Assembly: GCA_965215605.1 (NCBI GenBank)
Contig: OZ244070.1
Span: forward strand, 1,856,001-1,920,000
From: an uncultured Candidatus Binatia bacterium
GTDB lineage: Bacteria > Desulfobacterota > Binatia > UBA9968 > JAJDTQ01
Length of the DNA: 64,000 nucleotides
Direction of reading: 5' to 3'
The first letter of the stretch is position 1, and the number at the start of each line of letters is the position of its first letter. Of the stretch, positions 1-64,000 are shown piece by piece. The notes under the pieces were generated by a model. The model saw only the letters and a program-made list of their open reading frames with translations, was not told where the DNA came from and ran no database searches. A program made the translations under genes and the position numbers.

Positions 1-1
1 C

Positions 2-484
2 GACAACATCATCGGAGTGTTGTGGAGCAAACTCACCTACACCTGCTACGGTTACTACGGTTCGCTGGCGAACACGTCCATGGTGGAGAGCTGCGCCAGC
101 CCCGAAGACCGGCTGCTGCTGGCGGATTTTCTGGGGGAGGTGGTTGCCGTGGGCACGGCAGCCGGCGCCCGGTTCATTCCCCTGGCCGAGTACGACCCGC
201 CCGACCTTCATCCCGACAAGCCGGCGGAAGCGCGCACGGCCATCGTGAACGGCTATGCCGAGTCCTGGAGGTCCGACGACCTCAAGGGGCCGCTGCGGCA
301 ACTGCTGACGGGGAGCAAGCTCGAGGTGGCGTTCACCTTGGGTCACGTGGTCCGCGAGAGCGCCCGGCTCGGTCTGCCCACACCGCTTTGCGACAACCTG
401 CTGCAAATGATGCTCGACCTGGAATCGGGCAAGCGCCAACTCGGCCTCCACAACTACGCCGAACTGGCGGCCTGCCGGACATAG
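2..484 (+). CDS. Ketopantoate reductase (PanE/ApbA)-like protein, C-terminal part (5' truncated by window)
   Basis: Frame open from base 2: DNIIGVLWSKL...E..AV..A.G...KLEV...GHVVRESARLGLPTP, resembling the ApbA C-terminal domain. Confidence 0.65.
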   Translation, partial: DNIIGVLWSKLTYTCYGYYGSLANTSMVESCASPEDRLLLADFLGEVVAVGTAAGARFIPLAEYDPPDLHPDKPAEARTAIVNGYAESWRSDDLKGPLRQLLTGSKLEVAFTLGHVVRESARLGLPTPLCDNLLQMMLDLESGKRQLGLHNYAELAACRT

Positions 485-610
485 CGGGATCGGCTGCTAC
501 CCTTAGGCAAAAGGTCGTGAGAACCAATCTCACGGCCTTTTTTGCTCGGGAACGCCTTGCAGTCCAATAAGAATACCCAGCTTACATCCGGCCGGTCGAG
601 GATCTTGTAC

Positions 611-2140
611 ATGAAGCGGGCTGCCTTGGGACTGTTGCTTATCGTCTTGTTGGCGGGCGCGACCTGCTACTGGCTGACGTTCATCCGGGTCACGAACGGA
701 GGGTTGGCCTTCGAGAACAAGCTGCTGATTCCCGAGCAGCTATTCGGCACCGTCCTGGACGGACGCCGGCAGTTTCACCTGACCGTTGACGAGGGGACAC
801 GGGAGTTCCTGCCGGGCAAGCAAACGCCGACGGCCGGCGTCAACGGCCCGTTTCTGGGGCCGACGCTGCGACTGCGTCAGGGCGAGGACGTCGATCTGAT
901 CGTCCGGAACGACCTGGACGAGATGACCACCATGCACTGGCACGGAGCGCACGTTCCCGCCCGCATGGACGGCACGCCACACCAGAAGATCCAGCCCGGG
1001 ACATCGTGGACCGCCAGCTTCCAGGTCCATCAACAGGCCGCTCCGTTGTGGTACCACCCGCATCCGCACGGCGCCACGGGGCGGCATGTCTATCAGGGCG
1101 TCGCTGGCTTCATGTGGATCGACGACGAGAACAGCGAGGCGCTGGATCTGCCCAAGACCTACGGCGTTGACGACATTCCAATCGTGATCCAGGATCGGCT
1201 GTTCGGCGACGACGGTGCGTTTCGCTTTGCCATCAACCAGGGTGCCGTTTACGGCGACACCATGCTGGTCAACGGCACCTGGAGTCCGTTTGTCCAGGTC
1301 GAGTCGCGGCGAATCCGATTCAGACTGTTGAACGGCTCGAATGCGCGGATCTACTACATCGGCTTTGACGACAACCGTGTTTTTCACCAGATCGCCACGG
1401 ACGGCGGCTTCCTTGAGAGACCCCTCCGAACCGACCGCGTGGTCCTCGCTCCTGGCGAGCGGGCCGAGATCCTGGTGGACTTCAGTGATGGCGCCGAGGC
1501 GGTGTTGAAGAGCTACCCGGAAGCCGGGTTGCTGGAGACGATGGAGGCATTCTTCGGGGGGATCGGCAACGGGCACCTGGAGTTGTTGAAGATCGTTCCC
1601 CGGCCGGCAAAGCGCGCATCCCACGCTCTGCCGGAACGCCTCAACACCATTACCCGCATCGATGCCTCACAAGCCGCGAAAACCCGACCGATGGTTTTGG
1701 GAGGGCCGATACAGGGCGCACAGGGTGGACGGTTTGCTGGAGGCGGACCGGGTCCGGGGCCGCCGATCAACGGCAAGATCATGGACATGGGGAGAATTGA
1801 TGAGGTGGTGCGGCTGGGAGACATAGAGATCTGGGAAGTGGACAATCGCGGGGGGCAGGCTCACCCTTTCCACATCCACTTGGTGCAGTTCCAGATTCTC
1901 GACCGCAACGGCCAACCGCCCAGCGGCGCCGAGCTCGGCTGGAAGGACACGGTCCTGGTGCCTGCCGGTGACATCGTCCGGATCATCATGCCCTTCGATC
2001 GATATGCCGATCCGGAAGTGCCGTACATGTACCACTGCCACATCATGGAACATGAAGATAACGGGATGATGGGACAGTTCCTGGTAGTGGAAGACCCGGA
2101 GCGACTCGCCAGCCGTACGAGAAATCTGCAGCACCGGTAG
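611..2140 (+). CDS. Multicopper oxidase (CueO/SufI family) with N-terminal hydrophobic anchor
   Basis: All four Cu-binding motifs present: HWHG, WYHPH, HPFHIH, HCHIMEHEDNGMM; ATG at 611 precedes a hydrophobic helix. Confidence 0.92.
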   Translation: MKRAALGLLLIVLLAGATCYWLTFIRVTNGGLAFENKLLIPEQLFGTVLDGRRQFHLTVDEGTREFLPGKQTPTAGVNGPFLGPTLRLRQGEDVDLIVRNDLDEMTTMHWHGAHVPARMDGTPHQKIQPGTSWTASFQVHQQAAPLWYHPHPHGATGRHVYQGVAGFMWIDDENSEALDLPKTYGVDDIPIVIQDRLFGDDGAFRFAINQGAVYGDTMLVNGTWSPFVQVESRRIRFRLLNGSNARIYYIGFDDNRVFHQIATDGGFLERPLRTDRVVLAPGERAEILVDFSDGAEAVLKSYPEAGLLETMEAFFGGIGNGHLELLKIVPRPAKRASHALPERLNTITRIDASQAAKTRPMVLGGPIQGAQGGRFAGGGPGPGPPINGKIMDMGRIDEVVRLGDIEIWEVDNRGGQAHPFHIHLVQFQILDRNGQPPSGAELGWKDTVLVPAGDIVRIIMPFDRYADPEVPYMYHCHIMEHEDNGMMGQFLVVEDPERLASRTRNLQHR

Positions 2141-2185
2141 TGCGAGGATACCCTCGGCCTCGTGACTATATTGAGCTTCACGAGT

Positions 2186-2214
2186 TGGACAAATTTAACT
2201 TATAAAGTCATAAT
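2186..2214 (+). promoter_or_regulatory. Putative sigma70 promoter, probably giving a leaderless mRNA for the AAA ATPase
   Basis: TGGACA-17 nt-CATAAT ending 6 nt before ATG 2221; no Shine-Dalgarno. Confidence 0.5.
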
Positions 2215-2220
2215 ATCCGG

Positions 2221-3432
2221 ATGCAGTACCCCAGGTTGCTCGCTGACCGGCTGATCCGGCTCGCGGCACACTTTCCGGCGGTGGTGGTCACCGGTGCGCG
2301 TCAGGCGGGCAAGACGACCCTGATGCGCGCCACCTTCCCGGATCATCACTACGTTTCCCTGGACCTCCCCACCACGGCCGACCAGGCCGAACGCAATCCG
2401 GACCTGTTCCTGCACCACCATCGGGCGCCGGTGCTCATCGACGAGGTGCAGTACGCGCCCGGCCTGTTCCGCCACCTGAAAGCGGCGATCGATGACCGTC
2501 GTCCTGACATGGGCCGCTACATCCTCACCGGGAGCCAGAACTTCACGCTCATGAAAGGGATCTCGGACAGTCTTGCGGGCCGTTGCGGGATCGTGGAGTT
2601 GGAAAACCTGGCGCTGCACGAGATCGACGCCGTGACTCCTCCCGGCGACGACGCGGCCAGCCTCGCCGGCCTGATGGCCCGGGGGCAGTTCCCCGAGTTG
2701 TGGCGCGAGCCGGAGCTGCGGGCGGCGGATTTCTTCGCTTCGTACCTCGCCACCTACCTCGAGCGCGACGTGCGCCAGATCCTGAACGTGGCGAGTCTCC
2801 GGGATTTCGAGCGCTTCGTTCGCTTGCTGGCGGCTCGCTCGGCGGCCATGCTCAACAAGAGCGACGTCGCACGGGACACCGGCGTGGCGGTGAAGACCAT
2901 CGGCGAGTGGGTGAGCGTGCTCCAGGCGTCCGGCCAGATCGTCCTGCTGGAACCCTGGCACGTGAGCTTCGGCAAACGAGTGGTGAAGACTCCGAAGGTC
3001 TATTTCCGCGACAGCGGCCTGCTCTGCTTTCTGCTGGGGCTTGACGCCTCCACGCTGCTCACCTCGCCAGCCCTGGGCGCCGTATGGGAGACGTTCGTGT
3101 TCGCGGAGATGCGCAAGCTGAACGAGGCCGAATCCGCGCCTGTCAACTTCTGGTACTACCGCGACCAACGCGGCCAGGAAGTGGACTTCGTGCGCGACGC
3201 CGGCGGCGTCCTCGGCTTCATGGAGTGCAAGTGGAGCGAGCGGCCCACCCTGCGTGACGCGCGCGGGTTGCTGCGGGTGAGCGCCGGGCTGGCCGCGTCC
3301 AACAGTCCCTGGCGCCCCGGCCCGCACTACGTCATCGGCCGGCCCGTGTCCAGCCATTCCCTCGGTGAGGGCGTGACCGCCGTGTCGCTGCGCGACCTCC
3401 CCGCCATCGTCTCCGGGAATCCGCTCGCCTGA
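2221..3432 (+). CDS. AAA+ ATPase, AAA_14 + DUF4143 family
   Basis: Walker A GARQAGKT, Walker [30 protein letters not shown]-terminal EVDF..ECK nuclease-like motif. Confidence 0.9.
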
Positions 3433-3541
3433 CCGGTTGCGCTGGACATCGTTGCCTCTCCGCGCCCAAAGACGTAGTAATGGCACAGCCTGGGACGTCG
3501 GCTTCAGGCGGGATGAACGCCGCCAACGAGGAGAAACGCAC

Positions 3542-4522
3542 ATGGAATACCGCCAGTTCGCAACCACCGACTGCAAGGTGTCGCCCATAGGGCTCGGCTG
3601 TCTGAGCATGTCCGGGATGTATGGCGCCGGCGACGACACGGAGTCCATCGCCACGCTGCACCGGGCCTTCGAGCTCGGCATCAACTTCCTGGACACCTCC
3701 GCCAGCTACGGCAACGGCCACAACCACGAGCTCATCGGCAAGGCCATCAAGGGCCGGCGCGACCAGGTGGTGATCCACTCCAAGTCCGGCAGCCCGCGGT
3801 CCGCCGCCGGCACCGGCCTCGACGGCGGCAGCTCGCCCGAGTACCTCGTCCAGACCTGCGAGGAGAGCCTCCAGCGACTGGGCACCGACTACCTGGACAT
3901 GTACTGCATGTCCCGCATCGACCCCGCCGTCCCGGTGGAGGAATCGGTAGGCGGTATGGCGCGCTTGGTGGAGCAAGGCAAGACCCGCTACATTGGACTC
4001 TCCGAAGCCAGCGCCGATTCCATCCGCCGCGCCCAAAAGGTCCACCCCATCGTCTCGCTCCAGATCGAATACTCACTCTGGTCCCGGGACCCCGAGCAGG
4101 GCAACATCGAGGCCTGCCGCGAGTTCGGCATGGGCCTCATGGCCTACTCGCCCTTGGGCCGCGGCTTCTTCGCCGGCGCCGTCCGCAGTCTCGACCAGCT
4201 CGCCGAACGCGACGGCCGCCGCAACCAGCCCCGCCTCCAACCGGGCAACATCGAGCGCAACCTGGAGTTACTGGCCCAAGTGGACGAGGTCGCCAGGGAC
4301 AAGGGCATCACCACCACCCAGCTCGCGCTCGCATGGCTCATGGCCCAAGGTCCGGACATCATCCCCATCCCCAGCAGCAAGAGCCGCAAGCACCTGGAGG
4401 AGAACGTCAAGGCTGTCGAGGTGGAGTTGACGGACGAGGACCTGCGCCGGCTCGACGGCATCCTTCCCTACGGCGCCGCCGCCGGGAACCGGACGCGGGA
4501 CATGAAGCGGGTGAACGTGTAG
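3542..4522 (+). CDS. Aldo/keto reductase
   Basis: [50 protein letters not shown]; GAGGAG RBS upstream. Confidence 0.93.
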
Positions 4523-4643
4523 TACCTCGCGAAGTCGCCATTTTGGGGGAGCGCCGGTTGCCTCCACCCATTTCGCTAGCAATATCAATAGGTACGGTGC
4601 GGTGGCCACCGTGCCTCCCCACGCTTTGGAGGGGGCAGCTCTG

Positions 4644-5666
4644 TCAGTCCCGTTCAAGTTGGTTCGTCGACGGCTGTGCACGCACATTGGGCAGACGATC
4701 ATTGATCGCGATTGCCAGATCGCACCCGAAGTTCCGCGTGTTGTCCGTGACTACCGTCCGGGCTCCCGTCGCCTCCACATAGGCAAGGGTTTCTTCGAAA
4801 TCAGCGTGGTTCGACAGCGCTACGCGGTATGCCCGATCTGAAAAGATCTTCAATGGATGGTCGTGGTCTACCATGTAAGCGCTACAGGTGACCATTGTCC
4901 CCTCGACTCGCTCGTTCTTGAAACCGTCGCCCTTTGAGTAGAGCCGCACATATGAACGCTGTTGCACGGCGTGCCTGCCGTCGTCGGAATCAAGCGGAAC
5001 CAGTACTCCGGGCGCGAGGCCATGCTGCTGGTATACCTGCACGCGCCGGATTAGCCGCTCGGTGGCCAGAAGGGGAACGCCCACGTTGTCTCCAAGCACC
5101 TGCAAGGTGCGTTCGATGGTTCCGGGGTGGGCGTGGATATGGACTGAACCGTGCCGTAGTCTCGCACAGACTATTTCAGACAGGCAGGCTTCCGCTTGGT
5201 CCTGCGTGTAACCTCGGACGCTACGGGGGTTACCATAAGTACTGTCAACGACCAGTTCATCGACTTGGATCACGTTGTCGAGGGGCCATCCGAAGTCGCC
5301 GGAATATCCAATCCGATGACCGTCTGGCAACTCCAGGGCAACCTGACACGATCCAAGCATGTGGTTCGATGGGACTAGATGTAACGTAAAGCCTTTTCCC
5401 AGATCATGCGCGACACCGCGTTCGACCGGGTGGAAGTTCTCTCGGTACTCCAGATCAGCATTGTACTCGGCAATGAGCAAAGCATAGGTCTCAGGGCTTA
5501 GCAGGAACTCCTGCAGCCCCTTGCTCTTGTTGAACGCACCCATGTGGTCTTCATGGACGTGTGTCTGGACACGGAAGCGGCAGCCATTAGCGAAACCGTC
5601 GCACACGACCATCTCGCCGAGGCAGACAGCGCCACTCTCCCGCACGTCAACCATCGGGTCAGGCAT
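4644..5666 (-). CDS. Metallo-beta-lactamase fold, beta-CASP-type nuclease
   Basis: THVHEDH (HxHxDH), NHMLGS, YSGDF, LVVDSTYG, ALSNHADF; ATG 5666 overlaps the upstream stop (ATGCCTGA). Confidence 0.8.
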   Translation of the reverse strand: MPDPMVDVRESGAVCLGEMVVCDGFANGCRFRVQTHVHEDHMGAFNKSKGLQEFLLSPETYALLIAEYNADLEYRENFHPVERGVAHDLGKGFTLHLVPSNHMLGSCQVALELPDGHRIGYSGDFGWPLDNVIQVDELVVDSTYGNPRSVRGYTQDQAEACLSEIVCARLRHGSVHIHAHPGTIERTLQVLGDNVGVPLLATERLIRRVQVYQQHGLAPGVLVPLDSDDGRHAVQQRSYVRLYSKGDGFKNERVEGTMVTCSAYMVDHDHPLKIFSDRAYRVALSNHADFEETLAYVEATGARTVVTDNTRNFGCDLAIAINDRLPNVRAQPSTNQLERD

Positions 5667-6369
5667 TTGCGACACACTCCGCAACAAAGGCGCGCAGCAG
5701 AGATTCAATGTCTTGCTTGCCGACATGCTTCATTGACACGCCAAAACCCTCGTCCCCGACCAAGGTGAAAATTTTGGGGCCTAGGCGTCCTGACGCCCCC
5801 TTTAGCCCGATTTTCTCCACGCCCGCCGCCAACATTGCATCCCTTTCTCTTTGTGGAAGCTCCGCAAGAGCTCGCTGTGCACCGCGATCAAGTATGGTGC
5901 CGATGAACACGTAACGCCGGTCGATTGCTTGCCGCATGTTGATGACTTCCTTCACGCACTCGCTGACCGGCCGTCGTGAGCGTTCGTGCAGTTGCACGAC
6001 CTGTCGGACCTCTTTGCTATTCAGGCCGTTGGCGAGTATCGCTTCGGCGACCGTGCGTTGGTCGTCAGCTTTCGGAAGTCGGGTGAGTTCGGTAGCACAA
6101 GAGAACCCCACGGCATCTCGAGGGCTGCCCCAACTTATCACGTGCCGGAGGTCGTCCGGGAGGTCAAGAATACGCAGGAAACGTCTAACGCCCGTCGCGT
6201 CGATCCAGGTCTCCTTTGCACATTCGTCAAGTGAACTGCCGGCATCGCATGCCCGCTGCAGCAATGCACCGACTTCGACCGGCGAAAGTAGACGCTCCTT
6301 TCTATGTTTCCCGTAGCCGACCGACATCCGGAGACGTCCAAGTTCTAGAGGGCTCAGACCTGGGAGCAT
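5659..6369 (-). CDS. ParB/Spo0J-like HTH protein lacking the N-terminal CTPase domain
   Basis: LSPVEVG..L...GSSLDECAKE..IDATGVRRFLRILDLP...GFSCATEL..L...DQ..VAEAI..GLNSKEVRQVV matches the ParB central HTH pattern; no GxRR box. Confidence 0.6.
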   Translation of the reverse strand: MLPGLSPLELGRLRMSVGYGKHRKERLLSPVEVGALLQRACDAGSSLDECAKETWIDATGVRRFLRILDLPDDLRHVISWGSPRDAVGFSCATELTRLPKADDQRTVAEAILANGLNSKEVRQVVQLHERSRRPVSECVKEVINMRQAIDRRYVFIGTILDRGAQRALAELPQRERDAMLAAGVEKIGLKGASGRLGPKIFTLVGDEGFGVSMKHVGKQDIESLLRAFVAECVANA

Positions 6370-6383
6370 GATGGCTACTAATC

Positions 6384-7202
6384 TCAGAGTCCGCGGCCGG
6401 TCAGCGCCTCTTCGATGAGCATGACGGTCGCGTCTCCCTGGTTGGTGCCTTCTTCCCGGGCGACCTGCTGGATGGCACGATGCGTATCCTGTGTCACGGT
6501 AGCGACAACCTGGATGACCTTCGAGCCGGACTTCGCGCCCTCTATAACCTCTACGACAGACTTGTCGGGATTGTCTCTTCGATCCTCCTCCACCTTCTTG
6601 CGTTGGGCTCCTGACATCGATGCCATCTCCTGGGCCAAGACAAGGGCGTCGTCGGTGTTGACCGCGCCGTCGTCGTCCGTTGCCGAATCCTGCGCACGCA
6701 GTGCGGCATTGACATCAACTTGTCCTTCGTCGACCAAGTCCTTCAGTTGTTTCACCAGCCGGGGGTACTTTACGTAGTCCCGCACTTCCCGATGGGGCAG
6801 GCCTGTTGTCTTGACCACGTCCTGAACGCTTCCGTATATGTTGTAAAGGTAAAGGATTCCATCCTTGAGTTCTTTGCCCGACAGCTTGCGACGTATTAGG
6901 TTTTCGGTGATGGAGATTGTCTTGGCCTCAGCCTGCCCGACTTGGCTGTCAAGCACGGCGGCCGAGATGGTGTCTCGATTCAGCATCTTGTAAGCGAGGA
7001 AGCGCCGCTGACCTGTAAGGATCTCCCATTTCCCGGGCTGTTGTTTCGACTTGCAAACCACGATCGGTTGCAGTAGCCCTTGCGCTTCGATACTTGCGGC
7101 GAGATCCTCAACGCCGGCCCCCGGGTTCTCTGTCCGGACCTGTCCCAGACCAATTACCAAGTCGTCGAGGGGTATTTCGCGGTAATCGATGATTTTTGCC
7201 AT
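6384..7202 (-). CDS. ParB/Srx N-terminal domain protein with HTH (ParB-like)
   Basis: LAASIEAQGLLQPIVV (box I), EILTGQRRFLA (box II GxRR), ITENLIR; AAGGAG RBS; no parA nearby. Confidence 0.85.
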   Translation of the reverse strand: MAKIIDYREIPLDDLVIGLGQVRTENPGAGVEDLAASIEAQGLLQPIVVCKSKQQPGKWEILTGQRRFLAYKMLNRDTISAAVLDSQVGQAEAKTISITENLIRRKLSGKELKDGILYLYNIYGSVQDVVKTTGLPHREVRDYVKYPRLVKQLKDLVDEGQVDVNAALRAQDSATDDDGAVNTDDALVLAQEMASMSGAQRKKVEEDRRDNPDKSVVEVIEGAKSGSKVIQVVATVTQDTHRAIQQVAREEGTNQGDATVMLIEEALTGRGL

Positions 7203-7206
7203 GGCT

Positions 7207-8619
7207 TTAGTCTCCTTCGGTTGCATTGGAAGAGGGCGAAAGGGTGCCCTCCGCAAGTTCTAAAATCTCCATGAGTTCGCGCTTGGTGAGTCGCCCGCGC
7301 ACCGTCCCCACAGATTCGATGACCTCGTCGAATAGGGCCTCCTTCCGGTCGAGCACTGTAGCTATGCGCTCTTCGACCGAGTCTCGGACCAGGAAACGGA
7401 TGACATGCAGCGGCCCTTCCCGTTCGAAGCGGTGCGCTCGGTAGACTGCCTGGAACTCGACTGCAGGATTCCACCAGCGGTCGAACAGGACGGCGTGGGT
7501 CGCCTCCCCGAGGTTCAGGCCGACGCCGCCGGCACGAAGGGAAATCAATAGTGCCCGCGGTGTTTGGCCTGTCCTGAACCGGTCGATAGAAATCTGTCTC
7601 TCGGCTGCCGGCATGGATCCGATCAGAAGGTCGTGGGGTATTCCGATCCGCTGGGAAATCTGCCGCAGGGTCTGGACGAACTGCGAAAACACAATCATCC
7701 TCGCCGATTGCCCAGCGCCTTCGCAGATGGCTGTGAGGGCCTCCAGTTTCGATGAAGCACCGCTCTCGACGTCGTAGTTGCAGATCACCTTTAGTCGCGT
7801 AATGAGACCGAGCATGGCGGCGTTGGAGTCTTCCTTTTCCCCGCCGATTTGTGCCGTTCTGGCCGCCCACAGATCGTCGTAGGCGATCCTTTGTGGCGAC
7901 GAGAGCTCGAGGTACAGATCCTGTACGATGACAGCCGGCAGTTCGGCCCGCACTTCACGTTTCCGCCGCCGCAGCATCATTGCCTCCAGCCTCTTGTTCA
8001 GCCGTGTTGCATCGGGATCCCGACGAATATCGGGGTCCAGGAAGGCGAGGATTGAGGCGACGTCTTCGCGGTCGTTTTCGAGCGGCGTCGCAGACAGTGC
8101 CCACGCACGTTTTCGCGGCAGCAGCCGGCAGGCGAGTGCCGTTGCGGAGTTCTTGTTCTTGATGCGTTGCGCTTCGTCCAGGATGACGAGATCGAACGTG
8201 CCTTTGGGAATCTGATCCAGTCCGTCTTGACGGATCTGTTCGTAAGAGGAGACGAGAACAGGGATCGGCAGCAGGTAGAATGCCTTCCGGCTGGCGGCCC
8301 CGCCCTGAAGCCGTCGCGTCGCCAGTGACGGTGCCCATGTAGTGAGTTCGGACATCCAGTTCAGCGTCAGCGAGGCAGGGGCCACGATCAAGGCTCGGTC
8401 GATCCCCTTTTGTCCATTGAGGAGAAGTGCAAGAGCGATTGCTGCCTGGACGGTTTTTCCCAATCCCATCTCGTCAGCGAGAAGGGCAGACGTGGACTGG
8501 TACAGGAATGCCACTCCCTCCCACTGGTACGTGTGAAGGGCGGCGGGGAGCATGAGTTGATCTTCGGCCGCGCTCCGGAGATCTTGCACGTCCAGCGTCA
8601 CTCGAAGACCCACACCCAC
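7207..8619 (-). CDS. Minimal SNF2-family helicase/translocase (core domains only)
   Basis: LHTYQWEGV, LADEMGLGKT, IVAPASL, ILDEAQ, LSATPLEN, IVFSQF, SLRAGGVGLNL, FDRWWNPAVEFQAVYRAHR; start uncertain. Confidence 0.92.
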   Translation of the reverse strand: MGVGLRVTLDVQDLRSAAEDQLMLPAALHTYQWEGVAFLYQSTSALLADEMGLGKTVQAAIALALLLNGQKGIDRALIVAPASLTLNWMSELTTWAPSLATRRLQGGAASRKAFYLLPIPVLVSSYEQIRQDGLDQIPKGTFDLVILDEAQRIKNKNSATALACRLLPRKRAWALSATPLENDREDVASILAFLDPDIRRDPDATRLNKRLEAMMLRRRKREVRAELPAVIVQDLYLELSSPQRIAYDDLWAARTAQIGGEKEDSNAAMLGLITRLKVICNYDVESGASSKLEALTAICEGAGQSARMIVFSQFVQTLRQISQRIGIPHDLLIGSMPAAERQISIDRFRTGQTPRALLISLRAGGVGLNLGEATHAVLFDRWWNPAVEFQAVYRAHRFEREGPLHVIRFLVRDSVEERIATVLDRKEALFDEVIESVGTVRGRLTKRELMEILELAEGTLSPSSNATEGD

Positions 8620-8736
8620 ACGGCAGCTTCAGCGATATCTCGTTGGCATGTCTCGATAACCGCCCGCGAAATGTGCTGTGTCATCGAAGTTAGCCTGTGA
8701 CCAGCGAACTGCAAATACATATGACTTCATTGACCA

Positions 8737-10509
8737 TTAGCTCTCCTCGCGTCCGGAAAAGCACCACACCTGAGCGGCCGCCTTTGCGAGGTCCCTTGAG
8801 CGTTCGGCCACCGCCGTCGGAGTCCACTCGTCATGTATAGCTACATCGCGCGTCATTCCAAATGGGCTGGTCTCAAAAACGGCCTTCTTGGCGGCGAAGT
8901 TCGCGTTGAAACGGTGCCGTGCATGATTGCCGCTGTCGCCCAGCAATGTCAGATTCCCGATTCGAGCAACCCAGTCCCGGAGGTCGTATCCCACCGACGT
9001 GAAGCCGGTCCAACCGGACCAGTAGGTCTCCGACTGCGGCAAGATGTGTTCCACGGAACATCCTTCATAGTCGAATGCGCGGCCTTCACGTTCTTGCTTG
9101 CCGTTGATTCCGAACAACAGTCGTTTGGCTCGCCGGGAATCGGTCATCTGAACATCGAGGAGGCGAGAAATAAATCGTGTGTCGTCCATTATCATCAAGT
9201 CATCACATTCTTCGAGATCTGTTTTTATGTCGAGGTCAGCGACCTTGCTACTGGTCGCGATTCTCCTGGCACAATTGGCAAAACCCGGCTCTACTCTGGA
9301 TGGTTCGAATTTGGCCCCGCAGAAGGAGAGGCGCATCACGAAGGAAGAAAGGTCGCTGAGGCAGTGATGCGCGGCTTTGGCTACTGCTCTCCGGTACCGA
9401 TCTTCGGCTTCAATGAACTTCCGTAACAATGCAAACATTAGCGGTTGCACGACCTTATAACCACCCAATTCCTGAATGAACACAGGCAGATTACGTTTGT
9501 TTCGGGTGGTGCCGGACGCCGTGCAGAAGGCATTAAGCAGTTCCTTGCTTGGGTTTGTGGCAGTGATAGTCCGGAACAGTTCCACGGCAGCGGGACTAGC
9601 AAGCTCATGGACTAGCGCGTAAACGTGCTTGTCTCCATCCGGTCGTCGCCCAGGATTGCGGATCTTCGCCCGAGTATCGCGATAAAAGCGGGTCTTCTGA
9701 AGATAGCCGTACCGACATTGAAAGAAACAGCGGAAATACTCTTGGGATCGCGTAGTGCTTCGAGTAGTTGCGAGGACGCTTTCAAGCTGCTCGTGGACGG
9801 TGGCGCGCCGCTCTGAGTCGGCAGGATCTGTGAAGTACGAGTAAAGGTGGTTTCGAATTAGATCAACGTCATCCAGTCGCTTGCCTCGTCCATTGAGGGC
9901 TTCGAAAACGGCATTGGCGTCCTCTGTCTTGGGGACGTAGAGGACACCAATCTCTACCTTCTGCGTCAGGAAATCGAAAAACGTTTGGGTCTCACTCGGC
10001 CCCATTGCGCTGACGAACAGGGCCACTTCGTTCCAGGCGGAGGTCAATTTGCCGTTCGTCCCGATGTCGAGGCCACGGATAATCTGAGTAAACCGCGATC
10101 GGTCTTGGCGTGGCGGCTCGACGCGAGGCACATCCCGGGTCGTGTCGTCGAAGTTGGTGACCGCGTTCTCCGGGCGATCGAACAGTACGCGCAACGCGAG
10201 CATTTCACGGCCAGCGTCCGTGTCGCGGTTATTTGCGAACCGCCGGCCGAATGCAGCAAAGAGTAGGGAGAGGGTGATCATGCGCTGCTGACCGTCGTTG
10301 ATTTCCCAAACATCCTCACCCGCGACCAGCATAATGGACCCGAGGAAGTAACTTGCCCGATCTTCGTCCAGGGCTTCCTTGAGGTCGACCAACAACTCGG
10401 TGACCTGCTCTACGGTCCAGTCGTAATACCGCTGATGCCACGGCACTGTGAACCGTCCCTTGAGGAAGAGCTCGGACACGAGCAATGCCTCTGACGTGAT
10501 CTGGGTCAT
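8737..10509 (-). CDS. DUF262 + DUF1524 protein (GmrSD/SspE-like NTPase-HNH nuclease)
   Basis: VPWHQRYYDW, FLGSI, INDGQQR, FEALNGRG (DUF262); SVEHILPQ and RIGNLTLL (DUF1524); ATGA overlap with dndC. Confidence 0.9.
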   Translation of the reverse strand: MTQITSEALLVSELFLKGRFTVPWHQRYYDWTVEQVTELLVDLKEALDEDRASYFLGSIMLVAGEDVWEINDGQQRMITLSLLFAAFGRRFANNRDTDAGREMLALRVLFDRPENAVTNFDDTTRDVPRVEPPRQDRSRFTQIIRGLDIGTNGKLTSAWNEVALFVSAMGPSETQTFFDFLTQKVEIGVLYVPKTEDANAVFEALNGRGKRLDDVDLIRNHLYSYFTDPADSERRATVHEQLESVLATTRSTTRSQEYFRCFFQCRYGYLQKTRFYRDTRAKIRNPGRRPDGDKHVYALVHELASPAAVELFRTITATNPSKELLNAFCTASGTTRNKRNLPVFIQELGGYKVVQPLMFALLRKFIEAEDRYRRAVAKAAHHCLSDLSSFVMRLSFCGAKFEPSRVEPGFANCARRIATSSKVADLDIKTDLEECDDLMIMDDTRFISRLLDVQMTDSRRAKRLLFGINGKQEREGRAFDYEGCSVEHILPQSETYWSGWTGFTSVGYDLRDWVARIGNLTLLGDSGNHARHRFNANFAAKKAVFETSPFGMTRDVAIHDEWTPTAVAERSRDLAKAAAQVWCFSGREES

Positions 10510-11678
10510 AAGGGATGTACGGATTTGAGAAGGGCGAGTCGACCGTTTTCGGTGATCTCGTCACGCCACCAAACGTCTTCGATGCACTCGATTTCCGCCG
10601 GGCTGATGAGGGTGTCGCCGACCGTTTTCTCTAGTGCAAAGAGTCGATCAAGAATGGTTCGGCGGACTGCTAGGGTGAATGGACCGAACACCTGGGAGCC
10701 GTCGGACCGGTTCCGAGGGTTACCGTCACGGCGCACGGGAAGTCGATTGCTGTCGTCCTCCCGCAAGGCGATGAGCCATTCGCGGAAGTCCGACAGGCTT
10801 TCCATCTTCTTGGCCTCCTCGTGCCCTGAATCGATCAGGCCCCGGAGACTGCGGTCTTTAGTGACCACCGTGCATGTCCAACAGCCGAATCGTGGGGAGG
10901 AACTGCCACATGACGGTGCGTCGTCTTGTGTCATTACCAGTGGACACTCGCCCCCTCCGGCTTGACGATAGAGAGTGATTAGCCGGCGATGGGTGCCGCC
11001 CCATGGTGGGCGGCGCTGCATCAATACCATCCAGACATCCTCATCGCTGAGGTCGGCAAGCGGGGAGAATATCCGACAGCCCTCCACAGAGTCGTGTTGA
11101 TTGCTTTTCCCGGCAGACACCTTGCGTCGGTCCATGCCTCGCTGCCGGTTTTGTGACTCGCTCCGGCGGCTACCGATTAGGAGAACGGCCCCCCCATGCT
11201 CTCTCACGATGTCTTGCAACAGACGGCTAGTCGGCCGAATTTTCATTCGGTCTGTGCACCACCGAAAATTCCTGGTGGGAGGTATGTATCCCCGCCCTAT
11301 CACACTCACCCAAAAGGTCTGATCGATGGCTGGTGTGGTGACCCGAATGTCCACAGGCATTTCTTGTGTTGTGGCGGCGGCCTCAATCACGTTGAGCGAT
11401 CCTCGGAGATGCCGAATGACGAGCGGCGACTCGACTAGAGTATCATTGCCGACGATGAAGATGGATCGCTGCCGTTGGTCTGTTGGTAGCCCGGCAACTG
11501 TTTCCCAAATCATCTGTAGGAGAAGGGTAGAGTCCTTCCCTCCAGAATAAGCAACAATCCAGGGATGGCCGTGCTTGCGACAGTACTCCCGTCGGAGGGT
11601 CTCTGCGATCTTCTTGAGCCGCGTAGGTAGACTCGTCAGGCTGTTACTGGTCGCCGTTGAACTCGTCGGCGCCTTCAT
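10506..11678 (-). CDS. dndC: DNA phosphorothioation sulfurtransferase DndC (PAPS reductase family)
   Basis: PWIVAYSGGKDS, DTLVE, FWVSVIGRGY, RWCTDRMKI, GECPLV, SCG..PRFGCWTCTVV, GPFTL; ATGA overlap with upstream gene. Confidence 0.9.
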   Translation of the reverse strand: MKAPTSSTATSNSLTSLPTRLKKIAETLRREYCRKHGHPWIVAYSGGKDSTLLLQMIWETVAGLPTDQRQRSIFIVGNDTLVESPLVIRHLRGSLNVIEAAATTQEMPVDIRVTTPAIDQTFWVSVIGRGYIPPTRNFRWCTDRMKIRPTSRLLQDIVREHGGAVLLIGSRRSESQNRQRGMDRRKVSAGKSNQHDSVEGCRIFSPLADLSDEDVWMVLMQRRPPWGGTHRRLITLYRQAGGGECPLVMTQDDAPSCGSSSPRFGCWTCTVVTKDRSLRGLIDSGHEEAKKMESLSDFREWLIALREDDSNRLPVRRDGNPRNRSDGSQVFGPFTLAVRRTILDRLFALEKTVGDTLISPAEIECIEDVWWRDEITENGRLALLKSVHPL

Positions 11679-12820
11679 GTCGTGATGCTCCGAAGAGTTG
11701 ACACAGCGTCATTAACGCGTTGTCCAACGAAGTCGACCTCTACCTCTGTAGTATAGCGACCAACGCTGAATCGCACGGAGGAGAGTGCCAGCGTTTCGGT
11801 GACACCGAGTCCCTCCAGCACGTGTGATGGCTCAATCGACGCCGCCGTGCATGCGGAACCTGCCGAGATCGCAACATCGCCAAGAGCCAGCATCAGCGAC
11901 TCGGCCTCCACGCCGGGAAAGGCAATGTTCAAAATGCCTGGGACTCGCGCGGTACGGTTGCCGTTGACGACCGCCCCGCCAATCTCGTCCAACCAGCCAA
12001 GGAGGCGTCGGTCGATGGCTGCCACTCGTTCCGCGTCACTACTCTGACAGTCGTTTGTGAGCCGCGCCGCCGCTCCTAGACCAACAACCTGGTGGGTCGC
12101 CAACGTCCCAGCCCGCAGCCCAGCTTCTTGTCCGCCTCCATGGATCTGGGGGATGAGCAACGGCCGAACGGAGCGGCGCACAAATAGAGCACCCACACCT
12201 TTCGGGCCATATATCTTGTGGCCGCTCAATGACAGGAGGTCTACTCCCATGAGCGAGACATCGATCGGAAGTCGTGCGGCGCTCTGTACGGCGTCGACAT
12301 GAAACAGTGTGCCGTTTTTCCGTACCACGCGCGCTATGCTCGGGATATCAGTAACAGTCCCAACCTCATTGTTTACGTGCATAAGGGAGACTAACGCGGT
12401 GTCCGGTCGAAGATCCGCGCGGACGACATCCGGCGTGATCATGCCATCGGCGTCAGGTGTGAGGTAGGTCACCTCCACGCCCTGGCCAGAGAGCCAGTCT
12501 GCGGTATCGAGTACTGCCTTATGCTCTAGTGAGGAGACGAGGAGATGCCGACCGCGTACGCTAGGCGATAGCATTACTCCCTTGATGGCTAAATTGATCG
12601 CCTCTGTCGCACCGGAGGTCCAGAAGATTTCATCGGCGTCTGCGCCGATCAACCGCGAGACATGCCCGCGGGCCTCCTCAATAGCCTCTGAAGCTGCATG
12701 CCCAAAGCGGTGGGTGACGGAATGCGGGTTTCCGAAGACGCCGTCGGCTGTCAGAAACTTGGCCATCGTGTTCGCGACTTCCGGTGCAACAGGGGTCGTC
12801 GCAGCGTAGTCTAGGTACAC
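11675..12820 (-). CDS. dndA: Cysteine desulfurase, DndA/IscS-like
   Basis: YLDYAATTP, TSGATEA, EHKAV, HVNNEVG, SGHKIYGPKG (PLP Lys), SAGSACT (catalytic Cys); short C-terminus; coupled to dndC; start uncertain (ORF open to 12997). Confidence 0.85.
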   Translation of the reverse strand: MYLDYAATTPVAPEVANTMAKFLTADGVFGNPHSVTHRFGHAASEAIEEARGHVSRLIGADADEIFWTSGATEAINLAIKGVMLSPSVRGRHLLVSSLEHKAVLDTADWLSGQGVEVTYLTPDADGMITPDVVRADLRPDTALVSLMHVNNEVGTVTDIPSIARVVRKNGTLFHVDAVQSAARLPIDVSLMGVDLLSLSGHKIYGPKGVGALFVRRSVRPLLIPQIHGGGQEAGLRAGTLATHQVVGLGAAARLTNDCQSSDAERVAAIDRRLLGWLDEIGGAVVNGNRTARVPGILNIAFPGVEAESLMLALGDVAISAGSACTAASIEPSHVLEGLGVTETLALSSVRFSVGRYTTEVEVDFVGQRVNDAVSTLRSITT

Positions 12821-13091
12821 GCCCTCTTCTGGATACGATACCCACTCGTCGCCTACGAAATACAGTTTTCGATGTGTTTTCAATAAGTTACTCGGTCTAT
12901 GAGGTGCCCCCGTGGCCCTTCCCAACCCTGATAGACTCGGCGGCTCTACCGTTCCAGTTCGTTTAGAATGACTCCACACATATGGATGCAACCGCAAAAC
13001 TGATGCCAGTGTCTGTTGGGTCGAGTCTCGCAGATTTCTTTCGGTGGTTCAACGGATTGTTCTCGACTACCGCTTTACCTGCACTCCCCAC

Positions 13092-13877
13092 TCAGGACAT
13101 CAACCTCCCGCCAGATACATTCAGCGCCTCCCCCGTGGTGTGCGACGAATCACTGGAGGCCAGGAAGAGGGCGGCGTTGGCCACTTCCTCGTGCAGTGCG
13201 TGTTTCCGCAGCGGCGTCTGCTTCAGGACGTTTTCCCACAACTCCTCGAAGGAGACGCCGAGGCCCTTGGCGCGGTCGTGGTACATTTCCCGCAGGTCGG
13301 CCTCGTCCATGCCGCCGGGGCAGATGACGTTGGCGCGGACGCCCGAGGGGCCGGCTTCCTTGGCGATGGTCTGGGTGAGTCCCAGCAGGCCCCACTTGGC
13401 GGCGCACAGGGAGCCGCGGAGCGCCATGCCCTCGCGGCCGGCGGTGCCGGAAATGCTGACGATGCTGCCGCGCTTCTGCCCCATCATGACCGGCAACGCG
13501 GCTTTGCAGCAGAGGAAGATGGCCTTGAGGTTGACGTTGAGGACCTGGTCCCATTCCTCCTCGGTGATCTCGTGCACCTCGACCATGGGGCCGCGGAAGC
13601 CGACGCTGTTGACCAGGATGTCCAGGCGTCCCCACTTGGCCGCCACGTCGGCAACCATTTTGTCGATCTGTGCCGCGTCGGTGGCGTCGGCCGTCATGGC
13701 TACGGCCTCGCCGCCCTTCTGTCCGATGGCTTGGACGACCCCGTCGAGCTCCGGCTCCATCTTCTCGAGATCCACCAGAACGATCTTTGCGCCCTCACCC
13801 GCGAAGGTGTGGGCGATGGCCTCGCCGATGCCGCGGGCGCCGCCGACGATGACTGCGATCTGATCTGAAAGTTTCAT
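13092..13877 (-). CDS. Short-chain dehydrogenase/reductase (SDR)
   Basis: GGARGIG, LDILVN, NVICPG; the catalytic YxxxK position reads CAAAK-like (SLCAAK); GGAGG RBS. Confidence 0.88.
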   Translation of the reverse strand: MKLSDQIAVIVGGARGIGEAIAHTFAGEGAKIVLVDLEKMEPELDGVVQAIGQKGGEAVAMTADATDAAQIDKMVADVAAKWGRLDILVNSVGFRGPMVEVHEITEEEWDQVLNVNLKAIFLCCKAALPVMMGQKRGSIVSISGTAGREGMALRGSLCAAKWGLLGLTQTIAKEAGPSGVRANVICPGGMDEADLREMYHDRAKGLGVSFEELWENVLKQTPLRKHALHEEVANAALFLASSDSSHTTGEALNVSGGRLMS

Positions 13878-13955
13878 ACGATTCCTCCGGACTGAGGTGG
13901 TCCTGGTTTGTAGGACAGGTAGGCGGCGGAGATAAGGTGTATTCCAGACGTTCGA

Positions 13956-14882
13956 TCATGCCGCCAAGGTCCCGTTTATCACGTCTTCGTGTTCCGATGG
14001 AACTGACAGAGGGGCGGGCGGGGTGTGAGGTCCGGCCTGCCTCTTGAGTCCTCGTTCGTAGGCCTCGGCCGGGGTGGAGCCGGCGAGGGCGGAATGAGGC
14101 CTTTGGGTGTTGTAGAAGTGGAGCCAGTTGGCGATGGTCCTTTGGGCGGCGAAGCCGTCCGAGAGCTCGTGCAGGTAGACGGCCTCGTACTTGAGGGAGC
14201 GCCACAGGCGCTCGATGAAGATGTTGTCCATGCACCGGCCCCTGCCGTCCATGGAGATGGCGACGCCGGCGTCCTTGAGCACGGAGGTGAACTCCAGGCT
14301 GGTGAACTGGCTGCCCTGGTCGGTGTTGAAGATCTCGGGAGGGCCGTAGCGTTCCAGAGCCTCTGAGAGGGCCTCGACACAGAAGCGGGCATCGAGGGTG
14401 TTCGACAGCCTCCAGGAGAGCACCCGGCGGGTGGCCCAGTCCATCACCGCCACCAGGTACAGGAAGCCCTTCTGGACAGGGATATAGGTGATGTCGGAGG
14501 TCCACGCGTGATTGGGCCGTTCGATGGCGACCCCCTTGAGCCGATAGGGGTAGACCCGGTGCTCGGGATGCGGTCGGGTGGTCCGCGGCGCCTGGTAGAT
14601 GGCCTGTAGACCCATCAGGCGCATCAGACGCCGCACCCGGTGACGACCCACACGGTCGCCCTCCCGCCACAGATGGCGGACCATCTGGCGGCTGCCGTAG
14701 AAGGGGTACTCCAGGAACAGCTTGTCGATCCGGCGCATCAGCGCCAGATTCTCCGCGCTCTCGCCCTTGGGCCGGTGGTACACGGAGGATCGACTCACTC
14801 GAAGCAGATGGCATTGACGGCTCAAGCTGAGCTTGGGATGGCCGGGCTCGATCATCCCCCGGCGCTTCTCCCGGCTCACCAC
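13956..14882 (-). CDS. IS3-family transposase OrfB (DDE/rve)
   Basis: WTSDITY, FNTDQGSQF, DNIFIERLWRSLKYE. Confidence 0.93.
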   Translation of the reverse strand: MVSREKRRGMIEPGHPKLSLSRQCHLLRVSRSSVYHRPKGESAENLALMRRIDKLFLEYPFYGSRQMVRHLWREGDRVGRHRVRRLMRLMGLQAIYQAPRTTRPHPEHRVYPYRLKGVAIERPNHAWTSDITYIPVQKGFLYLVAVMDWATRRVLSWRLSNTLDARFCVEALSEALERYGPPEIFNTDQGSQFTSLEFTSVLKDAGVAISMDGRGRCMDNIFIERLWRSLKYEAVYLHELSDGFAAQRTIANWLHFYNTQRPHSALAGSTPAEAYERGLKRQAGPHTPPAPLSVPSEHEDVINGTLAA

Positions 14883-15157
14883 TTGAGCCCTTTGGCCAAA
14901 AAATCCCGCTCCACCGTCAACTCCCCGATCTTCGCGTGCAGGTCCCGAATCTCCCCCTCGTGGTCGCCCCTCGTCCGCTCCGTCCCCTTCGTGAAGACCT
15001 CCTTCATCCCCTCCACCGCCCGCTGCTTCCAGGTGCTCACCTGGTTCGGATGAACCTTGTGCCGCACAGCGATCTCCTGGATCGTCTTGTCCCCGCGCAG
15101 CGCCTCCAGCGCCACCTTCGCCTTGAAGTCTCCGCTGAACCGTCGTCGTGTGCTCAT
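14876..15157 (-). CDS. IS3-family transposase OrfA (HTH)
   Basis: RRRFSGDFKAKVALEA..HPNQVSTWK..IGELTVERDFL; overlaps orfB. Confidence 0.92.
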   Translation of the reverse strand: MSTRRRFSGDFKAKVALEALRGDKTIQEIAVRHKVHPNQVSTWKQRAVEGMKEVFTKGTERTRGDHEGEIRDLHAKIGELTVERDFLAKGLKW

Positions 15158-15378
15158 TGCGTATCCCTCCCTAAGTCGGTGGAATACACCTTAGTAACCT
15201 GTCCGATTTTCCAGGACCACCTCACCCTAAGTCGGTGGAATACACCTTAGCAACCTGTCCGATTTTCCAGGACCACCTCAGACATAGCCAGAATAGTGCG
15301 CTTATGTATCTTCAAGCATCTGGATGGGACATGTCGAAGAGTGCCGGGCGGTCCGCGGCAGTCACAATAGATACCGCG

Positions 15379-15545
15379 TCAGAGCACAGTCTGGCGGGCT
15401 ATTCTAGGGAGCCATTCCTCGTCTGGGACATCTCCGCGGAAGTGATCTTCCAGTAGTTCGACCTGGAATCCACGCTCGCGCAGTGCGGCGGCAAAAATCT
15501 TTCCCCCCAGGCATTGATCGAGGACGAAGGTGAGATTTTCAGGCG
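15379..15545 (-). pseudogene. Truncated PIN-like toxin (VapC45-like)
   Basis: FVLDQCLG..AAALR..G..DHF..DVPDEEWL followed by an early stop before the expected hhTxD motif; directly after a DUF433 gene. Confidence 0.7.
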
Positions 15546-16246
15546 GCCGGCTCGAATTGCTCGCATCGGATAGCTTCTTCGATGTCTGACGGGGGGCGGG
15601 CATAATCGGCAGCGAGTTCTTCGACGGAGTCCCCGGCTGCGAAGCTTTGGTAGACGACTCTCGTTGCTATGTGGCTACCCACCAACACGGGACGACCAAA
15701 CGAAATACGCGGATCAACGACAACCCGGGGTTGTTGGACTTCGGCGGGCGGCAGGTCTCTCCGATTGAACAGATGGAGCTTCGTCGCAATACCGGTCATG
15801 TCACGTTCGATTCTCTTCAGGTATGTTCTAAGAAACTCGCGTATACCGATTTGCCCACCTTGAGTTATGTTGACCACCTCCCCGAGTTGGTCAACAAACA
15901 GGTCCATACCATCCGTTTCAAAGTCCTTTTCAGCCAACGGATGTGGCGACGGAAATTGCTGATACAGATAGTCCAGGCCACGCCTAATGCTTCTGAACGG
16001 TACGTTGCATTGTCGAATGGCTTCGAGGACGTGCGCCTCTGTCAGGTTCACGAAAGATAAAAGGCCACGCGATTCGTCGGCCAGCTTGATCACCGGTTCG
16101 GACCATTGCTCGCCTTGGGCGGTCGGATAGGTTCGCCCACGAACCCACGTCCGCAGCGTGCTCGGTGGTATGCGTAGGTAGTGGGCCGCCTCGCCTATTC
16201 CATAGGCCGGCAACTCACGTGGGTCTTTTCCCCCGTAAAGATTCAT
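15539..16246 (-). CDS. DUF433 / VapB45-like antitoxin with N-terminal HTH
   Basis: YGIGEAAHYL, LSFVNLTEAHVL, VVVDPRISFGRPVL, AGDSVEELAADY. Confidence 0.85.
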   Translation of the reverse strand: MNLYGGKDPRELPAYGIGEAAHYLRIPPSTLRTWVRGRTYPTAQGEQWSEPVIKLADESRGLLSFVNLTEAHVLEAIRQCNVPFRSIRRGLDYLYQQFPSPHPLAEKDFETDGMDLFVDQLGEVVNITQGGQIGIREFLRTYLKRIERDMTGIATKLHLFNRRDLPPAEVQQPRVVVDPRISFGRPVLVGSHIATRVVYQSFAAGDSVEELAADYARPPSDIEEAIRCEQFEPAA

Positions 16247-16387
16247 TATGTTCCGTTGACGCCACAACTTTCCGGGCGAGTCAAGGGGCAGCCCGCAATA
16301 AACCGGTTTCCTTGGGTTTCTCTTTCTTCAAGAACCCTTGCGTCAAGGCTGCTCGCGGAGACAGTGGACGTCACCGTCCAAACATCA

Positions 16388-17371
16388 TCAAGCGCCACCC
16401 AGCGCCGTCACCACGGCGATGACTCCGGCCACGGTGACGCCGGAGAAGATCGTGGTCCAGAAGACCACGTCGCCGGTGAGCTCGGCGTCGCCGTCGAGCT
16501 CGATGGTGAGGATGAGGGTGTTGACGGCGGTGGGGGCGGCGGCGCCGATGATGAGGTGGGCGCCGGGCCAGGGCCAGAGGCCGAAGGCGTATGCCGCGGT
16601 GCCGACGAGCACGGGCAAGGCCAGGAGCTTGACGAACGCGATGGGCGCCACCTGCCGCCATCGGGGCCAGCGGGCGCCCTTGGCAAGCTGAGCGCCCAGG
16701 GCCACGAGCATCATGGGCACCAGCGCCCCGGCCAACGAGCGCAGGGGGAAGGACACCCACACGGGCAGGAAGTCCGCGCCGTTGAATGAGCGGAGGCGGA
16801 TCTCCCTCAGTATGAAGGAGGTCACCAGGGCGTAGGGTATGGGGAGCTTGAGGATTCCCAGGGCCTCGCGGGCGCGCCCGCCCCTGGCCACGGCCAAAAC
16901 CAGGTAGCCCAGGAACCAGACCAGCAGGTTGCTGAGCATCACCACCAGCGCCTGCACGTGCAGGCCCGCTTCCGCGTCCGGCTGGCCCTGGAACAGCGTG
17001 CCGCCCTCGATGTAGAGCAGGTGGGCGACGGGGATGCCGAAGTTGCCGGCGTTGAACACGATGCTGCCGAGGATGACGGCGGCGACCGTCTTGCTGGGTG
17101 CGTGGAGGGCGCGTCCGCTGGCGAACAGCAGCAACCCGAGGACGCCCAGGACGATCAGGAACACCAGGGCGATGAGCCCGATCTGGCCCCAGGGGATGTC
17201 GCTGTCGTAGATCTTCACCAGCAGGAACGACGGCACCAGCAGGTACATGCTGATGCGGGCGAGAGTTTCCAGGCTCAACGACTGGTAGCGTTGCAGCAGC
17301 GTGCCGAAGCCCACCATGAGCAGCAGCGGCAGCAGGATGTTGTAGAGGATCTGGCCGGTGTGGTGCAGCAT
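16388..17371 (-). CDS. AEC-family (auxin efflux carrier-like) transporter
   Basis: About 10 hydrophobic segments, FNAGNFGIP, AAAPTAVN. Confidence 0.85.
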   Translation of the reverse strand: MLHHTGQILYNILLPLLLMVGFGTLLQRYQSLSLETLARISMYLLVPSFLLVKIYDSDIPWGQIGLIALVFLIVLGVLGLLLFASGRALHAPSKTVAAVILGSIVFNAGNFGIPVAHLLYIEGGTLFQGQPDAEAGLHVQALVVMLSNLLVWFLGYLVLAVARGGRAREALGILKLPIPYALVTSFILREIRLRSFNGADFLPVWVSFPLRSLAGALVPMMLVALGAQLAKGARWPRWRQVAPIAFVKLLALPVLVGTAAYAFGLWPWPGAHLIIGAAAPTAVNTLILTIELDGDAELTGDVVFWTTIFSGVTVAGVIAVVTALGGA

Positions 17372-17549
17372 GGAGCGGGGGAGGCGTTATCGGCCCGTGC
17401 GCGGGCCGGTCCGCCTTACCGGGGTGTTGCCGGCGCGCGGCGGCGAGATCTCGCGGGCAAAATGACGCCGGCGCTCCGAGGCTCCCGCGCGGGCAGGTCC
17501 CCGAAGCGCCGGCTGGTGACGACACTAGTGACTGTTGACTAGCCCGTGC

Positions 17550-18038
17550 CTACCCCGCGGATTCCGCGAAGAACTTGCCGGGCATCTCGATGGGCGGCAG
17601 GGTCTTGTTCTCCTCCGAGTCGGAGGGGATCTCCTTGCCGTCGGGGCCGAGGCGCGCATCGTCGCCCCGCGGCGGCGTGGCGTCGATGCCGCAACCGATG
17701 CGCAGCACCACGAGGTTGCCGTCGCCGGTGTTGAGGTAACGATAGTAGGCGCCCTTGGGGATCATGATCCCCTGGTACTTGTCGATCTTCAACTCGTTGC
17801 CCTTCTCGTCGAACACCGACATCTGGCCTTCCAGCACCACGAAGGAATGGTCCTCGTCCAGGTGGCAGTGGACCGCGTTCTCGCCGCCCTCGGAGTTGAT
17901 CTTGGTGTGGATCCACATGTTGTCGGTCTTGGCCACGAGCTGGGTGACCCGGCCCTGCTGCATGTAGGGGGTCTTCAGCGAATACCTGTAAGCCCTGGGC
18001 CTTTCCTCGACTTCCTGCTTCTCGGCGACTGCTTCCAT
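17550..18038 (-). CDS. Cupin-domain protein
   Basis: GGENAVHCHLDEDHSFVVLEG and GIMIPKGAYYRY cupin motifs. Confidence 0.85.
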   Translation of the reverse strand: MEAVAEKQEVEERPRAYRYSLKTPYMQQGRVTQLVAKTDNMWIHTKINSEGGENAVHCHLDEDHSFVVLEGQMSVFDEKGNELKIDKYQGIMIPKGAYYRYLNTGDGNLVVLRIGCGIDATPPRGDDARLGPDGKEIPSDSEENKTLPPIEMPGKFFAESAG

Positions 18039-18117
18039 GGTGAACTCCTTTCCGAACGTTTCGTGTTCTTTCCGTCAATGAGGATGGCCCGCACGCGCGG
18101 GTCCTGCGCCTGTTCCC

Positions 18118-19176
18118 TCAGGCGTTGACGCCCTCCAGCTTGAGGTCGTAGAGCTTCAGCACGTTCTCGCGCACCACCTTGCGGAAGATGTCCGACGGCA
18201 GGTGTCCGAGCTCGTCGGTGATGACCTGGCGCGAGTGCGGCCAGGTGGACGCCGCGTGCGGGTAGTCGTTGGACCACATGCAGGTCTCGCTGCCCCACCA
18301 GTCCAGCAGCCGGCCGCCGGTGGGGTCGCTGAAGAAGGTGGCGTAGAACTGCTCGCTGCAGTACTCGCTGGGAAGCTTCTTCATGTGCGGCAGCGGCGCC
18401 TTGGTGGCGTGGCGCTTGAAGTACTTGTCCCACTCGTGGAGGTAGAACGGGATCCACGAGATCTCGTTCTCCACGTACACGAACTTGAGGTCCGGATAGT
18501 TGGACATGGGGCCGCCGAAGACCAACTCGAACAGGGTGTTGGCGGCGTCCGCCAGCTTCTGGTTGACGGTCATGCGGTAGACGTCCAGGCCCTCTCTTTC
18601 GTACCGGCTGTAGTTGAACCCCGTGAGGATGTGCAGGTTGACGGGCATCTGCAGATCCTGCGCCGCCTCCCAGAACGGGTTGTAGTGGTCGCTGGTGAAG
18701 GGGAGGTGATCCGGCGGCACCTGCCAGATCAGGCAGCCCACCAGCCCGGCCTTCTTGCAGCGCTCCAGTTCCTTGATGGCGTTGTCGATGTTGTAGAGCG
18801 AGATCGACGGCACGCCCACGAGCTTGTGGGGGTGCACCTTGCAGTAGTCGATGAGCCAGTCGTTGGCGAGTTCGAAGCAGGCTTCCTGAAGCTCTGCGTC
18901 CTCCAGGGCGAACAGGCGCAGTCCCAGGGTCGGGTAGAGTACCTCGGCGGACACTCCGTCCACCGCCATCTCCTCCACCCGCGCCCGCGGGTCGTAGCCG
19001 CCGGGCTTCTCGCCGATGGCGTTCCGGGGCGGAAACTCGGGATAGCGGCCCTTGAAGCTCGCGGGGAGGTTCTTGACCCACAGGTCCGTGGGCTCCATGA
19101 TGTGGGAGTCCGCGGATACGATGATCTCGGTGGCCGGATCCAGGCCGGTCGCGGTTGTCGGCATGCTTACGCTCAA
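18118..19176 (-). CDS. Amidohydrolase family protein (Amidohydro_2)
   Basis: SADSHIME, VLYPT, PVNLH, WSNDYPH; GAGGAGG RBS before TTG. Confidence 0.9.
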   Translation of the reverse strand: MSVSMPTTATGLDPATEIIVSADSHIMEPTDLWVKNLPASFKGRYPEFPPRNAIGEKPGGYDPRARVEEMAVDGVSAEVLYPTLGLRLFALEDAELQEACFELANDWLIDYCKVHPHKLVGVPSISLYNIDNAIKELERCKKAGLVGCLIWQVPPDHLPFTSDHYNPFWEAAQDLQMPVNLHILTGFNYSRYEREGLDVYRMTVNQKLADAANTLFELVFGGPMSNYPDLKFVYVENEISWIPFYLHEWDKYFKRHATKAPLPHMKKLPSEYCSEQFYATFFSDPTGGRLLDWWGSETCMWSNDYPHAASTWPHSRQVITDELGHLPSDIFRKVVRENVLKLYDLKLEGVNA

Positions 19177-19288
19177 GTTTCGATCCTCCTCTTTTTCTTG
19201 TTGGTTCAGTTACTTCTTATGCCTTTTTGGGTCGTTTTGTCCACCGCGAGAGCGGGCACGGCTGGGCGATGCAGCTACCGTTCTGAAT

Positions 19289-19405
19289 CGTCATTCCCGC
19301 GAAAGCGGGAATCCAGGTGTGGGGAGGGTGGGCAACTGCTTCCCGGCCCCACCCCGCCTGGATTCCCGCTTTCGTGGGAATGACGGAGAGGTAGCGGGAA
19401 TGACG
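19289..19405. repeat. Intergenic palindromic repeat (REP/RPE/dRS3-like)
   Basis: CGTCATTCCCGCGAAAGCGGGAATCCAG (19289-19316), inverted copy CTGGATTCCCGCTTTCGTGGGAATGACG (19358-19385), and a partial third GCGGGAATGACG. Confidence 0.85.
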
Positions 19406-19519
19406 AGAATGGCGGCGTGTTCGGAGCGCAACGGTGCGCTCGACAGCCCGGTGTGTTATGACCACTGCAACGCGGGCCGGAGACGGACCCGTCGTGAAAA
19501 CCACCTTCGGAGGCAACTC

Positions 19520-20479
19520 ATGACGACCATGATTACGGGCGCGGGGCTGGTGGGCTCCCAGATCGCGCGCATCCTCGTACAGCAGGGCGAGAAGCCTGTC
19601 CTGTTCGACATCGCACCCAACCTCAACGCCTTGGCGGACGTGGTGGACGTGGACGCGGTCACGCTGTTCCGCGGAGACCTGCTGAACCCCTTCGACCTCG
19701 GCAAGGTGATCAACGAGAACGGCATCACCCGCATCGTCCACACCGCCGCCTATCCCAACCTCGGCACCGGCGCCCAGGAGAACCCCTACGGCGCCATCCA
19801 GGTGAACATCATGGGCACCGCCAACGTCCTCGAGGCGGCGCGGCTCCACGGCGCTGAGCGGGTGGTGATGATCAGCACCGCGGCCGTGGCCAGGGGCGTG
19901 GCCGGCGGCGAGGACAACGGCGACCGCAGCAAGGAAGAGGCGCTGCCCCGGCCCAACTCCTTCTACTCCGCCACCAAGTGGGCGGGCGAGAACCTGGGCT
20001 ACAACTACGCGCGCTCCCACGGCGTTGATTTCCGCGCCGTGCGCTTCCCCAACGTATGCGGCCCCTGGATCCCGGGAGGCGGCGGCCGCCCCAGCGCCAT
20101 GTTCCGCACCCTGGTGGAGAAGTCCGTGGACGGCGTCGAGCATACCGTCCCGCCCGGCGTCATGGAGTGGCTCTACTCCAAGGACGCGGCCCGGGGCGTG
20201 GTCCTGGCCCTACAGGCCGAGGGCGTCAAGAGCCGCGTCTTCAACCTCGGCGTCGGCAAGCCCTATGACAACCAGGAACTCATCGACATCTTCAAGCAGG
20301 TGGTCCCCGGCGCCAAGCTCAGCATCGACGAGAGCGTGGCCACGTCACAGACGTCGTCGGTCTTCCTGGACATCACCCGCGCGCAGACGGAGCTGGGCTT
20401 CGATGCCGAGTATGACATCCCCGCCGCGGTGACGGACTTCGTGGGGTGGTACCGGCGGCTCAAGGGGAAGGGGAGCTGA
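19520..20479 (+). CDS. NAD-dependent epimerase/dehydratase
   Basis: ITGAGLVG, IVHTAA, VNIMGTANVLEAA, FYSATK (YxxxK). Confidence 0.88.
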   Translation: MTTMITGAGLVGSQIARILVQQGEKPVLFDIAPNLNALADVVDVDAVTLFRGDLLNPFDLGKVINENGITRIVHTAAYPNLGTGAQENPYGAIQVNIMGTANVLEAARLHGAERVVMISTAAVARGVAGGEDNGDRSKEEALPRPNSFYSATKWAGENLGYNYARSHGVDFRAVRFPNVCGPWIPGGGGRPSAMFRTLVEKSVDGVEHTVPPGVMEWLYSKDAARGVVLALQAEGVKSRVFNLGVGKPYDNQELIDIFKQVVPGAKLSIDESVATSQTSSVFLDITRAQTELGFDAEYDIPAAVTDFVGWYRRLKGKGS

Positions 20480-20483
20480 GGGC

Positions 20484-21359
20484 ATGGCTGATACAAGCGA
20501 TTACGTACCTCCCAAAGTCTGGACATGGGAACGCGAGAACGGCGGCCGGTTCGCCAACGTCAACCGCCCGGTTTCCGGCGCCACCCATGATAAGGAGCTG
20601 CCGCGCGGCAAGCACCCGCTCCAGCTCTATTCGCTGGGCACCCCCAACGGCGTCAAGGTGACGATCATGCTGGAGGAGTTGCTGGCGGCCGGCCACACCG
20701 GCGCGGAATACGACGCCTGGGTCATCAACATCCGCGAGGGCGACCAGTTCGGCTCCGGGTTCGTGGCCATCAACCCCAACTCCAAGATCCCGGCGCTGGT
20801 GGACTACTCCATGCCCACGCCCACACGGGTGTTCGAGTCGGGTTCGATCCTGCTCTACCTGGCCGACAAGTTCGGCGCCTTCGTCCCGGAGGACCCGTCG
20901 GAGCGTGCCGAGTGCCTGTCCTGGCTGTTCTGGCAGATGGGCTCCGCCCCTTATCTCGGCGGCGGCTTCGGCCATTTCTATGCCTACGCTCCCCACAAGA
21001 TGGAATACCCCATCGACCGTTTCACCATGGAGGTGAAGCGCCAGCTCGACGTCCTCGACAAGCGGCTGGCCGAGAACCGCTACGCCGCGGGCGACGTCTA
21101 CACCATCGCCGACATGGCCATCTGGCCCTGGTACGGCATCCTCACCACCGGCAGCCTCTACGGCGCCGCCGAGTTCCTCGACATCCAAACCTACACCAAC
21201 GTCCTGCGCTGGTTCGATGAAGTCGCGGCGCGCGACGCGGTGAAACGCGGGCGCATCGTCAACAAGACCTCCGGCCCCCTCGATCAGCAGCTCCGTGAGC
21301 GCCACGACGCCTCGGATTTTGAGTTGAGGACGCAGGACAAGCTTGAGGCGGCGGAGTAG
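20484..21359 (+). CDS. yghU: Glutathione-dependent disulfide-bond oxidoreductase (GST Nu class)
   Basis: YVPPKVW, LYSLGTPNGVKV, NPNSKIPAL, FESGSIL, ERHDASDF. Confidence 0.92.
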   Translation: MADTSDYVPPKVWTWERENGGRFANVNRPVSGATHDKELPRGKHPLQLYSLGTPNGVKVTIMLEELLAAGHTGAEYDAWVINIREGDQFGSGFVAINPNSKIPALVDYSMPTPTRVFESGSILLYLADKFGAFVPEDPSERAECLSWLFWQMGSAPYLGGGFGHFYAYAPHKMEYPIDRFTMEVKRQLDVLDKRLAENRYAAGDVYTIADMAIWPWYGILTTGSLYGAAEFLDIQTYTNVLRWFDEVAARDAVKRGRIVNKTSGPLDQQLRERHDASDFELRTQDKLEAAE

Positions 21360-21457
21360 CGACTAGAAAGCCACCAACCGAGATGAACAAGGGAGAAACG
21401 ACCAGAAGCTCAGTGCCAAGGCTACGCGTTAGGAAAGAAATAAGGTCTCGATCTGCC

Positions 21458-22057
21458 ATGAAAGCGAGCAATATCCGCGGTGAGCTTCGCATCCGCAGGG
21501 CACTACGCAACCGACACCTCCGCCACTATAGGAAGCAAGGTGAGGTATTGGTGTTAGATGAGCTAGGGCTGGCTCATGCCCGCAGCCGGGTCGACATGGC
21601 GGTCATTAACGGCTACGTCCACGGCTATGAAATCAAGAGTGCAGTAGATAAGCTTGATAGGCTGCCTCGTCAGTTGGATATCTACCGGAAGTCGCTCCAA
21701 AAGTTGACGCTGGTGGTTGCGCCTCGCCACTTGGAACCAGTGGAAATTGCGGTCCCGAATTGGTGTGGAATACTAGAGGTCGTGCAGGGGACTCGCGGTG
21801 GGATCGGGTTTCGATATGTTCAACGACCGCGAACTAATCCGGACGTGGATCCGTTTATGCTTGCGCATTTGCTCTGGCGGGAAGAAGCGTCGACGGCTTT
21901 GGCAGAACTGGGTGTGGCAAGGCGTGATCTAAAAGGGACACGTAAGGATCTCTATCGGTTGCTGCTTGAGATGATGTCTATGCCGGACCTTACGGCGTTG
22001 ATCAAACGATCAATGCTGCAGCGACGAAGTTGGCGAGATTTTCCACGACCAGTGTGA
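21458..22057 (+). CDS. sce7726-family protein (PD-(D/E)XK nuclease-like)
   Basis: DELG...RVDMAVING..HGYEIKS..DKLDRLPRQL..Y; start may be 21383. Confidence 0.75.
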   Translation: MKASNIRGELRIRRALRNRHLRHYRKQGEVLVLDELGLAHARSRVDMAVINGYVHGYEIKSAVDKLDRLPRQLDIYRKSLQKLTLVVAPRHLEPVEIAVPNWCGILEVVQGTRGGIGFRYVQRPRTNPDVDPFMLAHLLWREEASTALAELGVARRDLKGTRKDLYRLLLEMMSMPDLTALIKRSMLQRRSWRDFPRPV

Positions 22058-23102
22058 TGTGATGGTTTATCCCGACTTCCTTCCAGCGGGTAAGGTTGCT
22101 CGGGTTAGCATGACCGACGGCACAGTCGGCAATGTACTGATCACCGGAACAAAAGCCCTGACCGCGGAACTCGAAACGGGCACCGTTGACGATCTCGGCA
22201 CAATGTACGTGCATTTGCTCGGGATTGTCCCGGAACGCCCCGCCTTTGCGGGTAGCCCAGGTCGTAGAGGCCGTGTAGATGACCTTGCCGGCTGGTTTAA
22301 TCTTCCGCATGTCTACGGCGGTGAAGGCCGGATGGACAGTCGTATAGTCGCCATAGATTGGCCGCCGCATTCCCACCGGGAGTCGACTTAGCAAGGCTTG
22401 AAAGAAGAGCCAGTCATGGCGTGGAATTTCGTCAGAGCCCATAGCAATGTTTCCGAATGTTTCAGGAACAGCCGTGCTAATGAGTACGAAGGTTCTGAAG
22501 GCGTCGATATTGCCCAGACGCCGAATTGCCGTGATCAATGCATTTGCAAATGTGTGGTAGGGATGAAAGTTCGGCGCACGTAGATCGACGATCAGGTCCA
22601 CCTCCTGGGGCGTAAGCGCGAGCCCATTGGCCAAAGCCAATATCCTCGTTCTGGCCGCAGGTCGCATTAGATCTTCGAGCCTGATCGTTACGCCGGCTCC
22701 TTGGCGGTCGCGAGAGGTGGCCCGTGCGGCCGCTGAAACGGTGTCTATGTCAGCACCTAAGGGCACGGCGGGGATGGCAGTTGCGTTGTGGGGCCTGAGA
22801 CCGTCGAATACGTAGTCAAAGACGTGGCTTCCATCATCCATACGGCCAACGGCGATGGAGTCGTCCAGCATGATCCAAGCCGGACGCTTACCCCATTTGG
22901 CTTTGTAACGGGGGACAAAAGGAAGGACGTGTGCGTGGATCGTACTCTTAAGCTGCCGAGATTCAAAATCGAACTCTACTTCGGGAATCGAAATTAGGGG
23001 GACGACCTTGGCTTTGACCGGTTCTTTGAGGCGAAGTAGAGCTTGGTACTCGCCTTGCCGCCACCGCAAGGCGGGTACATACACGTCTTCACGCAAGATC
23101 AT
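22002..23102 (-). CDS. Beta family protein (T4 beta-like, PF14350-type)
   Basis: YVPALRWRQGEYQAL, VVPLISI, YGDYTTVHP, FCSGDQYI, WKEVGINHHI. Confidence 0.78.
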   Translation of the reverse strand: MILREDVYVPALRWRQGEYQALLRLKEPVKAKVVPLISIPEVEFDFESRQLKSTIHAHVLPFVPRYKAKWGKRPAWIMLDDSIAVGRMDDGSHVFDYVFDGLRPHNATAIPAVPLGADIDTVSAAARATSRDRQGAGVTIRLEDLMRPAARTRILALANGLALTPQEVDLIVDLRAPNFHPYHTFANALITAIRRLGNIDAFRTFVLISTAVPETFGNIAMGSDEIPRHDWLFFQALLSRLPVGMRRPIYGDYTTVHPAFTAVDMRKIKPAGKVIYTASTTWATRKGGAFRDNPEQMHVHCAEIVNGARFEFRGQGFCSGDQYIADCAVGHANPSNLTRWKEVGINHHITLVVENLANFVAAALIV

Positions 23103-24366
23103 CTGTGACCTCAGTGAATTGGTTACGGACACGGTCTTGGCCGACAAGGTGGTTTAGGATTGCGTAGTCGCCCTGTTCTTTGCGAATGCGCCCTGCGATG
23201 ATACTCGTATCGATACCAAGTGTTTCAGCGTCCAGACGGACGGCTTCTTCAGTCATTGCGAAGCGCGAAAGGCATTGATCCCAAGCCTCATCGGAGATGA
23301 GACAGTTTAGGGCGAACTGGTCGGCTTCCAGTTCTACACGATCACCTTCGGCTGGGCCTTCTTCGTCGAAGAAATCGTAGCGCAGGCCGGTCATCAGATG
23401 CAGGAACACGTGTCCCAATTCGTGGAGCAAGACAAACCAGAAGTTGTCTAGGCGGTCGTAGCGAAGTGTGAGGCCGACAACTGGGTGCCCATCGCCAGTC
23501 AACATTGCCGCGCCATCCAGATAGGTCCCGGGAAGGTGCTCTTCGGTGATCAACACGATTCCCTTCCGAGCCAACAGACCCCGTGCTCTTCTAGGACCGT
23601 CCGCGCGGCGTGTGAGGGCAACGAGGGCGGGCAACCAACGATCATCCAAGACGAACTCTGGCAACCCGCTGTGGGCTACCTTTTCGCGAGCCCGTTCAAG
23701 CACTCGCGCCTGCCATGCCAGCAGGGAGTACTCATTCGGTATTGTGCCGAAGTTGATTTTTTTTCGGTGAAACGCAGTCAGGAATTCGGGGCCAGCGGCT
23801 TCAAGGATGTATTCCTTGACCCTGTGCACGACATCGGCGCCTCGGGGCAGGTCAAACCAGCGTCTCTTACGCATCTCGTTAATCGGGAACTGTTGCCAGA
23901 GGATATCGTCGGCATTCGCCCACGAGACTACAGCACCGTGGGTCGTTCGGTCGCCCTCAAACAGGCCTGAAGTGTGGACATTGAGAATCTTCGAAATCTC
24001 GATTAGTCGCGCAAGGCTAGCACCCATATAGTTTGAAGCCTCATAGCGTTGAATTTGCTGGGGTTTTATGCCGAGCGTTTGCGCTAGATCAGTCTGGCTC
24101 ATACCGGCCGCAATGCGCGCCTCCACGAGCATTGAAGGCAGATTCTCAAGCGCGAAAGACTTGGCAAAGGTGAATTCACCTGCCTTCAGTAGGTCGTAGT
24201 GGGCGATCTCCGCTTCTAGTTCGGCGATCTGGCTTCGGAGAGCGGCAATCTGCGCATCGCGCAACCAAGCTTGATCGGGCTTGGAGGTTTGCGCGCTAGT
24301 TAGCGCATCTTTCAGCTTGGTCAGCTCGCGTTTCGAGATGCGGTATTGCTGATCGCTGTAGACCAT
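23089..24366 (-). CDS. XRE HTH + ImmA/IrrE metallopeptidase fusion
   Basis: ARIAAGMSQTDLA..IQRYE (HTH); LDGAA, LRYDRLDNFWFVLLHELGH (HExxH), EADQFA. Confidence 0.88.
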   Translation of the reverse strand: MVYSDQQYRISKRELTKLKDALTSAQTSKPDQAWLRDAQIAALRSQIAELEAEIAHYDLLKAGEFTFAKSFALENLPSMLVEARIAAGMSQTDLAQTLGIKPQQIQRYEASNYMGASLARLIEISKILNVHTSGLFEGDRTTHGAVVSWANADDILWQQFPINEMRKRRWFDLPRGADVVHRVKEYILEAAGPEFLTAFHRKKINFGTIPNEYSLLAWQARVLERAREKVAHSGLPEFVLDDRWLPALVALTRRADGPRRARGLLARKGIVLITEEHLPGTYLDGAAMLTGDGHPVVGLTLRYDRLDNFWFVLLHELGHVFLHLMTGLRYDFFDEEGPAEGDRVELEADQFALNCLISDEAWDQCLSRFAMTEEAVRLDAETLGIDTSIIAGRIRKEQGDYAILNHLVGQDRVRNQFTEVTDDLA

Positions 24367-24377
24367 GGCGCCACCTT

Positions 24378-24845
24378 TCATTGGATCATTGGCTCATTGG
24401 GCAATTCAATTAGGACGAGCCCTTTCTTGCGGCCGCTGAAACGCTCAATCTGGAAAAAGTCAATGAAAGTCGTGCCGGCTCGGTCCGCCGGCCAACCTGA
24501 GGGGAAGAACTCCCCTTTGTACTTATTTTTTTGGGCGGCGCGGTTATTCTCGAAGTTGAGGAAGACGGGATCGAGGAGCGTTGGATCGACCCCGCTTGGG
24601 TCCCAGCAGACATCGTAGTCGCGGGGGTTGGGTTTCGCGGTCACAAAACTGCCGTCCAAGTATAGGCGCTGGCAGCCCGCTTGCTTGAGGTTCCGAGAGG
24701 CGTCGAGAAGGCCGTGGAAAAGCGTCCTGCGCCACGGGTTGATGGCAAGGCTGGAAGCCACTTCCCTGAAGTCCGCGCTGTGCAAACCCTCGGGTAACAC
24801 AGACCAAGGCGCACCTGGGATGCAAATCAATGTCGGTAACACCAC
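24378..24845 (-). CDS. Minimal nucleotidyltransferase-like protein (DUF6932-like)
   Basis: LPEGLH, LYLDGSFVTAKPNPRDYD (GS...DxD), KKGLV. Confidence 0.72.
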   Translation of the reverse strand: MVLPTLICIPGAPWSVLPEGLHSADFREVASSLAINPWRRTLFHGLLDASRNLKQAGCQRLYLDGSFVTAKPNPRDYDVCWDPSGVDPTLLDPVFLNFENNRAAQKNKYKGEFFPSGWPADRAGTTFIDFFQIERFSGRKKGLVLIELPNEPMIQ

Positions 24846-24846
24846 C

Positions 24847-24879
24847 TACAACTATAATGTTGTAATGAGTGGATGTCAA
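24847..24879 (-). promoter_or_regulatory. Sigma70 promoter with overlapping palindromic operator
   Basis: Minus strand TTGACA-17 nt-TATAGT; inverted repeat TACAAC-N6-GTTGTA (24847-24864) over the -10 element. Confidence 0.7.
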
Positions 24880-25099
24880 CGGGTATTTCCTTGGCGCGCG
24901 TGCACCGGCAACGATGGAACCTTGCCGCAGATCGAGATGCGGTTCTGCGCCATCAATTTCTTCTGATGAAGTCATGGCTGGTCATGCGCTGGTCCTGTAG
25001 AGGTCGCCCAGGAACGTAGTGGAGCCACTCAGAGCGCACCCTTACGAAGGTCGTCCTAAGCTTCGGGAATCGTTCGGCGATGCGATCCTTGCCGCAGCG

Positions 25100-25220
25100 C
25101 CCTCAACGCCAACGCAGGCGTATCCGCCTACTTCCAGCATTCCCCCATCCAGCGGTTGTAGCTCCGGCATGGCGCGAGTTCGTTGTCGGGCCTAGTGTCG
25201 GCGGGCTGATGAAAAATCGC
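25100..25220 (-). pseudogene. Degenerate fragment of the amidohydrolase paralogues at 26.9-29.0 kb
   Basis: Encodes ELAPCRSYNRWMGECWK versus ELALCRSYNRWMGECWK; nucleotide similarity to about 28570-28690. Confidence 0.7.
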
Positions 25221-25459
25221 GGCGCGTGTTACGGTGATGCGGCGTGTACAGTCAAGATGACCACCGGCGCGTTCGACGGGCAAGTACGCGAGTGCCACAA
25301 CAGCTTGGACTTTGAGCTTCGGCCGCAAGATAAGATCGAGGCCGTTGAGTAGCAGCACAGGTCCAGTTTCCATAACGCTGCAGCCGAGGCCTTCTTTGTC
25401 GTGCTAGGGAGAGATCGCATGGCTGGTGTTCAGCCCCCTTGGAGCCGAGGCAAGGGGAA

Positions 25460-26782
25460 ATGGCGGGTGTCGTAGACCTTGGTAGTGACGACATGCACCG
25501 GGAATCGGCCGTCACTTGGCGCCGGCTATTCGCCGTGTTCTGGCGCATCGGCATCCTGTCCTTCGGCGGCCCGGCGGCACAGATCGCGCTCATGCACCGG
25601 GTCCTGGTGGAAGAGGAAGGGTGGCTCGACGAGCCCAGGTTCCTGGGCGCGCTCAGCTTCTGCATGCTTCTCCCCGGCCCCGAGGCCATGCAACTCGCCA
25701 CCTACTCAGGGTGGCAGCTTCGCGGCGTGCCCGGCGGGTTGGTCGCAGGCCTCCTGTTCGTGGTTCCGGGCGCCCTGGTGGTGCTCGGGCTGGCGATGCT
25801 CTATGCGGTCGGGGGCGATCTGCTGCTGGTGGCCGCGCTGTTCCTGGGGATCAAGGGCGCGGTCGTGGTCATCGTGATCGAGGCCCTGCTGAGGGTGGCG
25901 AACCGAGCGCTGCACTCCGCCGTGCACTGGATCGTCGCGGGCCTGGCCTTCGTGGGAATCTTCTTTCTGTCGGTCCCGTTCCCGGTCATTATCCTGGTAG
26001 CCGCCCTGACCGGATTTCTCTTGCTGGGCGGCCAGAGCGCCGCCGAGACCGGGGCCGGGCGAGGCGGCGGGTCTGTCTCCGGCACGGCGCGGACGGTCGC
26101 GTTGTGGATGGTTGTGTGGTGGGCTCCGGTGCTGCTGCTGGTGGCCGTGGGCGGCTACGACATCCTGGTGCAACTCGGCAACTTCTTCTCCCGCCTCGCG
26201 GTGGTCACCTTCGGCGGCGCCTACGCGGTGCTGGCCTACCTGGCACAGGACGTGGTGACCCATCACGGCTGGTTGACGGCCGGTGAAATGATGGACGGCC
26301 TGGGGCTGGCGGAAACCACCCCGGGGCCGCTGATCTTGGTGACGGAGTTCGTCGGTTACATCGCGGCATACCGGGCCAGCGGGCTGAGCATGGGCATTGC
26401 CGGTGCGTTGGTCACGCTCTGGGTCACGTTCGCACCCTGCTTCCTGTGGATATTCGTCGGCGCCCCCTACATCGAGCGACTCACGGCCCAGCCCCGGCTC
26501 AAGGGCGCCCTGGAGGCCATCACGGCGGCCGTGGTGGGCGTCATCCTGAACCTCTCTATCTGGTTCAGCCTGCACGTCCTGTTCGCCGAGCTGTCGTCGC
26601 ACCAGAGCGGCCCGGTCAAGCTCCTGGTGCCGGACTGGTATTCCCTGGACTGGCGGGTTGTGGCGGTCGGCGCCGTCAGCGCGATCATGCTCCTCTGGCG
26701 ACACCAGTCCCTCATGAGAACCCTGGCCGTCGCGGCGCTGATGGGCCTCGGGTTCGGTGCGCTGGGTTACCTTGCCGGATGA
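25460..26782 (+). CDS. chrA: Chromate efflux transporter (long-chain CHR)
   Basis: SFGGPAAQIA, LPGPEA, TFGGAYAVL, AETTPGP. Confidence 0.92.
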   Translation: MAGVVDLGSDDMHRESAVTWRRLFAVFWRIGILSFGGPAAQIALMHRVLVEEEGWLDEPRFLGALSFCMLLPGPEAMQLATYSGWQLRGVPGGLVAGLLFVVPGALVVLGLAMLYAVGGDLLLVAALFLGIKGAVVVIVIEALLRVANRALHSAVHWIVAGLAFVGIFFLSVPFPVIILVAALTGFLLLGGQSAAETGAGRGGGSVSGTARTVALWMVVWWAPVLLLVAVGGYDILVQLGNFFSRLAVVTFGGAYAVLAYLAQDVVTHHGWLTAGEMMDGLGLAETTPGPLILVTEFVGYIAAYRASGLSMGIAGALVTLWVTFAPCFLWIFVGAPYIERLTAQPRLKGALEAITAAVVGVILNLSIWFSLHVLFAELSSHQSGPVKLLVPDWYSLDWRVVAVGAVSAIMLLWRHQSLMRTLAVAALMGLGFGALGYLAG

Positions 26783-26877
26783 CGGAGAAGTGCTGTGCAG
26801 AAAATATATGCCTAACGCGGAATAACAAACCGCTGGGTTAACCCGCGCCAGGATCGGAGAACTCTTCTCGTCAACCC

Positions 26878-27909
26878 TCAAAGGTTGTACAGCGCCCGCG
26901 CGTTCCCGCCGGTGATCTTGGCCGCCACCTCGGGGCTCAGGCGCGGGTCGTTGGCGACGCCGTCTATGGCCAGCAGTTCGGTGGCGCTGTCCGCGTGGCC
27001 GTAGTCGGTGCCCACCACCAGGTGGTCCTCGCCGGCGTTGTCGATGATGTAGGGTAGGTCGTCGGTGGTCTCGCACCCGACCCAGATCCGGTTCTTTGCC
27101 AGCAGCTCGTTCCGTTTGAACCCCTGCTCCTTTACGTACGGGCGTTTGTACAGGTCGGTCAGCGCGTAGGGCAGCCACTGCGCGCTGACCTCCAGGAACC
27201 CCATCTTGAGCTGTGGGAATCGCTGAGGGATTCCGCCCGCGACGATGGTGTGGAACGCCCCCACCACCACCAGCTTGAACTTCGAAAAGGCCACGGGCTC
27301 ATACTTGTAGTAGTCGAACAGCACGGAGCTGCCGTTGGAGGCGTGGATGCACACCGGGATGTCCAGCCGGCCGGCGGCGTCGTACACCGGATAGAAGAAG
27401 GGATCGTTCAGCAGCCGTTCGCCCTCGGAGCCGCGCATGTAGATGCCCACCGCGCCGTTCTCCTTGGCCAGCCGGGCTTCCTCATGCACCTGGTCCGGGC
27501 TGAGGAGCGGCACCATCGCCACCCAGCGCAGGCGGTTGTCGGACTGTTTCCAGCACTCGCCCATCCAGCGGTTGTAGCTGCGGCACAACGCCAGCTCGAT
27601 CTCGGGCCGGGGCGTCAGCGGGATGATGAAGATGGTGGGGAAGATGACCTGGATGTCCACGTTGAGCTCGTCCATGTGCTTGAGCCGCGCGGCCACGTCA
27701 CGCAGTTCGCGGGACTCCAGCGGCGTGTCCTTGCCCACGTTCCGGGTCTTGAGCCGCAGGGTTCCGTCCACCAGCCAGTACTCGTCCCCGGAGCCCGAGC
27801 CGTTGGTGGAGCCGACGACCTCGGGCCGGTACTTGCGGTCCGCGCCGTCCATGAACTCCCAGGTTTCCTCGGTTTCGAGAACGTGTGCGTCAGCGTCGAT
27901 TCTGAGCAT
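26878..27909 (-). CDS. Amidohydrolase family protein, tandem paralogue 2
   Basis: IDADAHVLE, IFPT, VCIH, GTDYGH. Confidence 0.9.
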   Translation of the reverse strand: MLRIDADAHVLETEETWEFMDGADRKYRPEVVGSTNGSGSGDEYWLVDGTLRLKTRNVGKDTPLESRELRDVAARLKHMDELNVDIQVIFPTIFIIPLTPRPEIELALCRSYNRWMGECWKQSDNRLRWVAMVPLLSPDQVHEEARLAKENGAVGIYMRGSEGERLLNDPFFYPVYDAAGRLDIPVCIHASNGSSVLFDYYKYEPVAFSKFKLVVVGAFHTIVAGGIPQRFPQLKMGFLEVSAQWLPYALTDLYKRPYVKEQGFKRNELLAKNRIWVGCETTDDLPYIIDNAGEDHLVVGTDYGHADSATELLAIDGVANDPRLSPEVAAKITGGNARALYNL

Positions 27910-27930
27910 TTCGTTTCCTCCAGTCCGATC

Positions 27931-28962
27931 TCAAAGGTTGTACAGCGCCTGCGCGTTTCCCCCGGTGATCTTGGCGGCCGCCTCCGGCGTCAGCCGCGGG
28001 TCGTTGGCGACCCCGTCCAGGGCCAGCAGCTCGGTGGCGCTGTCGGCGTGGCCGTAGTCGGTGCCCACCACCAGGTGGTCCTCGCCGGCGGTGTCGATGA
28101 CGTAGGGCAGGTCGTCGTTGGTCTCGCAGCCGACCCAGATGCGGTTCTGTGACAGCAGCTCCTTCTTGCTGAACTCCTTGCCGGTCATGTGGTGGCGCTT
28201 GTACAGGTCGCTCAGCGCGTAGGGCAGCCACTGGGAGCCCACCTCCAGAAACGCCATCTTGAGCTTCGGGAACCGCTCGGGGATCTTGTCCATGATGATG
28301 GTATGGAAGGCGCCCACCACTACCAGCTTGAATTTCGAGAAGCCCACGGTCTCGTACTTGTAGTAATCGTACAGCACGGGGCTGCCGTTGGAGGAGTGGA
28401 TGCACACCGGGATGTCGAGTTTCTCGGCGGCGTCGTAGACCGGGTAGAAGTGGGGATCGCTCAGCAGCCGCTCTCCCTCGGAGCCGCGCATGTAGATGCC
28501 CACCGCGCCGTTCTCCCTGGCCTGCCGGGCCTCCTCGTACACTTGCTCCGTCTTCAGCAGCGGCACCACCGCCACCCAGCGCAGGCGGTTGTCGGACTGC
28601 TTCCAGCATTCGCCCATCCAGCGGTTGTAGCTGCGGCACAGCGCCAGTTCGATCTCGGGCCGGGGCGTCAGCGGGATGATGAATATGGTGGGGAAGATGA
28701 CCTGGATGTCCACCTTGAGCTCGTCCATGTGCCTGAGCCGGACCGCTACGTCGCGCAGTTCGCGGGATTCCAGCGGCGTGTCCTTGCCTACGTTGCGGGA
28801 CTTGAGTCGCAGGGTACCGTCTACCAGCCAGTACTCGTCGACTTCGCCAGAGCCGTTCAGGGAGCCGACGACGTCGGGCCGGTACTTCCGGTCGGCGCGG
28901 TCCATGAACTCCCAAGTCTCCTCGGTTTCGAGGACGTGAGCGTCTGCGTCGATTCTGAGCAT
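27931..28962 (-). CDS. Amidohydrolase family protein, tandem paralogue 1
   Basis: Same motifs and same length (343 aa) as its neighbour. Confidence 0.9.
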   Translation of the reverse strand: MLRIDADAHVLETEETWEFMDRADRKYRPDVVGSLNGSGEVDEYWLVDGTLRLKSRNVGKDTPLESRELRDVAVRLRHMDELKVDIQVIFPTIFIIPLTPRPEIELALCRSYNRWMGECWKQSDNRLRWVAVVPLLKTEQVYEEARQARENGAVGIYMRGSEGERLLSDPHFYPVYDAAEKLDIPVCIHSSNGSPVLYDYYKYETVGFSKFKLVVVGAFHTIIMDKIPERFPKLKMAFLEVGSQWLPYALSDLYKRHHMTGKEFSKKELLSQNRIWVGCETNDDLPYVIDTAGEDHLVVGTDYGHADSATELLALDGVANDPRLTPEAAAKITGGNAQALYNL

Positions 28963-29078
28963 TTTCGTTCCCTGTTCGGTGCCTTCGGTTGGACGGGCCG
29001 CGGGCGTGTTTTCAATCTACCCGACTTGCGTTCACAAGCCCTGCATTCGTGTCCCTGTATCCGAACTCCGTGTGGGAA

Positions 29079-29894
29079 TCAACGGCCCTTCCACACCGGC
29101 GGCCGCTTCTCTACGAAGGCCCGCGGCCCTTCCTTGCTGTCGTCGGTGGTGAGCACGAGGGTGGCGAGATCGGACTCCAGGCGCAGCGCCTGCTCGAGCG
29201 GCAGGCCCTGGCCCTTGTGGACGGACTCCTTGATGTACCGCAGGGCCAGGGGAGCGCCCTTGGCGAAGGATGCCGCCATCTCCTCGCCGGCGCGCGTCAG
29301 CTCATCCACCGGCACCAGCTTGTTGACGAGTCCGATGCGGTAGGCTTCCTGAGCGTCCACGAGCGACCCGGAAAGACACATCTCCATAGCCTTGGCCGAG
29401 CCCACGAGGCGGGCGAGCCGTTGCGTCCCGCCCGATGCCGGCATGAAGCCGAGCCGGACCTCGGTCACGCCCATGCGGGCGTTCTCCGCGGCGATGCGGA
29501 TGTCGCAGGCCATGGCGATCAACAAGCCGGCCCCGACAGCGTAGCCGTGCAACAGCGCGATGGTAGGCTTCTGCACCAGGGCCACGGCGTCGATGGGTGA
29601 ATGGACGCCCGGAGCCTGCTTCGCCTGCCGGGCCTCCAGCGGAGAGGCCGATGCCGCCGCCGGTTCGGTGTTGCGGCTGGCCCGTTCCTTGATGTCGCCG
29701 CCCACCGTAAAGCCCTTCTCGCCGGCGCCCCGGAAGAGCACCACCTGGACGTCCCGGTCCGCTTCCGCCCGGGCGCAGTACTCGATAATGAGCTGCCGCA
29801 TCTCCTCGTTGATGGCGTTCAGCGCCTCCGGGCGGTTCAGGGTGATCCAGGCGGTCTGCTCCTTGACTTCGTAGAGAACCTTGTCGTCAGCCAT
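29079..29894 (-). CDS. Enoyl-CoA hydratase/isomerase
   Basis: ITLNRPEALNA, KPTIA..HGYAVGAG, ACDIRIA, EVRLG..PASGGTQRL. Confidence 0.92.
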   Translation of the reverse strand: MADDKVLYEVKEQTAWITLNRPEALNAINEEMRQLIIEYCARAEADRDVQVVLFRGAGEKGFTVGGDIKERASRNTEPAAASASPLEARQAKQAPGVHSPIDAVALVQKPTIALLHGYAVGAGLLIAMACDIRIAAENARMGVTEVRLGFMPASGGTQRLARLVGSAKAMEMCLSGSLVDAQEAYRIGLVNKLVPVDELTRAGEEMAASFAKGAPLALRYIKESVHKGQGLPLEQALRLESDLATLVLTTDDSKEGPRAFVEKRPPVWKGR

Positions 29895-29947
29895 TCGATG
29901 TTGTCTCCTGTGTGTCGAATAGTGGAGGAGTCGCCAATCACAGTGGT

Positions 29948-30955
29948 TCAGCTCGCACCGCCGTCAAGCCGGTAGACCCGGGCCGCGGTGTCATGGAACA
30001 GGGCCGCACGTTCCGGTTCGGAACAGCTCCGGCCGATAATCTTGAACGCATTCCACACCGACTCGTAGGAGTAGGACACCCGGTCCACCGGGAAGTTGCT
30101 TTCGAACATGCAGCGGTCGGCGCCGAACTTCTCGATGCAGAATTCGAAGTAGGGCCGCATGGCCTCGGCCAGCTCGGCGGAGTCGGGCCTGGGCTCGCGC
30201 TTGTGCCAATCGTAGCCGGAGCGCAGGGATCCTACGCCGCCCAGCTTGAGCACCACGTTGGGGCACGAAGACAGCGCCGTGATGGCGGCGCTCCACGCCT
30301 GAAAAACCTCGTTGCGCCGCCCTTCGTACGGGCCGAGCCCCAGGGGTCCGCCGATGTGGTCGAGGATGATGGGCACCGCCGGGAAGTCCCGGGCCAGCTC
30401 CACCAGCTCGGGAATCTGCGGGTGATAGAGCCATGCGTCGAAGCTCAGGCCGAGGGGCTGGAGGCGCGCGAAGCCCTTCCGGACCGTTGCGTCCCGGAGC
30501 AGGCCGGACCGCGGCACGCTCCGGAACGAGTCCGAGGCGTCCCACATGGTGGAGTAGCGTATGCCGCGCAAGCGCGTGGGGCTGGCCTCCAGGTGCGCTT
30601 CCAGGACGGCGGCCACGGCGTCGCCAAGGGTCAGGTCGGCGTAGGCTACAATAGCGGCCGCCACGGTTGCGGGCGTACCCGCGGACGAGCTCTCGGATGC
30701 GATGCCCTCCAGGAACTCCGTTTCCCCCACCGGCCGCAACTCCGCCGGCCCGTCTTCGCGGTACATCGCCCCGCACTCCACCGCCACACTGGAGACGATG
30801 CGATGGCCTGTCGAGGCGTCGCGCAGGAAATCGTCGAGCAGGTAGGGGTTGTCGGGGCGTCGCCACAGGTGGTGGTGCGGGTCGCAGATGGGGAGGTTGG
30901 GTTCCAGCGGCGCCTCGTTCGGGTTGCTCGCACTGCGCGGCCGGGTTTGGTACAA
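29948..30955 (-). CDS. Amidohydrolase family protein (lactonase-like)
   Basis: ICDPHHHLW, FDAWLYHPQ, IILDHIGG, RCMFESNFP; true start near 30955, uncertain. Confidence 0.85.
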   Translation of the reverse strand: MYQTRPRSASNPNEAPLEPNLPICDPHHHLWRRPDNPYLLDDFLRDASTGHRIVSSVAVECGAMYREDGPAELRPVGETEFLEGIASESSSAGTPATVAAAIVAYADLTLGDAVAAVLEAHLEASPTRLRGIRYSTMWDASDSFRSVPRSGLLRDATVRKGFARLQPLGLSFDAWLYHPQIPELVELARDFPAVPIILDHIGGPLGLGPYEGRRNEVFQAWSAAITALSSCPNVVLKLGGVGSLRSGYDWHKREPRPDSAELAEAMRPYFEFCIEKFGADRCMFESNFPVDRVSYSYESVWNAFKIIGRSCSEPERAALFHDTAARVYRLDGGAS

Positions 30956-30991
30956 GGGGATTGCCTTCAACGGATGACACCAGGAGGTCGC

Positions 30992-32248
30992 GTGGATTTC
31001 GAGCTGGCCCATTACCCTGTCCGGTCCCTTTCCTGGGGTGCCCACACCGAATATCGGGAAGGCGAACTCATTGTCAACCGCGAGGCGCTGCGCGCCGAAC
31101 TGCTGGCGGAACCGCTCATTGATGACGTCGAGTTGAGCATCGTCCGGCCCGGGGACCGTACCCGGGTCCTCCACGTGGTGGACATCGTCGAGCCGCGCTG
31201 GAAGGACCCGGAACGCGGCGGCGCGTTCCCCGGCAGCCTCGGACCGCTGTACCAGTGCGGCCTCGGCCGCACCCACGCGCTGGACGGCGTGGCGGTGGTG
31301 ACGTCCGGCTCGCTCCCCCGGTCCGAGGAGGCCATCATTGACATGTGCGGCCCCGGCAGCGAGCTTAGCCGGTTCGGCCAAATGCCCGGTCTGGTGGTGC
31401 TGCCCAAGGCGCGGGAGGGGTCCGACCCAGGCGAGTTTGGCTTGGCGCTCATGCGCGCGGGGCTTCGCACTGCGGTGTTCCTGGCCCATACTACCCAAGG
31501 CGTCGAACCGGCCCGCACCGAAGCCTTTTCCCTGGACCTGGGACGTAACGCGTCGACGGACCTGCCGCGCGTGGGGTACCTCAGCTTCTCGTACTCCCAC
31601 GGCATCGGTCGCCAGAAGCTTTTCTACGGCAAGAGCACCAAGGACATCGTGCCGAGCGTGGTGCATCCCAACGAGCTTCTGGACGGGGCGCTGGTGAACG
31701 ACGGCTATACCAAGCCCACCAAGAACGCCACCCACGACATCCTGAACCACCCGATGATCCGGGAGCTCCACCGCCGCCACAACCAGGACCTCGTGTTCGC
31801 GGGCATGGTCATCGCCAACCACTACGCCACATACGAAGAAAAGGCCGCCGGGGCCTGGCACGCGGCGCGCCTGCTCAGACACGTGGTGGCGGCCGAGGCG
31901 GTGGTCATCACCAAGGACGGCGGCGGCCAGGCGGACGTGGACCTGATGCTGGCCTGCCGGGCCTGCGAGGAAGTGGGCCTGCGCACGGTGCTGGTGGCCA
32001 AGGAGGAGTCCGGCGGCGACGGCCCGTCGATGGTGGATGTGGCGCCCCAGGCGGACGCCATGGTGAGCGTGGGCAACTGTCCCGAGAAGGTCCGCCTCGA
32101 AGAGTCCATGGAATGTGTCATCGGCGGCGACGCCTTTCTCGGCGCCATCCAGGGGGATGTGGCCGGCACGGTGGAGATCCCGGTCCAGAACATCATCGGC
32201 GCCATCGATCCCATCGGCGGCTCGACGCTGACGGCCCGGCCGGGGTAG
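30992..32248 (+). CDS. Glycine/sarcosine/betaine reductase component B proprotein (GrdE/GrdG/GrdI-like)
   Basis: IVRPG..RV..V.DIVEPR, GRTHALDGVAVV, IIDMCGPG, HPNELLDGA, NHPMIREL, DAMVSVGN; AGGAGG RBS before GTG. Confidence 0.85.
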   Translation: MDFELAHYPVRSLSWGAHTEYREGELIVNREALRAELLAEPLIDDVELSIVRPGDRTRVLHVVDIVEPRWKDPERGGAFPGSLGPLYQCGLGRTHALDGVAVVTSGSLPRSEEAIIDMCGPGSELSRFGQMPGLVVLPKAREGSDPGEFGLALMRAGLRTAVFLAHTTQGVEPARTEAFSLDLGRNASTDLPRVGYLSFSYSHGIGRQKLFYGKSTKDIVPSVVHPNELLDGALVNDGYTKPTKNATHDILNHPMIRELHRRHNQDLVFAGMVIANHYATYEEKAAGAWHAARLLRHVVAAEAVVITKDGGGQADVDLMLACRACEEVGLRTVLVAKEESGGDGPSMVDVAPQADAMVSVGNCPEKVRLEESMECVIGGDAFLGAIQGDVAGTVEIPVQNIIGAIDPIGGSTLTARPG

Positions 32249-32257
32249 GGAGGCAAG

Positions 32258-33559
32258 ATGAAACGAATCGTCCACTACGTGAACCAGTTCTTCGCCGGCC
32301 TTGGCGGGGAGGAGGCCGCGGACACGCCGCCCGGCGCGCTGGAAGGGGCGGTGGGACCGGGCAGGCTGCTGCAGAACCTGCTGGGAGAGGGCGGCGGCAT
32401 CGTCGCCACGGTTTATTGCGGCGACGACCACTTCTCCGAGAACGAGGAGGCGGCAACGGCCCGGCTGCTGGAGCTCGTGAAGGCGGCCGAGCCGGACCTC
32501 CTGTTCGCGGGGCCGGCCTTCGGCTCGGGGCGCTACGGGCTGGCGTGCGCGGGGATGTGCCGGGCGGTGGGCGCCGAGTTGGGAATACCGGTGCTGACCG
32601 CCATGTCGCCGTCCAACCCGGGGGCGGACACGATCCGGAGCGAGGTCCCGGTGGTCGGGACCGGGGAGTCGTCGGGCGACATGCGCGCCGCCATCGAGGC
32701 TTCCGCGGCCGTGATCGTGAAGATGCTCACCGGCGAGACCGTGGCTCCAGGCGGCGACGAGAGCCTGATCCCCCGCGGCGGCCGGTGGAACACGCGGGTG
32801 TCCAAGCGCGCGGCCGAACGGGCCGTGGACCTGCTGCTGGCCAAGCTCGGCGGCGATCCCATGGAGACGGAGATCCCGCTGCCGCCCTTCCAGGAGGTGG
32901 CGGCGGCGCCGGGCATCCCGGACCTCGGCCACGCCAGGATCGCGCTGGTCACCACCGGCGGCCTGGTCCCCCGCGGCAATCCGGACGGCATCAAATCCTA
33001 CCTGTCCACCCACTTCGGCGCCTACGGCATGGAGAGCAGGCAGCACCTCGCCGCGGACGAGTTCGAGTCGGTGCACGGCGGCTTCTTCACCGCGGCGGTG
33101 AACGAGGACCCCAACCGGCTGATTCCCCTGGATGTGCTGCGGGACGCGGTGCGCGATGGGTCCCTGGGCGGGCTGCACGAATATTTCTACTCCACCACGG
33201 GCAACGGCACGCCGGTGGAGACCGCCGCCGACATGGCGCGGGACATCGCGGCGTCGCTGGAGGAGGACGGCGTCGACGGCGTCATCCTCACCTCCGCCTG
33301 AGGGACCTGCACTCGCTGCGGCGCAGCGATGGCAAAGGAACTGGAAAGAGGCGGCATCCCCACGGTGCACGTCACCAATCTCGTGTCGGTGTCGGAGAAC
33401 ACCGGGGCCAAGCGGATCATGTCGGGACGGGCCATTCCGCACGTTTTCGGGGATCCGTCCCTTGACGCGGACGAGGAGCGTCGGTTACGCCGGCGGCTGG
33501 TGGAACAGGCCCTCGATATGCTGAAGGAGCGGCAAGGCGAGCCGCCAGGGGCCGATTAG
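32258..33559 (+). CDS. Glycine/betaine/sarcosine reductase selenoprotein B (GrdB/GrdF/GrdH-like); Sec at TGA 33299-33301
   Basis: IVHYVNQFFAG, AGPAF.SGRYG, HGGF, DPNR; in-frame read-through gives ILTSA-U-GTCTRCGA (UxxCxxC) continuing to TAG 33559. Confidence 0.92.
33308..33334 (+). promoter_or_regulatory. Putative bacterial SECIS hairpin
   Basis: TCGCTGC-GGC-GCAGCGA stem-loop (33313-33329) starting 12 nt after the UGA, with G in the loop. Confidence 0.7.
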
Positions 33560-33620
33560 GCTTGACACGGGCACCGTAAAGTCGGTTAATCGCACGATCT
33601 AAACCCGAGAGGAGGCACTC

Positions 33621-34667
33621 ATGGTTAAACGAGTTCTCGTTCTGACGGCAGGGTTGCTGTTCCTGGCGGGCCCGGCATGGGCTGACGCGGTGGCGGATTT
33701 CTACAAGGGCAAGCAGATTCGTATTGTCGTGGGCTATGGTCCGGGCGGCACCACCGACCTCACCACCCGGCTCATCGCTCCGGTTCTACACAAGTACATT
33801 CCCGGCAGTCCCCGGATCGTGGTCCAGAACAAGGCAGGCGGCGGCAGCGCGCTGGCGGCCAATACCGTGTTCAACAACGAGCGCAGGGACGGCACCGTGA
33901 TGGCGGCCATCAGCAGCAGCCTCGTGCTGAAGCAGGCTCGCGGCGTGGCGGGGATCAAGTTCGACGGCAGGAAGTTCAACTGGGTCGCCAGCGCGTTCCG
34001 GGCCAACTCCGCGTGCGCGGTGCGGACGGATGCCGGCGTCAAGAGCTTCGCCGATGCGGTGAAGACCAAGAAGCAGCTTATCGTGTCGAGCTTCGACAAG
34101 GGCGGCCTGTCCCACCTCGAGCCGATCATGTTCAACGCGGTCTTCGGCGCCAACTTCAAGGCCGTCACGGGATTCCCCAGCGGTGGCGCGCAGCGTCTGG
34201 CGGTGAAGAACGGCGAGGTCAACGGCTTCTGCACGACGTTCCAGACCATGGCCAGCACCGAGATCGCCATGTTCGAGGGCGAGGGGAAATGCTGCCGGGT
34301 CCTGATCATTGCCGGCGAGAAGAAGGCAAACCACCCGCTGCTGAAGGGCGTGCCCGCGGCCGAGGCGCTGGCCAAGGAGCTGGGCAAGAGCAAAGACGAG
34401 ATCGCCATGTTGAGGGCGATGAACGCCACCAACCAGATCAGCATCGTCCACACGCTTCCGCCCGGAGTGCCGAAAGACCGTGTCGAGGCCGTGCGCGACG
34501 CCTTTGTCAAGGCCTACAACGACCCGCAGGTCCAGGCCCTGGCAAAGAAGCAGAACCGCAATCTGCAGCCCAGGCGGGGCGACGGCGTGGCCAAGATCGT
34601 CGGGGAGTTGCTCAACACTCCCAAGCCCCTCATGGACAAGATCAAGGCGCTCATCGCCAAAGGCTGA
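33621..34667 (+). CDS. tctC: Tripartite tricarboxylate transporter substrate-binding protein (TctC/Bug)
   Basis: Signal peptide, FYKGKQIRIVVGYGPGGTTD, VQNKAGGG, PPGVP. Confidence 0.88.
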   Translation: MVKRVLVLTAGLLFLAGPAWADAVADFYKGKQIRIVVGYGPGGTTDLTTRLIAPVLHKYIPGSPRIVVQNKAGGGSALAANTVFNNERRDGTVMAAISSSLVLKQARGVAGIKFDGRKFNWVASAFRANSACAVRTDAGVKSFADAVKTKKQLIVSSFDKGGLSHLEPIMFNAVFGANFKAVTGFPSGGAQRLAVKNGEVNGFCTTFQTMASTEIAMFEGEGKCCRVLIIAGEKKANHPLLKGVPAAEALAKELGKSKDEIAMLRAMNATNQISIVHTLPPGVPKDRVEAVRDAFVKAYNDPQVQALAKKQNRNLQPRRGDGVAKIVGELLNTPKPLMDKIKALIAKG

Positions 34668-34824
34668 AGACCGGCGGCCTGCCGTCGAATCAACCGTGGG
34701 TGACAACGAGATCCGGTCCGCGTCCGCCGCTGGCGGTCGCGGGCCGGGCTCCGACCCGCGAACTCTGACCTGAAATCCGACCCGAGAACCGAGAAGAACC
34801 GACCGTTCCCGCTATCGCAACGCC

Positions 34825-36321
34825 ATGCTGGAAGCCTTCGTCACAGGACTGATCCAGGTATTCGATCAGACCACCTTCCTGCTGATGTCGATCGGTATCT
34901 TCCTGGGGTTCATCGTCGGGATCCTGCCCGGCATCGGCAGCCCCGGGGCGGTGGCGCTCATGCTGCCGTTCATATTCGAGATGGACCCGGTGCAGGCGTT
35001 CGCCTTCCTGCTCGGAATGTACGCGGTCACCGGCACCACCGGCGACATCACCTCGATCCTGTTCGGTGTGCCCGGAGAGGTGGTGTCCACCGCCACGATC
35101 ATCGACGGGCATCCCATGGCCAAGAAAGGCGAGGCCGGCCGCGCCTTGGGCGCCGCGCTCATGAGCTCGCTGGTGGGCGCCATCGTCGGCGCTTTCTCCC
35201 TGGCGCTGGCCATTCCCATCGTCACCCCGCTGGTGCTGTCCTTCAAGTCGCCGGAGTTCTTCTCTCTGGCGATCCTGGGAATCTGCTTTCTCGCGGCGCT
35301 GAGCGGTGACAACAAGCTCAAGGGCGTGCTGGCCGGCGGACTGGGGCTCGTGCTTTCCACCGTCGGCCTGGATTACCAGGAGAACATCGAGCGCTATACC
35401 TTCGGCCTCGTGAACCTGTGGGAGGGCGTCGGGCTTATCGCCGCGGCGGTGGGGCTGTTCGCGGTACCCGAGATCGTGGAGCTGTGGGTCAAGGGCTCCG
35501 CCATCGCCGACACAAAGGTGGGCAAGCTCGGCGGCGTGTGGCAGGGGGTCAAGGACACCTTCATCCACATCGGCATCACCGTCCGCTGCAGCATGATCGG
35601 CACCTTCTTCGGCCTCGTGCCCGGCGTGAGCGCCGCGCTGTCCCAGTGGGTCTCCTACGCCCACGCGGTTCAGAGCACCAGGGACAAGAGCGGCTTCGGC
35701 AAGGGCGATGTGCGCGGCGTCCTGGGGCCGGGCGCGGCCAACAACTCGGGCATCGGCGCCGCCATGATCCCGACGGTGGCCTTCGGGGTCCCCGGCAGCG
35801 CCACCACGGCCATCCTGCTGGGCGCGTTCATCATCCAGGGGTTGCAGCCCGGGCCGAAGATGCTGACGGAACACTTGGCCCTGACCTTCTCGTTCGTCTG
35901 GCTCATCGTTATCTCGAACATCATCACCGTGGTGCTGTGCCTGCTGTTCCTGAACCAGTTGGCGAAGATCACCCAAGTCCGCGGATCGCTGCTGATTCCC
36001 GCGCTGTTCATGCTCATCTACCTGGCGGGCTTCGCCAACACCGGTTCCTACTTCGCCATGACCACAACGCTGGTTTTCGGGGTGATGGGCGTGGTGATGG
36101 TGAACCACGGCTGGCCGCGTCCGCCGCTGGTGCTGGGGCTGGTGCTCGGTTCGCTGGTGGAGCGGAACCTGTTTATCTCGTACGAGATCTACGGACTTTG
36201 GTTCCTGACGCGCCCCATCGTCATGGTGACCTTCGGGGTCGCCCTGGTCGTGATCTTCCTGCCCGGGCTGCAGGACTGGATGGCGAAGCGGGCTCAGCTC
36301 AAGGAGGAGCCGGGTGCGTAA
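34825..36321 (+). CDS. tctA: Tripartite tricarboxylate transporter permease TctA
   Basis: GILPGIG, DGHPMAKKGEAGRAL, ANNS, FGVPGS, GLQPGP. Confidence 0.92.
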   Translation: MLEAFVTGLIQVFDQTTFLLMSIGIFLGFIVGILPGIGSPGAVALMLPFIFEMDPVQAFAFLLGMYAVTGTTGDITSILFGVPGEVVSTATIIDGHPMAKKGEAGRALGAALMSSLVGAIVGAFSLALAIPIVTPLVLSFKSPEFFSLAILGICFLAALSGDNKLKGVLAGGLGLVLSTVGLDYQENIERYTFGLVNLWEGVGLIAAAVGLFAVPEIVELWVKGSAIADTKVGKLGGVWQGVKDTFIHIGITVRCSMIGTFFGLVPGVSAALSQWVSYAHAVQSTRDKSGFGKGDVRGVLGPGAANNSGIGAAMIPTVAFGVPGSATTAILLGAFIIQGLQPGPKMLTEHLALTFSFVWLIVISNIITVVLCLLFLNQLAKITQVRGSLLIPALFMLIYLAGFANTGSYFAMTTTLVFGVMGVVMVNHGWPRPPLVLGLVLGSLVERNLFISYEIYGLWFLTRPIVMVTFGVALVVIFLPGLQDWMAKRAQLKEEPGA

Positions 36322-36859
36322 CCGGACGGATGTGGTCATCGGCGTGCTGCTGGTGACGCTCATCTCATGGGCGGTGTGGGAGGCGCAGCAATGGCCCGCC
36401 CGTACGCGTTTCTTCCCCCTGGCCATCGGTTATCCGGTGCTGGCCTTGTCGGTGATGCACCTCGCCTACAGCTTGTGGCTGGGACTCCGGCCGGCCAGGT
36501 TCGAGCCGGCCCCGGCAGCGCCCGAGCCCGTGGCGGAGGCCGGGCCCGTGCTGGAGCCGGCGGTCGTGCGCCGGCGCACGATGGAGATCTCCTTCTGGGC
36601 CGTGGCCTTCGCTCTGGGCCTGTACCTCCTGGGATTCAAGGTGGGCGGGCTGGTCATCCCGACGATCTTCCTCCGCTATCAGGCCCGCGAACTCTGGCGC
36701 ACGAGCCTCCTGTACAGTCTGGGCGTGTACGTGTTTTTCAAGATCGGGCTGGAGGAGGCCCTCTCGTTTCCGCTGCCCTCCGGGCAAATCGCCTACGGCC
36801 TCGGCCTCTACTCCTTCGATTCCTACCTCGTGGACCCGATTCTGAACCTGCTCCGGTGA
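36314..36859 (+). CDS. tctB: Tripartite tricarboxylate transporter small subunit TctB
   Basis: Four hydrophobic helices, FP and LPSG motifs; overlaps tctA stop. Confidence 0.8.
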   Translation: MRNRTDVVIGVLLVTLISWAVWEAQQWPARTRFFPLAIGYPVLALSVMHLAYSLWLGLRPARFEPAPAAPEPVAEAGPVLEPAVVRRRTMEISFWAVAFALGLYLLGFKVGGLVIPTIFLRYQARELWRTSLLYSLGVYVFFKIGLEEALSFPLPSGQIAYGLGLYSFDSYLVDPILNLLR

Positions 36860-36934
36860 ACCTTGCCCGTTTCATCGGGCCTTCGAGCCTGCCTTCAAAG
36901 ACGATGTGCCCTATGTCCCATGCCTTGCACTCCC

Positions 36935-38134
36935 CTATTCATGGCGCCGGGCCGCCGCCTCGACTTCCTCCATCACCCGCAGCAGGTTGCCGCCCCATAG
37001 TTGTGCGATCTGCTCCTGGTTGTAGCCCCGGCGCGCCAACTCGATGGTGACGTTCAGAGTATCGCGGGCGTTGTCCCAGCCGGCGATGCCGCCGCCGCCG
37101 TTGAAGTCCGACGCCAGGCCTACATGGTCGATGCCCACGAGGTTCACCGCGTAGTCGATGTGGTCGGCGAAGTCCTTCACCGACGCCTTCGGCCACTTGA
37201 GGTCGATCTCCCCCCGGCGGGCGTGGTAGGTGTCGCGCTTCTCGTCGCTCAGTCGTTCGAAATCGGCGAACCCCTTGATGCCCATCGCTGTTCTCAGGGC
37301 CCGTAGCGCCGCCTGCCTCTGGCTCGACACCGGCCGCAGGTAGTAGTCGAAGGCCACCATCTGGGCCACGCCGCCGTTGTCCCTTAGCGCCGTCAGCGCC
37401 TCGTCGGACAGGTTCCGCGGGTGGTCGTAGACTCCCTTGACGCTGGAATGGGAGGCGATCACCGGTGCCCGGGATGCGCGGATGGCGTCCAGTGCGGTGG
37501 TCATGGACGCGTGGGAGATGTCCACCATGATGCCCAGGTCGTTGGCGCGCCCCACCGCGGCGCGTCCGAAATCGGTGAGGCCGCCGTGCTCGGTGGGCGA
37601 ATCCTTGAGGCGGGGGTAGGGCACCGCGGAGTCGCCGAGATCGTTGTGGCCGTTGTGGAGCAGCCCCAGGTAGCGCGCGCCGAAGTCGTGGTAGGTCCGG
37701 AGGATCTCCAGGTCGCGGCCCAGGGCATGCCCGTTCTCGATGCCGATGAGCGCCGCAAGCCGGCCCTCGCCGTGAATGCGGCGCACGTCCGCGGCAGTGC
37801 GGGCCAGGGAAATGGTTTCCGGATACTGCACATCGGTCATGCGGCGGATGGCGGCGAACTTGGCAAAGGCATCCGCCATGGCCCGGGCGTACCCTGCCGG
37901 GTTGCGCTCGCCTTGCCCGACGTACACGATGAAGAATACCGCGTCGAGCCCGCCACGCTCCATCCCCACGAGGTCGATCTGACCGCGGCCCCGCTTGGCC
38001 TCCCTGGGATCGTAGCTCTCGGTGCCGAAATCCGGCGGAATGTCCACGTGGGTGTCCATGGTGAGGATGCGCGCGTGGATGGACCGGGCTCGGGTGAGAA
38101 GTTCAGCTTCGCTGTCCACCGGTAGCGTTTTCAC
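36935..38134 (-). CDS. Membrane dipeptidase (peptidase M19)
   Basis: DTHVD, GIENG, MVDISH, IASHS, HPRNLSD, GLASDFNGG, WGGNLLRV. Confidence 0.92.
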   Translation of the reverse strand: MKTLPVDSEAELLTRARSIHARILTMDTHVDIPPDFGTESYDPREAKRGRGQIDLVGMERGGLDAVFFIVYVGQGERNPAGYARAMADAFAKFAAIRRMTDVQYPETISLARTAADVRRIHGEGRLAALIGIENGHALGRDLEILRTYHDFGARYLGLLHNGHNDLGDSAVPYPRLKDSPTEHGGLTDFGRAAVGRANDLGIMVDISHASMTTALDAIRASRAPVIASHSSVKGVYDHPRNLSDEALTALRDNGGVAQMVAFDYYLRPVSSQRQAALRALRTAMGIKGFADFERLSDEKRDTYHARRGEIDLKWPKASVKDFADHIDYAVNLVGIDHVGLASDFNGGGGIAGWDNARDTLNVTIELARRGYNQEQIAQLWGGNLLRVMEEVEAAARRHE

Positions 38135-38472
38135 AGGGGCCTCCGCGAATCTCAGGGCTCATCCGGAAGTTGGGCGCCGTGCCACGCGGCTGCGACCCAG
38201 GCCGTGTTGTCTTTTTGCCATGGAAGAAACGGTACGGTGCAGTCTCACGAATCTTCATCCGCGAGCAGCGCGTCGGCCTCCGCCGGCACCGTGTCCAAGT
38301 CTACCCCATGTCCCTCGGCGATCTTCTCCTTTGATTCATTTGACAGTACCAACAAACGTATCAAGAGGACTGGGTAAAACGTAGCCGCATTCTGGATTCA
38401 AGATCTTTACACTTGGACCTGGAGGGCTTCCCATGTATTTGCCTGCATATGACCCACAAGCCATGTTAGAGT

Positions 38473-38556
38473 GTGAGTCGGGTAGTTGAAATCGTGGATG
38501 AGTTCGAGGGTTCACGCCACGCGGACATGAAGGAGTTGCGGTTCAACTCGGTCTGA
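38473..38556 (+). pseudogene. Internally deleted RelE/Gp49-like toxin remnant
   Basis: MSRVVEIVDEFE fused to GSRHADMKELRF, two segments normally separated in this toxin family; directly upstream of an XRE antitoxin. Confidence 0.6.
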
Positions 38557-38578
38557 CTCGACTGAAGGTGAGAGGGAG

Positions 38579-38911
38579 ATGACCATGCCAGTGAACGTGG
38601 ACGGGAAGATCGGGAAGTTGAGCGTGGCGCAGCGCAAGAAAGTTGAGGCTCGCGCGGCAGAGCGGATCGCGGAGGAGATGACGTTGCGTGAGCTTCGCAA
38701 GGCACGGAATCTTACGCAAATACGCGTGGCGAAACAGCTTGGGATCACTCAGGATAGCGTCTCGCGACTTGAGAAGCGTAGCGACCTCCTGCTGTCCACG
38801 TTGCGCAAGACAGTCGAGGCGATGGGTGGGAGCCTGTCTCTGGTCGCAGAGTTCCCCGATCGTGCGCCGGTGGTGTTGTCCGGCATCGCCGAGGATGAAC
38901 CGGGGGCTTGA
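38579..38911 (+). CDS. XRE-family HTH antitoxin
   Basis: LRELRKARNLTQ..VA..LGITQDSVSRLEKRSDLLLSTLR..VEAMGG. Confidence 0.88.
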   Translation: MTMPVNVDGKIGKLSVAQRKKVEARAAERIAEEMTLRELRKARNLTQIRVAKQLGITQDSVSRLEKRSDLLLSTLRKTVEAMGGSLSLVAEFPDRAPVVLSGIAEDEPGA

Positions 38912-40101
38912 TGTCGGAGCAAGTGGCGCGTGACCACGCAAATGCCGCGGACTACGTCTACGTCCGCGAATACGCTGACCTCGAGCGGTTGATCCGCCGT
39001 ATCGATGACGGCAAGCGGGTCGCGCTCGATATCGAGGCCGACAGCCTTCACAGCTACACGGAGAAGGTCTGCCTGATCCAGCTTTCCGTCGGAGGTGAGG
39101 ACTTCGTCGTCGACCCCCTTTCCGGCCTCGACTACGACGGCCTCGTACATGCTTTGGCAGGCAAGCCGCTGATCGCCCACGGCGGCGACTACGATCTGCG
39201 CATGCTGCGGGCGTGGCAGGGGTTCCGCCCGCGGGGCGCACTCTTCGACACCATGATTGCCGCTCAACTGCTGGGCATCGAACAGATTGGGCTGGCGGCC
39301 CTGGTCGAGAGATTCCTCGACGTCACCATGACCAAGGACTCGCAGAAGTCCGACTGGTCGCGCCGGCCGCTGAGCGAAAAGCAGTTGCGTTACGCGGCCA
39401 ACGACACGCGGCATCTCGAGGAGCTCGCCGAGTGCCTGCACGGCGAACTGCTGGAGCGGGGACGGGTGGAGTGGCACCGCGAGAGTTGCGCGGCCATGGT
39501 GGAGGCCACCGGGCGCGATCGTCAGCGCGACTCTCGGGAAGCTTGGCGAATCAAGGGATCCGGCCGGCTGACTCCCCGCCAGCTTGGGTATCTGCGGGAA
39601 GCCTGGGGGTGGCGTGAGGAGCGCGCCCGGCGCGCCGACCGTCCGACCTTCAAGGTCCTGGGCAACCGGCAACTCCTGGAGTTGGTCCTGTGGGCGGAGT
39701 CCCATCCGGACGAGGCGTTGGAGCAGGGGCCGAAGCTGCCGCGCGACATCGTCGGCTCCCGCAGGAGGGCGCTCAAGCACGCGCTTGACCGGGCGACGGC
39801 CATGACCCCGGCGGAGTGGCCGGAACGAATCAGGGCCCCGCGGGAACATCCGCCGCCCATGGACCAGCGGGAGCTCGACGCGTTGCGCGGCCAATGCGCC
39901 GGGATCGCCGAGGCGCTGGAGATCGCGCCGTCGACGCTGGCGCCAAAGGCGGCGCTCGAGGCCATCGTCCAGCAGCGGCCCGAGACTATCGATGAGGTCA
40001 TGGCGAGCGGGGGGCTGTTGCGTTGGCAGGCGGAGTTGGTGCGTCCCGCGGTGGAACGAGCGCTGAACGGGACGCCGGACGATGCTGCCTCATCGGCCTG
40101 A
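38911..40101 (+). CDS. rnd: Ribonuclease D-like 3'-5' exonuclease with HRDC domain
   Basis: ALDIEAD, CLIQL, HGGDYD, FDTMIAA, SDWSRRPL, YAAND, WREERAR..DRP. Confidence 0.85.
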   Translation: MSEQVARDHANAADYVYVREYADLERLIRRIDDGKRVALDIEADSLHSYTEKVCLIQLSVGGEDFVVDPLSGLDYDGLVHALAGKPLIAHGGDYDLRMLRAWQGFRPRGALFDTMIAAQLLGIEQIGLAALVERFLDVTMTKDSQKSDWSRRPLSEKQLRYAANDTRHLEELAECLHGELLERGRVEWHRESCAAMVEATGRDRQRDSREAWRIKGSGRLTPRQLGYLREAWGWREERARRADRPTFKVLGNRQLLELVLWAESHPDEALEQGPKLPRDIVGSRRRALKHALDRATAMTPAEWPERIRAPREHPPPMDQRELDALRGQCAGIAEALEIAPSTLAPKAALEAIVQQRPETIDEVMASGGLLRWQAELVRPAVERALNGTPDDAASSA

Positions 40102-40189
40102 AGGACCCGGCCGGCAAGATGTGCTATAGGTCGAGCAAGGCCCGCGGCGTTTGCCCGGCAGTCATACCGTGACGAGAGGAGCCGTGATC

Positions 40190-41623
40190 ATGGGAAATCG
40201 AGCGGCAGAGATACACGACGGCCTGAAGCACCCGGTGATCGACGGCGACGGCCACTGGATCGAGCCGATCCCGGTCTTTCTCGAGTACCTGAGCGAGGCG
40301 GGCGGCCCCGGCGCCGTCGACCAGATCCGGGACCTCTGGCGCCGCAACCAGGGCTGGTACCGGGCCACCCCGCAGGAGCGCCAGCACCACCGCATGCGCC
40401 GTACCATCTGGTGGGGCGTCACCGCCGATACCCTCGACAAGGCCACGGGGCTGTTGCCGGGGCTGCTGAACGAGCGGCTGCCGGAGCTGGGCATCGACTT
40501 CGCGATGATCTACCCGAGCTTCGGGCTGAGCGTCAACGGCATTCAGGACGACGACCTGCACCGGGCGGGAGTCCGGGCTTACAACATGATGACGGCCGAC
40601 ATGTTCGGGCCGTATTCCGAACGGTTCTGTCCGGTGGCCATCATCCCGGCGCACAATCCCGACGAGGCCCTGGAGGAGCTGGAGTACGCCGTCGTGCGGC
40701 GCGGCTACAGGGCCATCATGCTGCGGGGCAACCAGGAGCGGAAGATCCCGGGCGCGGCCGAAGGCATCGATCCGCGCAAGGCGGCCTGGTACTGCGACAA
40801 CATCGCCCTGGACAGTCCGTATGACTACGAGCCCGTCTGGCAGCGGTGCGTCGAGTTGGGCGTGGCGGTGACCCAGCACTCGGGCAGCGGCCGCTGGCAT
40901 GATCGCGCCTCCATCAGCAACTTCACCTTCAACCACGTCGGCCATTTCGCCGAGTCGAACCACGCGTTCGCCCGCGGCGTCTTCCTGGGCGGCTTGGTGA
41001 ACCGTTACCCGAGCCTCAACTTCGGCTTCATGGAGGGTGGCATAAGCTGGGCCTGCCAGATGTGCTTCGACCTCATCGAGCACTGGGAGAAGCGCCGGCG
41101 CGCCGGTTTGCAGTACCCGGACACGACCAACGTCCAGGAGTTGAAGGAGTTCATCGACCGCTACGGCGATGAGAAGCTCAAGCGCAACGCCGACGCCATC
41201 ATGGACAACCTCGACGCCTTCCGGCCCCACTGCAGCCTCGACGAGCTGGCCAGGCCCGAGCACGTGGTGGACGATTTCGAGGCCGCGGGCATCAACTCCG
41301 AAGAGGACGTCGAGGCGGTGTTCGCCAACAACTTCTTCTTCGGCTGCGAGGCGGACGACCGCGCCACCATGTGGGCGTTCGATCCGCGCATGGGCGTGCG
41401 GCTCCAACCGATTTTCAGCTCCGACTTCACGCACTTCGACGTGCCGGACTTCAAGGACGTGATTCCGGAATCGTACGAGATGGTGGAGAAGGGTCACGTG
41501 AACGAGCAGGACTTCCGGGAGTTCACCTTCACCAACGCCGCGCGCCTGCACACCCGCAACAACCCCGACTTCTTCAAGGGTACCGTCGTCGAACAGGCCG
41601 TGGCCGACGAGCTCGGCCTGTAG
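40190..41623 (+). CDS. Amidohydrolase family protein (long form)
   Basis: IDGDGH, IYPS, FGFMEGG, GCEADD, SSDFTHFD. Confidence 0.88.
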   Translation: MGNRAAEIHDGLKHPVIDGDGHWIEPIPVFLEYLSEAGGPGAVDQIRDLWRRNQGWYRATPQERQHHRMRRTIWWGVTADTLDKATGLLPGLLNERLPELGIDFAMIYPSFGLSVNGIQDDDLHRAGVRAYNMMTADMFGPYSERFCPVAIIPAHNPDEALEELEYAVVRRGYRAIMLRGNQERKIPGAAEGIDPRKAAWYCDNIALDSPYDYEPVWQRCVELGVAVTQHSGSGRWHDRASISNFTFNHVGHFAESNHAFARGVFLGGLVNRYPSLNFGFMEGGISWACQMCFDLIEHWEKRRRAGLQYPDTTNVQELKEFIDRYGDEKLKRNADAIMDNLDAFRPHCSLDELARPEHVVDDFEAAGINSEEDVEAVFANNFFFGCEADDRATMWAFDPRMGVRLQPIFSSDFTHFDVPDFKDVIPESYEMVEKGHVNEQDFREFTFTNAARLHTRNNPDFFKGTVVEQAVADELGL

Positions 41624-41771
41624 ACGCAGGCGCCTGGATCCGCCGCGGGCCCGCTGCCCTTGACGTCACGGGCACGCCCTCAGGCTCGGCCACCCGCCGG
41701 CAATTGCGGACCGCACGTTCCCATAGTAAAATCCGGGTGTGGCCAAGGCCACGGTCCGTGACGGGGTTGGG

Positions 41772-42398
41772 ATGAAGGCATTTTCGGACATCAACGCGAT
41801 GCACTTCCGGAAGAGCGTCTTTACGGGAGAGACGTTGTTCTTCTTCGGGGTGTGGCCATGGCCGTCTACCTGGACGGGCTACATCATTACGTCCGAGGAG
41901 GACATCGCCGAGCTCAAGGCGCGCTTGAGAAAGTACCAGACGGTGAGGTTATTCGTGCTGGGTCCGCTCGTGGCCATGCTTTTGGCGCTCCTGGTCGGTT
42001 CCGGGTCGTGGCCGTCGGGCGGCAAATTCGTCGGACAGATCCTGATCGCGATCGTGGCAGCGTTCATCGCCGAGGGGATCACGTCGTTCGTAGGGAAGCG
42101 TTTCCTGCTTGATCCGATCCTCAGCAACTGCGCTGTCTCCCAGGAGAAGGTGACCCGGCGCGACCTGCTGGAAGCCCATGCCGCGACTACGGGCCGGGTC
42201 CGGGCCGGTCATGTCATGCTCACGGTCCTCCCGCTCGCGGGAGGCCTCGCCCTGCTGTTTCGGGGCGACGGTCAGGAGGACCGTATCACGGGGATTTTGC
42301 TGATCGCCGTCGCCGTCGGCGTCGCTGTGTTGGCGGTGAAAACCGCCCGGGAGGAGCGCCGGCGCAGGGAGCGCGATGCGTGGATGGTGAAGCCATAG
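41772..42398 (+). CDS. Hypothetical membrane protein (about 4 TM)
   Basis: Hydrophobic segments; no family recognised. Confidence 0.6.
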   Translation: MKAFSDINAMHFRKSVFTGETLFFFGVWPWPSTWTGYIITSEEDIAELKARLRKYQTVRLFVLGPLVAMLLALLVGSGSWPSGGKFVGQILIAIVAAFIAEGITSFVGKRFLLDPILSNCAVSQEKVTRRDLLEAHAATTGRVRAGHVMLTVLPLAGGLALLFRGDGQEDRITGILLIAVAVGVAVLAVKTAREERRRRERDAWMVKP

Positions 42399-42435
42399 GG
42401 ACGCCTGCCGCTACCCGTGATTGCCCCGCCAGCGT

Positions 42436-42897
42436 CTACATGGAGAGCTTGGTTGCCGGGATTTCCCTTCGGGCGACGGTCTGGTTCACCAACGCGAGCT
42501 CGTTGACGCGCACCACGTTGCCGCCGCCGACGTCCCTATTCCGGGCTACGAACCTGACGTAGAGGATCGAGCCGGATTCAACCCTTACATCGATCTTCGC
42601 CGTATCGGTGGTGATGGGCATACTGCCCATCACCGCGACGATCGTGTGCATGCCCGGCGGCATCTGGCGGACCTGGTAGCCGCCGTTCCCCAGGTCCGGC
42701 CCGAGCCGGCCGTCGACCTGAACGCGCACGGGAAGCATGTCGCCGACCACGGACCACGGCCGGTAAAGATAGACGACGCCAACACCCGCCCTGGGGCTCT
42801 TCCACCCGTCGAAGCGCGGTCCCGTGGCCATGGCGCAACCGCCAAGCAGGAATAGCAGCCCGGCGGCAATTCCAATCCATCTCCTGGTGGCGTTCAT
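42436..42897 (-). CDS. DUF2846-like lipoprotein
   Basis: Lipobox LGGC; VVYLYRP, VDG..GPDLGNGGY, PPG.HTI. Confidence 0.75.
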   Translation of the reverse strand: MNATRRWIGIAAGLLFLLGGCAMATGPRFDGWKSPRAGVGVVYLYRPWSVVGDMLPVRVQVDGRLGPDLGNGGYQVRQMPPGMHTIVAVMGSMPITTDTAKIDVRVESGSILYVRFVARNRDVGGGNVVRVNELALVNQTVARREIPATKLSM

Positions 42898-42934
42898 GGC
42901 ATTCAGCCGGCGGCCGCCTGCTGCGCTCCCGCCG

Positions 42935-43948
42935 TTATGCCTCCAGCCCCAGCGAGTAGAACCGGTTGCAGTTGTCGAAGAAGACCTTCCGCTTCTGGTC
43001 CTCGGAAATGTCGGTGCGCTCCCGGACCTCTTTGGTGGCGTTGGGCCAGATGGTGTCCCAGTGTGGGTAGTCGGCGGCGAACAGCCACATGTCGTCGCCG
43101 TAGCGGTCCATGCAGTAGGGCAGCATGGCGTCGTCCGGATCGAAACTCACGTACACCCGTCCGCTGGTGACGTACTCGCTGGGCTTGGCCTTGAGGAGTG
43201 GCGCCTCCTCGCTACGCCGCTCGTAGTGCTCGTCGATGCGGTCGAGCCAGTAGGGAAGCCAGCCGCACCCGGCCTCGAAGAAGCCCAACTTGAGCTTGGG
43301 GAAGCGTTCCATCACCCCGCAGGTGACGATGCCGAGAAAGGCCTGCATGATCTCGAAGGAAAAGCTCACGGTGTGGGCCTGGAGAAAGCTCTCCCAGCGT
43401 TCCTGCCCCTCCGCGCCCCAGGAGTTGCCGTGGAAGCAGACCGGGATGTCCAGGCGCTCGGCCTCGGCGTAGATGGGCCAGAACTCCTCGGCGCCGAGGT
43501 TCTTCTTGTGGCCGTGGGTGTGGATCATCACGCCCGGGTGGTGCCACTTGTTGACGGCGCGGTTGAGCTCTTCCACGGCCGCGGGCACATCCTTGAGCGA
43601 GACCGTGGCGATGCCCTTCATGCGTGGGTTCTGCTGCTGGATCTCGCCGATGTAGTCGTTCCAGGCCCGCGCCAGCGCCTTCTGGAGGTCGCTCTGGGGG
43701 ACGAGGCTGAGGCTCAGTCCCATGGTCGGATACGTGACGGTAAGGTTGATGCCCTCCACGTCCATGTCCGCGACGTACCCGTCCGCGCCGATGGTCTGTT
43801 TCCCCATGCGTCCGAGGAAGCGGTCCCAGGTGTCGCTGGGAAAGAGCCCCTGGCGGATACGCTGGAACTGCTCCGGTACGCGGGAGCGGTAGTCGTCGAT
43901 GGTTTCGCGGATGTGCGAGTCGGAGTCCAGGATCGGGTAGCCGGCCAT
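42935..43948 (-). CDS. Amidohydrolase family protein
   Basis: LDSDSH, TYPT, VCFH, FFEAGCGW, AADYPH. Confidence 0.9.
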   Translation of the reverse strand: MAGYPILDSDSHIRETIDDYRSRVPEQFQRIRQGLFPSDTWDRFLGRMGKQTIGADGYVADMDVEGINLTVTYPTMGLSLSLVPQSDLQKALARAWNDYIGEIQQQNPRMKGIATVSLKDVPAAVEELNRAVNKWHHPGVMIHTHGHKKNLGAEEFWPIYAEAERLDIPVCFHGNSWGAEGQERWESFLQAHTVSFSFEIMQAFLGIVTCGVMERFPKLKLGFFEAGCGWLPYWLDRIDEHYERRSEEAPLLKAKPSEYVTSGRVYVSFDPDDAMLPYCMDRYGDDMWLFAADYPHWDTIWPNATKEVRERTDISEDQKRKVFFDNCNRFYSLGLEA

Positions 43949-44074
43949 GTGCGTTACCTCCACGGAGAGTTGTTCGTATTCATGTGAATACGGCAAGAGT
44001 TTGCCGCGTGTCAATCAGGGCCGGGGCGCGAGACGAACGCGTGACGCCCTCGTTCTTCGGCTTTGGGAGAGTTG

Positions 44075-44422
44075 TCAGTCCGCGGCGCCGTAAACCCGGT
44101 CGGTCTTGGCCGCCATGATGAAGTCGTTGCGGTGGAGGTTGCGGATCTTGTGGGTCCACCAGGTGACGCGGACCCGTCCCCATTCGGTCACGATCCGCGG
44201 GTGGTGACCCTCCGCCTCGGCGATGTCGCCCACGGCCGCGGTAAAGGCCAGCGACCGGGCGAAGTTCCTGAACTTGAAGAGCCGGTCCAGCCTGGGGATC
44301 CCGTCCTCCTCGATCATCGCCCACTCCGGCGTCTGCGGCTTGAGCTCGCGGACTTCCTCTTCGGTGACCACCGGGGCGTCGGCCCGGCACGCTACGCATT
44401 TCTCTTCGGTCAACTGGCTCAT
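44075..44422 (-). CDS. phhB: Pterin-4-alpha-carbinolamine dehydratase
   Basis: [37 protein letters not shown]. Confidence 0.92.
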
Positions 44423-44449
44423 GGGATCCCTCCAGGGCTGGATGACTTT

Positions 44450-44680
44450 GCTTCGCCGCCCGCGGTGCGCCGCGCGACAAGATCGACGCCCATGTCGCGG
44501 CCATCGAGGCCGGTCAATGCCCCTCGCTCGGGCCAGTCGGGCCGGCGCCAGATTTCCTCGATCTCGAATTCGGGCTGCTGAAGCGCGATCCGAATGAACA
44601 ACTGCTCGAACCAGCGCCCCTTCTCGGACTCGTCGCGGATGCGTTCGAGGATGGCGTCCGCGCTTGGCCATCCAGCGAGG
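44450..44680 (-). pseudogene. N-terminal Mrr-like nuclease fragment of a Type ISP-like restriction helicase
   Basis: [11 protein letters not shown]...IWRRPDWP...DMGVDLVAR; similarity ends abruptly. Confidence 0.65.
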
Positions 44681-44774
44681 TCAAGGCTGATCTGCGCCGC
44701 CGCCAAACTTAGTACACTAGGACTCCCCGCCGTCGAGGGGCTTTTGCGTGGGCGCGCCTGCGTCCGATCGGTGT

Positions 44775-45080
44775 TCATCCTGTCGTGTGCAGCCCGCTGA
44801 CCGCGTCCAGGGTCGGCAGCCGGGCGATCGCTTGGCCGTTCTTCCGCTCCGCGAGCCGCAGCTCATAGAGCTTCCGGAGGTTGAGCCAGAACTCCCCGGA
44901 GGTGCCGAAGAAGCGCCCCAAGCGCAAGGCCGTGTCGCCGGTGATCGACCGTCGACCGTTGAGTATCTCCTTAATGCGGTTCACCGGCACCTCGATGCGC
45001 TGCGCCAATGCCGCGGCGCTCATGCCGAGGGCATCGAGATCCTCGCGCAGGGTTTCGCCCGGATGAATGGGTTCGCGCAT
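44775..45080 (-). CDS. higA: HigA-family antitoxin (no adjacent HigB)
   Basis: PIHPGETL, ILNGRRSITGDTALRLGRFFGTSGEFWLNL. Confidence 0.88.
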   Translation of the reverse strand: MREPIHPGETLREDLDALGMSAAALAQRIEVPVNRIKEILNGRRSITGDTALRLGRFFGTSGEFWLNLRKLYELRLAERKNGQAIARLPTLDAVSGLHTTG

Positions 45081-45096
45081 GACTTGCCTCCTCAAA

Positions 45097-45414
45097 TTAC
45101 GCAACTGCGCCCAGGCCGTTTTTCGCGACTACCGTCAGCAGTTTCAATGAGGCCCCCCGCGGTCGCTTCTCGCCGCGCTCCCACTGGCTCACCAGCCCCG
45201 TGGTCACGTTGAGGTAGCGCGCGAACACAGCCTGGCTCGCGTTTTCCCGAAGCCGCAGCGTCCGAATGTCCTCCGGCGACATCACCTCCACGGGCGTCAG
45301 GCACATCTCGTCGAACACACGCATGGTTTTCTTGGACATGACGCCGGCCTCCGCCAGACCGAGCGCCGCCTCGTGCGCGGCCGCCAGCGCCTCACTCTTG
45401 TACTGCTTGGTCAT
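45097..45414 (-). CDS. XRE HTH antitoxin (YiaG-like)
   Basis: IRTLR..SQAVFARYLNV..VSQWERGEKRP.GASLKLL. Confidence 0.88.
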   Translation of the reverse strand: MTKQYKSEALAAAHEAALGLAEAGVMSKKTMRVFDEMCLTPVEVMSPEDIRTLRLRENASQAVFARYLNVTTGLVSQWERGEKRPRGASLKLLTVVAKNGLGAVA

Positions 45415-45781
45415 CGCATTTCACCTCGGTAATCGCTCCAACCCTCTGCGCTGCGGCGAGGCCGGCTTGGTCCAGCGAAAGGTATTCGTCTGCCAGCAAC
45501 CGGAACGTCGCCAGCTCGTCCCGCCGCACATTATCCCGGTCGCTCTTGGCGAAGCCGTAGACGAAAAACGCCAGTTCGCCCCTGCGAAACAGCATGATCG
45601 TCCGGAACCCGCCGGAGCGGCCGCCACCCTTGCGGGCGATGCGCTGCTTGATGACGCCTCCGCCCAGGTCGGCATCTATCAGGCCTTTCCGAGCACGGCG
45701 AACCGCGTCGCACAGCGCATCGTCCTCCAGTCCCTCGCGGTTCGCGAAACGCGCGAACGCCTTGGTCTTGAACGTCTGCAA
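45392..45781 (-). CDS. RelE/ParE-family toxin
   Basis: FKTKAFARF, DADLGGGVIKQRIAR..GRSGGFR, FFVYGFAKS; TTG start. Confidence 0.85.
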   Translation of the reverse strand: MQTFKTKAFARFANREGLEDDALCDAVRRARKGLIDADLGGGVIKQRIARKGGGRSGGFRTIMLFRRGELAFFVYGFAKSDRDNVRRDELATFRLLADEYLSLDQAGLAAAQRVGAITEVKCDDQAVQE

Positions 45782-46349
45782 TCCTGACCCCGTGAGCGCC
45801 TGCCATCGGAGCCATTTTATAGCACTGAGTGTGTGCGATACCAATCTGGCTTCGGATGCAGGCGCGGTCTCCGCACGGTCGCCCTGTGGCTTTTGGGCAA
45901 CGCGGCTTCCACCCGCCAATTGCATCGCCGGAAAGGTTCGCCGACTCGTCCGCATCCGTATGGCCGTCGAAGCGACCTCGTCGGGCCTGCGGCCTGAGAT
46001 CGGCTGGCACCAGGAAGAGGGCGAGTCTGGCCGGAAGTAGGGCGGTGGTCGGCGCTCCGGGAGAGGAGTCCTGCCGCCGTTCCCTTTTACCCGACTCAAG
46101 GAGCACGGCACGATGCAGGCGGCACTCGCACCGCGCGGCGACGCGCAGACCTTTCTTACCTATTTCGTCGGCGACGGCCTAGACGACGACCGCTACGTCA
46201 TTCAGCGCTACCTGTCCCGGGCCAACGGCGACATCTTCCCCGTCGACGCAGAAGGCGCCAAGCCGAAGGGTCGGCGCCGGCCTCGTCCGACCGTCGCCTC
46301 GTTGAAGAAGGTCGAGAACCCGCGTCCGGCCCGCGACGAAATCATCATC

Positions 46350-46850
46350 GCCACGGGAATCACACTGCGCCGCGCTGGCGAAGTCGTCTCCCTCGAATGG
46401 GATTGGATCAAGGGCAAACGCATCTTCCTTCCGGACTCCAAGTCCGGGCCGCGCACGGTCTGGCTGTCGAGCGCCGCCCGCGCGGTCATCGACGCCATCC
46501 CGCGCTACAGCCCCGATTGCCCGTTCCTGTTTCCGGCCCGTCCCCCGACGCGGCACATCGACAACTTCGAGTACCAGTGGCACCGCATCCGCAACGAGGC
46601 GGGTTTGCCCGGCTTGAGGCTTCATGACCTCCGCCACAACTGGGCTTCGGTCGCCGCCATGAACGGCGTGGACATGGTGACCATCGCCAAGCTGCTTGGT
46701 CATGCCCTCGTCGAGACCACGGAGCGTTACACCCATCTTTCCGACCAGACCGTTTCGCACGCCGCCGACCAGGTGTCGAACCGCATCCATGCGGCCTTGG
46801 CCGGAAGGGGCGCAGAGCAAGAGGGAGGAGACCGCCATGCCCACCGTTGA
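46350..46850 (+). pseudogene. Tyrosine integrase C-terminal fragment
   Basis: TG..RAGEV..L.W, DSKSG, RLHDLRH, LLGH..TTERY; N-terminal half missing. Confidence 0.8.
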
Positions 46851-47485
46851 CCTCACCCCGCGCCTGGCCCGCGAGAGCAAGCCCGGCTTCAGGGACACGT
46901 TCCTGTTTGACAAGACGCTGCCCGGCTTCGGGCTGCGCATCCACCCCTCGGGCCGGAAGGTCTGGATCGTGCAGGCCCGCATCGAGGGACGGAGCCGCCG
47001 CATCGTCATCGCACGGCACGCCGAGATGGAGATTGCAGAGGCCCGCCGCCGCGCCCGCGAGATCCTCGCTCGCATCCGCGCGGGCGAGGACCCCGCAGAC
47101 GACATCCAGAGAGAGAAGGAGACCGCGACCTTGGGGAGTTCGCGGACGAGTACCTGCGGCGCTCAGCGCCGCACTGGAAGCCGTCGGGGCGCAAGACCGT
47201 GCGCATCTACCTCAAGGCCCGCATCCTGCCCGCTTTCGGCAGGATGCCGCTTGACCGCATCGGCCCCGGGCACGTGGCCGCGTGGTTCGACGCGGCCAGC
47301 AAGGACAAGCCCGGCGCGGCCAACCGCGCCTTCGAGATTCTACGCTCGATGATGTTCCGGGCCGAGGAGTGGGGTTTGCTGGAGCGCAACAGCAATCCCT
47401 GTCTCGGCATCGCCAGGAACCCGGCGAAGCGCGTCGCCCGGTTCCTCGACGCCGGCGAGCTGGCGCGGCTAGGCCGCGCGCTCGA
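46837..47485 (+). pseudogene. Tyrosine integrase N-terminal (Arm-DNA-binding) fragment, frameshifted and truncated
   Basis: FDKTLPGFGLRIHPSGRKVW; frameshift near 47130; ends at the ankyrin cassette. Confidence 0.8.
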
Positions 47486-47636
47486 CAGGCCGGTTATCCG
47501 TTTCTGGCAAGCCCTTGCGGGCTCAACGACCTCCGCCCCAGCACAGAAGAGCATCGTACAGGCTCCGCAAGGACGCGGGAGGAGTCCGCCCCTCGCATTT
47601 CCCCGAGCGTTCCCTGTTCATTCATCGGCCCCGTCC

Positions 47637-48299
47637 TCATCGCGCCCCGTGCGCTTTCAGTGTCCGGATCACTTCCTGAAAAGGTTTGACGCTCCCCTCT
47701 GTCTTTTCCATCCTGAGTCGGGCTAGGTCCAGAGGAGTGACTTTACCTTCGGCTCTCGCATTCACCTTCGCGCCAGCAGAGAGCAATGCCTTCACCGCTC
47801 CCGCTCGGCCATTGAGTGCCGCCCAGTGAAGGGGAGTCCTCTCATCTTTGGATTTGGCGTTCACCTTCGCGCCAGCAGAGAGCAATGCCTTCACCGCTCC
47901 CGCTCGGCCATTGAGTGCCGCCCAGTGAAGGGGAGTCCTCTCATCTTTGGATTTGGCGTTCACCTTCGCGCCAGCAGAGAGCAATGCCTTCACCACTCCC
48001 GCTTGGCCGTTGTCTGCCGCCCAGTGAAGGGGAGTCCACCCATCTTTGGATTTGGCGTTCACGTCCGCGCCAGCTGCGAGCAATGCCTTCACCGCTCCCG
48101 CTGGGCCATTGAGTGCCGCCCACTGAAGGGGCGTAAACCCATTTTTGTCTTTGGCGTTCACGTCCGCGCCAGCAGCGAGAAGTTCCCTGACGCGATGCTC
48201 GTCGCCCTGCCGCGCTGCGTCGTGGATCGGGGCCGCCATCAGGGCTGTTGGAGACCAAAGACACGCCAGCACAAGCACGGTCACCAATCGTCGAATCAT
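47637..48299 (-). CDS. Secreted ankyrin-repeat protein (5 repeats)
   Basis: Signal peptide MIRRLVTVLVLACL...; TPLHWAA..G...VKALL.AGA.VNAK repeats of 99 nt. Confidence 0.92.
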   Translation of the reverse strand: MIRRLVTVLVLACLWSPTALMAAPIHDAARQGDEHRVRELLAAGADVNAKDKNGFTPLQWAALNGPAGAVKALLAAGADVNAKSKDGWTPLHWAADNGQAGVVKALLSAGAKVNAKSKDERTPLHWAALNGRAGAVKALLSAGAKVNAKSKDERTPLHWAALNGRAGAVKALLSAGAKVNARAEGKVTPLDLARLRMEKTEGSVKPFQEVIRTLKAHGAR

Positions 48300-48677
48300 C
48301 GCGTCTCCTCTGGATTCAGATAAATCTGCTTCCCAGTCGCATCGACGGGCAAAGCTCGATGGAACCTTATGCAATGGCACGCGGCCATGGGTCAAGGAAT
48401 CCGCCGGAGCGGCGCCTTCGAAGCGTTTCTTCCTCGCCCGGGATTGCGGACGCGCACATGGCGACGATCCATTCTATAACGCACGGCAACCGCGCCGCCT
48501 GGACTTCCGGCGCAGCGTCTTGCAAAGCCAGAATCCAGCGCTCACCATCCCGCAAGCATTCGCCTGCCGTGATGAACGTCCAATCCAAGTGTCGCGGGCT
48601 GTACTGCGTGGCGGTAGCGAGTGAAACTGCACCGCCGCACCAGCCCGAGCCGACAGCGCCGACGGCGCGGGCCTCGA

Positions 48678-48992
48678 TCATGCGCGCAGCGCCCCCACGC
48701 GCCGATCCGCAGCCGTCCGGTCGCGCCGCGCCCGCGCAAGCTCGTAGCTCGCCTGCATCCGCATCCAATGCTCGGCGGTGCCCCAGCCGATGTCCTCCAA
48801 CGCCAGCGCTATGTTCGCCGACACGCCAGCCTTGCCATTCAGCAGCCGCGACAGCGTTCCGCGCTCACAGCCGAGCCGTGCCGCCGTCTCGGTCACGTTC
48901 CAGCCCACATCGTCCATGCTCTCGCGGATGAGTTCGCCCAGGTGCGGCGGGTTCTGCATCGGGCCGACGCGATCGCTTGCGGTGTCGTTCAT
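48678..48992 (-). CDS. higA: HigA-family antitoxin
   Basis: NPPHLGELI, LSRLLNGKAGVS..IALAL, HWMRMQ. Confidence 0.85.
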   Translation of the reverse strand: MNDTASDRVGPMQNPPHLGELIRESMDDVGWNVTETAARLGCERGTLSRLLNGKAGVSANIALALEDIGWGTAEHWMRMQASYELARARRDRTAADRRVGALRA

Positions 48993-49010
48993 GGTCAGCA
49001 CTCCCTCCGG

Positions 49011-49283
49011 TCAGTGGTAGTCGATCAGGTCCACGTCCACGGCCTCGCCGTCCTCGAATCGGAACACCACCCGCCAGTTGCCTGAGACGCGAACGCTCCA
49101 CTCGCCCGCGCGATCATCCTTGAGGGGATGCAGCCGGAAACCCGGCGCGTCGGCGCTGCCCGGATCCGTGGCCTCTTGCAGACGGAACAGGATACGCCGA
49201 AGCCGTGGCGCGAGACCGGCGGGAAGCCGCGCCGCGTCATCGCGCTCGTGCAGCGCCCGCAGCCCCTTGTGCCTGATCCTCAT
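49011..49283 (-). CDS. higB: HigB-family toxin
   Basis: IRHKGL, PGFRLHPLK, WSVRVSGNWRVVFRF, DYH; upstream imperfect IR TGTAGCGC..GCGTTACA (49291-49309). Confidence 0.88.
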   Translation of the reverse strand: MRIRHKGLRALHERDDAARLPAGLAPRLRRILFRLQEATDPGSADAPGFRLHPLKDDRAGEWSVRVSGNWRVVFRFEDGEAVDVDLIDYH

Positions 49284-49468
49284 GATTCACTGTAGCGCGC
49301 TGCGTTACACGCCTCAAGTGCTCGTCATGCCGTCCCGTCACGATGGCGCTCCACCCACCGGCCGTGTCGCTTGCCGTCCACAAAGGGGCCTTCTTCACCC
49401 GGTTTCGGCTCGTTGGACTTGCCGAAGGTCCTTGCAGGGCGCACGGTATTGCCGTATACCCGGACGGC

Positions 49469-49759
49469 ATGACCGTCCGCTCCATCCGTCACCGGGGCCT
49501 GCGCGAGCTGTTCGAGAACGACTCGCCCCGGCGGCTGAAGCAGGAGCTGGCGGAGCGGGTGCGCGGGATCGTGACGGCGCTCGCCCTAGCCGAGAACATG
49601 GAGGGCTTTGTCCGGGAGGCGGCGCCGGGTTGGCGCGTACATCGGCTGTCAGGCAGGCGACGCAACGAATGGAGCGTTTCGGTGTCCGCCAACTGGCGCA
49701 TCACCTTCGAGGAGCGGGACGGCGGGATCGAGCGTCTGAACCTGGAGGACTACCACTGA
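49469..49759 (+). CDS. higB: HigB-family toxin (second, divergent)
   Basis: SIRHRGL, PGWRVHRL, WSVSVSANWRITF, EDYH. Confidence 0.88.
   Translation: MTVRSIRHRGLRELFENDSPRRLKQELAERVRGIVTALALAENMEGFVREAAPGWRVHRLSGRRRNEWSVSVSANWRITFEERDGGIERLNLEDYH

Positions 49760-64000: not shown

Follow-up and report, generated by a model that had tools for sequence, protein, structure and literature searches.

Seven open reading frames, all on the minus strand and tightly coupled, were verified at positions 4644-12820 of the window (the whole stretch of DNA analysed here, 64,000 nucleotides), between genes for an aldo/keto reductase (AKR) and an SDR:

3437-4522: aldo/keto reductase, left flank (PF00248)
4644-5666, minus strand: g7, predicted beta-CASP nuclease of the metallo-beta-lactamase fold, 340 aa from M21 (AlphaFold/Foldseek)
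5659-6369, minus strand: g6, ParB paralogue that has no N-terminal NTP-binding domain, 236 aa (PF17762)
6384-7202, minus strand: g5, CTPase-type ParB, 272 aa (PF02195, TIGR00180)
7207-8619, minus strand: g4, minimal SNF2 translocase, helicase core only, 470 aa (PF00176 + PF00271)
8620-8736: intergenic spacer separating module 1 from module 2, 117 nt
8737-10509, minus strand: g3, DndI-like protein with DUF262 (ParB-superfamily NTPase) and DUF1524/HNH nuclease domains, 590 aa (PF03235 + PF07510)
10506-11678, minus strand: g2, short DndC, PP-loop ATP pyrophosphatase, 390 aa (TIGR03183)
11675-12820, minus strand: g1, DndA/IscS-type PLP cysteine desulfurase, 381 aa, GTG start (PF00266 Aminotran_5)
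13092-13877: SDR, right flank (PF00106/PF13561)

The genes are joined by ATGA overlaps at g1/g2 (11675-11678) and g2/g3 (10506-10509), by an 8-nt overlap at g6/g7 (ATGCCTGA, given a g7 start at 5666) and by gaps of 4 nt at g4/g5 (given a g5 start at 7202) and 14 nt at g5/g6; the GTG codon of g1 lies at 12820. The 117 nt separating g3 from g4 form the sole sizeable intergenic gap within the cassette and are the boundary where related loci exchange module 2 for other modules; a consensus scan of this spacer returned no sigma-70-like site. The cassette consists of two modules, g1-g3 (module 1) and g4-g7 (module 2). Its GC content is 0.579 (0.644 in the left and 0.630 in the right flank), and the GC3 of the seven genes is 0.60-0.69, compared with 0.887 for the AKR and 0.878 for the SDR gene. 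The 8.2-kb island is horizontally acquired. These data bear out the first-pass annotation, which had described coupled, co-oriented genes less GC-biased than their flanks.

Conservation was analysed in 80 loci from 12 phyla, retrieved using the short DndC as bait and referred to below as short-DndC loci. The desulfurase g1 matched Aminotran_5 (PF00266) at 4.8e-83, and in PADLOC it scored 483 bits with SspA and 472 bits with DndA; its score with the DndA family TIGR03235 was 379 bits, under the 480-bit cut-off. Homologues of g1, counted at a coverage of at least 60%, were present in 62/80 short-DndC loci. The description of g2 as a true DndC stood with regard to family membership, since it exceeded the TIGR03183 cut-off (336.5 bits, cut-off 290.4) and scored 373 bits with DndC versus 24 bits with SspD in PADLOC, and had to be amended with regard to length, as the TIGR03183 match spans only profile positions 6-341 of 447 and the PRK06850 match 9-377 of 505. 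The SGGKDS motif and C141, C245, C257, C266 and C269 are invariant across 14 aligned members. The best 120 relatives of g2 have lengths of 359-399 aa (383-399 aa in 117 cases) and are 67-90% identical to it, and the short DndC proteins form a distinct clade with 57-90% identity within and 35-42% to canonical DndC. The full-length DndC of another locus (L088) aligns to the short form only up to residue 437 of 542. What g2 lacks at its C-terminus is equivalent to residues 433-482 and the C-terminal helix, for which DndD binding has been reported (PMC12193691), and by its sequence g2 is a DndC without the C-terminal DndD-docking tail.

In g3, GmrSD_N (PF03235) is combined with GmrSD_C (PF07510), and PADLOC scores were 227 bits for HEC-06, 158 bits for Orf5 and 42 bits for SspE. 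The protein had been called SspE-like; this was revised, as the best match of the g3 family profile was DndI (9JFL, 2.2e-29, 106 bits), ahead of SspE (6JIV, 1.7e-16, 63 bits), and g3 is colinear with DndI and close to it in length (590 vs 596 aa). By profile comparison, DndI rather than SspE is the nearer relative of g3. The motifs VPWHQRxYDW, DGQQR and EHxLP...GN...N are conserved across 68 family members, and g3 was found in 71/80 short-DndC loci. Sensing of phosphorothioate (PT) by g3 may differ from that by DndI, because Y25 of DndI, reported as the PT sensor (PMC11662687), aligns with H25 of g3.

Among the proteins of module 2, g4 comprises SNF2-rel_dom (PF00176, 7.9e-45) and Helicase_C (PF00271), and its similarity to DpdE, ZorD and SCO1167-type helicases is confined to their C-terminal motor part. 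For g5, matches to ParB_N (PF02195, 3.2e-13) and TIGR00180 (62.8 bits, over the cut-off) were obtained, and its profile matched Noc (7OL9, 1.8e-20) and ParB/Spo0J structures; an N-terminal ParB domain is followed by an HTH and a short C-terminal two-helix end, which in the structural model (pLDDT 82) appears as an extended segment plus two helices. The ParB paralogue g6 matched HTH_ParB (PF17762) at 25.9 bits (cut-off 22.6), and its family profile aligned with residues 97-196 of Spo0J (6SDK, 9.2e-5). No match to g7 was found in Pfam, and the only NCBIfam match was TIGR04122, a ligase-associated DNA-damage-response exonuclease, at 48 bits and far under the cut-off. The AlphaFold model of g7 (pLDDT 88.3, pTM 0.85) had aCPSF1 (2YCB, 1.9e-15), Artemis, Apollo, SNM1A, CPSF73 and RNase J as top Foldseek matches, which supports the earlier assignment of g7 as a putative beta-CASP nuclease. 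The catalytic motifs had been considered intact and so they appear: DEMGLGKT and DEAQ are visible in the translation of g4, GQRR (G65-R68) and ENLxR (E101, N102, L103, R105) of g5 are invariant in 39 members, and HxHxDH (H56, H58, D60, H61), H122, D144 and H307 of g7 in 37 members. The CTP-binding motifs of the ParB g5 are intact. No PADLOC model matched g6 or g7, and the PADLOC matches to the cassette were piecewise only, in agreement with the initial view that no catalogued system is present.

All seven genes occur together in 31/80 short-DndC loci, in many phyla and with differing flanking genes, and the four genes of module 2 are complete in 39/80. Their order and strand relative to DndC are kept in 37 of these 39 loci; in the other 2 the module is inverted as a block. 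Another 39/80 loci contain fewer than three of the four module 2 genes, and 25 of those have a DndB-like gene (Pfam DndB, about 1e-28). This gene was found in 29/80 loci, with a GIY-YIG partner in 20 of the 29, and takes the slot after g3, mostly in place of module 2. Module 2 and the DndB-like module occur together in 4/80 loci and neither in 14/80, a negative association (Fisher p = 4e-7, relatedness of loci ignored); along the DndC tree, the module label switches 9 times or more.

Metagenomes were also scanned using g7 as bait. Where the sequence extended 3.3 kb or more upstream of g7 (41 loci), g4-g5-g6 were present in 37; where module 2 was flanked on each side by 3 kb or more (22 loci), 17 had a PP-loop writer (13 canonical-like, 3 short and 1 small). 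The fetched flanks of the remaining five well-flanked loci contained no writer (L148, L149, L154, L159 and L160), and in L148 and L149 g7 stood by itself. In L088, full-length DndC-DndD is followed by module 2 and then by DndA, 36 nt past g7; in L123 module 2 adjoins a complete DndB-DndC-DndD-DndE-DndA operon, and in L142 a third, small PAPS-reductase type. Among 80 module 2 loci, 20-23 have DndD-like and 23 have DndE-like genes. DndFGH was judged by ORF size in flanks of at most 10 kb, and no ORF longer than 880 aa was seen in the 25 canonical-like loci, so that none reached the size of DndH. Module 2 is a separable unit joined to at least three kinds of PT-writer loci.

The genome carrying the cassette (97% complete) yielded no match to DndD, DndE or DndB, and no match to DUF4007/SspB. 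The DndE and DUF4007 negatives are weak, because both searches were silent in all 14 control genomes. Within the fetched flanks of the 80 short-DndC loci, a DndD-like gene was absent from 78 (present in 2) and a DndE-like gene from all 80.

The closest known arrangement is IscS-DndBCDE-DndI of Salmonella enterica Cerro 87 (PMC11662687), which likewise combines a desulfurase, DndC and an NTPase-nuclease of about 590 aa with DUF262 and DUF1524/HNH; DndI is reported there to be co-transcribed with the motor-driven DndFGH, as is predicted for g3 and module 2. The cassette differs in having no DndB, DndD or DndE, a DndC without the docking tail, H25 in place of Y25, and SNF2, ParB, ParB paralogue and beta-CASP proteins instead of DndFGH. 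In SspABCD-SspE, too, a desulfurase and a PP-loop writer are accompanied by a PT-sensing nickase with DUF262 and DUF1524; however, g2 is of the DndC rather than the SspD type, SspB was not matched (by the search that was also silent in controls), and SspE, which g3 matches more weakly than DndI, is about 770 aa long. Compared by description, TdpABC resembles the cassette in that a DndC homologue writes PT without DndD/E (PMC12914056), whereas no TdpA/TdpB-type partners were recognised here. DndFGH, PbeABCD and SspFGH are multi-gene motor and nuclease modules adjoining PT-writer genes, the role proposed for module 2, but their proteins are unrelated to its minimal SNF2, CTPase-type ParB, truncated ParB and beta-CASP. 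No paper describing the short-DndC cassette or the module 2 arrangement was found. Two mention DndC/DUF262 linkage in passing, as dndC neighbourhoods with DUF262 outside canonical dnd operons (PMC12914056) and as dndA, DUF262-DUF1524 and dndC-like genes of sponge Thaumarchaeota (PMC6790972); again compared by description, the relevant passages do not describe a truncated DndC, DndD/E absence, DndI-like identity or accessory modules.

It had been proposed that SNF2 and the two ParB proteins replace DndD/DndE (and DndB) in loading or guiding the short DndC, with g3 and g7 as effectors. The cassette and genome without DndD/E agree with this, as do the ParB-superfamily membership of DndB and the DndB-like gene filling the slot after g3 in other loci; the end of the g5 model could also be an RHH-like, DndE-like DNA-binding element, which no family match supports. 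However, 39/80 loci are short of module 2 and 14 have neither accessory module, and the writer is therefore independent of module 2. Moreover, module 2 lies beside canonical dndBCDE-A operons, together with intact DndD and DndE (L088, L123), and beside the small PAPS-reductase type, and is therefore not a DndD/E substitute. We regard the proposal as quite improbable. That unrelated defence genes came together by chance in a hotspot is hardly credible: defence genes do cluster in islands and the two modules are separable, but the synteny counts contradict a chance mosaic, and elsewhere module 2 is embedded within dnd operons.

Module 2 might alternatively serve maintenance or repair, by processing PT sites that carry nicks or oxidative damage or by regulating PT density like DndB. 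The TIGR04122 match, the repair nucleases Artemis, Apollo and SNM1A among the nearest folds of g7 and the alternation with the DndB-like module favour such a role, which is nevertheless unlikely: the block contains no ligase or polymerase, the islands in which it lies are lower in GC3, it is transferred among phyla as defence genes are, and the alternative pair of DndB-like protein and GIY-YIG nuclease resembles an effector pair. It is similarly doubtful, and somewhat more so, that the short DndC, instead of making backbone PT, places a different mark, sulfur-containing or adenylate-derived, on DNA or RNA, which g3 and module 2 would read. Its clade is distinct, none of the known partner ATPases accompanies it, and Dnd-type cores may mediate other modifications, as argued in PMC10853773; yet g2 exceeds the curated DndC equivalog cut-off and retains the PP-loop and cysteine cluster, and a DndA-type desulfurase and a DndI-like reader accompany it in most loci.

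We consider it somewhat probable that the locus is a two-module PT-based defence cassette, in which a lone-writer module 1 is combined with a motor-driven restriction module 2. The data establish which genes are present, that their motifs are kept, that the cassette is conserved and modular and that it is linked to PT-writer genes; PT writing by a lone short DndC, recognition of PT by either module and a restriction function of module 2 are inferred. Module 1 would be a compact modification-restriction unit: g1 would provide persulfide sulfur, and g2 would adenylate the DNA backbone and insert sulfur alone, without the DndD/DndE scanning complex. A possible lone-writer precedent is TdpC, as tdpC alone is stated to be sufficient for PT synthesis (PMC12914056). 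By analogy with DndI (PMC11662687), g3 would read the PT mark, its NTPase being stimulated by PT on self DNA so that g3 is released, and unmarked invading DNA would be nicked. For module 2, a role in PT-linked restriction is more likely than one in replacing DndD/E; it would be the second restriction module for the same mark and a functional analogue of DndFGH, in which CTP-binding g5 and its N-terminally truncated paralogue g6 would bind or clamp DNA, g4 would translocate and g7 would cut. The cassette would represent a widespread putative variant of sulfur-based anti-phage immunity.

All seven minus-strand open reading frames listed by the first-pass annotation were found to be present, together with the junctions it had described: g1 overlaps g2, and g2 overlaps g3, by ATGA, g6 overlaps g7 by 8 nt, and the gaps measure 117 nt between g3 and g4, 4 nt between g4 and g5 and 14 nt between g5 and g6. 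The cassette and the genes that flank it were located as follows.

3437-4522: aldo/keto reductase (AKR) gene, flanking the cassette
4644-12820, minus strand: cassette g1-g7
13092-13877: SDR gene, flanking the cassette

Module 1 comprises g1 (a desulfurase of DndA type), g2 (a short DndC) and g3 (a DndI-like protein), and module 2 comprises g4 (SNF2), g5 and g6 (ParB proteins) and g7 (beta-CASP nuclease). The low GC content noticed earlier was reproduced, with 0.579 for the cassette versus 0.644 and 0.630 for its flanks, and GC3 is 0.60-0.69 in the seven genes versus 0.88-0.89 in the adjoining AKR and SDR genes; the cassette is therefore foreign DNA. No tRNA, integrase or flanking repeat was detected at the cassette, where direct repeats are no longer than short chance matches, so these features point to no mechanism of insertion. 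Scans for sigma-70 sites and terminators returned sites no more frequently than in shuffled sequences.

A scan of species-representative genomes with the short DndC yielded 541 relatives, and the counts given here cover the best 80 loci (L002-L081), gene presence being called by tblastn at a coverage of at least 60%. The best 120 relatives are 359-399 aa in length (117 of them 383-399 aa) and share 67-90% identity. Among the best 80 of the 541, g1 was present in 62 loci, g3 in 71, all of g4-g7 in 39 and all seven genes in 31, and the flanking genes vary from locus to locus; the conserved synteny that the first-pass annotation had proposed as a check was thus recovered, and the cassette is real and conserved. 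Where a complete module 2 lies next to the short DndC, 37 of 39 loci keep the same order and strand, and the block is inverted in L006 and L036. The record titles of the 80 loci span 12 phyla, with at least 23 changes of phylum label on the DndC tree, and many of the records are metagenome-assembled genomes of lineages that we take to be sponge-associated.

Two of these loci, L002 and L003, come from two records of one named isolate and are almost identical to the window. One record matches the window at 100% identity in g1-g6; in the second, identity is 100% across g3-g6 but only 96% in g1 and 94% in g2. With g3-g6 identical, the drop in g1-g2 indicates that the writer half differs between strains or haplotypes, and it hints at recombination at the g2/g3 boundary. 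Two further gene families recur around the cassette. An HNH_2 endonuclease of about 300 aa (cluster c31; L019:8117-9022 and six others) adjoins it in 7 of the 80 loci, occupying the place of the desulfurase upstream of DndC in L019 and L029. An AAA_14+DUF4143 ATPase is encoded at 2221-3432 of the window, two genes left of the cassette; its family (cluster c25, Pfam-confirmed for the L049 copy) occurs in 8 of the 80 loci, just upstream of the cassette in L029 and L049, for example, and may be a loosely linked partner or a common island neighbour.

In current models, DndC needs DndD/DndE, or SspD needs SspB/SspC, to find sites and modify them. In module 1, g1 scored 472 bits against the PADLOC DndA model and 379 bits against TIGR03235, below the cut-off of 480, and is thus regarded as IscS/DndA-like rather than as the curated equivalog. 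The g2 protein, without a sequence match in the PDB, passes the NCBI curated DndC cut-off (TIGR03183, 336.5 versus 290.4 bits), and both the PP-loop and the cysteine cluster of a DndC-type PP-loop/4Fe-4S sulfurtransferase are invariant in its family. Its first description as a true DndC therefore stands as regards the cut-off but not as regards completeness, because g2 is C-terminally truncated (positions 6-341 of 447); a full-length DndC from another locus, 542 residues long, can be aligned with it no further than residue 437. According to the text of PMC12193691, DndC binds DndD through residues 433-482 and the C-terminal helix. The region that is absent from g2 is therefore the part that holds DndD. 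By analogy, g2 could write phosphorothioate (PT) alone, with no scanning ATPase, because tdpC alone is stated in the text of PMC12914056 to be sufficient for PT synthesis. The full TdpABC system joins the TdpC writer to the ATPase TdpA and the nuclease TdpB.

The third gene, g3, carries PF03235 and PF07510 (DUF262 and DUF1524) and has the DndI-type architecture, with a DUF262 NTPase, DGQQR, a C-terminal DUF1524 HNH and a length of about 600 aa; 68 relatives share DGQQR and the HNH-type residues. It had been called SspE-like, but its family profile lies nearer to DndI (9JFL, 2.2e-29) than to SspE (1.7e-16). H25 of g3, inside a conserved VPWHQRxYDW, aligns with Y25 of DndI, the reported PT sensor, which belongs to a hydrophobic patch. 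A DndI-like action would be expected for g3 because of the DndI mechanism described in the text of PMC11662687. In four loci, L027, L032, L040 and L074, the short DndC is intact but the DndI-like gene next to it is either broken into a fragment with GmrSD_N alone (confirmed by Pfam in L027) and a remainder, or partly missing, apparently because the reader gene is decaying there.

In module 2, g4 consists of an SNF2 motor core with nothing else attached; Dpd, Zorya and DISARM were considered on account of the SNF2 matches and rejected, the helicase core alone matching. The profile of g5 matches Noc and ParB structures (1.8e-20 to 1.9e-13), and its boxes G65-Q66-R67-R68...A71 and E101-N102-L103-R105 (GxxRxxA and ENLxR) are invariant. 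On these nucleotide-binding boxes and the HTH, g5 is predicted to be a CTP-dependent protein of the ParB/Noc type. Its C-terminal 75 aa matched no Pfam family at a lenient threshold, which leaves the idea of an RHH-like end unsupported. The g6 protein has the DNA-binding domain of ParB but not the N-terminal one; hhalign matches the two families, g5 and g6, only weakly (probability 5.5), so their paralogy rests on each matching ParB structures separately. Although g7 belongs to no Pfam family, its structural model (pLDDT 88.3) was matched by Foldseek with probability 1.00 to aCPSF1, Artemis, Apollo, CPSF73 and RNase J (TMq 0.58-0.71), and the metal-binding motifs, HxHxDH and the downstream His/Asp, are invariant; by this comparison g7 is a beta-CASP nuclease, with the beta-CASP domain inserted into an MBL fold. 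A tblastn search of 72,556 plasmid and 50,697 phage records gave no match to g7, and none of the 400 other genomes sampled from the phylum of the window contained it.

When metagenomes were scanned with the g7 family, 138 relatives were obtained, and the following counts cover the 80 loci kept. The order g4-g5-g6 was retained in 37 of the 41 loci with room upstream of g7. Twenty-two loci have at least 3 kb on both sides, and these comprise 13 with a canonical-type DndC, 3 with a short DndC and g3, 1 with a small BrxP/CysH-like PAPS reductase and 5 with no writer. In L088, a full DndC and DndD precede module 2, and DndA follows 36 nt past g7; in L123, module 2 is followed by DndB-DndC-DndD-DndE-DndA, all over the curated cut-offs. 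No ORF longer than 880 aa occurs in the fetched flanks of the 25 canonical-type loci, and hence no gene of DndH size. The small PAPS-reductase type directly follows module 2 in six metagenome loci (L142, L120, L129, L137, L139 and L140) and is a third kind of PP-loop partner.

Three side observations concern individual loci of this metagenome set. The PAPS-reductase-like protein of L142 (11270-12061, 263 aa) stands directly after module 2 and scores 61.6 bits on BrxP and 27 bits on SspD in PADLOC. A 380-aa gene between module 2 and dndB in L123 (11320-12462) matches PADLOC PDC-S02 (102 bits) as well as models of type IV methyl-directed restriction enzymes, and is another nuclease candidate within a dnd locus. 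In L148 and L149 (match 10001-10870), neither g4-g6 nor a PP-loop gene accompanies a g7-like beta-CASP gene (53% identity, 81% coverage), the flanks reaching up to 10 kb; this nuclease family thus also exists outside module 2.

An alternative accessory module, here called module B, was found in the short-DndC loci, where the slot after g3 is occupied in 29 of 80 by a member of the DndB family, within the ParB superfamily, that is about 425 aa long (Pfam DndB, about 1e-28), preceded in 20 of the 29 by a GIY-YIG nuclease of about 110 aa, the L038 copy of which is above both Pfam cut-offs.

L063:12890-14522: module B (GIY-YIG nuclease and DndB-family protein)
L038:12921-14571: module B
27 other loci: module B

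Module B mostly stands in for the SNF2-ParB-ParB-nuclease block; the two occur together in only 4 loci and neither was found in 14, several of which lie on short contigs. At least 9 switches of the accessory-module label were counted over the DndC tree, and the pairing of a ParB-superfamily protein with a nuclease is common to g3, module 2 and module B.

The partners of DndC in known systems were then sought, as the first-pass annotation had advised for DndD, DndE and SspB, in the genome of the window, which is 4.06 Mb in size, 97% complete and holds one DndC. No match was obtained to the SMC-like ABC ATPase DndD (TIGR03185, 38 candidates scored) or to DndB, nor to the double-RHH protein DndE (TIGR03184) or to DUF4007 (SspB, PF13182), the last two being weak negatives in that the same searches were silent in control genomes. 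With DndE of L123 as tblastn query, 0 of the 80 short-DndC loci and nothing in the window matched, and 2 of the 80 carry a DndD-like gene. The cassette differs from Ssp in that the Ssp writer, SspD, is unlike g2 (24 bits in PADLOC versus 373 on DndC) and SspB is unmatched in the genome; it does not qualify as BREX type 4, g2 reaching just 37.7 bits on BrxP, and none of the seven genes matches the PglZ, BrxC or BrxL models. In L004 and L073, a conserved set of four genes follows g3 (clusters c175, c176, c177 and c86), the first member being about 678 aa and DndD-like by tblastn; this set may be a second, canonical-type sulfur system beside the compact one.

The SNF2 protein and the ParB pair had been proposed to replace DndD and DndE in loading DndC onto DNA. 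Module 2 is no such replacement, because it lives with DndD in L088 and with both DndD and DndE in L123; nor does the short DndC depend on module 2, given that half of the short-DndC loci are without the module. The simplest account would be a compact writer-reader unit, g1-g3, to which a portable, motor-driven nuclease module has been added. Module 2 would then follow the sulfur mark and not a particular writer. In a more far-reaching reading, the short DndC would be a self-sufficient PT writer and module 2, at the same time, a new class of PT-reading restriction machine, in which g5, as a ParB clamp gated by CTP, would patrol the DNA with g6, its paralogue truncated at the N-terminus, the minimal SNF2 motor g4 would drive them, and g7 would destroy unmarked DNA; this combination is tentative, and we consider it rather doubtful as a whole. 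The cassette appears best filed as a variant of PT-based restriction-modification, the accessory module of which may be a new kind of effector.

No account of the cassette or of module 2 was found in the literature searched, supplementary tables excepted, and the SNF2-ParB-ParB-beta-CASP block occurs in none of the defence catalogues searched. The text of PMC12914056 includes neighbourhoods in which dndC is accompanied by a DUF262 gene, treating them as putative and untested, and that of PMC6790972 records dndA, DUF262/DUF1524 and dndC-like genes in sponge Thaumarchaeota. The survey in PMC10853773 is anchored on DndD/DndE, and the terms metallo, lactamase, beta-CASP, MBL, DUF262 and GmrSD appear nowhere in its text, the supplement aside.

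A large conserved clade of tail-less DndC proteins accompanied only by a desulfurase and a DndI-like reader represents a minimal clonable system, in which target choice by a PT writer can be tested directly. The four genes of the SNF2-ParB-ParB-beta-CASP block form a portable unit associated with three kinds of sulfur writer, and its spread across phyla allows the cassette to serve as a marker for gene flow between uncultured bacteria. If module 2 reads PT, it would be a new type of effector and would give CTP-binding ParB proteins a role new to them; the proposed mechanism, if true, would show a CTPase-type ParB used in immunity for the first time and would provide DNA sulfur marks with one more restriction partner, which can move between writers of the Dnd, short-DndC and small-PAPS-reductase types.
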